DNA from: Octopus vulgaris
Taxonomy: Eukaryota
DNA: 64,000 bases
Reading direction: 5' to 3'
Assembly (NCBI GenBank): GCA_951406725.2
Contig: OX597830.1
Location: forward strand, 31,992,001-32,056,000
Positions 1-64,000 of the stretch are shown here, in pieces; positions within the stretch are counted from its first letter, which is position 1, and each line of letters opens with the position of its first letter. Both the position numbers and the translations under genes were made by a program. The notes under the pieces were generated by a model, which saw only the letters and a program-made list of their open reading frames with translations, did not search any database and had not been told where the DNA came from.

Positions 1-81
1 AGCATGAAAGCAGACATTAAATGATAATGGTGATGATGATGTGTGGTTCCTTTCCTTACAACTTTACTTTGTTATATATAT

Positions 82-114
<33 letters not shown>

Positions 115-211
115 CATATATACATATATACATACATATATACATCTATCTATCTATATATATTTAAAAATGATGGACTTCCACACAGCCAGCAATCTCA
201 AGTGAAGAGTT

Positions 212-378
212 AGGTTGATTACATCAACCCCAATAATCAACTGGTACTTGTTCTATTGACTCCAGATGAATGAAAAGCAAAGTCGACCTCAGCAGAATTT
301 GAACCCAGAATGTATAGGTGGATCAAATGCTGCTCAGAATTTTGCCTTAAGTGCTAAGAATTTTACCAGCTTGCAGCT
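212..378 (-). mobile_element. SINE family B (tRNA-headed), degenerate copy
   Basis: Reverse complement of family B body (aaagcaaagtcgacctcagcagaatttgaac); matches the clean copy at 35254-35487. Confidence 0.75.
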
Positions 379-401
379 CTTAAATTTGGTAACAATATTA
401 A

Positions 402-546
402 TGCTGGTAGAACCATTAGCATGTCAGACAAAATACTCAACAACATTTCTTGGTACTCTTTTCATTGTGAGTTCAAATCCCACCAAGGTCAATTACACCC
501 TTCATCTCTTCTGGCTCAATAAAATACATACCTGTTAAGTACTGGG
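402..546 (+). mobile_element. SINE family B, degenerate copy
   Basis: gctggtagaaccattagc head, B-box gagttcaaatcc, aaggtcaattacacccttcatc; head-to-head with 212-378. Confidence 0.7.
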
Positions 547-659
547 TTATGGCTATCGTTAATCCACATCATACTGTAAGGAACATAGGGCCAATTTCCC
601 AGAATTTCTGGTGTATGCATATTCCTTGCTGGACGAGACACCAGTCACTTGAAGGTTTA

Positions 660-1058
660 CTCTTTTTTCTTTTTCTTGTTTCAGTCATTTTACTGTGGCT
701 ATGCTGGAGCACCGCCTTTAGTCGAACAAATCGACCCCAGGACTTATTCTTTGTAAGCCTAGTACTTATTCTATCAGTCTGTTTTGCCGAACCGCTAAGT
801 TACGGGGACGTTGTGAAGCGATGTTGGGGGGGACAAGCAAAAACACACAAACATATACACACACATACATATATGTATATATATATATATATATACATAT
901 ATATGAAGGGCTTCTTTCAGTTTCTGTCTACCAAATCCACTCACAAGGCTTTGGCCGGCCCGGGGCTATAGTAGACGACACTTGCCCAAGGTGACACACA
1001 GTGGGAATGAACCTGGAACTATGTGGTTGGTGAGCAAGCTACTTACCACACAAGCAGC
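660..1058 (-). mobile_element. SINE family A (tRNA-headed, internal TA/TG microsatellite), near full length
   Basis: Reverse complement of the 39189-39587 type: gctacttaccacac head, gacacttgcccaagg, cttgtttcagtca tail. Confidence 0.9.
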
Positions 1059-1159
1059 TAAGGAGAATGGAGTTACATGACATGACGTGTTTTGCTCAAA
1101 AACATAACGTATCACCCAGTCCAGGAATCGAATCCACAATCTTACAGTCATGGGTAAAG

Positions 1160-1405
1160 TAGGTTACCTTTTCGAATAATGCTAACTCATCAAGGCCCAT
1201 TTCCTGGTTTCATGGCATATATATACTCCACCTGGATGGGATGCTAGTCTGTTACAGGGTTACTCACTTTTGCCAGCTGAGTGGACTGGAGCAATGAGAA
1301 ATGAAGTGTTTTGCTCAAGGACACAATGCATCACCCAGTCCAGGAATTGAAACCACAATCTTACAATCATGAGTTCAACACTAACCACTATGCCATGCAC
1401 CTCCA
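1160..1405 (-). mobile_element. SINE family C (tRNA-headed)
   Basis: ttttgccagctgagtggactggagca...ttgctcaaggacacaatg...ctaaccacta; homologous to 5085-5340 and 26272-26457; extra fragment at ~1065-1150. Confidence 0.8.
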
Positions 1406-1656
1406 AGTACTGAGGTCAATGTCACCACATTAACTTCTCCCCTCATTCAGGTGATGCTGGGTTTGAACACTGCAACAGATCAGTGTCTCATTCAAGGGTG
1501 ATGTGGTGATGTCCATAACTTATACGCCACGGGTGCTGCATAAGTGGCCCTATGACTTCTAAGGCCGAAGCAATTAAATACATCACTAATGAGCAAAAAT
1601 AGTCATAGAACACAGGTTTTTACATGGTGAATGGGTGAGGAAACAGTCGATTATGT

Positions 1657-2062
1657 AGGAGTGGCTGTGTGCTAAGTAGCTTGCTTACCAACCACATGGT
1701 TCCGGGTTCAGTTCCACTACGTGGCACCTTGGGCAAGTGTCTTCTACTATAGTTTCGGGCTGACCAAAGCCTTGTGAATGGATTTGGTAGATGGAAACTG
1801 AAAGAAGCCCATCGCATATATGTATATATACATACATATATATATGTATGTGTGTGTGTATCTGTTTGTGTGTCTGTGTTTGTCCCCCCCAACATCGCTT
1901 GACAACCGATGCTGGTGTGTTACGTCCCCATAACTTAGAGACTGGTAGAATAAGTACTAGGCTTACAAAGAATAAGTCCTGAAGTTGATTTGCTCGACCA
2001 AAGGTGGTGCTCCAGCATGGGCACAGTCTAATGACAGAAACAAGTAAAAAAGTAAAAAGAGT
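1657..2062 (+). mobile_element. SINE family A, near full length
   Basis: A-box-like tggctgtgtgctaag, B-box-like ggttcagttcc, cttgggcaagtgtcttctactatag, tail aaacaagtaaaaaagtaaaaagag. Confidence 0.92.
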
Positions 2063-2258
2063 GAAAGATACCAGGATATTAATTGGTTGAGATGAACAGT
2101 AAGTTTGGTTGGCTTTAATCAGAATTGAACTCATAATGTAAACTGAAGTTAACTGTTATAAAGAAAAGACTTAAAAAAAAAGATTAAAGTAACCTTACAG
2201 TTAATGATGAAAGTGTTAAAATATAATGTGTTGCAAAAATCAGTGCATGCATTTATAT

Positions 2259-2299
<41 letters not shown>

Positions 2300-2402
2300 T
2301 TGTAAAAAATTTGCCCTGTTTATAATTATACCATATGCTACATATATATATATATATATACATATATGCCAATATATAAATAGCTACAAACATGTATATA
2401 TA

Positions 2403-2438
<36 letters not shown>

Positions 2439-3145
2439 TGTATCTATTTATGTATGTATGTATATATATATATAATTTTGACCGAGAATGATCAACTGAG
2501 CTAGAAATTTCTGGAAAAACAAGTATTTTATACTTTTATAATACACACACACACACAGAAAAAACATAGATTGATAGATATAGATATAGATATGAATATG
2601 TGTGTCTGTAGTTATGTGTTTGTATTTGTGTGTATGTGTGTATGTACGTGTGTGTGTATATATATATATATATATGCATGTATGTATGTATGTATATACA
2701 GAAACTCATACAGAGATATATACTATATATGCATACAAAAATGTATACATATGTCTATATGTATGTATGTCAACTTGTATGTATAGACGTATGTGTGTAT
2801 TTACAGTCTGGTGAAGAAATATTCAATTTAGCCAAATTCTACATTTCTGGTGGCAGACGTTATAATTACCGCAATAAATTGATTCTTTAATTTCTAATTT
2901 ATTTTTCTTTCTTTTTTTCATTTTTGCCTTTTTAATTTTTTTTTTAAATAATTGATTTCTGTTATCTTTGTATACGTGTTTATATATGTGTGTGTCTGAT
3001 TGCATATGCACATAAGCAGGCAAACGTGTGTGTGCACATGTGTGAGTGTGTGTGTGTGTGTGTCGATGTGTGTTAATATTGATTGTCTATAAGTAGGATA
3101 TTGATCTGATATGATCAATACTCATAACTACTTACCTGTTGTCTT

Positions 3146-3915
3146 TTAATCATCATCATCGTCATTAACAATCATTAACATCGTTATCTTTATCTTCGTC
3201 ACAATCATCACCAACCTCAGCCTCATCACCATCAACATCGCAATTATCATTATTATTGCTATTGCCATCATCACCACTATCACCATCATCATCATCATCG
3301 TCATCATCATCATCATCGTCATCATCGTCATCATCATTATCATCATCATCAACATCTTCGTCGCTGTCATTGTCATTGTTGTTATCATGTCATCATTATC
3401 ATGTCTTCCTCTTCTTCCTCCTCCCCCTCTTCTTATTCTTCTTCCTCTACCTCCTCCTCTTTCTCCTTCTTCTTCTTCCACTTTATCATTATCATCATTT
3501 TAATTACTATCTTCGCTGTTGTTGCCATTGTCTCTGCTGTCATCATCATCATCATCATCCACATCGTCCTCATTGTCATCACCAAAATCATCTTCAGCAT
3601 CCATGCACATTATCACTAACCTCATCAATCATTTACATCACACCAGCATTATAATCATAATCATCATCATCATGGTCATCATCATCAACATTGCTATCAT
3701 TTTCATCATCATAACCACCACTACCACCACCACCACCACCACCATCATCATCAACATCATCATCATCAACATCATCATCATCACCATCATCATCATCACC
3801 AACATGATCATCATGATCAACATTGCTATCATTACCACCACCACCACCACCACCACTACCACCACAACTACCACCACCACCACCACCACCACCACCATCA
3901 TCATCAACATCATAA
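3146..3915. repeat. Compound (ATC)n/(ACC)n/(TCT)n microsatellite field
   Basis: Directly visible trinucleotide runs. Confidence 0.9.
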
Positions 3916-4108
3916 TTTCCCATTGCTTGTCATCATTTCCATCCCATCAGTTCCCCACCTCCTATGAAAGTCAACTGTTATGCCACTAAGTTAAACGCCG
4001 CTACCCTTTGTGACCTTTGGCACCCTCCTTTAGCAGACTTTTCGCATATATTGAACTGATCAGCTCTTTTCCTTGCCAATCCTCCAACCAATCTTGGATG
4101 CCCTACAA

Positions 4109-4209
<101 letters not shown>

Positions 4210-4264
4210 TAATAATAATAATAATGATGATGATGATCATGATCATGGTCATGATGATAATAAA

Positions 4265-4798
4265 TGCTCTGATGCAATACCAGGCAATGGCTCTCGTGGT
4301 TTTTGATCTTAACTGACTGGAAGTGTTATCATGTACATTGTTTTGTCTTGGCATAAAAGATGGGCTACAGCAAATATTCTGCTCAATACCACAGATATGC
4401 TTGTCAGTTGTTTGACCTAAACCAGTTGAGCATGTCTCTTAGTGGCTGACAATATGTGCATCTCTGATCACAAGCAAAAGTAGTTGAGAGGAATTCTTTG
4501 GGGTTTGAATAATTCACCTCTGGAAACATGGGGGTTTCATTCAATATCCTTAAACAAAGCCTTATTCAAGAACTTTTTGAGCGGGATGGGCTACTCAACC
4601 AGAAGAAAATTCTAACTGGGCCCCCACCTGCAAGGTAATGCGCTGTTTTTCTTGATATAAAATCACCATGTTGTGCACATATGGTTGTGATGCATGTGCC
4701 TGGTGTGCCCTTATCAGATAAGTAGTCATGATGGGTATACTGGGCTTCGTATGTTTTACCTCAATATCACTTTGATGGAATGCACTGTTCACTCTCAA
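4265..4798 (+). mobile_element. Family E: ~540 bp non-coding interspersed element inside a (TAA)n array
   Basis: Reverse-complement match to 45751-46301 and 44325-44590; (TAA)n on both sides. Confidence 0.85.
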
Positions 4799-4800
4799 TT

Positions 4801-4858
<58 letters not shown>

Positions 4859-4875
4859 CAATAATACTAATAATA

Positions 4876-4916
<41 letters not shown>

Positions 4917-5084
4917 ATTAATAATAACAATAATGATAATAATAATAATAATAAATGAATAAATAGAAGTAAAATAAAATAAATTTGCTTCTGTTCCATT
5001 TAGTAATAATTCTTTTGCATCCACAAGGCCATAAATTTGTGGGGATGGGGCCAGTCAATTACACTGACCCCAGTGCTCAGCTGT

Positions 5085-5340
5085 GGAGATTCATGGCTTA
5101 GTGGTTAGGGTGTTGGACTCATGACCATAAGATCATGGTTTCGATTCTTTGACTGGGTGATGCATTATGTTCTTGAGTAAAACACTTTATTTCACGTTGC
5201 TTCAGTCCCCTCAGCTGGCAAAAATGAGTAACCCTGCAATAGACTAGCATCCCATCCAGGTGGGGATTATATACGCCATAGAAATCAGGAAACTGGTCAT
5301 TATGGGTCGACATGACTTGAAAAGGTAACCGTTACCTTTT
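5085..5340 (+). mobile_element. SINE family C inserted into a family B copy
   Basis: A-box tggcttagtggttag, B-box gtttcgattc, ttcttgagtaaaacactttatttcac; family B (-) pieces on both sides (5022-5080, 5350-5500). Confidence 0.8.
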
Positions 5341-5349
5341 TTTTTTATA

Positions 5350-5975
5350 ACCAGTGCTCAAGTGGTTCATATTTCATCAACCCCAAAATGATGAAAGTTA
5401 AGATCAGCCTAGGCAGCAGTTGAACTCAGGACGTAAAGCTGGAAGACATGCTGTTATTTTGCCAGGCACATTAAGGATTCTTCTGCTAGCTTGCTGCCTT
5501 CTTCCACAAAGAAATAATCCTTTCTACAATAGGCACAAGGCCTGAAATTTGGCAGAGGGGGATTATTGATTTCATTGCCAACCCCCTTCCCCAGTGCTCA
5601 ACTGGTACTTATTTTATCGACCCTGAAAGGATGAAGGGCAAAATCAACCTCAGTGGAATTTTGAACTCAGAATGTGAAGATGGATGAAATGCTGTTAACA
5701 ATTCCATCAGCTCACCACGTTCTTCCACTGAGTAATAACGGTTCTAAGTTTTGGTACAACACCAGCAATTTTAGGGGAGGAATTAGGTGGGTAAATTGAC
5801 CCTGTGCTCTATTGGTATTTATTTTTTTTTACCCTCCCCTCCCTCACCAAAAGGACGAAGAGTATTTCCACTGTGGTTAACCTTATCACGGTGGAAATTT
5901 TACTTAGAATGTAAACAACCAGAAGCAATGGTGTTAAGCATTTTGCCTCGCATGCTAATGATTCAGCCAGGAGCG
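5350..5975 (-). mobile_element. Cluster of three degenerate SINE family B copies
   Basis: Repeated ctggtacttattttatcgaccctgaaaggatga...tttgaactcag modules at ~5350-5500, 5515-5720 and 5745-5975. Confidence 0.7.
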
Positions 5976-6039
5976 GGACGAGGGAGTGGTCACCTTCTTG
6001 GATAAGTAGTAATACAGTGTTGTTGTTAATTTTTACCAA

Positions 6040-6425
6040 AGAGGGGGAGGGGGAGGAGGACGAGGAGGAGGAGGCGGAAGAGGAGCACAAGGAGGTGGAG
6101 GAGTATGAAGATGTGGAGGGTAAGGGGTGGAGGAGATAAACTGCAAGAAGGAGGAGGTGGGGTGATAGAGGAGGAGGAAGAGAAAAAGTGCATGAATATG
6201 GAGGAGGAGGAGGAGGAGGAGGTGGAAGAGGAGGAAGGAGGAGAAGGAAGAAAAGAGGAGGAGGAAGAAAGAGGAGGAGAAGGAAGAAAGAGGAGAAGGA
6301 AGAAAGGGGAGGAGAAGGAAGAAAAGACAAAAGAGGAGAAGAAAGAAAAGAAGAAAGAGGAGGAGAAAGAAGAAGAGGAGAAGGATGAAAGAGGAGGAGA
6401 AGGAAGAAAGAGGAGGAGAAGGAAC
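6040..6425. repeat. Polypurine (GAG/GAA)n tract
   Basis: Nearly pure A/G on the + strand. Confidence 0.9.
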
Positions 6426-6830
6426 ACTGACATTGGAGCTCCCTGCTGGATCTTGGTATAAGTTAAATAAATTATGGCTGAGGGGCCCGCAATCCACAAG
6501 ACTCCTCAAATAATCCTTTCTATAATAGAGGTCGACTTTGCCTTTCATCCTTTCGGACCTGAAATTTCTGTAGCAAAGTGTTAAAAAAATATATTGTATA
6601 ATCACATCTGGAAAGTATTCACACGATGAAGTTTTGGTACTGAAAAACAGAAAGATGAGCACCAAATGAAGAAATTTCATAGCAATGTCTGTGTACAGAG
6701 TGTAGGAAAATTAGGGGCTTGTCAACATCAAAAATCAGCTTGAAAAAAAGATATGGGAAACTAGAAGTCCAGTCTTTATCAATTTCGTATCTTATCTAAA
6801 TTAACTATTGCTTAACCATTTTCTCACACT

Positions 6831-6878
6831 GTCTCCGAAGAAGGGATATAATAAATATCCTAGAAACGGCTGTAAGAC
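6831..6878 (+). ncRNA. Minimal type I hammerhead-like motif with mutated core (CCGAAGA)
   Basis: GTCT-CCGAAGA-AGGGATAT..ATATCCTA-GAAAC-GGCT-GTA-AGAC; same ~150 bp family as 20320-20367. Confidence 0.65.
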
Positions 6879-7091
6879 CTTCTATTTATAAATGTTCTAA
6901 AATCTACACACCTTGGTCTTTTATCTCATTATGGGAAAAAAATTTTTATATACACACGCTGATACATGACCTACGTTGGACCCCTTATTCATATAATCAC
7001 CAAACATGGAACTTAACTATGGTCTATCCATAGCACTTATTCAGCATTACTTGACACCTTTGGGTCTCATTGACACCATTACCTATCATAA

Positions 7092-7126
<35 letters not shown>

Positions 7127-7130
7127 TTAT

Positions 7131-7425
7131 ATTTAAAGTATAATTATAAAAATATGATTATAATTGAGGGCACTGGAGGGACAGTGCCTGTGCACTAGAA
7201 ATAGATGTCAAACAACTACAAAGCACATCAGTTAGCACTCCATTTAACACAAGGCTGTATGTGAGGGAAATGGACAGAAAGGATTTATTTAAAATATCAT
7301 GTTTTGCAATACTAAAATTGCTTTAAGTGGTTTGTAATCATTTGACATCTATTTCTAGTGTACAGGCACTGTCCCTCAAGTACCCTTAATTATAATTATA
7401 TTTTTACAATTATACTTTAAATGTT
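7131..7425. repeat. Inverted repeat, ~95 bp arms, next to (TA)n
   Basis: gagggacagtgcctgtgcactagaaatagatgtcaaa versus tttgacatctatttctagtgtacaggcactgtccctc. Confidence 0.85.
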
Positions 7426-7511
7426 AATTTAACCCATATATAGTTCTTTGTATGTTGGGCACTGATAAATCATTAATTAATGACTTTATCCTAATTGTGC
7501 ATAAATATATT

Positions 7512-7750
7512 TTTATAAGTCAGGTACTTATTCTATCAATCTCTTTTGCCAAACTGCTAGGTTACAAGGATGTAACAAACCAACATCAGATCTCAAAGGA
7601 CGGGGTAAGGACACACACACACACATACACACATGCACACACACATGCTATATGCTTGCACACAGTTTGTCAACCAAATTCACTCACAAGGTATTGGCCA
7701 ACCTAGAAACACTTGCCCAAGGTGCCATGCAATGTGACAGCTGAACCCAA
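7512..7750 (-). mobile_element. SINE family A, degenerate
   Basis: tacttattctatcaatctcttttgccaaactgctag...cacttgcccaaggtgccatgca. Confidence 0.7.
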
Positions 7751-9384
7751 AGCAGAAAGCAAGAGAGAGACAGAGAGAGAAAGGAAGAGAAGGTCATGGC
7801 TGGAATGCCTTTGATTATGGATGAATCAGCTTTATCAGAACCAAGAAATTGAACTGCAAAATGAAAAATTAGCATCCCTAACACTTAGAAATAAAACAAT
7901 AAAATAACGCCCCCAAAACCCCTAACATTTCCAACCCTTAGTTCAAATAATAATTTCTTTCTAACAATCATTTATTTTGGCTTAAGGAGTAAACCCCTTC
8001 TTCCCTTCAGTTCTCTGCCATGGTAAATAATTTGACTAAAATGGCTTCACGAGAAATTAGTTACCAAAAATAAAATTGCAATTTTCAGGCTGGATGTAAA
8101 TCAAAGATTAGGAAGGTCAAAGGTTACATAATAATCAAGTCATTTACTCTAAGTGGCACTAAATGGTTGTCATAATTAGCAGACAATTCTGACGTTAATT
8201 ACTCCGATTTCTTTCACACACACACACACACAAACACACGCACACACACACACATGCATGCCTACATAACCCCTCTCTCCTTTATTTACCCGCTCTCCCT
8301 CTGGCTGTCTCTCATCTCTCTCTGTCTGTTTCTATCTTGCCCGCTGCTTTCTCTTTTGCTCACATACATAAAGATATAGATACTTATATATATATGTGTG
8401 TGTGTGTGTGTATATATATATATAGATATAGATAGATAGATATATATATATAGATATATATATATGCATATATATGTATATACAGTATATACATTCATGT
8501 ATATATGTAAATGTATATGTATGTATATATATATATATGTATGTGTGTGTATCGTGATTTATGTATGCACACACACACATACATATATACATATATATTT
8601 ATATATATACATATTATTTATACATATATATTAGATTATGTAATATATATATATATATATATATACGTGTGTATGTGCGTATGTGTGTGTATGCATCTAT
8701 ATCTATACATATGTTCCTATACACATATACTACATAAATAATATACATAAATATATATAAACGTATATAAGCCGATAGGTAAATATAGATGTATAGACAA
8801 CTATACACACATACACACACATACGCATACTCAATAAAGAAACCATTCACACTTATCTACATTCCCTAAAATATGACTTCAAGCTAGAGTGACCACATAC
8901 ACACAGACAGAAACGCACACACACATACACTCATACACACATATATATATGTATACATATGCATACACTAATTATTAATTGACCATTAAACGCACACACA
9001 CATGTACACTCACACTGTCTACTTTTTGAACAGTTAATCACACACACAGACATTTTCATTCAACTGACCATACACATATACACACACACACACACATACA
9101 CTCAAGCCATCTAAATGACCAGCACCTCCTCCACACTCCACCTAATGACCCTCCCACCCTCCACTCCATATCATCCTCGACTATAGCTTCCGTCACCCTA
9201 AACTCTCTCTCACCCCCACCCCCAACTCCTCACTCCACCCATCCGCCTACCCCCCCCAACACTACCTTCACTGACCACTATGTTAAGCCATACCTTATAC
9301 TGTCCTGTGGTCATCATATTAACTGACCCCATATAACCTTCATTAATTTTGCCGTGATTAACAAATTTTATAGCAAAATGGCGG

Positions 9385-9960
9385 GCCTAGAGGTACTGGT
9401 GGTGGTGGTAGCAGCGGAGGTAATGGTGGTGCTGGTAGTGGTAGTGATAGTGGTGGTGATAGTGTTGGTAATGGTAGTGATAGTAGTGGTGATGGTGGTG
9501 ATGGTGGTGATGGAGATAATGGGGGTGCTGTTGTTGGTGGTGGTGATAACAGTGGTGGTAGTTGTAGTCATCATCGTCATGGTTGTGATAGTGGTAGTGG
9601 TGGTGGTGGTGGTGGGTGGTGGTGGTGGTGGTGGTGGTGGTTGTAATGGTGGAGGTAGCTCTGCTGCCAGTGATGTGGAGGTGAAAGCGTTGATTGTGGT
9701 GTTGATGGTTGTTATGGTGGTAGTGGTCGTGGTGGTCATCATCATTGCCGCCATGGTCATGGTGACAATGATAGTGGTGCTGGTGGTGATGGTGGGGAGA
9801 GTGTTGTTGATAGTGTGATGACATTGGTGGAGGTGGTAGTTGTGGCAACGATGGTGGTGTCTGTTGTGTCGGTGGTGATGATGATGGAGGTGGTGGTGGT
9901 GGTGGCAGTGGTGGTGGTGGTGGTAGTGGTAGTTTTAGTACATTTGGTAATAGTGGTAGG
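9385..9960. repeat. Degenerate (GGT)n/(GAT)n field
   Basis: Direct inspection. Confidence 0.85.
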
Positions 9961-10324
9961 TTAAGTAATTCTAGCAGTATAGTTGTTGTTGTTGTTATTG
10001 TTGTTATAGTTAGACCGCCAAATAAACTTTGAAAATGCAGAACTTGTAATCAAATGCTTTCCAATTGTGACCACCCACCCTGCCAGGTTTTCTGAGATAT
10101 TGCAAAACCAGAAACACCACAATCTGCTTTGTAAATAAATATATTATTCTTATATTCCTTTACTTGTTTCAATCAGTGGTCTGCTTAGGCATGGGATACT
10201 GATAATCTGGCAATGCATAACACTCTGTTAGGAGTGAACTGCAGCGGCAGCAGAAACAGCTGTAAGCTAATGAAGTGCACTGTATAATTTCCTGTTACTT
10301 TGTCATTTATTTAATTTCTTATTC

Positions 10325-10572
10325 TTTTATTGTTTTACTTGCTTCAGTCATTTGGATGTGGCCATGCTGGAGCACCACATTAGAGGGTGCTAGTCAAAAA
10401 TATCAACCCTAGGACTTATTCTTTATAAGCCTAGTACTTATTCTATTGGTCTCTTTTGCCAAATGGCTAAGCCACAGGGACATAAAGGAACCAGCAGCAG
10501 TTGTCAAGCAATGGTGATGGGGACAAACACAGATACATGCACACAAATATATACATACATACATACATGCAT

Positions 10573-10600
<28 letters not shown>
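10325..10600 (-). mobile_element. SINE family A, 3' half
   Basis: gccatgctggagcacc...ggacttattctttataagcctagtacttattctat. Confidence 0.8.
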
Positions 10601-10603
<3 letters not shown>

Positions 10604-11093
10604 ATATTTTATTCTCCAATTTGAAGTGACAATTTTTTAGTATCAACAAACGACTGAAAAATGATGAGTTAAACCCAGCCAGAATCGAATCCACAAATCA
10701 ATGCTAACCTGGCTTCTTGTGGATCCGATTGGGCCATCAAATGCTCAGCCATCAATATTAGTCAAATTTAGTTGATATATACTTAAACTGTCTAATACTA
10801 CATATAACATATGTAAACAAAATTTGTAAGTTATGGAGAGAAAGCTACTCTGGAAGACTCACATATATATAAACATTCTGGCTGATGTCTGTCCATTTTG
10901 TATCTTCTCTACTTTCTTATTTGCCGTATAAATCAAGGGTAAACCACTTTTTACCCCAGCCCATATATGACACTCAATTGCAAGCTTGCCACACAATAAC
11001 TAGCACCTGGGTATGAATAGTTCAGTACACTAACAGCAGCATATTGGCTAGATACTATCCCTTGGTTGGTTTCCCAACCTCTAACTCACACAG

Positions 11094-11145
<52 letters not shown>

Positions 11146-11230
11146 GAAATTTACATAAAAACAAAAGATGAAGATAGGTGTGTGAACAACAAGCAGGTGT
11201 ATTACTTTGATTCGCAGGAAAGTGAGAAAG

Positions 11231-11268
11231 TCTTTTACATTTCGAGCCTATGCTCTTCGACAGAAAAG
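11231..11268 (-). ncRNA. Hammerhead-like motif, CUGUCGA core variant
   Basis: Reverse complement CTTTT-CTGTCGA-AGAGC-ATAG-GCTC-GAAAT-GTA-AAAGA; in an ~190 bp repeat beside (TA)n (11140-11330). Confidence 0.5.
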
Positions 11269-11344
11269 AATATGTGGAAATAAACAGAGCGAGATTAAAA
11301 AACTTGTGGATTTAGCAATTAATCATGGCAATATATATTTATCC

Positions 11345-11418
<74 letters not shown>

Positions 11419-11520
11419 ATATATATATATATATATATATAATTGCAGCGTGGAAGGTGTTTGTAAGCCATTTAAGAAACACACAAAAGCCATTCAATTC
11501 ACTTCAACATTTAAGTTTAA

Positions 11521-11570
11521 TTTGTCAAAATATTCTCGTCGCTAAAATCCGCGACCTGTTCACTGACAAA
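11521..11570 (-). ncRNA. Hammerhead-like motif, G3-C8 core variant
   Basis: Reverse complement TTTGTCA-GTGAACA-G-GTCGC-GGATTTTA-GCGAC-GAGA-ATAT-TT-TGACAAA; 7 bp stem I, 5 bp stem II. Confidence 0.55.
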
Positions 11571-11579
11571 AATCCGTGC

Positions 11580-11647
<68 letters not shown>

Positions 11648-11649
11648 TA

Positions 11650-11872
11650 TATATTTGTGTGTGCATTTGTGTTTGGCCCCCACCTTTGCTTGACAACCAA
11701 TGCCAGTGTGTTTATGTCCCTGTAGCTTAGCAGTTTGCCAAAAGAGATCAATAGAATAAGTACTAAGCTTACAAAGAAGAAGCCCTGTGGGCGATTTCTT
11801 TGACTAAAACCCTTGAGGGCGGTTCTCCAACATGGTCACCGTGAAAAGTGAGTGAAACAAGTAAAAGAATAC
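11650..11872 (+). mobile_element. SINE family A, 3' half
   Basis: ttgacaacc...gcaaaagagatcaatagaataagtact...gaaacaagtaaaagaa. Confidence 0.8.
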
Positions 11873-12828
11873 AGGAATATTTATCTATGTGTGCTGGCTA
11901 GACTTAGAGGTTAGGGTTAAGTTTAAGGTTAGGGTAAGGGTTAAGGTGATAATGACAAGGATGAGGGTGGCATGAGGGCAAGAGCAAGAAGTATTTCTTG
12001 TACCCAAAGTCAGCAAAAGGTAAAAAGAATCTATAGCTTGTTTGTACTTTAGATATAAGAAAAAAGGGGTATAACAGTTATATATTTATTTTTGTTTCTG
12101 GCAAGAGTAGGGAGCTGTATTTATTTGTTCAGAGATTAACAAGGAACCGGAGAGGAGGTAGAAGGGAGAGGAGCAGTCTGACAGAGCACAGGAACAAAAT
12201 GTTTCCTCAGCCTTCTCACTTTCCTCTAATCTGCTTGCTCCTGTCTCACTATTTTTCTTCCCACCCACCCACCCCAGCAATAAAACACATCAGTCTGCTT
12301 TTCCTCCCACCCTTATTCCACCCTTTTCTTCTATTTATTTCTATTATACATTTTATTTGATGGGTAGAAAGGTGGAAGAAGTATGGTGGTATGCAGGAAT
12401 TTGAAGAGATGTTGTGGTTTGGGTGGGGGTGGTGGGGTTTTTTAATTTTTATTTTATTTTATTTTATTTTATTTTGTCTGTTTTTATCTAGAATTATTTT
12501 GTTGTGTTGGCACATGGTGAAAGAGATTGGTTACATGTGTACGTGCATATACAAGTGTATGTGTGTATGTGTGTGTGTTTGTGCTTGTGTATGTGTGTGT
12601 GCATATGTGAGCGTGAATGTGTGTGTATGTCTCAGTGCATGTGTGCACATGCAAGTGTGTGTGAGTGCGTGTGTGCATGTGTGTGGACGCAGCATGGTTG
12701 AATAGTTGAGATCTTTTCACAACCATGAAATTCCAATGTTGGTCCCATTGTGTGTCATCTTGGTTGGGTGTCATCTAGCATGACTTCAGGTCAACTCAAG
12801 TTTTGTGATTGAAACTTGAGCTGACAGA

Positions 12829-13057
12829 GTCTCTACTGAGTCAACTAGGGTACCTTTACTTAGCCAGTTAAGGCAGTCTATGAGCCCACAGGTGAAAGTC
12901 TATTAAACCAATCATGGACGTTTTACTGAGCCAACTAGGGAGGCTTTATGGAGCCAACAGTTGACTCTACAGAGAGCCACGTAGAATGTCTTCACTGAGC
13001 CAACTAGAGAATCTCTACTGAACCAACTAAGGACTCTCTGCTGAGCAAACTAGCGAG
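12829..13057 (+). repeat. Degenerate ~23 bp minisatellite, about 10 units
   Basis: Units such as tctctactgaaccaactaaggac, tcttcactgagccaactagagaa, ttttactgagccaactagggagg. Confidence 0.7.
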
Positions 13058-13224
13058 ATGATGGAGACAATGATGGCAATGATGTCGACAATGATGATGA
13101 TAATGATGATGATTATGATGATGATGATGATGATGATGGCAATGATGAGGATCATGGGGAGGATGAGGAAGAGTAGGAAGAAGAGCAGAAGGAAGAAGAT
13201 GGCAATGATGATTGTAATGACCAG

Positions 13225-13473
13225 TTCACTCTGAAGTGGTTGGCATTTGGAAGGGCAACCAGCCAATGAAAACCATGGCAAAAAATCTGACCTCACCAGT
13301 GCTGGTACCAAGTATAAAAAGACACCTAGTCCCCACTGTAAAGTGGTTAGCATCAGGAAGGACATCGAGCCAATAAAAAAAAATAAAAAAACAAAACCTT
13401 GCCAATTCAGAAAGTGGTGCTGGGTTTTGACTTGCTAGCTCCAACACATTCCAGCATGGAAGATGGACGTTGA

Positions 13474-13519
<46 letters not shown>

Positions 13520-13615
13520 CGATGACGATTACGATGACGACAACGATGATGATGATAGTGATGATGATGATGATGACGATGATGATGATGGCAATGATGA
13601 TGATGACGATGATGA
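13225..13615 (+). mobile_element. Family D 3' modules followed by an expanded (GAT)n tail
   Basis: gtggttggcatttggaagggcaaccagc; ccagcatggaagatggacgttgaatgatgatg. Confidence 0.7.
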
Positions 13616-14124
13616 AGAATTACCTCACCAGTTTCCTCTAATTTTGGATTTCACGGATTTATTACTCTGCAGACAAAACAAATGGTTCTTTATTTTAAAT
13701 ATATATTTTCAAATAATTTCCTCGTCATACATTTCATTAAAGTTAAATATATTTTTCGCTTTTTATCAGTTTCATTCTTTTTTTTTAAATTTAGAATTTA
13801 TTTTTAATTTTTCATTACATATTTTTTTTTCCTAATTTCAATTTTTTTATTCCAAATTTTTAAATTACATATTTGCTTTCTGTTTATCTCTTTATTTATT
13901 CGTTTTATATAAATATATATATATATTACATACATGTACACACATACATACACATACACACTATATTATATATATTTATATATGTATATATGTGTATATA
14001 TGTATATGTATGTATATATGTGTATATATCTATACACACACATACACAAACACACAAATACATAGATATACAACATATTTATATGCACACCTATATATAC
14101 TTATATATACATATATACATGTAT

Positions 14125-14165
<41 letters not shown>

Positions 14166-15214
14166 TACAAATATATACATAAATACATATATATATATTT
14201 GTGTATGTATATGTATATGTATGGATCTTTATATATGTTTTTGTTTATATATATATAAATATTTATATATATATAATATATATATATATGTATATATATA
14301 TACATATATATAGATCTGAAATTATATATATATATACATATACATACACATATATACATATACAGATATATATATATATGTATATGTGTGCGTATATATA
14401 TATATATATTTATATATATACATATACATACATACATACATGCATATATATATAAGTATGTATGTACATCAATATTCTTAAGTTTTTACCTATGAGTTCA
14501 ATTTCTATTTTTAAGTGTTTTAAATTTACTTGTAAATTCTATTTCACTCTATATTTTTACGCTATTTTCAGTCACGTTCATGCATTCTAATATAAGAGAT
14601 ATTCGAAATTATTCTATATATTTATTTTAAAAATTGATTTTTGCAGAAGACAGCAGAGGCTATCAATGCTGACGGTCTAATTCTCAGTATACATGCCTTA
14701 ATACCATATGATTGTAAATATATATATCTCTGTTTATTTATCTTTCTTTTTTTTTTTTCCTTATCTCTCTTCCTCTTTCTCTGTCTGTCCATCTTATCTT
14801 CTCGCACCTCTCTCTCTCCCTCTCTATCAATCATCATCATCATCCTTTAATGCCCAATTTCATGTTGGCATATTATGAACTGCATACATATATATGTATA
14901 TACATCAACTATGTGTGTGTGCATGTGTGTGCATATATTCATATCTGTCTATCTATCTATCTAGTTGCCTATATCTTTACCTATCTATCTAGCTATCAGG
15001 TGGGTTGGTTATTAAGAGAAGCAGAATTAATCTATGACCCAAACATATATATAAATATTTACATATATGTATGTGTGTGTGTGAGAGAGAAGGAGAGAGA
15101 GAACATATGTATGTGTGTGTATATATATATCTATATATACGCATATCAATATATATGCATACACATATATATAGACGTATGTGTAGGCATTTACAAATAC
15201 ACACATGCTCATCG

Positions 15215-15660
15215 AGTGCTAAGAGCACCAGCTGAGCATGATCGTTGCCGCTGACTGACCCGTGTGCCAGTGGCATGTAAAATGCACCATTCCTGTGTCA
15301 TCATTACCAGTGTCGCCTTACTGGCACTTGTGCTGCTGGCATATAAAAAATCATTCAAGCAAGGTTGTTGCCAGTGCCGCCGGACTGGTTCCTGTGCAGG
15401 TGACACATAAAAACATCATTTGAGAGTGGCCGTTGCCAGTACTGCCTGACTGGCCCTTGTGTCAATGGCACATAAAAGCCCCCACTATACTTTTGGAGTG
15501 GTTGGTGTTAGGAAGAGCATCCAGCTGTAGAAACCTTGCCCAATCAGACTGGAGCCTGGTGCAGCTTTCTGGCTTGCCAGTCCTCAGTCAAACTGTCCAA
15601 CCTATGCCAGCATGGAAAGTGGACGTTAAACGATGATGATGATGATGATGATGATGATGA
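15215..15660 (+). mobile_element. Family D short interspersed element with (GAT)n tail
   Basis: ggagtggttggtgttaggaagagcatccagctgtagaaac...ccagcatggaaagtggacgttaaacgatgatg; internal ~65-70 bp duplicated modules. Confidence 0.85.
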
Positions 15661-16004
15661 CACACACACATACAAACAGAAATTCTAAATGAAGCATTTG
15701 ACAAGAATGAAGAGGAGATCAAAATGTATAACACAGAGGGCAACTGGAACTTTTTACGAAACAACCAAGAGAGGACTAAAGGTCAAATCTGTAGTTGACG
15801 CAAATTCTTGACCAGACGAAAGGTGACATGCTGATGTAACAAAGAAATAGACAGAGTCATAAAAAACAAATAAACCTGCTTGGAACAATTGAAAATGTGG
15901 GAGGTAGCAGAGCAGTAGACCAAGTAGGTAGAAGAGAAACTAAGAGACAAGTGTAGGTAGGAAAGGAAGAAGCAGAATGGAATAGGTTTACCAATGATCT
16001 ACAG

Positions 16005-16653
16005 CAGAGTTTCACAAACTTGCTTGGGGTGCCACTCCTCTGGGCACCCAGGTTGTATTCCTAGTGCCACCCCCTCCACTCAATACCACTACAGGCATAG
16101 ACCACTTTCTACTGCAAATTCAAAACAACTGTATTTCACAGGATACAGTCCAAATGAGTGGCCTCTTGAACAAGTGTCTTCGTCTATAGGCCTGGGCTGG
16201 CCAAAGCTTTGTGAGTGGATTTGGTTCATGGAAACTGAAAGAAGCCTTTCATGAATAGATATATATATATATGTGTGTGTGTGTGTTTGTATGCATATAT
16301 CTATGTGTGTGTCTCTGTGTCTGTGTTTGTCCCCCACCACAGTTTGACATCCGGTCTTGGTGTGTTTACATCCCCGTAACTTAGTGGTTCAGAAAAGGAG
16401 ACTGATAGAAACTAAGTCCTGGGGTTGATTGTTTTGACTAAAACCCTTCAAAGCAGTGCCCCAGCATGGCTGCAGTAAAATGTCTGAAGCAAATAAAAGA
16501 TAAAAGTTACAAGAAAATTGACTCATTATTTTGTAGTTTTTATATTCATCACTTCCTTTTCACCAACCCATTTTCACCCCATTTTTTTTCAACGACCCCT
16601 GGATATTTTCACTGCCTCCAGAGAGGCAGTACCAGCCACTTTGGAAACCACAG
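16005..16653. mobile_element. hAT (Charlie-like) non-autonomous element containing a nested SINE A
   Basis: Ends cagagtttcacaaact and cactttggaaaccacag; 8 bp flanks atctacag (15997-16004) and ttctacag (16654-16661), 7/8 identical. Confidence 0.65.
16158..16506 (+). mobile_element. SINE family A, 5'-degraded, nested in the hAT element
   Basis: cttgaacaagtgtcttcgtctatag...gtgagtggatttgg...aaataaaagataaaag. Confidence 0.85.
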
Positions 16654-16898
16654 TTCTACAGCATGAGGACTAGAAGGCTGATGTTTCTCAGATTGCAAGG
16701 CAGTCTATCAAAGTTTTGTTTGCGGATTTGGTTTGCAAGATTCTTTATGTGAGTTTGTGTGTTGAAGCATATTCTGTTGTGTCTGCGGAGAGTCATTCTC
16801 TTTTTGTGCCTTATAATGTAACACACTCACTGGTTAAATATCCACTCATTTACTTATTTATTTTTCTAAAATTTTCGTTGTGTCTTCCAAACTTTTCA

Positions 16899-17047
16899 AG
16901 GAGTGGTAAGTAGCTTGCTTACCAATCACATGGTTCCGGGTTCATTCCCACTGCATGGCACTTTCAGCAAGTGTCTGCCACTATAGCCTCGGGCCAACCA
17001 AAGCCTTGTAAGTGGATTTGGTAGACAGTAACTGAAAGAAGCCTGTC

Positions 17048-17089
<42 letters not shown>

Positions 17090-17313
17090 ATGTTTGTGTG
17101 TTTGTGTTTGTCCCCCTAACATCGCTTGACAATTGATGCTGGTGTGTTTACGTCCACGTAACTTAGCGGTTCGGCAAAAGAGACTGATAGAATAAGTACT
17201 AGGCTTACAAAGAGTCAGTTATAGGGTCGATTTGGTCAACTAAAATTGGTGCTCCAGCATGGCCACAGTCAAGTGACCGAAACAAGTAAAAGAGTAAAAG
17301 CGTAAAAGAGTAA
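16899..17313 (+). mobile_element. SINE family A, near full length
   Basis: Head, core and gaaacaagtaaaagagtaaaag tail; interrupts an inverted-repeat element (16715-16899 / 17318-17392). Confidence 0.9.
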
Positions 17314-17399
17314 ATGCGTGGAAATTTAACCAGTGAGTGTGTTTAATTATAAGGCACTAAAAGAGAATGATTTTCCCCAGACAACAGAATATCAAAGAA

Positions 17400-17858
17400 A
17401 ATAAGGATATTGTAGGAGAGAAAAGTGTGCAGACGGATGACACCCTTCAGGTTAGAGATTCTAAAAACAACTGATGCATTAAAGTGCTACAATGAATGGT
17501 TACTAAAACTGAAGAATGCATAGGAGATATCCTAATTTGGTCTCAGCTGAAGGACTATCTATTCTAGCTGACGGCAGATATGATAGATTAAAGAATAAAG
17601 TATATGAAAACAGGGAAAGCCCCGTGTCTATTGGAAATTACTACTGAGATGCAGAAAAATAATTTGGTAGAATGGGACACCGTCTGGTCACCTGTAAAGT
17701 TAATCGAGTCATACAGGAAGGCACCGAAAATGATGGCTAGTGTAGTAGCCTTATGGCCAACTGTCACAGAGGTAAGTGAGATGCCTCTGGGAAGAGTACC
17801 TGCAGAGGTATCGAATTGCTGGACCAGGTCAAGAAAGTTACAGAAAAAGTTAGAGTCT
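17400..17858 (+). pseudogene. RTE-clade LINE fragment (N-terminal RT region)
   Basis: Manual translation with frameshifts and stops: MKTGKAPCLLEITTEM...LVTCKVNRVIQEG...NCHRGK*DA...CRGIELLDQVKKVTEKV; resembles KAPGP..GI..EM / KGKGD...NYRGIKLL. Confidence 0.75.
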
Positions 17859-18124
17859 TCCTCCTTTGAGTAAGCTACAAAATAAATCTAGATACGTAAC
17901 ATATATAATTCTTTATAACTGTAGCCTCTTTAACAGATACTTGCATGCTTTTGCTCACACACATACACACAAACACATGCATACACACACATGCATACAC
18001 ACACACATTCTCTTTCTTTCTCTTTCCTTGTCTGTCTCTTTAGATCATATGTAGATATATATTTGAGTGTAGGTGTGTGTGTCTGGTTATGTGTGTATAT
18101 ATGCATTTAAATATATATACATAT

Positions 18125-18171
<47 letters not shown>

Positions 18172-18329
18172 GTGCAAATATATGTATATGTATATACATA
18201 TATATATATATGTACACATGCATACAAATATATATGTATATATTTAAATATGCATATATCTATGTGTACATATATATTTAAGTATATACACACACACACA
18301 TTCATACATATATCAATATACATACATAC

Positions 18330-18478
<149 letters not shown>

Positions 18479-19414
18479 TGTGTATGTAAAAAAAAAAAGA
18501 ACAGAATTCGCCAACTTCTTTTCTTCTTTTCAGAGCATGACATTTAAACAAGTTGAAAGAAGCACTTGCCTGCCCCTTACCTTTCCCTCTTAATGCATGA
18601 AGTGAGTGAGCAGAGTATATGAAATTATTTCATTAAAATATCTTTATCAAAAGATATCATATAATTAAGTAATTAATTTATAAGAAATTATTAAAACTTT
18701 TTTTTTTATTCAGAATAGATTTGTGGGGAAAAAAAAAGAAAACATCATATAAATGATTATTAAAATATATTTTTTCTGAAAAAAAAATTAATTAATTATT
18801 TAATTATTTATTTAATTAGATATTAACTAATTAATTAATTTTCATGCAAAAAAAATGATGTTTCTATCTAGGAAGTTATATCTATAACAAGAAGTATCAA
18901 TTTTTATTAATTAACATTGGGAAAACTGATTTGTGTGTGTGTGTGTGTGTGCACGTCTCTGTGTTCTGAGGAAAAAGATTTGTGTGTTTAAATGTTTCTG
19001 TATACAATATCATATAAGAGTATGTATACATGTGCGTGCATATGTTTGTGTATCTATACATATATATATGCAAAATAATTACCTATATGCATATATATGT
19101 ATAAGCATATATATATATTCAAATATATATAAATATATAGATATGTGTATATATATAAATACATAAATTTATATCTATATCTACATGCACATATTTCACA
19201 TACACACATACATATCCATAAATACTCATATATAGGTCAATATATGTGTGTGTATTACATACAAATACATTTATGTATATGTGTATACATATGAGTGTGT
19301 GTATGTATATATATGTATGTGTATATATATATATACACACACTCACACACAAAGACTTATATATACACACACATACACGCATATGTACATACCTGGACAT
19401 ACTTGTTACTTATC

Positions 19415-19457
<43 letters not shown>

Positions 19458-19514
19458 TATGTATATATACATATATACATATATTATATATATATGTATA
19501 TATGTATATATGTA

Positions 19515-19553
<39 letters not shown>

Positions 19554-19594
19554 GTAACAGGTATGTCCATATATGTATATATATATATTTTGTC

Positions 19595-19812
19595 ATCATC
19601 ATCATCATCGTCATCATCATTTAACATCCGTTGTCCAAGCTGGCATGGGTTGAACGGTTTGACTTGGTTGGCATGATGAGAGGCTGCACCAAACTCTAGT
19701 CTGTTTTGGCATGGTTTCCTATGGCTAGATGCCCTTCCTAATGCCAACCACTCCGAGAATGTAAGGAGTATTTTCATGTACCACCGGCATAGGTGCCATT
19801 TGCATGACACAG
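19595..19812 (-). mobile_element. Family D, 3' part
   Basis: catcatcatttaacatccg...gatgcccttcctaatgccaaccactcc. Confidence 0.8.
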
Positions 19813-20319
19813 TGGCAAAAAATCCTTATAAACTGTTACTCAGAGTTTCATGTTACTCTTCATTAGACAACTGTGAGTCTACTAAAATAAAAAGCATATT
19901 GCTCAGCCTTTGGTCTTCAAATACTATTTTTGCACTTTGATTTGCATTTATGCACTTAACCCATGTTAGCATGGAAAGCGGACGTTAAACGATGATGATG
20001 ATATAGATTGGTAGATAGATAGATAGACAGATAGATATATGCATATATATATATATACATATATACATATATGTATGTTTATATAATTATACGTAAAGCT
20101 GAGGTCCAAGGATCCAGGTGTATAAAGTTAGTAAGTCATTAGACTGAATAATAAGCCTATTACAGGAACAGTTGTGGTTTATTAACATAGAAGGTTTGTA
20201 AACTTTTCCAATATCAAAGTTTGATAAGCTATATCTATATATATATATATAATAAATTAACAGAACAAAATAAAAAATCCAAGGCTGTGAATAGTTTCCA
20301 AAACATTTATAAAGAGAAG

Positions 20320-20367
20320 GTCTTACAGCTGTTTCCAGGATATTTTATATATCCCTTCATCAGAGAC
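20320..20367 (-). ncRNA. Minimal type I hammerhead ribozyme, canonical core
   Basis: Reverse complement GTCT-CTGATGA-A-GGGATAT-ATAAA-ATATCCT-G-GAAAC-AGCT-GTA-AGAC; palindromic stem III, GUA cleavage triplet. Confidence 0.8.
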
Positions 20368-20941
20368 AGTGCGAGAAAATGTTTAAGTAATAGTTATTAT
20401 AGAGAAGATACGAAATACAGAGTGAAGTGGAGGAATGAAAACAGACGTGAGATGCATAAGGATATTATATCTGCAGTTCCGTTATTTACACAGAATGGTA
20501 TATGTAAGTTTCTTATATATATATATATAAATTTAATTAGAGGTCGTGTTAACCTCATAAGTCCACTAAAATGAATTCACAAATGCACATAATATAGCAT
20601 CCATAGGTACATCTTTTTCCCTCTGATGATATTATTCTCATGTCACATAAATATAAGTTTAATGTTTATTGAGTATTGATGGAAACAGGTGTAAGTGAAG
20701 ATAACCAATTTGCTGTTAATAATAAACCATTATTGACTTCCGAATCTCCATTTCCTTCTTCTTTTAAATATATATCTTCTTCTTCCCTACCAAGAATTCA
20801 CAACGACCTCAAACCCACAAGAGTAAACAAGAGAGACAGAGACAGGCAGAAACAAGGAAAATGCCACTTGTATTTGAACACTATACAAATATTCTTTTAA
20901 AAACTTTTATTTTTATTTTTCTAAATTTAATTATTTAATTG

Positions 20942-20983
20942 TTACAGTTGAAAAAGTCTCAATGACTGAAACCGGTACTGAAA
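20942..20983 (+). ncRNA. Minimal type I hammerhead, U3-A8 core variant
   Basis: TTACAG-TTGAAAA-AGTC-TCAAT-GACT-GAAA-CCG-GTA-CTGAAA; stem I 5/6, stem II 4/4, palindrome ACCGGT. Confidence 0.7.
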
Positions 20984-21045
20984 TGTTTTTTATAAAATTA
21001 TTTTAGCATTTTCTATCTTGACTTTTTTTCCATATATATACATAC

Positions 21046-21094
<49 letters not shown>

Positions 21095-21199
21095 TGTATA
21101 TATTATGTTTAAAAGATGTTTCTCTTCATTCATCTGGGTGGTTGCAGCTTTGACCAGGACCAGTTTATATATTGATATTCAACAATTGGTTGTCTCAGT

Positions 21200-21500
21200 A
21201 CAGATTCCTCTCCCATTTTTAAATCAGCTGAGAATGGCTTAATCCCTGTCCCCCTTACCATTTTGGCATTCAGCAGAGCTCCTTCCTTGTGCCAGTAAGA
21301 AGTACTTTTTACTGCCTCTCCCAGTTTGCAAGCAACTTCCTTGTTTTGTCTATCTGATTCCAATGGCTGTAATCATGCTTCACACTCGCAGAGCATCAAT
21401 TCCTCTACAGCCAGCTTCAGCTGGAATCAGTCATGTGTGACATCCTTCCCTTTGCAATCCTGCAATAATTTCCTTCAGGATTATTTTCTTTTTTCTTCCT
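21200..21500 (-). pseudogene. RLE-type non-LTR retrotransposon 3' fragment (Hero/NeSL-like)
   Basis: Minus-strand translation LLQDC / EGCHT*LIPAEAGCRGI..MITAIGI..KLGEAVKSTSYWHK; resembles C..GW..W..PVEVGCRGF...LGEAAE.AS.W. Confidence 0.6.
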
Positions 21501-21990
21501 CAAACATAAAACAGCATTTGGCCCAAGGGTTGTGTGCACAACCTTGGGTATTGCATCCTTTCTCCCAGGTTTGCCTTCATATACCCTGATTGTGCATTTA
21601 GTAGTAGTAGTAGTAGTAGTAGCAGCAGCAGCAGTATACTCTTTGTTGTTTTGGTGTGGTTGATGGCTTTTCTGCTATCAGGGAGGACGTGGATCTTAGT
21701 TATTGATTTCATTTCTTCTTTTACATTCCATTTTCTGTACCAAACTTCTTCATGTTTTTTCCACATTTTTCTTTTTTTCTTACTGTCCAGCATCTTTGTT
21801 TTTAAAAATATATATATATAATGTACAAACAGAGCCTGAAAAATTGCTTTAAGGTACAAGGCATATTTTATAAATATGTCTGTTCAAGTATCATAAAAGC
21901 ATGAAACTACAAGTAGCTCTTTTGGGTGTGTATTTAATTTCATATATATATAGGTTTTTTTCATTCTCTCTCTGTTTATTTTCTCTTATT

Positions 21991-22028
21991 CCTTTCTGTT
22001 GAAGAGCATAGGCTCGAAACGTAAAAGA
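21991..22028 (+). ncRNA. Hammerhead-like motif, CUGUUGA core variant
   Basis: CCTTT-CTGTTGA-AGAGC-ATAG-GCTC-GAAAC-GTA-AAAGA; in a (TA)n-flanked repeat 21955-22120. Confidence 0.55.
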
Positions 22029-22464
22029 CTTTTTCATTTTCCCAATCGTCAAAACTAATACACATACTTGTTGTTCCTACACCAGTCTTCATCTTTTGTT
22101 GCTCTATAAATTTCAACTATATATATACATATATATGTATAAGAGACCAAAGTGTTCGTATGCTGCTATATTTATATAAAAAGGAATACCAAAAATGGGA
22201 CAAGAATGGATTTGCATGACACCGGTATCTGTCATGACTGATTTTGCTCGGCTTGATGGGTCTTCTTCTTAAGCATGACACAGTACCAAAGGCCTCTGTC
22301 ATTGCCTCCATGAGACCCAATACTCAAATGGAACTTAGCCAGTTTGTCTCCATATAAATATATATATAGATATATAGGTTTATAAACATATAAATGTATA
22401 GGATGCCATGATAGATCGTTAGCTCCTACACACATTTTTTTCTCTCCTTGTTTTTTTCTGTGTA

Positions 22465-22502
22465 TCTTTCTGTCAAAGAGCGTAGGCTCGAAACGTAAAA
22501 GA
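22465..22502 (+). ncRNA. Hammerhead-like motif, CUGUCAA (mutated) core
   Basis: TCTTT-CTGTCAA-AGAGC-GTAG-GCTC-GAAAC-GTA-AAAGA; repeat 22400-22600 followed by (TA)n. Confidence 0.5.
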
Positions 22503-22597
22503 CTTGTTCTATTTCTATTCCTGAGCGCCATACTAATACATTTGTTTGTTTGTTCTTCACCTGCCTTCGTCTTTTGTTTATTTTCGTAAACCTTCCC

Positions 22598-22631
<34 letters not shown>

Positions 22632-22649
22632 ATAGTGGGTGCTTTTTAC

Positions 22650-22870
22650 ATGCCAGGCACGTTAAAAGCACCCATTACACTCTTGGAGTGGTTGGTGTTA
22701 GGAAGCGCATCCATCTGTAGAAACTCTGCCTGATCAGATTGGAGCCCTGGTGCAGCCTTGTGGCTTGCCAGCCCTCACTCAACCCATGCATCCCATGCCG
22801 GCATGGAAAACAGACGTTAACCGATGATGCCGCCGCTAATGATGATGATGATGATGATGATGATGATAAG
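22650..22870 (+). mobile_element. Family D, 3' part with (GAT)n tail
   Basis: ggagtggttggtgttaggaagcgcatccatctgtagaaac. Confidence 0.8.
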
Positions 22871-23503
22871 TTTATAAATATATATATATATATATATAAA
22901 TATATATTTAGAGAGAGACAGAGAAAGAGAGAGAGAGGGGGGGGAGAGAGTTACACATGTATATACATACATACATATACTGTACATATATACATATGTA
23001 TGCCCATGTATGTATGTATGTATATGTGCATGTACATACAAGATAACCAGCACATTTCATTCCATCTGGGTGAAACCGGCTGTCCTTTATATCAACTCCA
23101 TGTGGCTGACTAACACAGATTTAATTGTAGCAGATCATTGATGTCTCTGTTGAATAACAAGCAGTCACTGATGATTTGTATAGCTGATGAAAGGACTTCA
23201 TACAGTGATTGTATTTGCTGATGTTTTGTCCCATATTAGTTTTGTGTGATCTATTACAAATTTGATCTACCTACTTATTGATCTTACATAGATTTCCCTA
23301 CGTAGCATTTATTTATTTCTTTTAATTATTACTTGAGCAATTTCATGAATAACGCCTGAATTGACCAGAGAAAATTGTTCTGTATTTCCCTATTATATAT
23401 GTGTGCATATATTTTATATAAATATGTGTATGTATATATATATATATATATATACATATATATGTGTATATATATATGCATATTTATATATATATATATA
23501 TAT

Positions 23504-23733
23504 ACTCTTTTACTCTCTCTTTTTACTCTTTTACTTGTTTCAGTCATTTGACTGTAGCCATGCTGGAGCACCGCTTTTAGTCGAGCAAACCAGCCCCAGG
23601 ACTTATTCTTTGTAAGCCTAGTACTTATTCTATCAGTCTCTTTTGCTGAACCATTAAGCTACAGGGATGTAAACACACCAGCATTGGTCGTCAAGCGATG
23701 TTGGTGGACAAACACAGAAACACAAACATATAT

Positions 23734-23760
<27 letters not shown>
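23504..23760 (-). mobile_element. SINE family A, 3' half
   Basis: ctcttttacttgtttcagtcatttgactg...gctggagcaccgc. Confidence 0.85.
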
Positions 23761-23783
<23 letters not shown>

Positions 23784-23795
23784 GTACATATATAC

Positions 23796-23829
<34 letters not shown>

Positions 23830-25206
23830 TATATATATATATATATAGGCATGTTGGTGTAAACAGGAAAAATAGAACTGAAAATATGAGTATATGTATA
23901 TTTCTATTAATATTTAGTAGAAGCAACAGAGTGACTCAAGATAGTGGTGGTGGTGGTGACGGTGGTGGTAGTGGTGGTTATGGGTGCTTGAGGGTGGTTG
24001 TTGTGGTGGCAGTGGTGGTGACGGTGGTGGTGGTGGTGGCAGTGGGGGTTGTGGGTGTTTGATGGTGGTGTTTATTTCTAAATAAAGCAAGTGTGACCCT
24101 CCAAGAGACTGACACATCTGTAGCCAGATATAAAAAAAATTAAAAAATATAAAAAAAACAGCAACAACAACAAAGAAATAATGCTGTGTGTGATAATTCT
24201 TGACATTGCCATTAGCCTGTGGCTTGCACTCAACAACTTACTACAACAACAATAAAAAACAAATCAACAAACAACAATAAAAAAAAACAAAAGAAGAAAA
24301 ACAATAGAAAAGCTAATTCTTTGATTGAGTATCTTTATAACAATGATTTAAGAGCTAATTAGAACACTTTTAATTAATTTACTGATAATTTTGGAGCCGG
24401 TTGTGAACTTGATACTTTATTATTTTTTTTTAACCTTCATCAGCACCACCATTACCACTACCACTACTATGATGACGATGACGACGCCGACGCCGGACGA
24501 CCACCACCACCACCACCACCATCAACAATGCCAGTTACCACCACCACCACTACCACTGCCGTCAACACCATCACCACCCCCACTGCTGTCAACACCATCA
24601 CCACCACCACCACCACTACAACCAGTACAACCACCACAACCATGACCACAACCATTATCACCACCACTAAAGCCACACACACACACATATGCACAAACAC
24701 ACACATATATATATACATGTATTTACACAAAAGACACAAACACACACATATAACACACATATGCACAACATACATGCACACACTCATAACAAACACATCC
24801 GCATCCACATCCACCCAAGTATACATACACATAATATGAATAACATCCGCATACACATTCCTATACACATGCACATACATATAACACAACACAGACACAC
24901 AACACACATATGCACACAACAAACACATGCATACACACACACATGTATATACATGTACTTACATGTACACATATACCTGACCATTAATACCTACCCAAAA
25001 AATTGTTTTACTTCTTCCTCCTCCTCCACCTTCTCCTCCTCATTACCGTCATTGTTTTTGATGGAAGAATTATCAGCTTTGCAGTGAAAATGTCTTACCG
25101 TTATGTGGTGGCCTCATAGTTCTGATTTCAAACCCAAACAGATTAACATTGCTCTTCATATTTCTGGGAGCGTTGATAAAATGATACCAGTAAAAATAAG
25201 AGAGAA

Positions 25207-25500
25207 GTTGTGTCTGGGGAGAGTCATTCTCTTTTAGTGCCTTATTATTTAACACACACACTGGTTAAATTTCCACTCATTTACTTATTTACTATTCTAA
25301 AATTTTCGTTACATCTCGCAAACTTTTCAATGTCAACAATTCTTGAAAAGGTTGCAAGAAAAATAAATAAGTAAATGAGTGGAAATTTAACCGATGAGTG
25401 TGTTAAATTATAAGGCCCTATAAAAGAGAATGACTCTCCCCAGACACAACTGAATATGTTCCGACACGAACTCACATAAAGAATCTTGCAAACCAAATCC
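25207..25500. repeat. Foldback of the same family as 16715-16899
   Basis: gttgtgtctggggagagtcattctc...cttttcaa then ttgaaaag...gagaatgactctccccagacacaac. Confidence 0.85.
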
Positions 25501-25699
25501 CAAAATGAAATAAGGGAGAAGTGCTATCAAAGAAATATCAGGGTCCAGTCTCAAAGTCACAAATTCCTTCACTACACAACCATACCTGAGAATGAAAATT
25601 AATCTTGTAAAATAAAGGTAAAGTTGCCTTCTTGAGTCATATTGACTCGTAGGAACCAGCTTCCTGGCTTCCATCATCAGCAGCATCATCATTGTCATC

Positions 25700-26262
25700 A
25701 TCATCATCACCTTTTAATATCCATTGTCCATGCTGGTATGGCTTGGATGATTTGACTAGGGTTGGAAAGCAGGAAGGCTGCACCAGGCTTCAGTCTGATT
25801 TGGCATGGTTTTCTATGGTTAGATGCCCTTCCTTATGCCAACCACTCTGAGAGTGTAATGGGTGCTTTTTACGTGCCACCAGCACAGGTGCCATTTGGAT
25901 GACACCAGTATCTGCCACAACTGGAATTTTACTTGGCTTGAGGAGTCTTCTTTTCAAGCACGACATAATGCCAAAGGTCTCAGTCATTGTCTCCGTGAGG
26001 CCCGATGCTCAAAAGGACTCAGACACTTTGCCTTTATGAGGCCCAATGCTCAAAAGGAACTCAGACACTTTGCTTCTATGAAGCCCAATGCTTGAAAAGA
26101 ACTCAGACACTTGCCTCCATGAGGCCCAGTGCTCAAAAGGAACTCAGCCACTTTGCCTGCGTGAGGCCTAATGCTCGAAAGGTGCCCTTTATGTGCTACC
26201 GGCATGGGTGCCAGTTATCTGACACCAGCATCGGCCATAACTATGATTTCACTTGGCTTGAC
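25700..26262 (-). mobile_element. Family D copy with internal 41-42 bp tandem array
   Basis: gatgcccttccttatgccaaccactc; array at 25996-26182. Confidence 0.8.
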
Positions 26263-26271
26263 TTGGAGTAT

Positions 26272-26457
26272 AAATTCCCCACCTGGATAGGATGCCAGTC
26301 CGTCACAAGGTAACTCACTTTTGCCAGCTGAGTGGACTGGAGCAAGGTGAAATGAAGCGTTTTGCTCAAGAACACAACGCGTCACCCGGTCCAGCAATCG
26401 AAACCACAGTCTTACGATCATGAGACCAACACCCTAACCACTAAGCCAAGTGCCTCC
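26272..26457 (-). mobile_element. SINE family C
   Basis: ccctaaccactaagcca (A-box reverse complement), aatcgaaacc (B-box reverse complement), gccagctgagtggactggagc. Confidence 0.85.
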
Positions 26458-26695
26458 AAATTATTCTTGTAGTAAAAGATGCACTTGATACAAAACTCAA
26501 ACTTCTTCTTGAGAGGCTGAAGTTTATTGGAATTGAGGATCATATTGTGAACTCACAGAAAAGTGTCATTCTGTATTCAGCAAGAATTTTAAGAAAGATT
26601 TGAAGAAATTTGAAGAGATGTGTGTCTCCAAACCACATAATAGCCAAAGACAAGAAAACAAACACGCAAACACATACATACGCATATACACACAG

Positions 26696-26732
<37 letters not shown>

Positions 26733-27467
26733 ATATTACACAATGATCTGGAATGTAAGTATTAGATGCTTCCAAAATATCATTATTTACTTTGAGTTCA
26801 TTTTTAAATGCATACAAACATCCGTACATACATACATACCTATTCTTTTACCTGTTTCAGTTATCTGCAGGCTTTGTGCCAAAATTTGAAACCAGTTTAA
26901 CTCAGCATAAAAACAAGCATTAGCCTGGTGTGCCCTACTGGATTGCCAGTTCTCAGTCAAACCGTCCAACTCATGCCAGCATGGAAAACAGACATTAAAT
27001 GATGGTGATGATTGTGTGTGTGTGTGTGCATGTGCATTGGAGTGTGTGACTGCATGTTTGTATATATATATACAAACATGCAGTTTGGAGTTTGGGGAAT
27101 GGATAGGTCAATCACATTGATTCCAGTGTTCATCTGGTACTTATCTTAAAGCAAAGTCGACCTTGTGGGTAAACTTAGAATATAAAGAAGAACAAAATGT
27201 TGTTAAGCATTTTACCTGGCACACTAATTATTCTGCCAGTTCGCTACCTTATGCTGAGTTATATTAAAAAAAAAGCAAAAAAAAAAAAACGATTTTATAT
27301 TAAACTGAAGGATTACTCAATACAGTTTGTAGAGTACATAATTTATTATTCTTTTACAAAATGGTGTCCAAAGAAGGCTATGCAGACTGAAGCTTCAATG
27401 TCAGCGTCAGGACTATTCTTCTAGAGGAAAAATAAGTTTATAAATTATTGTATGTAAATATTAGTGC

Positions 27468-27815
27468 AGGAGTGGCTGTGTGGTAAGAAGCTTGCTTCCC
27501 AACCACATGTTTCTGGGTTCAATCTCACTGCATGTCACCTTGGACAAGCGTCTTCTACTATAGCCTCAGGCCGACTAAAACCTTGTGAGTGGATTTGGTA
27601 GATGGAAACTGAAAGAAGCCCATCGTATATGTATACATTTGTGTGTCTGTATTTGTCCCCTCAACCATCGTTTGACAACAGATTTTGGTTCAGTAAAAGA
27701 GACCAATAGAGTAAGTACTAGGCTTACAAAGAATAAGTCCTGGGGTCGATTTGTTCTACTAAAGGCAGTGCTCCAGTATGGCTGCAGTCAGATAACTGAA
27801 ACAGGTAAAAGAATA
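27468..27815 (+). mobile_element. SINE family A
   Basis: aggagtggctgtgtggtaag head through aactgaaacaggtaaaagaa tail. Confidence 0.9.
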
Positions 27816-28537
27816 GGTATGTATGTATGTACGGATGTTTGTATGCATTTAAAAAGGAACTCAAAGTAAATAATGATATTTTGGAAGCATCTAATACTTA
27901 CATTCCAGATCATTGTGTAATATACAATGGAAAATATCACTAATGCAAACTGAGAAAGATATGTCATAGGGGATGTAATTCCTATTGTATATTACACAAT
28001 GATCTGAAATGCCTGTATTAAATGCTTTCAAAATATCATTATTTGGCTTGCAATCATTATTATAATTTATATGTCTTGATGCCAGAGCAAAATAGCCTAT
28101 CCCAGCTCCATTTACATGGATATGCTAACCAGGATTTGAAATAGTTTGTTCCATTTGACATGCAGCAAAAATTCTGGTAACATTCATCACTTCTAAGCAT
28201 AAAGTGAAATACATATATAATATAATATATATATATATATATGCACACACACACACACATATATATAGATAGAGAGAGAGATATGCATACACATAAACAT
28301 GTATCATGTATAAACATATATAAACATACATACATACATAAAATTTTCTTTATGTAGGTAAACAATTCTTAATACACCAACTTCATTATTAATCAGATTA
28401 TTAATCATTCCTCAAACCTAACCCGTCATCCATATACATGCAGTTTCATCTTTCTTTTTGCTTTCTTAATACTGCCTCCATAAACAAAGGAGGTATTAAA
28501 ACAACAGCAACAACAACAATCATATAATATTAGGAAC

Positions 28538-28574
<37 letters not shown>

Positions 28575-28920
28575 CAATATTATGAAATGATAAAGAAAAA
28601 TGTGCCACTGAAATTAAGATATTAACAGGAGATGACGTAAGAAATATTATCTTTATGGTGTTTTCTTATGCACTTCCTTTGTTTCTGTATATTCCTTAAG
28701 AAACCGCCTTTCACCATAATGACACTTGCGTTAAAATGTACAGTGTACATGTGTGCAAGTGTCTTAATAAGCATAAACACATACACACATATTTATATAC
28801 ATAAACAAACACATATGTATGTGTCCATAATATATATTAATATATATAAGTATATACATATACTTATATATATGTATCATATACATCATATATATATACA
28901 TTATGCATACATGTATATAC

Positions 28921-28964
<44 letters not shown>

Positions 28965-29110
28965 GCATATATATGCATGTATATGTGTTTGTATGTATAT
29001 ATATATATATATATATACATGTAGTCATATATCTATCTATCCATCTATATATCGGTCTACATATATATGTATGTGTGTGTGTGTGTCAGTACACACACAC
29101 ACACACACAT

Positions 29111-29145
<35 letters not shown>

Positions 29146-29864
29146 AATATATATACATATATAGTTGCATATACATGTACTGGTAAATGTCTAATGCACA
29201 CATGCAGACACCAAATGCATACACACACTCACACCTATGCTTATTTGCAAAGAAATATTTGAATAACATTAAAAATATCTACACACTGATACACAAACCA
29301 AAATAAATATGCATATATATATATACATATAACCACACACATAGACATACACAGAACCACAAAAGGCTTAAGTTTCATATTTTTTAGGAATTATATTTTT
29401 CAAATAAATTTTTCTTAAGTATTGTTTTTATATAATTATTTTGTATATATATATATATGTCTGTGTGTGTGTATATATATATTTTTGTTTCCATGTAAGT
29501 TTTTATCGAGAAATTTTTTCTTGTGCATTCATACACACATACATACATGCACATGTTTTTGTATTTGTGCATATATGAAAGTGTTGTGTATATACATACA
29601 TACAAATATGCATACCTACCTACACACACACATGCACATATATATATATATATTTTATACATAGTTATATATACAAATACATTCAAATATGAATATGTGT
29701 GTGTGTGCGTGTATGTGTGCAAGCATATATAAATATACATCAGTTTTTTGTGTATGTGTATGTGTATATATCTATGCATATTCTTGTGTGATTGTATACA
29801 TACATTTACTCAGATTTATAGATATATTTGTTTGTGTGTTAATTATTTCATTTGTTATTTTTCC

Positions 29865-29929
29865 GCCTTCTTCTTCTTCTTCTTCTTCTTCTTCTTCTTC
29901 TTCTTCTTCTTCTCATTATTGTTATTACT

Positions 29930-30010
<81 letters not shown>

Positions 30011-30320
30011 GTTATTATTATCATCACCATCATCATAATCATCATCATATCAACTTCATCATCATTATTATTTCATATTTGTGCTTTGCCATTCCACTCT
30101 TTCTATCTTGGTCCAGTCATTTCCAAAATATCTTTTGTAGAGTTTTTGATTATCTTGACAAGAACAATATCCCCACCACCACCACCACTACCACCACCAT
30201 CACATTTACCACCAACACCAGCAGCAACAACAAGGACAATGGCAGCTTCAGAAACAACAACAACTACAACATCAGTATGGATAAATAAACTAAAATGCAT
30301 TAAGACAACTATTAATAATA

Positions 30321-30396
<76 letters not shown>

Positions 30397-30624
30397 TAAT
30401 AATGATAATAATGATGATGATGATATTAATAATAATGTTGTTGTTGTTGATGATGATGACCATGGTGATGATGACTATGGTGATGAGGGTAGTGATGACG
30501 ATGACGACGATATGATAATCATTATAATGATAACCATAGGAAGAAAAAAATATAGTATATAAAAATAATAATAAATATGTCAAAAGTGAAAATAATAATG
30601 ATAATAACAAAATAATGATAATGG

Positions 30625-30658
<34 letters not shown>

Positions 30659-31132
30659 CATGATCATGATCATGATGATCATGATGGTGATTTCTTTTAA
30701 TAACAACAACAAAACAAACACAGAACCCACAATAACAGCATCAACAACAACAAATTCACAATAATGAGAGACGTTATGGTGATGAGGATGATGATGACGA
30801 CGATCATGATGATGATGATGACAATGATGATGATGGTGATTTGGAGAATGATTATGATGATGATAATGGTGATGATGATGATGACAATGGCGATTTTGAG
30901 AATGATTATGATGATGATGATGCTGGCGATTTTGAGAATGATTATGATAACGATAATGATGATAATGATGATGTCGATAATAACTATTGTGTATCAACAA
31001 CAGAGTCGATGGCGATTATAACGACAATAATGATGATGACGATGATGAGAATGATAATGGTGATGGTGATGGTGAGGATGATAGTGAGGATGACGATAGT
31101 GCAGATGGTGCTGCTGCTAATGATGATGATGT

Positions 31133-31169
<37 letters not shown>

Positions 31170-31170
31170 A
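29865..31170. repeat. Compound (TTC)n/(ATC)n/(TAA)n/(GAT)n field
   Basis: Direct inspection. Confidence 0.9.
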
Positions 31171-31621
31171 TCATTAACCAAAAAAAAAAGTAAATAAATA
31201 AAGCTGAAACGCAAACAAAATGATCATCCACCATTAACATACAACCCCCCACCTCCCCACACACTCTACTCCCACCCCACCCCACCCTGCCCAACCTCAC
31301 ACATACACAGAGAAGACACTCTCAGGCATTGCACACGGTGGTGTGGCAACGTATTACACCACACCAAACCACACCACCACCACCACCACCACCACAACTA
31401 CCACCACCACCACCACCACCACCACCACCACCTCCACCACCACCACCACCACATCTCTCTACGCTAGCCCTTATACAACAACATCATCTCTAGCTAAACG
31501 TTTAGTCATTATTTGCTCATTCAGAGAATATTCCCTGTTTATTAATGATTTGGTGATAAATTGTTCTGAGGTAATGCCATATAAGTAAATAATATACATA
31601 CATATATATACACACACACAC

Positions 31622-31701
<80 letters not shown>

Positions 31702-31737
31702 TTGTATGTATGTATATATATATATATATGTGTATGC

Positions 31738-31779
<42 letters not shown>

Positions 31780-32037
31780 GTATATAAAGTCAAAATGTGA
31801 ATTTGCATAAAAAATATCCCCGCCACAGTCAACATCATTGACATCACTATCATCACCAGCAGCAGCAGTAGTAGCAGCAGCCATGAGAATAACCAACCCA
31901 AATAAAAAAAAAATCATCCATCTATACTTCCACCCCTAACCTTCACCCTATCTTCTCTTCACGACATGCACATTTGTGAGTTTTATAGTGCAGCATGCAT
32001 TATTAATTATATGTGCATTACATACATAAACATTATA

Positions 32038-32085
<48 letters not shown>

Positions 32086-32146
32086 CACACATATATATAT
32101 ATATATATATATACATATACACATATATATATGTATATACACACAC

Positions 32147-32203
<57 letters not shown>

Positions 32204-32270
32204 ACATTTATGTATATATATGTGTGTGTGGGTATGTATGTGTATATACACATATATGTATACACATGTA

Positions 32271-32316
<46 letters not shown>

Positions 32317-32425
32317 TATATATGTCTATATATATGCATATATGTATATATGCGAGTGTATATCTCAGCATGTGAGTAAGTGTCAGTGATTGTTGTGTAA
32401 ATGTAAAAATTCATATTTATGTACT

Positions 32426-32468
<43 letters not shown>

Positions 32469-32591
32469 TCTATGAAGAATTTCATGTATTATGAATAATT
32501 TCATTTTTGTTTATGCAAATAGCTTATATATCAATATTAATTCACCCAAGGAATGTACAACACAACCACAGATTCATATATACATATATAT

Positions 32592-32686
<95 letters not shown>

Positions 32687-32949
32687 GCATTCATTTATAT
32701 TTTGCTGAACACATCCCTATTCATGGATGTCTGTGCTGACATGTATATAGCTCTACATTTAGATATCTGGATACCAGTATATCTATCTATACCTACCTAT
32801 GTATGTATGTATGTATGTATGTATGTATGTATGTATGTATGTATGTATGTATGTATGTATGTATGTATGTATGTATGTATATATGTATGTATGTATGTAT
32901 CTTTGTATGTATCTATCTATCTATCTATCTTCATGTATTTAAGGTGCAT

Positions 32950-33104
32950 GTGTGGCTGTGTGGTAAGAAGCTTATATCCCAACCACATGGTTCCAGGTCT
33001 AGTCCCACTGTGTAGTCCCTTGCACAAGTATCTTCTGCTATAGCCTCACGCTGACCGAAGCCTTTGTGCATGGATTTGGTAGATGGAGACTGAAAAAAGA
33101 CCAT

Positions 33105-33105
<1 letters not shown>
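32950..33105 (+). mobile_element. SINE family A, 5' half
   Basis: tggctgtgtggtaagaagctt...ggatttggtagatggagactgaaa. Confidence 0.8.
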
Positions 33106-33145
<40 letters not shown>

Positions 33146-33339
33146 ACACGCATATAATACATATGTGCGTACACGCTTGATTAAATTATTATCAATATGT
33201 AAATTCAATCATATGTTACCAGACCAAAATAGTAAGTCTAGGTTTAGTCATCTGGTTGATCTATTAATTAGTGTTTTACTTTTGTTGTTGTCATTGCTCA
33301 ATCCCTGTTCAATCTTCGTTGAGCATACCTACGCATGTC

Positions 33340-34322
33340 GGTTGTCAAGTTCATAATCTGACCAAGATGCTCTCATGGAATGTGACTAAATGAGATTTAT
33401 CTTTCAGCATAGTCTCTCTTGTAGTCCACACACTTCTTTAATTGGTGTTGTAGTGTTTGGATCCCATTGGTGATGAAGCCTTCATCCTGTTGGTCAAAAT
33501 AGTCATCCACTGTAATTACGACATTACAATCTCAGCAATGCTGGTTCCCAGTCAAGTGGGTTTTTTTTTCATGTTGGTGAACAAAAGTTTGTCAGAGAAT
33601 AGGGATGCATTTTGCATCCGAAAAACCTGAGGTTATCACCATCCCTGCAGATGAAACAAACTTGGCTTTCTTTGAAACAGACAAGGATGGGTGTTTCCAT
33701 TGCATTGATTGTCTCTTTGTCTTTGGGTCAAAGTGACGAACCCCAGCACTTGTCCTGGGTTATGGAATGTCCAAGGATACCTGCTAGATCTACCGCAAAC
33801 AATGTCAAATTTTCCTGTGATGCAATCAGCCTGGTTTGCTTTTGATCAGGTGTCAGAAGGCATGGCACACACCAGGCAGAAACCTTTGTCATGCCAAGTT
33901 CATCATTGCAGAATATTCTCGGCTTTCTGACAGGATATGCTAACAGCATTGGCTATTTAATTTTTAGTCAATCACCTGTCATCAATGTTTTCCTTGATAG
34001 TGGCAGTTGCAGGACATCCACGCTTCGGGTCCCCTTCAAAACTCTCCCTTCTAATTTCAGCTGCCCACTTTTGCACTGTTGATAAAGCTTGAGTGTCATA
34101 CCCTAATGTAATAGTCATGTCAGCATGAATATCTTTAAGGGCTAAACCCTTTTTCTGCAGTTACTTGACAACATGACGATACCAAATTTTGTCCATTTTC
34201 AAGAAAGATTACTACAAGTTACTTTCAAAGCCTTCTTTTAATTTTACCTGGAAAAAATGCAGGTATTCACATCTCTAACACCACTCCTTCATAGTCAGCC
34301 AATGAACTTTTTAGCCCAACCG
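33340..34322 (-). mobile_element. Internally deleted, decayed mariner (irritans-like)
   Basis: NDELGMTKVSAWCVPCLLTPDQK (WVPRLL motif); upstream KGESFEGDPKRGCPATA resembles RGRESLEDDPRSGRP; degenerate TIRs aagttcat..ctgac at both ends. Confidence 0.8.
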
Positions 34323-34629
34323 CATATGATAAAAGGCTTTCCAGCCATGACAAAACAGATTTCTGCCTGTGAACAAGGAACTGAGAACATCATTTTCAAA
34401 TGTTTTTATATTCAAGCCAGTAAGGTGTGATTTCAGAGAATTTTGACTGTTGGTTTTAGCAGGTCATGTGGCCATGTAGCAAGTCCATTATAGGTTCCCC
34501 GGTCAGTCGATCATAGCGACTGGTGCTGCATTGAGTATTTTTATTTCCTTCTTTCCCTTCCAGAAAGATCTTCTGTATCAGCTACATCAATAAAGTCAAG
34601 GTTGGGAGTTTCTATCGCTTATTGGTTAG

Positions 34630-34813
34630 TCACCATCATCATTATCACCATCATCCGCATCATCATCAAAATCATCACCATCAACATTATCATCATCATC
34701 ATCATCATTGCCATCACCATCACCCCCACCACTACCACCACCATCATCATCACCCCCACCACTACCACCATCATCATCATCACCAGCACAACATAAACAT
34801 CATCATCATCACC

Positions 34814-34868
<55 letters not shown>

Positions 34869-34986
34869 CCGCCACCACTACCATCATCGTCATCCTGATC
34901 ATCATCATCGCCATCACCACCACCACCACCACTACCACCACCACTACCATCATTATCATCATCATCACCACCACCATCATCATCAC

Positions 34987-35039
<53 letters not shown>

Positions 35040-35875
35040 ACATCATCATCATTGTCATTTTCATTAAAGCTGTCATTATTGTCATCATAGTTATCATCAT
35101 TATCATTGGCATCATCATCATCATCATCGTTGGGGTCATCACCACTATCATCACCATTATGTTCAGCAGTGTCAGCAGTGTTATTATCTACTTCCTTATC
35201 ATTATCATTATCATCATCATCATCATCATCATCACCACCACTGCCATCAATATCTATTTCTTTACTACCCACAAGGGGCTAAACACAGAGGAGACAAACA
35301 AGGACAGACAAACGGATTAAGTTGATTATATCGACCCCAGCATACAGCTGGTACTTATTTAATCGACCCCGAAAGGATGAAAGGCAAAGTCGACCTTGGC
35401 GGAATTTGAACTCAGAACGTAACGGCAGATGAAATACGGCTACGCATTTCGCCCGGCGTGCTAACGATTCTGCCAGCTCGCCGCCTTAATATCATCATCA
35501 TCATCTTCATCGTCATCATCATCACCATCATTGCCATTGTCATCACCATCGCCATCATCACCACTGTCATCGTCAACATCGTCATCATCATCACCATCAC
35601 CACCACCATCATCACCATCACCATCATCATCATCGCCATCATCATCATCATCATCGCTACTATCATCATCATCGTCATCATCATCACCATCATCACCATC
35701 GTCATCATCATCATTGCTACTATCATCACCATCACCATCATCTATCATCACCATCACCATCATCACCATCATCACCATCGTCATCATCACCATCGTCATC
35801 ATCACCACCACCACCATCATCATCATCATTATCATCGTCGTCGTCATCGTCATCGTCCCCACCCCCGCCATCACC
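34630..35875. repeat. (ATC)n/(ACC)n field interrupted by a SINE B
   Basis: Direct inspection. Confidence 0.9.
35254..35487 (-). mobile_element. SINE family B, full length, CpG-rich (young-looking)
   Basis: Reverse complement ggcggcgagctggcagaatcgttagc...gagttcaaattccgcc...gactttgcctttcatcctttcggggtcgat...aaagaaatag. Confidence 0.92.
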
Positions 35876-36683
35876 AGAAATTACTTCTCACTAATCATCA
35901 TCTGTGAATGCAGAAACACCTAAGTTAAGAATTAAAAGCTTTTATCATGGGTTTGTTGTTTCTTTGGCTGTAGTTAAGATCTTTCAAGAAAATTGGCTTT
36001 TATGCTAAAAATCGGTAAGAAGCAAGCAATTCAAGGAAGCTGAATGTTCCAGAAGCATTTTGTTTTTGTCTTTTTGTTTTTCTTTTTTTTTTGTTATCTA
36101 TGTCCTCTTTTTATCTATTTATTTATTTATTTATTTTTTTTTTTCACTTTTAATATATATTACTGTTTCTCTTCCTTGGAAACTTTTGCTTAATAAGCCA
36201 TTTTTTTTTGGTATGTTTTTGTAAATTTGTGTATATTTTTGTTTTTTTGTGTGTGTGTTGTATAAGTGTGAGTGTATGTGTGTGTGCATTAGAGAGAGAG
36301 AGAGAGAGAGAGCTTCTCTGTATGCAGGTATATATATATAAATATAAAGTGCAAAAAAGTAAATGTATGAATGGTGTGTTTGTATGTTTGTGTGTGTGTG
36401 AGTGAATGTGTGTGTGTGTGTGTGTGCGTGTGGTGAGTGTTGAGTTCCCCTTTGCCTGATTATCTATACACACATATGTGTGTGCATGTGTGTGTGCATG
36501 TGCATGCATGTGTGTGTGTGTGTGTCTGTGCGTGTTTATGTGTGCCACCATGTCTGTACTTTTGTAACATGTACTGTTAGTCTCTCTTCTTTATTTGTAA
36601 TGTAAATGTTGAATGTAGATGGATATTTGTTTTTTTTCTAAATCTGCTGGTTTTGTGGTGCTTATTGTGGTCAGCTCCATATA

Positions 36684-36972
36684 TTGGATTGTCCAGAAAG
36701 TTCGTGCTGAATTTTAAGGGAAAGAAAAAGTTTAATAAATACTTGCCGTTACATTTTTAATCAATGTGTCTCCATCTTTCCTTTAACATGAAAATACCCT
36801 CTTCCCAGAATCGAGGTGGTTTCATGGCAAAGAATTCATCAAGGTATCTTTTTACGTCATCCGAGGAATTGAAATTTTTACCATTAAGACTATTCTGTAG
36901 AGACCTGAATACGTGAAAATCTGAAGGAGCAATATCTGGTGAATATGGAGACTGGGGTAACACATCCCAACG
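36684..36972 (-). mobile_element. Mariner 3' end fragment with TIR
   Basis: WDVLPQSPYSPDIAPSDFHVFRSLQN (YSPDLAPSD motif); TA then ttggattgtccagaaagttcg terminus. Confidence 0.9.
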
Positions 36973-36974
36973 GA

Positions 36975-37560
36975 GACATACTAAGTTTATGACACTCATT
37001 AACAATATCGTCAAATTTACAAAGAGGTACAGTAAGGGTAAATTGCTCTTTATAGATTTAATTAGTTATAAACTAAATAGCATCGATATAGATGGATATT
37101 AAAGACTAATAGACTCGAAGCAATATTTACTTTTTACTTAATGCCATCCAAAACATGTGAGAATCGGTATTTCATTCAATTTAGGCAAAAGAACGTATAC
37201 CATTACATCAAACCTGAACACCTGAAAAGAACTAGGATATATTTTGGCTGAAAAACGTTATCTACAATCGCAAATTAATGATAGAATAAAGAGAACAAAG
37301 ACAATTGATGTTAGTGATTTAAAACACTAAAAGAGCAAACTAAAAACAAGTATTCTACCTTAAATTTCAGTTCACATGAAAAACCTGATTGTAATTCATT
37401 AAATTCTACCATTATTAAAATGTGATCCAAAAAAAGAAGAATTTTAGAAAATACATCTATAATTAAAAGCAAAAAAAAAAAAAGAATCAAATCTAAAATC
37501 ATGAATGGAGCTATTAACAAATATTAAAATACTTACCAAAAGATCAATCACGATAGTCAA
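36975..37560 (+). pseudogene. Penelope-like element RT C-terminal remnant
   Basis: Manual translation KFMTLINNIVKFT.RYSKGKLLFIDL..DSKQYLLFT*CHPKHVRIGISFNLGKRTYTI..ELGYILAEKRY; fits PLE I.FT.E...LPFLD / YL.F.S.HP.H motifs. Confidence 0.7.
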
Positions 37561-38147
37561 AATATACGGAAGATGAAATTGTAAAATTCATATTCATATA
37601 TTTAAAGTTTCAGAGCTACTGACAAAATTTTTAGATAAAATAAAATTTTTCAAGCTTATCTAAGAACTTAAAAGCTTAATTTGAATCATGATATGCTATG
37701 GATCTGGCATGAATTACATTAGCCAAAGTAGGTATAACACTTAGAAAATGGATGACTATTTACTAACAACAAATACGTGGCTCACACAAGTAGGAAGATA
37801 TCAGCCAACGTTCAGGCTGATTTTATGAAAGATCAGTAGCTGACTTTTAAACTATTCTCAATATACTCACGTGTATAAAATAAATCAGAATAACAAAGAA
37901 TTAACAAAGTATTTTTATTGATAATTAATTATGTGACATTTTTGATTTAATTATCAATATTTCTGAAAATATATTTCATACACTCTTTTTACAATATTTA
38001 AAGTACATTAAATTATCTTCCTTGTCAGTGTATTTATAAAACTTAGGTTACTAACATATATAGAGTAATCTCACATTCATACAAACGCATATATATATAT
38101 GCACTCATGTACCTACAGTTAGAAAAAATATAAAAGTACCAATAGGT

Positions 38148-38550
38148 ACAGGCATGACTGCATAGTAAGTAGCTTGCTTCCCAATCACATGGTTCTGGGT
38201 TCAGTCCAATTGCATGGCACCTTGAATAAGTGTCTTCTTTCTATAGCTTCATGCCAACCAAAGCCTTGTGAGTGGATTTGGTAGATGGAAACTAAAGGAC
38301 ACTTGTCGCATATATATGTATATATCGGTGTGTGTATGTGTGCGTTTATGTGTGTCCGTGTTAGTCTCCCTACATCACTTGACAACTGATGTTGATGTGT
38401 TTACGTCCCTGTAACTTAGCAGTTTGGCAAAAGCGACAGATAGAATAAGTACTAGGCTTATAAAGAATAAGTCCTGGGGTTGATTTACTCGAGTATAGGT
38501 GATGCTCCAGCATGGCCGCAGTCAAATAACTCAAACGAGTAAAAGAATAG
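38148..38550 (+). mobile_element. SINE family A
   Basis: Head, core and tail all recognisable. Confidence 0.88.
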
Positions 38551-38621
38551 TTTAATCCCATTTACCTCTTCCCTTACTTTGCTGTCTCTCTGACTTTCGT
38601 TCTTTTCATATTTTATGTAGG

Positions 38622-38664
<43 letters not shown>

Positions 38665-38667
38665 TAT

Positions 38668-39041
38668 TATTTGTTTCAGTCATTTGATGGTGACCATACT
38701 GGAGTACCGCCTTTAGTTGAGCAAATCAACCCTTGGACTTTTTCTTTGTAAGCCTAGTACTTATCCTATCAGTCTCTTTTGCCAAACTGCTAAGTTATGG
38801 GGATGTAAATGCACCAGCATCGGTTGTCAAGCGATATTGGAAGGACGTATACAGACGCACACACACATATGTATATATATATACGACAGGCTTCTTTTAG
38901 TTTCCGTCTACTAAACCCATTCACAAGGCTTTGGTCTGCCTGAGGCTATAGTAGAAGACACTTACCCAAAGTGCCATGCAGTGGGACTGAACCCAGAACC
39001 ATGTGTTTGGTAAGCTAGCTACTTACCACACAGCCACTCCA
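38668..39041 (-). mobile_element. SINE family A
   Basis: ctacttaccacacagccactcc head (reverse complement); ttgtttcagtcatttga tail (reverse complement). Confidence 0.9.
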
Positions 39042-39082
39042 GCATATACAGGTATATAAACATGCATATATATATAAATGTA

Positions 39083-39129
<47 letters not shown>

Positions 39130-39188
39130 GAGTGTGCTACATACATAATTACCTGTATGTAGATATATACAGTATGGTTACATATATA

Positions 39189-39587
39189 GGCACAGGAGTG
39201 GCTGTGTGGTAAGTAGCTTGCTAACCAACCACATGGTTCCGGGTTCAGTCCCACTGTGTGGCATCTTGGGCAAGTGTCTTCTGCTATAGTCCCGGGCCGA
39301 CCAATGCCTTGTGAGTGGATTTGGTAGACGGAAACTGAAAGAAGCCTGTCGTATATATGTATATATATATATATGTGTATGTGTGTGTGTTTGTCCCCCT
39401 AGCATTGCTTGACAACCGATGCTGGTGTGTTTACGTCCCCGTTACTTAGCGGTTCGGCAAAAGAGACTGATAGAATAAGTACTGGGCTTACAAAGAATAA
39501 GTTCCGGGGTCGATTTGCTCGACTAAAGGCGGTGCTCCAGCATGGCCGCAGTCAAATGACTGAAACAAGTAAAAGAGTAAAAGAGAG
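39189..39587 (+). mobile_element. SINE family A, best-preserved copy
   Basis: A-box-like tggctgtgtggtaag, B-box ggttcagtccc, many CpGs retained, (gtaaaaga)2 tail. Confidence 0.95.
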
Positions 39588-39612
39588 TATATGTATGCAC
39601 ATATTCATACGC

Positions 39613-39668
<56 letters not shown>

Positions 39669-40124
39669 TGTTGCATTTGGGGATGGTCATGTTGCCAGTT
39701 TAGCTAAATATACATACATACATACATACACTCACACACACTTGTATATACGTAGGCATGTATGTATGTGTGTGTATGTACCTTCACTCTGCACCCAAGA
39801 TATTTAACAAAGTTTTAGTGCAAACTACCTTCTTTTCTATTCTTTTTCATCTGGAGCAAAAAAAAAAAAAGCAAGAACACCAGAAATAAAAAAAAAAGTC
39901 TAAAGAAAACTGTAATGTTAGTGGATAAAGAAGGTGAGTATTGGTGAAGAGATGGTGGTGTTGATGGTGGAATATGGCTGTGTTGTGTCAAATAATTTAC
40001 TAACAAGGTATAAATCATACACTTGAGGCTAGCCAAGGTATATAAATGTCACAATATCAACAAGAACTAAACGGAAAAGAGTAGGAAAACCAGAAGTTCA
40101 CTGTGAGTGTATACATCTCTGAAC

Positions 40125-40690
40125 ATATACATACATACACACATGCATACATATGTACGTACATACATACGTACTTACATACATGCGTATGTACATTCAT
40201 GCATGCATACATACATACATGCATCAATACATGCATACATACATACATACATGCATGCATACATACATACATACATACATACATACATGCGTACGTACAT
40301 TCATGCATGCATCAATACATGCATCAATACATGCATACATACATACATGCATGCATACATACATACATACATACATACATACATGCGTACGTACATTCAT
40401 GCATGCATGCATACATACATGCATCAATACATGCATACATACATACATACATGCATGCATACATACATACATACATGCATACGTACATTCATGCATGCAT
40501 GCATACATACATGCATCAATACATGCATACATACATACATACATGCATGCATACATACATACATACATACATACATGCATACGTACATTCATGCATGCAT
40601 GCATACATACATGCATCAATACATGCATGCATACATACATACATGCATACATACATACATGTATGCATACATACATACATACATACATAA
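40125..40690. repeat. (CATA/CATG)n with higher-order ~100 bp periodicity
   Basis: Landmark gtacattcatgcatgc at 40191, 40295, 40391, 40483, 40583. Confidence 0.85.
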
Positions 40691-40705
40691 AGACATATAT
40701 ACATA

Positions 40706-41987
40706 TTAGATTGTTCTGAAAATAATGGCTGCTCTAAGTGTTGTGTTTCGAAACACAATTTCATCATAGTATTTTAATTACATTTTAGATGAATTTCGAC
40801 ATACTTAATTATTGATGTATGCTCTTTAATAATTTTTTTATTTATTTCAGACAGAAGACATTCTCGAAGCATAGACCCCCTTAATTATGAACATGACAAA
40901 AAGGACCTTCACTTACTTTTCTTGCATGAGTTCAGACTTGGGCACAATGCTTCCCAAACTGCTGCCAATATCAACAGAGCATGGGGAGAGGGGTCCACAA
41001 GTGATCGCCCAGTACAAAGGTGTTTTCAGAAATTCTGTAGTGGTGATGAAAGCCTTGAAGATGAAGAAGGTAGAGGACGGTGATGCAGTTTTGACAATGA
41101 ACAATTGAAAGCAATTGTTGAACAAAACCTACGTGAAAGTGTCAGAGAAATGTCTCAGGTACTTGGTGTCGGTATTACAACGGTCTCACGTAATCTGCAG
41201 AAGATTGGTAAGGTGAAAAAGCTCGATAAATGGGTACCATATGAGCTCAATGAAAATCAAAAAGTTCAGTGTTTCGAAGTGTGCTCAATGCTCTTTCTGT
41301 GAAACACCAACGATCCTTTTCTTGACCGAATATTCACTTGTGATGAAAAGTGGATCCTTTATGATAACCATAAATGATCAGGTCAATGGTTTGATCCTGA
41401 TGGGTCCTCCAGACATTTCCCAAAGCCAAAGTTGCATTAACAAAAGATTATGGTGACTATCTGGTGGTCTGCAATTGGTGTTGTCCATTACAGCTTTCTG
41501 GAAACCAATCAGAGCATTACAGCAGAGGTTTTCTGCAATCAACTCACTGAAATGCATGCTCACTTGCATAAAATGAGACCTGCATTGGTGAATCGGCATG
41601 GCCCAATTCTGCTCCATGATAATGCAAAGCCACATGTTGCAAGAATGATGCTGTAGGAATTCACAGACTTTGGATACGAGACTTTACCACATCCTCCACA
41701 TTTTCCTGATCTTTCACCCACTAACTACCATTTTTAAAAGTATTTAAATGTTTTTAAGTGATAAAGCTTTCAGGTCCAAACCAGAGGTGGAATCAGCTTT
41801 GAAAGATTTCTTAGAATCAAAGCCAATAAGATTTTATCAACGAGGAATAAATAATCTTGTTGATCGATGGCAGAGATGCATAGATGTTTACGGCTCATAC
41901 TTTGACTAATCAAAACATTTCTATTGTTAATTTTTCCAGAATACAATTATGTTTCTGAAATCAGCCACTATTTTCGGAACAACCTAA
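40706..41987 (+). mobile_element. Full-length decayed mariner (cecropia/Hsmar1-like), ~1.28 kb
   Basis: TA-flanked TIRs ttagattgttctgaaaataatggctg / cagccactattttcggaacaacctaa; transposase with WVPYEL, TCDEKW, HDNAKPH, PDLSPTNYHF and several stops. Confidence 0.95.
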
Positions 41988-42168
41988 TACACACAGACAT
42001 ATATACATACATTCATATGCATAGACATGTATGGATGGTGCTTTTTACATGCCACCAGCACAGGGAGCCAGTCAGGTGGCACTGGCAACGACCCACACAT
42101 GAATAGTGAGTGGCAAAGTAAAATTCTGGTTATTATTCAAAAGAGTTGTACATTCAAAAGTGTTGTAC

Positions 42169-42585
42169 AGGCGAAGGAGTGGCTGTGTGGTAAGTAGCTT
42201 GCTAACCAACCACATGGTTCCGGGTTCAGTCCCACTGGGACATCTTGGGCAAGTGTCTTCTGCTATAGCCCCGGGCCGACCAATGCCTTGAGTGGATTTG
42301 GTAGACGGAAACTGAAAGAAGCCTGTTGTATATATGTATATATATATATATATGTATGTGTGTTTGTTTGTGTGTCTGTGTTTGTGCCCCTAGCATTGCT
42401 TGACAACCGATGCTCGTGTGTTTATGTCCCCGTTTACTTAGCGGTTCGGCAAAAGAGACCGATAGAATAAGTACTGGGCTTACAAAAAGAATAAGTCCCG
42501 GGGTCAAGTTGCTCGATTACAGGCGGTGCTCCAGCATGGCTGCAGCCAAATGACTGAAACAAGTAAAAGAGTAAAAGAGTAAAGG
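42169..42585 (+). mobile_element. SINE family A, well preserved
   Basis: Close match to 39189-39587. Confidence 0.95.
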
Positions 42586-43469
42586 GTATTCATTATACGC
42601 ACAGTCTTAATCGAACTTGATTACCAGCATTTCATATCTTTTGTCCTTTGTCTATCAAGGCAAACATCTACTACACTTTGTGACAATATCTTTAAATTTG
42701 TAATTAACGTGTTTGTACAGGTATTTTTACTCAGGGATGAGATTTTCAACATCTTAAGTGATTCAAGGTGACTAGAACCAAACCAATATGTAATGCAAGT
42801 TGTTCATGAGAGCAGAGGTTGTTGTTGTGTTATAACTATCACACAAGAGAGCTTTCTGATAAACCGTTTCCACATTACATTCCTCAACCAATGCCTCCTT
42901 CCTATTCCTTTATCCATGCTTCTGCAGCACCTACCCCTGTTCCTGTCTTAATCCTTCATCACATATGGTTCTCATAGACAACCACAGTAGCTTCTGTTTC
43001 ATTGTTTCTAGCTAGAGCAGTTTCGTTACACCAAAGCTGCAATAATAAACACTGAATCTGTTCTGTTTATTTATTGACTGCAGTGGTGGTGATGGTGACG
43101 ATGACGATGACAATGATGATGATGATGATGTTGATGATGACGACGACGACCATGACGATGATGATGACCATGCTGATGGTGGTGGTGGTGGTGAAGACTA
43201 TGAAAATGTTGATGATGATGTTGATGATTATGATGATGATGATGATGATTATGAAAATGAAGATGATGACGATGATAATGGCAACAATAACAATTGTGAC
43301 AGTGCTGGCATTGATGATGATTACGATGGTGGCTATAATGATGGCAATGATGATGATAACGACAATGATGATGATGATGATGATGATGATGATAACGACA
43401 ACAGCAACATTATTATTACTATCATCATCATCATTATTGTTATTATTATTATTATTATTATTACCATTA

Positions 43470-43730
43470 TTACTTCCACCTTAGCAAAGGTGGAGGTATT
43501 GTTTTCAGTCATGTTTGTTTGTCCATGGACAAGATATCTCAAGAACCACTGAATGGATTCAGATGAAACCTTCAGGGATGTTTGGCCTCATGACTGGCAT
43601 AAACTGATTAGACTTTGGGATTGTTCTGGTACTGGGCAAGGATCCTAAATTATTTTTCTGTTTTTTTTACTTACTTTTTGAGAGCGGTCAGGTTCATTTT
43701 TAGTATTTTTGTCAAGTTTATTTTTAGTAT
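43470..43730 (+). mobile_element. Helentron/DINE-1-like (HINE) element, 5' part
   Basis: Subterminal hairpin acttccacctt-agca-aaggtggaggt, short gtttgtttgt run, gatatctcaagaacc..tggattcagatgaaacc motif. Confidence 0.5.
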
Positions 43731-43732
43731 TT

Positions 43733-43925
43733 GCAAGCTGGTAGAATCCTTGGCACGTTGGGTGAAACGCTTAGCGGTATTTCGTCTGTCTTTACATTCT
43801 GAGTTCAAATTCCATGAAGGTCGACTTTGTCTTTCATCCTTTTGTGGTCAATAAATTAAGTACCTATTGCATCTAATCAACTGGCCCCCACCCCAAAAAT
43901 GTTGGGCCTTGTGCCTAGAGCAGAT
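43733..43925 (+). mobile_element. SINE family B
   Basis: aagctggtagaatc..gagttcaaattcc..gtcgactttgtctttcatcc..ggccttgtgcctag. Confidence 0.85.
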
Positions 43926-44045
43926 AAGATTATTATTATTATTATCATCATTATTATTATTATTACTATTATTATTATCATTATTATTATCATCACCACC
44001 ATCATCATCATCATCATTATTATTATCATCATTGTAGTTGTTGTA

Positions 44046-44255
44046 AGGGCAGCAAGCTGACAGAATCATTAGTACACTGGGTGATATGCTTAGTGGTATT
44101 TCATCCGCTGGTACTTTCTGAGTTCAAATTCCGCTGAGGTCGACTTTGCCGTTCATCCTTTCAGGGTCAATTAAACAAGTACCAGTTATGCACTGGGGTC
44201 CATGTAATTGACTTAATCCCTCCCCCCAAGCTGCCCCTGTGGCAAAAATTTGAAA
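44046..44255 (+). mobile_element. SINE family B
   Basis: gagttcaaattccgctgaggtcgactttgcc..aagtaccag..cactgggg. Confidence 0.85.
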
Positions 44256-44324
44256 TCATCATTATTATTATTGTTGTTGATGCTGTTGTTAAAACTACTA
44301 CTTGCTACATGAGTCAGTAGGGAC

Positions 44325-44590
44325 TCCCCAAAGAATCCCTCTCAACACATGGCTATGATGCTCTCCCACTACATCTGCTCATGATCAGAGATGTACATAT
44401 CGTCAGCCACTAAGGGACATGCTCAATTGGTTAAGGTCAAACAACTGACAAGCAAATCTGTGATATTGAGCAGAATATTTGCTGTAGCCCATCTTTTATA
44501 CCAAGACAAAACAATGTACATGATAACACTTCCAATCAGTTAAGATCAGAAGCCATGAGAGCCACTGTCTGGTACTGTATCAGGGCATTT
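44325..44590 (-). mobile_element. Family E, partial copy
   Basis: Matches 46045-46301; followed by ttattactact.. repeat. Confidence 0.85.
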
Positions 44591-44593
44591 TAT

Positions 44594-44677
<84 letters not shown>

Positions 44678-45219
44678 GACTACTACTAGCGATGAACTTT
44701 TATTGTTATATTACATAGCGGTTCCTCCTTCTGTAACCTCGCAACATATCCTATGTTCTCTCCTCATCTTAAATGTCAAAAACCAAGATTTTAGCTACTT
44801 TCTCACATTCTACTATATAACTTGACATGAATATTTTACAGAAGTAATCCCTACCTTTTCTCTTTTTTTTTTTTGTTTTTCTTTTTAAGTTATTTTCTAA
44901 AATTAAATTTGGCCTTCTGGAAATTGATAATTCTATGCATATTCTATCCCAAAACCAAGCAGAGAGTTTTTTTTTTTCTTCTTTTCTCTTCAGAATGGTT
45001 CCTTTATCTCTTCACATTTTAAATAATCACAACAAAATTCCTCTTTTTCTTTTCTCTTTTTTTTTCTTTCTTTTTTTTACTCTCAATCTTTCCGACTTTG
45101 TTGAAGCAATTGCAAGGACAATCGGTGCACATCGTTATAAGATTTAACCGAGACCTTTCTTCCATTCTGAATATTTTGCTATCAGACTATCAATAGTTTT
45201 CTCTTTCAGTTATTAGTAC

Positions 45220-45286
<67 letters not shown>

Positions 45287-45353
45287 ATTATTATTATCAT
45301 TATTATTATTATTATCATTATTATTTTTATTATTATTATTATTATCATCATCA

Positions 45354-45411
<58 letters not shown>

Positions 45412-45709
45412 GAATTTTTCTTCTTTCAATTCTGCTTCCATTTTTTGCTGAGTGTCTTCCTATAATAATAATTATTATTATTGTTGTTGTTGTTGTACCA
45501 TGTATACTTATCCTTTTTTTATTATCTATTTATTTTATCATTTCATTATATGTAAAACCCCACATTTTATGTCTGTTTTGTATTGTCCCCTTCATCTTTC
45601 GCCCTGGTGGCAAATAAATGAAATCATCATCGCCATCAACATCATCATTGTTATTTTACTATTATCATCATCATCATCATCATTATTATTATTATTATCA
45701 TTATTATTA

Positions 45710-45750
<41 letters not shown>

Positions 45751-45751
<1 letters not shown>

Positions 45752-46301
45752 GAGTGAGAGAGCAGTTCATGCCATCAAAATGACACTGGGGTAAAATATA
45801 CGAAGCCCAATATACCCATCATGACTACACATCTGATAAGGGTACACCAGGCACATGCATCACAACCATATGTGCGCGACATGGTGATCTCATATCAAGA
45901 TAAACAGCACATGACCTTGCAGGTGGGGCCCAGTTAGAATTTTCTTCAGGTTGAGTAGCCCATCCCGCTCAAACGGTCCCTGAATAAGGGTTGTTTAAGG
46001 ATGTTGAAAGAACCACCCATGTTTCCAGAGGTGAACTATTCAAACCCCAAAGAATCCCTCTCAACACATGGCTATGATGCTCCCCCACTACTTCTGCTCG
46101 TGATCAGAGATGCACATATCGTCAGCCACTAAGGGACATGCTCAACTGGTTAAGGTCAAACAACTGACAAGCAAATCTGTGGTATTGAGCAGAATATTTG
46201 CTGTAGCCCATCTTTTATACCAAGACAAAACAATGTACATGATAACACTTCCAATCAGTTAAGATCAGAAGCCATGAGAGCCACTGCCTGGTACTGCATC
46301 A
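45751..46301 (-). mobile_element. Family E, full copy inside a (TTA)n array
   Basis: Reverse complement of 4265-4798; (TTA)n on both sides. Confidence 0.85.
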
Positions 46302-46429
46302 TTTATTATTATTATTATTATTATTATCATTATTATTATTATTATTATCATTATTATTTATTATTATTATTATTATTATTACTATTATCATTAATATTAT
46401 TATTCATTATTATTATTATTATTATTATT

Positions 46430-47432
46430 CAGTAGTTTTATTTTTTATTTTTATAGCGTGCTTTCACTTCACTACCGAGCACAGCTCTGTGTGCCTTGGG
46501 TATGTGCTGTGATTTGTTGTGATGCTCTGATGGTTATTGTATGGAAAGTGTTCTGCGTAGGATGTGTGCAGTGCCCAGTAGTGCAATTTTCTGTATGTTA
46601 TATGTGTTTGTAAGTCCTGGTGTTTTTGTTATGTATTTGTCTGAATATTTTTTTATCATGCCTAATGCACCTACTATGATAGGAATTGTTTCTGTTTTCA
46701 GATTCCACATTCTAGTTACCTCTATTTCCAGGTCTTTGTATTTTGAGAGTTTCTCCATTTCTTTTAGAGACACGTTGTCATCTGCCGGTACTGATACATC
46801 AATTAGAAAGCATTTTTTTTTCTTCATGGTCTCTGACAACTATATCTGGTCTGTTGGCCTTAATTTCTCTATCTGTGTGTATCGGCATATCCCAGAGTAT
46901 GGTTGCTTTCTCGTTTTCTGTGACCTTTTCTGGTGTGTGCCTATACCATCTTTTTTCTGTTGTTATTCCATAATGTTGGCATAGCTTCCAATGTATGTAA
47001 GTTCCAACTCTGTCATGTCTGTGAATATATTCCTTCTTAGCCAGGACTGGGCAGCTAGAGATAATATGATTTATTGTTTCTTGTCCATCTCCACATATTC
47101 TGCAGTTACTTGTAATATTTCTTTTCATTACATGTTTTTGGTAATTTCTGGTGGGGAGGCTTTGGTCTTGTGCTGCAATTAAAAATCCCTCTGTTTCTGC
47201 TTTGAGTCCTGAGCTTCTCAACCATTGCTGGGATTTTTCTTTGTCTATTTCTTTTGCGTTTAGTTTAGTCCAGTATTTACCATGAAGGGGCTTTTCTTGC
47301 CATCGTTTTATCATGGTTCTTTGCTGTTCTATTTTTAGTTTGGATTTCATTTTTTTTATAGCTTTTGTTGTTTCTTCATCTTCTTCTTCTTCTTCATGTT
47401 TATTAGGTGGTATGATTTCTTGTTTGTATTTG

Positions 47433-47433
<1 letters not shown>
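46430..47433 (-). mobile_element. 5'-truncated R4/Dong-clade non-LTR retrotransposon (CCHC knuckle, restriction-like endonuclease, 3' UTR)
   Basis: CRICGDGQETINHIISSC, RHD, ILWD..IHTDREIKANRPDIVV, LIDVSVP, EKLSKY, GALG, QKIALLGTAHILR; one frameshift in a poly-A near 46815; flanked by (TAA)n. Confidence 0.92.
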
Positions 47434-47463
<30 letters not shown>

Positions 47464-47495
47464 CATTATTATTATTATTATCATTATTATTATTA

Positions 47496-47536
<41 letters not shown>

Positions 47537-47565
47537 CATTATTATTATTATTATTATCATTATTA

Positions 47566-47632
<67 letters not shown>

Positions 47633-47647
47633 CATTAATATTATTAT

Positions 47648-47702
<55 letters not shown>

Positions 47703-47984
47703 GTTCAAGCCTGCTTTGCACACACCTGGAAATGGTTTTTCTTTTATTTTCATTTTTTTTTTCTTTCTGAATTTCATCATCAAGGCTCCTTATTCAATTA
47801 TGTGGAACTGTTATGTCTTCGAGATGTTTTTAAAAAATTAGGTCATCCTGTTTCCATTGAAGAATATAAGGGTGGGGAATCCGCTCTCTGTGCACCAAAG
47901 CTAAATATGTCTGGCGTGAAGATGCGTCTTCATCTTTTGTTGCCCTTTATCATTATTTTTTTTATTTGTGTCAGTTATTCGGTT

Positions 47985-48160
47985 TTTGGCCATACAGGAG
48001 CACTACCTTGAATGGTTTTAGTCAAACATTTGGCCATGCTGGAGCACTGCCTTGAATGCTTTTAGTCAAACATTTGGCCATGCCGGAGCACTGCCTTGAA
48101 TGGTTTTAGTCAAACATTTGGCCACACTGGAGCACTGCCTTGAATGATTTTAGTCAAACA
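47985..48160. repeat. 4 x 44 bp tandem array derived from the SINE A 3' region
   Basis: Units start at 47985, 48029, 48073, 48117: tttggccatgctggagcactgccttgaatggttttagtcaaaca. Confidence 0.92.
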
Positions 48161-48571
48161 AATAGATTCCCCCACCCACCACCGATACGTACATTTTAAG
48201 TCTGGTGCTTATTCTGTTGGTTGCTGTTTGCCAAACTTCTAGGTTATTAGGATGTGGTAAAGCTGACACAGATTGTCAAATGGTGGTGCGGGGGACAAAA
48301 AGTGACACAAACACACACACACACACAAATTCACATGCACACACACACACACAAATTCACAGACATGTACATACAAATACAGACACATACACACACACAC
48401 AAACACAAAGGTTCGAAGTTTCTAAGGTTGTGTATGTGTGCGTGTGTGTTAATGTATATGTGTGTGTGTTAATGTATGTGTGTGTTAATATGTGTGTGTG
48501 TGAGTCTGTGTTTGTGTGAGTCTGTGTGTGTGTGTGTGAGTTTCTCTGTGTGTGTGTGTGTGAGTGTGTGC

Positions 48572-48880
48572 ATGTGGCTTAGTGGTTAGGGCATTCAGTT
48601 CATGATTGTAAGGCCATGAGTTTGATTACTGGTGGTGCATTGTGTCCTTGAGCAAGACACTTTATTTCACATGGCTCCAGTCCACTCAGCTGGCAAAAAA
48701 GATTTGCACTTGTAATTCAAAAGGCCAGCCAAGTCACATTCTATGCCACATTGAATCTCCCTAAGAACTACATTAAGGGTACACATGTTTGTGGAGTACT
48801 CAGCCACCAGCACATAAATGTTATGAGCTGGCTGTTTCATTGAAAGGATCAACTAGAACACTCACCATCGCAACTGAGAG
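48572..48880 (+). mobile_element. SINE family C with an alternative tail
   Basis: tggcttagtggttaggg, gtgtccttgagcaagacactttatttcac, ctccagtccactcagctggcaaaaa. Confidence 0.8.
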
Positions 48881-49232
48881 AATGCAAATGTTTGTTAATG
48901 TTTGTATACAAATATGTGACAGAGACAGATAATCTGGAAGATGGTAGCTATTACCAATATGTTTGACTCAGATGGGACAAAAGGTAATCAACACGGCTGA
49001 TTAGCTTTATCAGAGCTAATCAAGGGCTGATTAGCTTTATTAGAGCTAATCAAGGGCTGATGAGCTCTGTCAATTAACTCTAACCAACTGGGTAAGTCTA
49101 TCAGAAAATTTGAGAAGAAGGGGTCGTGTTGTGGTAGGAAGATGCAACGAATGGTGTTTTGATTAGGAAAATATTAGACAATCTGATTAAGCACAAAGGT
49201 GGTACATTACTCAATAATAAAGGATGACTTTT

Positions 49233-49665
49233 GACCCAGCCACATGGTTCTGGGTTCAATCCTACTGTGTAACACCTTGGGCAAGTGTCTTCTGCTATAG
49301 CCTCATGATGACCAAAGCTTTGTGAATGGATTTGGTAGATGGAAACTGAAAGAAGCTTGCCATATATATATAAATGTATGTATGTGTGTGTGTGTGCATG
49401 TGTGTGTGTGTGCATGTGTGCGTGCATGCATGTGTGTGTGTGTGTGTGTGTGCATATATATATATACTAAGTAATTAGGATTCAGCAATTCAATAGGGTT
49501 CAATATATATATATGTATGTAGGTATGGGTGTGTGGTTAGGAAGTTTGCTTCCAAGCCACATGGTTTTGGGTTCAATCCCACTGCATGACACCTTTGGCA
49601 TGTGTCTTCTACTATAACCTCAGGCTGACCGAAACCTTGTGATTTGATTTGATAGGTGGAAGTTA
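49233..49665 (+). mobile_element. Two SINE family A 5' halves
   Basis: ccacatggttctgggttcaatcc.. at ~49240 and ~49557. Confidence 0.8.
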
Positions 49666-50609
49666 CCATTGAGTGCATACATGTGCATACATGCTTGTGC
49701 CTTCTAACAAAAGAAGTCAAGAGCTATTGCAGAGTAAGCATGCCATTTAGAGTTAGTATAGATTTGTTGTTGCTATTTTTAACCCTACGTCTGATCTGAT
49801 CCCAGTCTACATAAATATAACAACTGATTGGAAGAGGATTCCAGAAAATACTGCTGAAAGTACTCTCAGCCCCTTAATACTTTTGTGGTTGACACTTGCA
49901 AGTCGTTTTGCTAGCATCTGAATGTTTTAGTTGCTAATGTTCTAAAGTTTTTGTTGCTAATAAACACGGAGGCTTGTGGTTAATGACTGACTGTGTATTG
50001 CTAAATCCTGAAAGATATTTTTGCTAAAGACTGGATTTTTTTTTTCTTCTAACATCTGAAAGTTTTGTTGCTAACATTTGCATGATTCTGTAGCTAATGT
50101 TCTGAAAGTCTTTGTTGCTAATGTTTGGGACATTTTCTATCCATTGCTGAAAATTCATTGTTGCTAACTGGTATAGGTTTTTGCAACTATCGTCTAATTG
50201 AGGGGGTGAGAGAAAGAGAGAGGGAGAGAGGGGTTGATGAGAAGATGAAGGATAGGGAGAGATCTGTTCCATGTAAAGACAAACACATTTTTCTAAAATC
50301 TGAAAGTTTTGTAGCTAATGTTATGAAAGTCCTTGTTGCTAATAAGTGACATAGCTAACAGGGAAGCAAGAGGAGAAAACGTCCCCCCCCCCACCCGTGC
50401 AGGTTTTTCAAAATCGGTACCTTCTCAACAATTCTTTTTAACTCTTTAGTTCACTTGTGTTTTAAAAGCTGAATCTGTTTTTGTTTTTTTGTTTTTTTAT
50501 TTTGTTAACTGCACATTTTTGGAAGAACTTTCTGGAATCATTTCTTTATCCGACCAACCTCCCGTGCTTTTGAACTGTCTGCTCAATCTCCTATGCTTAT
50601 TATAAAAGG

Positions 50610-50957
50610 ATAAAGGGTAAAGACCCCCTTCAGTCATGAATGACCATGGGATTACACATAGAAAGTTACCCCTGTCGGAACACAAGCCTGGGCAAGGTTG
50701 TTTATAGAAAACCAGCCATTACCCATACATGAACCACCCCTCTCCATGCTACCGATGTTATCCAAGAGAAAGACAAAGGCCTATAGATTTTGGGGCACCA
50801 GTAATGTCACAACTCATTTCTAAAGATGTGTGAAATGGAGCAATATGAAATAAAGTGTCTTGCTCAAGAACACAACACACAACCTGGTCTAGGAATCGAA
50901 CTCACTACCTCATGATCGTGAGCCCAGAGCTCTTACCACTGAACCATGCACCTTCAC
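50610..50957 (-). mobile_element. SINE family C head with a third tail type
   Basis: aaataaagtgtcttgctcaagaacacaac..ggaatcgaactc..ctcttaccactgaaccatgc. Confidence 0.7.
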
Positions 50958-51365
50958 AATTAATGAGATATTTTGTGTAATATATGAGAAATGAGTTCAA
51001 AATTATTTTATATGTGTCACAGCATTTTTTTTTCTTTACGTGATTGTTCCTTCTATCTTTAGAACCTAGTTACACCTCTGTTGCTAATGACTGGAAGATT
51101 TTTGTACCTAATACCTAGTAGTCGTTGTTGCAAACTGCTGGAAGTTTTTGCAACTATTGTTTATGTGAGAGAGAAATGAGAAGATAAAGAGCAACAAGAG
51201 TGTGTGTTCTATGTAATGGCAAATGCTCCATCTAAGAAGGAAAAACAAGGAACGCAGAGTGTAATTTGGACAAACAAGATTTGAGATTCGTATCACGCAG
51301 CTATATACTTCATATCATTCTCTTCCTTTTTCTCTCTCCCTTATTCCACACACACATACACAGAC

Positions 51366-51398
<33 letters not shown>

Positions 51399-51591
51399 CA
51401 TATAGAAATTCTCATGCAATGTGTTTTCTCCATGAAATTTACAAGATGGGTAAGGTAAGGGTGTAAAAGGGTGGAGGAGTAAGTATCACAATTTCAATGG
51501 TGCCAAAGGTTTGCTCCTGTGGGTGTGTAAATGTGTACACGTACACTCATATGTACATACATACATACATACATACATACATGCATGCATG

Positions 51592-51679
<88 letters not shown>

Positions 51680-51796
51680 CATACATATATATATATATAT
51701 ATATGAATACATACACACACGTACATATATATATATATATAGAGAGAGAGAGAAAGAGATAAAGATAGAGATGTTTATCTAAATAACTATCTATCA

Positions 51797-51828
<32 letters not shown>

Positions 51829-52017
51829 GTATGTATATATGTGTGTACATGTGTATACATGTATGTCTCTCCCTCTGTTTCTTTCTCTCTCACTCTCTCT
51901 GTCGCTCTCTCTCTCTCACTCTCTCTGTCGCTTACTCTCTCTCTTTCTCTCTCACTATATATATATATATATCCTTACATACACATATATGAATACATAT
52001 GTATGTGTGAGATAAGG

Positions 52018-52075
<58 letters not shown>

Positions 52076-52180
52076 AGATGAAGAAGAAAAGAAAGATTGG
52101 ACTGAGTGTGAAAAATACAAAAGAGAAAGTAAGATACGAAAAGGAAGTGAAAACGAAGAACAGCAAAAAGTAAGACAAAT

Positions 52181-52225
<45 letters not shown>

Positions 52226-53084
52226 AAGAGAGAGAAAGAGAGAGAGATGTCAGTGGTTGATGTTACTAAGTAAACAATATAACAACTGTGTGGAAGTGGA
52301 TCCCAGGAGGGGCTGTCGGGGTCTCTTGGCCCATTAACACTTAGAATAAACAGCTCCCTTACTTAAAGAAGGTCAGCTATATAGATCAGGCTCAGAATAT
52401 CTCATAGGACACCAGTCCCTTATTCAATATATGTGTGTGCGTGTATGTTACATATGTATACATGTATTAATGAATAGGTGTATATATATATATGTATGTA
52501 TGTATATATGGATGTATGCATATGTAATAATGTATGTACATACACGTGTGTGTGTGTGTGTGTGAGCTGTTTCGTCTTCAGCCCCTACTTTTTGCTGTTT
52601 GAATTGAAATGCTTCTGGATAAAGGATGTGGGTGGGAGGGTATTATAGGGGTGTTTGATTACAGTTTCTTTTGGTGTGTAGGGATGGGTGGTCGGAGGGT
52701 GAGGATAGGTACTGGCTTTTCAGGGATTTCGCATCTTCACCCTCTCTCTCTCTCTCGCTCTCTCTCTCCCTCTACTTCCTATCTTTCTCTCTCTTCCAAA
52801 CTTCTTACAAGATGAGGGCACGAAGGAGAGGTTGTCAACACAAGGAGACCACACACAAGCATACACGTATACACACTGAGACACTGAGAGTATACATGCG
52901 CACATATGCATATGTAGACATACATACATGCATACATACATACATACATACACATACACACATGTATGCATGCATATATATATATACATATAAGTTTATA
53001 TTATATATATGTATGTATATACATGTATATATGCACATATATATATAAACACACTCTCACATATAAATATTCATATATATATAA

Positions 53085-55060
53085 CAGAACCTCTCTGTAC
53101 AAGTGCACCATTGTACGCATACTTTGCTGTATGAGCTGAGAGTTGCGTGAATTTTTGTCATGAAATATGAGTGGAAATGTGCAGTACGAGTGAGTTTCAT
53201 ACAAGTGACTTCTAGTCAGAACTGAGCTCGCATGCATTCTCCCAACATGCGCAGCCTCTGCTCATTCGGTTCATGTGTTTATCTTGTGGCAGCATCCGTG
53301 TTGTGTTTTCCCTGGTGCTTTTTTTAAAAAAGTTTTGTGCCTTTTTTGCTATCATTTTATATTGATTATTTGTTTTAGCCATGGGTCCTAAGGAATTTAG
53401 TGCAAAGGACAGTGCTGAGGAGAAGAAAAAGCTGATTACAATAGAATTGGAGAAGGAAATCATTGATAAACATGAGAGAAGAGTGTGTGTAGTGGACATA
53501 GCATGTCAATATGACAGAAGCACGTCAACGATCTGCGCTATACTGAAGGAAAAGGATGAGATCAAGGCTGTTACAACTGCAAAGGGTATCTCCAGGCTCT
53601 CCAGGTAATGCGCATCTGTCCACGAAGAGATGGGAAAATTGCTTCTCCTGTGGATTAATAAGAAGCAACTCAAAAGGGATATGATGACGAAAAACATCAC
53701 CTGCCCTGCAAGAAAACACAAGCACTGTATGGGGACCTCCTGAAGCAGAACCCTGTAACATCGTCGGGGGAGACATCAGCAGATGCATTTAAGGGTAGTC
53801 GCTGTTGGTTTGAGGATTTCAAGAAGAGGACTGGTGTTCATAGTGTCATCAGGTGTGAAGAAACAGTGAGTTCTGGCACTAAAGCACCTGAGGATTTTGT
53901 GCGTGAATTCCATCAGCTCATTGCAGGCAAGGGGTGCATCACACAACAGGTATTCAACTGTGATAAAACTGGCTTTTTTTTTTTTAAAAAGTGTCCAGAA
54001 GAACCTATATAACTGCAGAGGAGAAGAAAATGTCAAGTTATAAGCCTTTGAAAGATAGATTAACCCTTGCCCTTTGTGCCAATGTGAATGAAGATTAAGC
54101 TGTTCCTTGTCTACCACCCTGAAAACCCATGAGTGTTCAAGTCACACAAAATCCTGAAAGTGGAGCTGCAGGTCATGTGGAGGGCAAATATTAAAACCTG
54201 GGTCACCAGGCAATTCTTCACTGATCAGGTCAACATTATCTTTGGACCGGCAGTGAAAAAGTACCTTCTGGAGAATGATCTTCCTCTCAAGGCCTTCCTC
54301 ATCCTTGACAGTGTTCCTGCTAACCCATCTAACCTTGATGATATCTTGAACGAACTTAAATTCATGGATGTTCTATACCTTTCATGCAACACCACACTTA
54401 TCTTGCAGCCCATGGACCAACAGGTGATTTTTAATTTTAAGAAATTGTACACCAAACACCTGTATCATCGGTGCTTTGAAGAGACCAAAAATACAAATCT
54501 AACCTTTTTGAGTTTTGGAGGGAGCACTACAGCATTGTTAACTGTCTGAAAAAATCATTGAAATAGCTTGACAGGAGGAGAACACTGAATTCTGCATGGT
54601 GGACGCTGTGACTTGACTGCATATCCGAAAGAGACTTTGAGGGGTTTGAGTCTGAAACACTTGTAGTTGAGGAGATAGTGTCTCTTGGCAAGTCCATGGT
54701 TGATAATGGGAACACTAACGATCTCATCAAGGAACACTCAAGCTGACAACAGATGAACTCCTGCAGCTTCAGGAGCAGCAACGTTCAGATGTGGCAGAAG
54801 AGATCGGTTCCCTGGTGGAGGACAATGTAGCAGAGAAGGGTATCTCTGTAAGTCATATAATGGCAGTATGTTTCCGAATTTGTAGAAAAATATCATCCCG
54901 AAAAAGTACCAACAGATCGTGCAGCTGCTTTATTTAATAACACTGCTCTGGCACATTTTTATAATTGGAAATGCAGGAAAAAGCAGACTTCTCTTGATAT
55001 GTTTCAAATGTGAAAAGTGAAGAAAGTGTGTCCAAAAAGCCTAAATTAAGCAGAGAGAGA
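53085..55060 (+). mobile_element. Decayed Tigger/pogo DNA transposon (CENP-B HTH plus DDE)
   Basis: KKKLITIELEKEII..STSTICAILK; FKGSRCWFEDFKKR; QQVFNCDKTG; LILDSVPANP; ILQPMDQQVI; many stops and frameshifts; 3' TIR not seen. Confidence 0.92.
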
Positions 55061-55117
55061 AAACGCCAGAAATTGTTTCCAGCGTGGTGGTATTTCTTAG
55101 ATACCCTAAATTATAAT

Positions 55118-55151
<34 letters not shown>

Positions 55152-55681
55152 ATATATATGCGTGTGTGTGTGTAGTAATACAGGTGTATAAAGGCTGAAT
55201 GTGGATTCATCCTTTAATTGGACGTTTCCAAAAAAGATTTCTAATGTTGATCCTTCATACTTTGCTGGGAGTTTACAGGCGTAAATTTGTGAAGATATGA
55301 AAGTAGTACTTGTATATAATGCATGGTGAATTTATGGAATATCGTTTCATATATCCCATCAATTTTGTTAAAAACGGAGGAGACAAGTTGTTAAAATTTA
55401 TAAGAAATTTAATTCTTGCAGACGATCGTTTCTACTATTTATTTGCCCTACACTGCTTATATGGAGCTATAATTCTATTTTCAAGCTCATCTATAGAGAG
55501 AACGTCTCCAATACCTCTTTACTTATATCTTCAAACAACCGTTTAAGCCGATAGTTATGGTTAAATATCTGACACGACTCCCATCTCTTTTTCATATGGA
55601 GACCAATGTTACACTCCTAGATCCATTTTTTTTCTGCTATATTGCTTTTTAAATTCCTTGTATTTTAGTTTCTTTCATTTC

Positions 55682-55771
55682 TGCACTGAAGAGTACGTTG
55701 ATATTTAATTAATTTAATTCAATCATGAATTTATATTATTATTATATCTCTGTACCAAACGATCGTCTGCA
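55682..55771 (+). ncRNA. Hammerhead-like motif with long loop 2 (G12C mutant)
   Basis: TGCA-CTGAAGA-GTAC-(55 nt)-GTAC-CAAAC-GATC-GTC-TGCA; the inverted copy at 55417-55432 retains GAAAC. Confidence 0.6.
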
Positions 55772-55831
55772 ACAATTAAACTTCTTATAAATTTTAACAA
55801 CTTGTCTCCTCCATTTTTAAACAAAATTGAT

Positions 55832-55901
<70 letters not shown>

Positions 55902-56070
55902 CACATATACATACATACATACATACATACGTACGTACATACATACATACATATATACATACATACATATATACATACATACGTACATACATACGTACAT
56001 ACATACATAATACATACATACATACATACATACATACATACATACATACATACATACATACATACATACA

Positions 56071-56105
<35 letters not shown>

Positions 56106-56251
56106 TTGTTTTGCAAGATTCTTGATGTGAAATCGTGTGTTGAAACAGATATTGTTGTATTTAGGAATGGTCATGTTGCCAGTTTAGCCAATAAAGTTTA
56201 CCCAATAAAGCTTCAGCTTTATTTCTTACATTAATCTTAATCTTATTTCAG

Positions 56252-56291
56252 CCAGAGTTCTTTCGTCACACTTCTGTGACCTCATCAGTGG
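56252..56291 (-). ncRNA. Minimal type I hammerhead ribozyme, canonical core
   Basis: Reverse complement CCA-CTGATGA-G-GTCAC-AGAAGT-GTGAC-GAAA-GAAC-TC-TGG; lies between 47 bp inverted repeats 56149-56195 / 56388-56434. Confidence 0.75.
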
Positions 56292-56472
56292 TCCTTTGTT
56301 TTCTTCTTTCTTATTTGTGTGGCTCTCCTTACTAACGATCAAAATAAAGCTGAAGCAAATAAACACCAAATATATAGTGCGTGTATTTTTATTGGCTAAA
56401 ATGGCAACATGACCATTCCTAAATACAACAATATATATATTTATATAATACACACATATATACATACATACA

Positions 56473-56554
<82 letters not shown>

Positions 56555-56641
56555 CATACACATATATATATATATATACATATTTATATACATACACATA
56601 TATATACGTATATATATATATATATATACACACACACAAAC

Positions 56642-57340
56642 ACAAAATTAAGAGGAATGACCACTAACGTGGACACCTAATATGCTAAACATAGACGTCA
56701 AATCGCCATTACCACGAAGTGTGTGTTCTGAAGAAAAAAATTTTTGAATATGCTAAGCCACTGGTTTTAATTGATTAATATCAATTTCTACCCTTATTAT
56801 TTAATTTTAAATAAAAAACGTTCTCTAACTGGTAAATCGGCTGCTGAAATTTATTAGCTGCAGAGTAATTTCCGCCGTCAGTGAGCCAAAGTGAAGACAT
56901 TTGAAAGATACACCCAAATATAATTTGTAGAACTTTATACATGATCGATTTCGGTTGAGCGTTCCGTATCTAGTTCTGGAAATTGTGTTTTTTTTTAAGT
57001 GACAGACTACGCTGACGATCTTGCAGATATCTGCGTCTTTGCATACGTAGATATTGATAAGTGAAACCATGGTATGTAGGTAATCGTTTTTTATTTTGTG
57101 TATTTTCATTTGTCTTGCTCATTTTTACATTTTGGCGTTTAGCTGAGATTTTTCTTGAGAACACACTCTTCGCGGTAATGGCGATTTGACGTCTATGTTT
57201 AGCATATTAGGTGTCCACTTTAGTGGTCATTCCTCTTAATTTTGTATGTAACACAATTTTTAATCTTCGGATTCTTTAAATATGCTAAGCCACTGGTTTT
57301 AATTGATTAATATTAATTTCTACCCTTATTATTTAATTTT
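56642..57340. repeat. Element with ~96 bp inverted repeats and a ~62 bp direct repeat, TA-flanked
   Basis: IR 56642-56737 / 57149-57245; DR aatatgctaagccactggttttaattgattaata.. at ~56748 and ~57279. Confidence 0.85.
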
Positions 57341-57349
57341 ATATATATA

Positions 57350-57520
57350 TCTATTATATAAAACCCATTCTGTCTGTCTGTGTGAGTGTGTCTTCTAGGA
57401 TCTCGGGCATCCTCCATCCGATTGCGCTCAAATTTGATATATAGACACCGACGGTATCAGGGCGTGTATAAGTCTTGAAAAAATTACAAAAATCGATTCC
57501 AGGTGAGAATGCGATCAATA
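57350..57520 (+). mobile_element. Helitron-like non-autonomous 5' end
   Basis: TC start tctattatataaaa, ctgtctgtctgt, ccgattgcgctcaaatttg; a related piece at ~57740-57860. Confidence 0.5.
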
Positions 57521-57704
57521 AAGTGAATAAAATCGTTTTTCTTTGGAAAAGAAAAAAGTCTATCTTTATTTCTTCTTTTGCTGGTGTCTCAAATTTTGGT
57601 TAAATCAATGTTTCTCAAGGGGGGGGGTCTATGGGACGGACGGACAAGTTGTTTTGAGAAAATTTGGTTTAAATGTTTGACAACTCAGCACCGTCCATTT
57701 GCTC

Positions 57705-57738
<34 letters not shown>

Positions 57739-58581
57739 CGCTTTGTGTGTGTGTGTTTCCTGTATGCACAGCCAAACTGCTGGATCAGCCTGTACCAAAT
57801 TTGGCATGGAGGTTTTTCTGTACACAGGGAATATCCTAGGGGGTCAAATTTTGGCTCCTACCCATATAGGGGCTATAGCCCACCCCCATAAAACCCTTCC
57901 AATTTTTATTTTCGGCAGATTCCTGTTTTCTATATAGAGGTTCCCAATATGCAAAAACCATGTTTTCAAAATTTTAAATTCCCCACTCCCCACCAAATTT
58001 TAAACTTTTAACTTTATTCAGATTTTTCATTTTTACAATCTATGGGGGAAATAGGGAGATTAAAAATAGGAAAAAATAGATCTTATTTAAAATTTTCTAT
58101 GAAGAACTCCAAAATTGATCTACATACCCCCACACCACCCCATCCCTTTGTCTAAAACTGAAAATGAGGTGCTAAAAATAACAGCTAAATGTCTGAAAAT
58201 TTTCTGTGTTTGTGTGTGCATGCATAAAATAATTTCTACAGCTTATGCAAATGAACAGAGAAAGTAAATAGAAATATGTTTTACATACCTGTCGTATACA
58301 TTGGTTTTGTTTTTCCATTTTAAAGGTAAATGATTCTCATAGAAGCAAACATGATATTGAATAATTCTACGTCATACATCTACGACTCCTACCACTTTTT
58401 TAAAAGTAAAGATAAACACATTTTAATTGTGATAATGAAGCAAGGGGTTTAGTCCTTACCATCAAAATTAATTTCTCTAGCAAAAGAGAGGGTGCCATTT
58501 TCTCTCTTTTTCAATATTTAATTAGAAGAGAGAATATGTTGTTACCAAATATATATATATATATACGTATGTGTATGTGTG

Positions 58582-58614
<33 letters not shown>

Positions 58615-58648
58615 TGGTGGATAAATATTCTTTATTTCTAGGTTAATA

Positions 58649-58696
58649 AGGCTACCATTCGTTTCATGCTGAGAATTCTCAGCAATTATCAACCCT
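58649..58696 (-). ncRNA. Hammerhead-like motif, U3-A8 core variant
   Basis: Reverse complement AGGG-TTGATAA-T-TGCTGAG-AATT-CTCAGCA-T-GAAAC-GAATG-GTA-GCCT; near (TA)n. Confidence 0.55.
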
Positions 58697-58766
58697 GCCG
58701 CATGGGACATGAGTACTTGTCTCCATGTGTATGACATGTGTGTATGTATGTTTGTGTGTGTGTGTA

Positions 58767-58801
<35 letters not shown>

Positions 58802-59902
58802 GCGTTTGTTAACACCCAGGCTCCATGAAAGTTACTCATTGCATATAGTGTCGTTGTTCTTACTTTTCCCCCTCAACAAATCATCTAAACTACTTCATTC
58901 TTTCAAAGACATAAGAGAACCATTACTCAAAAAATAGGGGTCTGCTTAGTGACAGGAAGAGCATCCTACTCTAAACCAAATGCTTCGACAATGTATTTGT
59001 CTAACCCAAAATACAACACAGCAAAATTGAACCAAAAACATGATGATTGCAACCTAAACATTATAACTACTCAACCATTTTTCCACATTAGAGTTGACTG
59101 TGTTATGTTGTATCACAAGCACTGGTCTTGTCATGATTTTCAATTAGACTTACTTAGAAGACATTTGAACAAATCTGGAATTCAGAAACTCTTTTGGAAT
59201 TGGTGAATTATTCTGCTCTTTAATAGCATTTGGCTGCTGCAAGCTTTAATAATAGGTGTTCTTTGAAATCTTCTACCAAAATTCCTAAACTGGATGTTTC
59301 TACTTTCTGCTAGAGCAGAGATCATACAGGTCAAAGAACAAACAGGTTAAGCCAATGCATTCTACCGTCAAACCATTATCCAATATCATAAGTCTATAGA
59401 TATAAATATCGCATAAATTAAGAACTCGATTAGAATAGCAATATAATTTGAATGAATATATCGATCTCTTATAAGAATGGGTTGTGGATCCCGCCATGTT
59501 AATCCGGGATTAGGATTAAGTTTTATTGAACGAGAGAGAAATAATCAACGACCTTCCTGCGTGACAAGTTGGCATTCTTCTCATCAAACTACTCGGAAAG
59601 ATCATAAGCCGAAGGAACTTGTAAAGTTGGTAATGGCTGCATTTTGGAAGGGAAGGTAATGGGCGGTGAGTTGGTTGGTTGGTGGGCGGAATGATGAGTC
59701 GGCTGGTCGGCTGGTCGGTTGGCTGGTTGGTTGGTTGGATTGATGGATGGATGGATGGATGGATGGATGGATGGATGGTTGGTTGGTGGGTTGATGGAAA
59801 ATGTAAGAAATAAAGATTAGCTTCTGAGATTTCTGGGTCAACAAATTTTGCTTGTTCTTGATCTCTGTCTAGAGAGTGAGAGAATGACGAAAGAGCAAAT
59901 AC

Positions 59903-59940
<38 letters not shown>

Positions 59941-60008
59941 GCACATATGTATATGCCTATATATATATGTATATATGTACATATGTATGTATGTATGTAC
60001 CTATCTAT

Positions 60009-60053
<45 letters not shown>

Positions 60054-60668
60054 GAGAGAGAGAAAGAGAAGTTGTGAAAAACATCGACAGAGAGCGATAG
60101 GGGTGGAGAGAAGGAGCTAGAGGGGCGCAGATGAGGAGTAAGTAAATTAATTAAAAATTTAAACTCTGCTGCATTACTTTGCAAGATAAGTAAGTGTTCA
60201 GTTAATGTTTGGCATGTATGTCAATGTTGCTGCTGCTTCTGCTGCTGCTGCCATCAATCACCACCACCAACATCACCACCAACATCACCACCAACACCAC
60301 TGACATTAACTATCATTATCACAGACCTCGTCCTCCACCACTCACACCACCAACACCAACACCACCACCACATCTGCTGTAGTTAAGATGAAAGTCTTTT
60401 ACGCTTGCTGCCACTAAAGAACTTACTAAGTATACTAACGAACAAATTAACTAACTGCCACATTAATTCTTCAGCCAACCACTTAGGAATTTCATCTTTT
60501 GGATTTTTTTAGGTATGTTTTTTTCATCATTTTTTTTTAGATTCTTTTGTGTGTGTATTTTTAGTGAGAAGGGTAGGGGGAGTTATTTTTGTTTTGTTTT
60601 TTGGGTTTTTTTTTGTATTTTTCATTAATCTATGAATGCAAATTACTTATATCATCGCAAAAAAAGTA

Positions 60669-60722
<54 letters not shown>

Positions 60723-61033
60723 GTAATAATAATAATGATCATTTTTTTAAAAGTATAATATACAGCAAGAATGGTTCTGTCTAGCAAATTAATATGGAAT
60801 TATATGTAAAAAAAAAACAAAAATACATAGAGCAAGAAAATAAATCTACAAAAACAAAACATCATATTAATGAAATAAAAAAGAATATTACCCCCTTCCT
60901 CTCACCAAATTTACTTTCCTTTTTATGCTGAGGTTTTCCTATGTATATGCACATATAGATATCAATAAGTATGTATGTAGGTCTGTATGCCTGTATGCAC
61001 ATGTGTGTGCATATACATATAGATATACATATT

Positions 61034-61102
<69 letters not shown>

Positions 61103-61388
61103 AAGAACATACAGATCTGCATGTATGTATGTGTAAATTTACAAAGAAAAGCGCAGTTTCTTTGAAGATTAGCATAAAATAAAATGAATGTCTTTGAATC
61201 TATATGCAGCGTTTGGAAGATGGGTGCTAAGAGTTGGGTGGGGTGTGAGGGTAGGCTAGGCTGTCAGTGGGATTGTGGAGGGTGGATTTGGAATTAATAT
61301 ATTAATTTTATACATACATACATATATGTACATATATATACATATATACATTTATATATGCTTGTGTATACATATATATACATGTGTG

Positions 61389-61425
<37 letters not shown>

Positions 61426-61462
61426 GTGTATATATATGTATATATATGTATGTATGTATATA

Positions 61463-61499
<37 letters not shown>

Positions 61500-62209
61500 G
61501 TCTATATGTATATATATATACACATATAATGTGTATATTGTTTTGTTTTTGGCTGTTTATTTGTTTATTTTACTTTATTTTTAGACGGGATACAAAGTTG
61601 CAATTCTTTGATAAAGAGACAATTAAAAGACATTCTTGGAATATTAATGTTTCCTGATAGAACGTACCCAAACTGCATCAAATTGTGCCTACCTACGGTT
61701 GAACAATTTAATCTCTTCTGAAAAAAAACAAAAAAACGCATGTGTATATTATAAGTAGTAGTAGTAGTAGCAGTAGTAGTAGTAGTATATATGATGCTGT
61801 TGTGGCTGTTGTTATCTGTTCCTTCATTCTTGTTTCTTTCTTTGTTAGCTAGCAACCCTGTCTCTCTTGTTGTTGTTGTTTTTTTTTCTTTAAATTTCTT
61901 TCACACTAACATTTTTTTTAAAGTTATATTTTTCGTTTTTATTTATTAATTTATTTTTACATTTTATTTCTTATTTATAATATTTTTATTAATTTTTTTT
62001 TTTTGGATTTTTTTGTTTTGTTGTATGTGTCTTTTTACACCGGAATAAAATCGCAATTTTTCAGCAGTTGTTATGCTATCCGTTATTAGACAGGTTTATG
62101 CGAGTATAACATGCATATACATACGATATCATTATTCTTCTTATTTCTATTCTTTTTGAGTTATTATTATTGTTAACATTATTATTATCATTATCATTAT
62201 TGTTGTTGC

Positions 62210-62240
<31 letters not shown>

Positions 62241-62501
62241 GGGGTGGTTGGGTGGAGGGAAAGAGTTGCAGGAATTTGCTGAGTGAGCACACCACATAAA
62301 ATATATCTAAGAGCACTTAATTTTGTTTCTGAGTCTCTCAGCATTGTGATTTCAAAACTCCTGCCAGAACCAAATTTTCCTCCCATATTTCAAGAATTGT
62401 TTGTTAAGATATATGTATTCATTCACACGTCTAAATTTTGACCTTCAGATTTCTTACCAGCACCCTTTGTGGAAGGGCTTTATTAGTATTGTTCTCTCTT
62501 G

Positions 62502-62944
62502 AAGGTGGTGAGCTGGCAGAAATGTTAGCATGCCAGACGAAATGCTTAGCGGTATTTTGTCTGTCTTTCAAATTCTGCCATGGTCAGCTTTGCTTTTATC
62601 CTTTCGGGGGGTCAATAAATAAAGTACCAGTTGTATACTGGTGTCAATCTAATCGACTGGCCCCCTCTCCAAAACTTTCAGGCCTTGTGCCTAGAGGAGA
62701 AAAGAATATTTTCCGTATACTGAAGGCGGAGAGCTGACAGAAATGTTAGCATGCCGGACGAAATCCTTAGCGGTATTTTGTCTGTCTTTACATTCTGAGT
62801 TCAAATTCCACCAAGGTCGACTTTGCCTTTTATCCTTTCAGGGGTCAATAAATTAAGTACCAGTTGCATATTGGGGTCGATCTAATCGACTGCCCCCCTG
62901 CCCCTAAAATTCCAGGCCTTGTGCCTAGAGTAGAAAAGAATATT
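62502..62944 (+). mobile_element. Two head-to-tail SINE family B copies
   Basis: 62502-62710 and 62723-62944, both ending ggccttgtgcctagag.agaaaagaatatt; further pieces at ~62960-63075 and 63370-63487. Confidence 0.9.
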
Positions 62945-63498
62945 GTTATCTGTTGGTTTGGGTGAATCGTTAGAGCATCAGTAAAAAAAGAACTTTATAG
63001 GATGACATGCTGAGCTCAAATCCCACTAAGTCAGCAAGGATTTTCACCCCCAACAAAGTCAATAAAACACAGTATTAGTCAATCACTGGGGCGATTTTAT
63101 TAACTACCCCCTCTCCAGGAATTTCTATCCCAGCTGGCAGAATTGTTAGTGTTATGGAAAAAATGCATTTTATGGTAGAATTATTAGACATAAACTCAGA
63201 AATAGGGGGTGCAGTAGGTGCAATGTACTCCCTAAATTTTCGGGTGGTGGTGAGGTAATGAAAATGCTTTGAATGTTCTCCTGAAAAATTGGGTTTCCAC
63301 CCTGTAAGCAAGTTTCATTTCTTCTCTTAGGTTTATTAGAATCTCAGAATAATGATTTGTGCTTATGTCTTTGCCTCTCATCCTTTCGGGATCGATAAAA
63401 TAAGTACCAGTGGAGCACTGGGGTCGATGTCATCAACTATCCCCTTCCCCAAATTTCAGACCTTGTGCCTGTAGTAGAAAGGATTATTTTTGTTTTTG

Positions 63499-63532
<34 letters not shown>

Positions 63533-63559
63533 CATTATTATTATTATTATTATTATTTA

Positions 63560-63731
63560 TTGCCTTTGCACAGCTTCTAATGTTGAAGATGTACTACAGA
63601 GTCACCTGTTCACTACCAGTAAACTAAGGTAACACCTCTTATTTTTTGGGCACTTTCTGGAGTATTCGATTGGTTCCAAGCAGTGCTGTTTTTTGCAAGT
63701 GCTCCACCCTTATTGCAGCCCCTATTTGTTC
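63560..63731 (-). mobile_element. 3' end of a second R4/Dong-like family with (TAA)n tail
   Basis: Minus-strand translation EQIGAAIRVEHLQKTALLGTNRILQKVPKK* (stop 63639-63641), short 3' UTR, then (TAA)n. Confidence 0.75.
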
Positions 63732-64000
63732 CGAGCTACTTACCACACAGCCCACCTGCACCTGTGTGTTTTTTTATTATTATTAAAGCCTGTTAGTTAT
63801 TCTATTGGTCACATTTGCTGAACTGCTAGGTTATAGGGATATAGATACAGCGGCTCTGTTCATACGCTAGCTGTGTTGAGGCAAACTGTCCTTTAATATA
63901 GTTGTGGGCAATATGCAACTTCTGAGACTTTCTGAATTGCAGGTTTAACAAAAACAATTAGTTTTGAATATTTTTGAGCTGAGTGGCTACTTAATAACGA

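What the first reader, a model, noticed from the sequence alone, without database searches (positions are those of the whole stretch)
20942..20983. Compact U3-A8 hammerhead with palindromic ACCGGT stem III
Seen: TTACAG-TTGAAAA-AGTC/TCAAT/GACT-GAAA-CCG-GTA-CTGAAA. All elements are correctly spaced, stem II is perfect, the triplet is GUA, and the only core change is the compensatory U3-A8. Inference: the best single test case for an active non-canonical ribozyme.
Basis: partly seen in the sequence, partly recalled or inferred. Interest (0 to 1): 0.75.

Follow-up and report, generated by a model that had tools for sequence, protein, structure and literature searches.

The report
Penelope retrotransposon's minimal hammerhead ribozyme
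This 42-base motif is the hammerhead-shaped end of a broken jumping-gene (Penelope-like) copy found hundreds of times in this genome; it likely cuts RNA only slowly and in pairs, and related families swap one core base pair through all four possible pairings, which suggests that the cutting fold is kept by selection.

Summary
The motif is real and lies where stated. [quoted passage not shown] The window holds a lone, 5'-truncated piece of about 260 nt in a (TA)n tract. The genome has 324 exact copies, and 1,732 of a sister form carried by intact RT + GIY-YIG elements.

The U3-A8 core and palindromic stem III are already published for PLE hammerheads (PMC4209133, same UUGAAAA core), so the motif is a new member of a known kind. 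It is not the best test case: stem I has 3 bp, pair 10.1-11.1 is A-U, U3 is predicted to pair with A17, and no same-family partner lies in the window.

The interest lies in the relatives. Related PLE families keep the ACCGGU palindrome while pair 3-8 reads U-A, A-U or G-C (C-G in a retrozyme), with compensatory stems; I found no report of natural A3-U8 or G3-C8 but could not read two key papers. These PLEs also have two ORFs overlapping at a conserved U UUU UUA site. Cleavage is untested.

The parts
20775..21031 (+). 5'-truncated 3' end (pLTR part) of a Penelope-like retroelement
   Evidence: 40 scored copies at 95-100% identity (self included) out of 2035 first-look candidates; shared 3' end and variable 5' start; copy L017/L031 runs upstream into GIY-YIG and RT coding sequence; 82% identical to the pLTR of intact element L060
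20942..20947 (+). Stem I 5' arm (3 contiguous pairs, A.A mismatch, 2 more pairs)
   Evidence: sequence; pairs 2.1-1.1 Watson-Crick in 16 of 16 family representatives
20948..20954 (+). Core U3 U4 G5 A6 A7 A8 A9 (U3-A8 variant)
   Evidence: sequence; same core in S. mansoni(4) PLE hammerhead, supplement of PMC4209133
20955..20967 (+). Stem II, 4 bp with 5-nt loop; closing pair A10.1-U11.1
   Evidence: formed in monomer and dimer folds; sister family has compensatory G10.1-C11.1
20968..20977 (+). G12 A13 A14, palindrome ACCGGT (15.1 to 16.1), A17; predicted cut 3' of 20977
   Evidence: sequence; intermolecular 6-bp stem III in the dimer fold of the 42-mer; cut site inferred from hammerhead numbering
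20978..20983 (+). Stem I 3' arm
   Evidence: sequence
21032..21089 (.). (TA)n/(TACA)n tract at the insertion site; a short AT run also lies at the 5' junction (20768-20775)
   Evidence: 29 of 30 copies end in such a tract

Best explanation
The motif is the minimal type I hammerhead at the 3' end of a Penelope-like retroelement of likely Neptune/Nematis type, and this window copy is a lone truncated relic; in the parent element two such motifs would likely pair through the ACCGGU palindrome and cut slowly after A17. [quoted passage not shown] Inferred: in a transcript spanning both pLTRs the two motifs form a double hammerhead and release a unit of about 4.4 kb that starts 123 nt before the ORF1 ATG. 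Because the copies run about 54 nt past the cut site, the reverse-transcribed template was uncut or re-ligated (circular) RNA, primed at an internal AU repeat by a nicked (TA)n target. Inferred: the window variant is a weak cutter (A10.1-U11.1, 3-bp stem I, U3-A17 trap), and this copy would need a partner in trans.
For: PLE context: RVT_1 E 2.7e-8 and GIY-YIG in L060 ORF2, GIY-YIG above Pfam cut-off in L017, DKG, GxKF, CX4CxxC linker and two Cys inside GIY-YIG. Of 20 loci chosen for long ORFs, 4 have the intact motif in direct repeat at both ends, and 8 have an inverted pLTR. Cut-to-cut distance 4412 nt and 123 nt to the ATG; 120 nt in family C. The dimer fold of the 42-mer keeps stem II inside each copy and pairs the palindrome between copies, 7.3 kcal/mol below two monomers; monomeric stem III probability is 0.000. 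Covariation across 16 hand-picked representatives: 3-8 Watson-Crick 16 of 16 (UA 6, AU 6, GC 3, CG 1), 2.1-1.1 16 of 16, 10.1-11.1 15 of 16. Unselected check: 93 of the first 100 rows have a Watson-Crick 3-8 pair (88 A-U, 5 G-C; 7 mismatched; counted by eye). Literature: PLE min-HHRs cleave weakly and only as dimers (PMC4209133); U3-A8 active in vitro (PMC3088659).
Against: No cleavage, RNA end or circle was observed. The motif is not significantly more conserved than its flanks between subfamilies A and B (40/44 vs 182/227, Fisher p 0.13), nor than its 3' flank among 29 copies. The dimer MFE pairs U3 with A17; the strict double-hammerhead fold is 6 kcal/mol above it. With 7 more nt of flank on each side another duplex dominates (stem III probability 0.07). 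Genomic copies do not end at the cut site. The representatives are related and were picked by me, with the register chosen for the best stems, so the permutation p-values overstate independence. Only 17 of 30 G3-C8 loci have a contiguous stem I of 4 bp or more, and several have a 1-bp stem II.
Confidence: 0.7

Rival explanations
1. The fold is kept, but in this U3/A17 lineage it works mainly uncut: as a dimerisation or RT/ORF1-binding signal that places the template for priming at (TA)n, with little or no cleavage.
For: A17 is fixed with U3 in all but 30 of about 3,481 motifs despite a predicted U3-A17 pair, the analogue of the proposed G17-C3 trap (PMC3884650). Copies extend past the cut site. 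PMC4209133 leaves non-cleavage functions open.
Against: The 3-8 pair forms in the active conformation and covaries through four pair types. Other families avoid a 3-17 clash: 0 of 88 G3-C8 motifs have C17. G17 ribozymes keep some activity.
Confidence: 0.2
2. A dead relic: the hammerhead was functional in an ancestor and subfamily A (the window's) amplified without it working.
For: The one subfamily-A coding stretch translated in full (L031) has stops and frameshifts; all 20 long-ORF loci belong to the sister form. Naiad PLEs spread without hammerheads (PMC8557442).
Against: Subfamily A fixed a compensatory A10.1-U11.1 pair rather than a mismatch, and 324 copies are identical. I did not search specifically for intact subfamily-A ORFs.
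Confidence: 0.09
3. A chance match in AT-rich DNA.
For: Rfam no hit; fold z-score -0.89.
Against: 0.06 expected per window; same position and compensatory stems in families whose proteins are only about 42% (ORF1) and 56% (ORF2) identical.
Confidence: 0.01

Closest known systems
Minimal type I hammerheads (min-HHR) of metazoan Penelope-like elements, especially S. mansoni(4)/Cercyon U3-A8 (Cervera and de la Pena 2014, PMC4209133)
   Same: Located in the pLTR; type I; short stem I; palindromic stem III; U3-A8 with the identical UUGAAAA core; mostly solo truncated copies; predicted dimer action.
   Different: 4-bp stem II with no extra nucleotide after A9 (published metazoan forms have longer stem II and an extra nt); A10.1-U11.1; 6-nt ACCGGU palindrome; A17 (the S. 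mansoni(4) row has U17). Sister families here have A3-U8 and G3-C8, which my term search of that supplement did not show.
Neptune/Nematis C-terminal EN+ PLEs (Craig et al. 2021, PMC8557442)
   Same: RT then CX2-5CxxC linker then GIY-YIG with CCHH-type Cys/His; DKG motif; (TA)n targets; pLTRs, inverted 5' copies, optional tail of 30-40 nt.
   Different: Two ORFs: a 411-aa ORF1 without Pfam hit overlapping the RT-EN ORF in the -1 frame at a T TTT TTA heptamer; canonical EN+ PLEs are described as single-ORF. The Fig. 1 legend allows a frameshifted ORF1 in some PLE type, which I could not see.
Non-LTR retrozymes (Cervera and de la Pena 2020, PMC7229834)
   Same: Type I hammerhead with palindromic stem III; a 359-nt retrozyme in this genome has the same ACCGGU palindrome and (TA)n ends.
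   Different: The window motif belongs to a coding PLE, not a short tandem unit; the retrozyme has canonical C3-G8 and C17.

Membership tests
Hammerhead ribozyme (type I) | Core N3 UGA N N8 A / GAAA / UH with a 3-8 Watson-Crick pair | tested here: met
Hammerhead ribozyme (type I) | Stems I and II flank the core and covary | tested here: met
   stem I only 3 contiguous bp in this copy
Hammerhead ribozyme (type I) | G10.1-C11.1 closing pair (usual, not obligatory) | tested here: not met
   A-U here; G-C in the sister form and in 14 of 16 representatives; PMC3088659 lists even U-U as active
Hammerhead ribozyme (type I) | Site-specific self-cleavage after nt 17 | not testable with these tools
   needs an in vitro assay; only contigs were served
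Hammerhead ribozyme (type I) | Match to an Rfam hammerhead model | tested here: not met
   no hammerhead among 7 hits up to E 10; from my own knowledge the models expect a full stem III
PLE min-HHR | Palindromic stem III that forms only between two copies | tested here: met
   predicted only: monomer P 0.000, dimer P about 0.5 for the 42-mer, 0.07 with longer flanks
PLE min-HHR | Position in the pLTR of a PLE | tested here: met
EN+ Penelope-like element | RT with C-terminal GIY-YIG nuclease | tested here: met
   in sister and same-subfamily copies; absent from the truncated window copy
EN+ Penelope-like element | pLTR tandems, inverted 5' copies, optional tail | tested here: met
   tail in 4 of 30 copies
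EN+ Penelope-like element | Single ORF | tested here: not met
   two ORFs in -1 overlap in 16 of 18 loci that keep the junction; the other 2 have one more T and read through
Neptune (vs Nematis) clade | CX2-5CxxC linker before GIY-YIG | tested here: met
   shared by Neptune and Nematis
Neptune (vs Nematis) clade | RT phylogeny with reference PLEs | not tested
   no reference PLE proteins were fetched

The most novel reading that the evidence does not exclude
One PLE clade in this genome is a natural compensatory series: its dimer-type hammerheads use U3-A8, A3-U8 and G3-C8 (C3-G8 in a co-resident retrozyme) around one shared ACCGGU palindrome, the first natural set with all four pairs and evidence that slow PLE hammerheads are selected for the active fold. 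The same clade is a two-ORF, endonuclease-bearing PLE that makes its RT by -1 frameshifting at an HIV-like U UUU UUA site, and it mobilises the 359-nt retrozyme, perhaps pairing with it through the shared palindrome.
Probability: 0.35. Interest if true: 0.68.

Novelty: new member of a known kind. Interest (0 to 1): 0.42.

Why it matters
What hammerheads do in endonuclease-bearing PLEs is still open (PMC8557442), because they cut poorly in vitro. The window motif alone adds little. The clade around it gives a ready natural test set: four different 3-8 pairs, different nt 17, compensatory stems, and young intact elements with tandem pLTRs. It also offers two side leads: a conserved slippery site between two ORFs, and a PLE-retrozyme junction that bears on which element moves retrozymes (open in PMC7229834).

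Tried and rejected
Rfam: whole window gave only microsatellite-driven miRNA hits among the 150 rows shown of 563; local scan gave no hammerhead.

Motif-versus-flank conservation was not significant between A and B (p 0.13) and uninformative among 29 top-scoring copies, which are selected for similarity.

Expression: no RNA holder listed. Contigs of four guessed-RNA runs cover the sister element and three cross the ORF1/ORF2 junction with no splice joint, but they are not shown to be RNA and cannot show ends. Contigs from four runs did not bridge the window locus, so no empty site was seen.

ORF1: no Pfam family at cut-off, no Atlas hit, 3 homologues at 46-50%, no longer fused form among 1956 candidates (weak evidence). 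No strong hairpin follows the slippery site in family B (about 0 kcal/mol) and only weak ones in C, D, E, which counts against a classic stimulated frameshift; the same letters could be a 3' splice acceptor.

My first descriptor missed the motifs of families C, D and E because it required a 3-bp stem II and C3/U3. For the 16-row table I left out loci with mismatched 3-8 (L144 G.U; L149 plus strand and L150 G.A).

Earlier findings of the scan: nothing. Lunse et al. 2017 (RNA Biol) and Arkhipova et al. 2017 (MBE) could not be read; either may already report these core variants or the frameshift. One of three supplement files of PMC4209133 was not searchable, and figures are not held.

Full report
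Observation. Stem I has three contiguous pairs and then an A.A mismatch, and stem II closes with A10.1-U11.1. A descriptor of this strictness is expected 0.06 times per shuffled window. Rfam does not recognise it and the monomer fold is not unusual.

It is a dispersed repeat. A search with 20860-21030 gave 2035 first-look candidates; the 40 scored are 95-100% identical, the window itself included. The exact 42-mer occurs 324 times, reversed control 0. The 30 loci fetched share a fixed 3' end and start at variable points; 29 of 30 end in an AT or AC microsatellite and 4 of 30 carry a further tail. In the window the piece spans about 20775-21031 between AT runs and has no second copy in 64 kb.

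It is the end of a Penelope-like element. Copy L017 runs upstream into a GIY-YIG nuclease preceded by a Cys linker, and its wider locus has an inverted copy with RT. That protein finds 17,181 first-look candidates; many of the 150 scored lie in open frames of 784 aa. Of 20 loci chosen for long frames, 4 have the intact motif in direct repeat at both ends and 8 have an inverted pLTR. ORF2 has RVT_1 and GIY-YIG with DKG, GxKF and CX4CxxC motifs, which points to Neptune or Nematis (PMC8557442, passages). These intact elements carry a sister hammerhead, 1,732 exact copies, which differs by a compensatory G10.1-C11.1 pair and two loop bases. A relaxed pattern finds 3,481 motifs; the 100 listed are all U3-A8, and only 30 have C17 or U17.

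How it likely works. Monomeric stem III does not form (P 0.000). In the predicted dimer of the 42-mer the palindromes pair between copies and stem II stays within each, 7.3 kcal/mol below two monomers. In L060 the two cut sites are 4412 nt apart and the first is 123 nt before the ORF1 ATG; family C has 120 nt. I infer a double hammerhead across the two pLTRs. Since copies extend about 54 nt beyond nt 17, the template was uncut or re-ligated RNA primed at an internal AU repeat; this matches the circular model proposed in PMC4209133 (main text parts 1-2 of 4 read) but does not prove it.

Why this copy is a poor test case. U3 is complementary to A17: the pair has P 0.72 in the monomer and is in the dimer MFE, and the strict double hammerhead lies 6 kcal/mol higher. 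The analogous G17-C3 pair is the proposed trap in minimal hammerheads, and a G3-C8 variant is reported to prefer G17 over C17 (PMC3884650, passages). With 7 nt more flank on each side a different duplex wins.

Cross-family evidence for the fold. Families whose ORF1 is about 42% and ORF2 about 56% identical to L060 keep GAAACCGGT in the pLTR with their own stems. A pattern that excludes U3 finds 1,323 motifs, control 3; by eye 88 of the first 100 rows are A3-U8, 5 are G3-C8 and 7 are mismatched. A G3-C8 pattern finds 88, control 0, with A17 in 86, U17 in 2 and C17 in none. 15 of 30 of those loci have same-strand PLE ORF2 sequence upstream, and 17 of 30 have a contiguous stem I of 4 bp or more; 11 of 25 A3-U8 family E loci have a PLE protein hit. 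Over 16 hand-picked representatives pair 3-8 is Watson-Crick in 16, 2.1-1.1 in 16, 2.2-1.2 in 14, 10.1-11.1 in 15; the control 3-7 in 9. The rows are related, I chose them and I dropped three mismatched ones, so this is support, not a probability. Against: the motif is not significantly more conserved than its flanks between A and B (p 0.13).

Comparison with print. Natural U3-A8 is reported in PMC3088659 (passages) and for about 1,300 S. mansoni PLE hammerheads in PMC4209133, whose supplement has a PLE-linked row with the same UUGAAAA core (term searches of file 2). PLE hammerheads with short palindromic stem III acting as slow dimers are reviewed in PMC6765202 and PMC6155905 (passages). Searches for A3-U8 or G3-C8 and for PLE core variants since 2015 returned no natural example; searches for hammerhead with Penelope terms gave the papers above. 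Lunse et al. 2017 could not be read, so absence from print is not established. That any Watson-Crick pair works at 3-8 in vitro is recalled (Przybilski and Hammann 2007), not read.

Two-ORF layout. A 411-aa ORF1 overlaps the RT ORF in the -1 frame; the first Met of the RT ORF lies behind the conserved GxKF motif. The overlap holds T TTT TTA in 16 of 18 loci that keep the junction, and the other two have one more T and read through. Families C and D keep the heptamer in the same phase and E has the same letters; two of three outside homologues end in the same FL-x7-DT pattern. The heptamer equals the HIV-1 slippery site (recalled). No strong downstream hairpin was found, and a splice acceptor is the rival. 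Canonical EN+ PLEs are described as single-ORF (PMC8557442 abstract, PMC6431247 passage), though a figure legend allows a frameshifted ORF1 in some PLE type; frameshift searches found nothing more specific, and PMC3846280 (passages) does not address it.

Verdict. The finding is real and is a new member of a known kind. The claim of best active test case is not supported. The relatives are the part worth following. Interest 0.42.

Noticed in passing
L074-L083 (G000:C1:20000777-20006043 and C1:44910838-44914226): 359-nt tandem retrozyme-like family with a canonical C3-G8, C17 hammerhead and the same ACCGGT palindrome; arrays end at (TA)n and show head-to-head inversion like the PLE.
   Followed up: partly
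L111:4200-4780: Family D PLE ORF2 and start of its 3' UTR (90% to L099) joined directly to a retrozyme piece (86-89%) that ends at the retrozyme's usual (TA)n end: a template switch or a later insertion; one case only.
   Followed up: partly
L060:4347-4410; L095, L105, L107: ORF1/ORF2 -1 overlap with conserved T TTT TTA G in four PLE families; frameshift site or splice acceptor.
   Followed up: partly
L139-L188, L114-L138: PLE-linked hammerheads with A3-U8 (majority of 1,323 pattern hits) and G3-C8 (88 hits) cores.
   Followed up: yes
window 20325-20363, minus strand: Hammerhead-like motif with C3-G8 core and ACAGCTGT palindrome in another dispersed repeat (about 20230-20528) just left of the insertion.
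   Followed up: partly
window 20623-20700, plus strand: CTGATGA and GAAACAGGTGT about 55 nt apart in a second repeat; perhaps a decayed motif of the same kind.
   Followed up: no
window 56252-56294, minus strand: C3-G8 hammerhead-like motif with an extra G before a 5-6 bp stem II and non-palindromic stem III; a similar stretch lies in L025.
   Followed up: no
window 36983-37732: Decayed PLE RT/EN fragment, 35% identical to L060 ORF2.
   Followed up: no
L140:2785-2870; loose ends at window 20942: A further subfamily shares the hammerhead and 3' end from 20942 onward but has a different sequence upstream.
   Followed up: no
L108 minus strand near 6388; L031:8160-8210: U3-A8 hammerhead with an 8-nt palindrome AACCGGTT and U17 (family F; coding part not traced).
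   Followed up: partly
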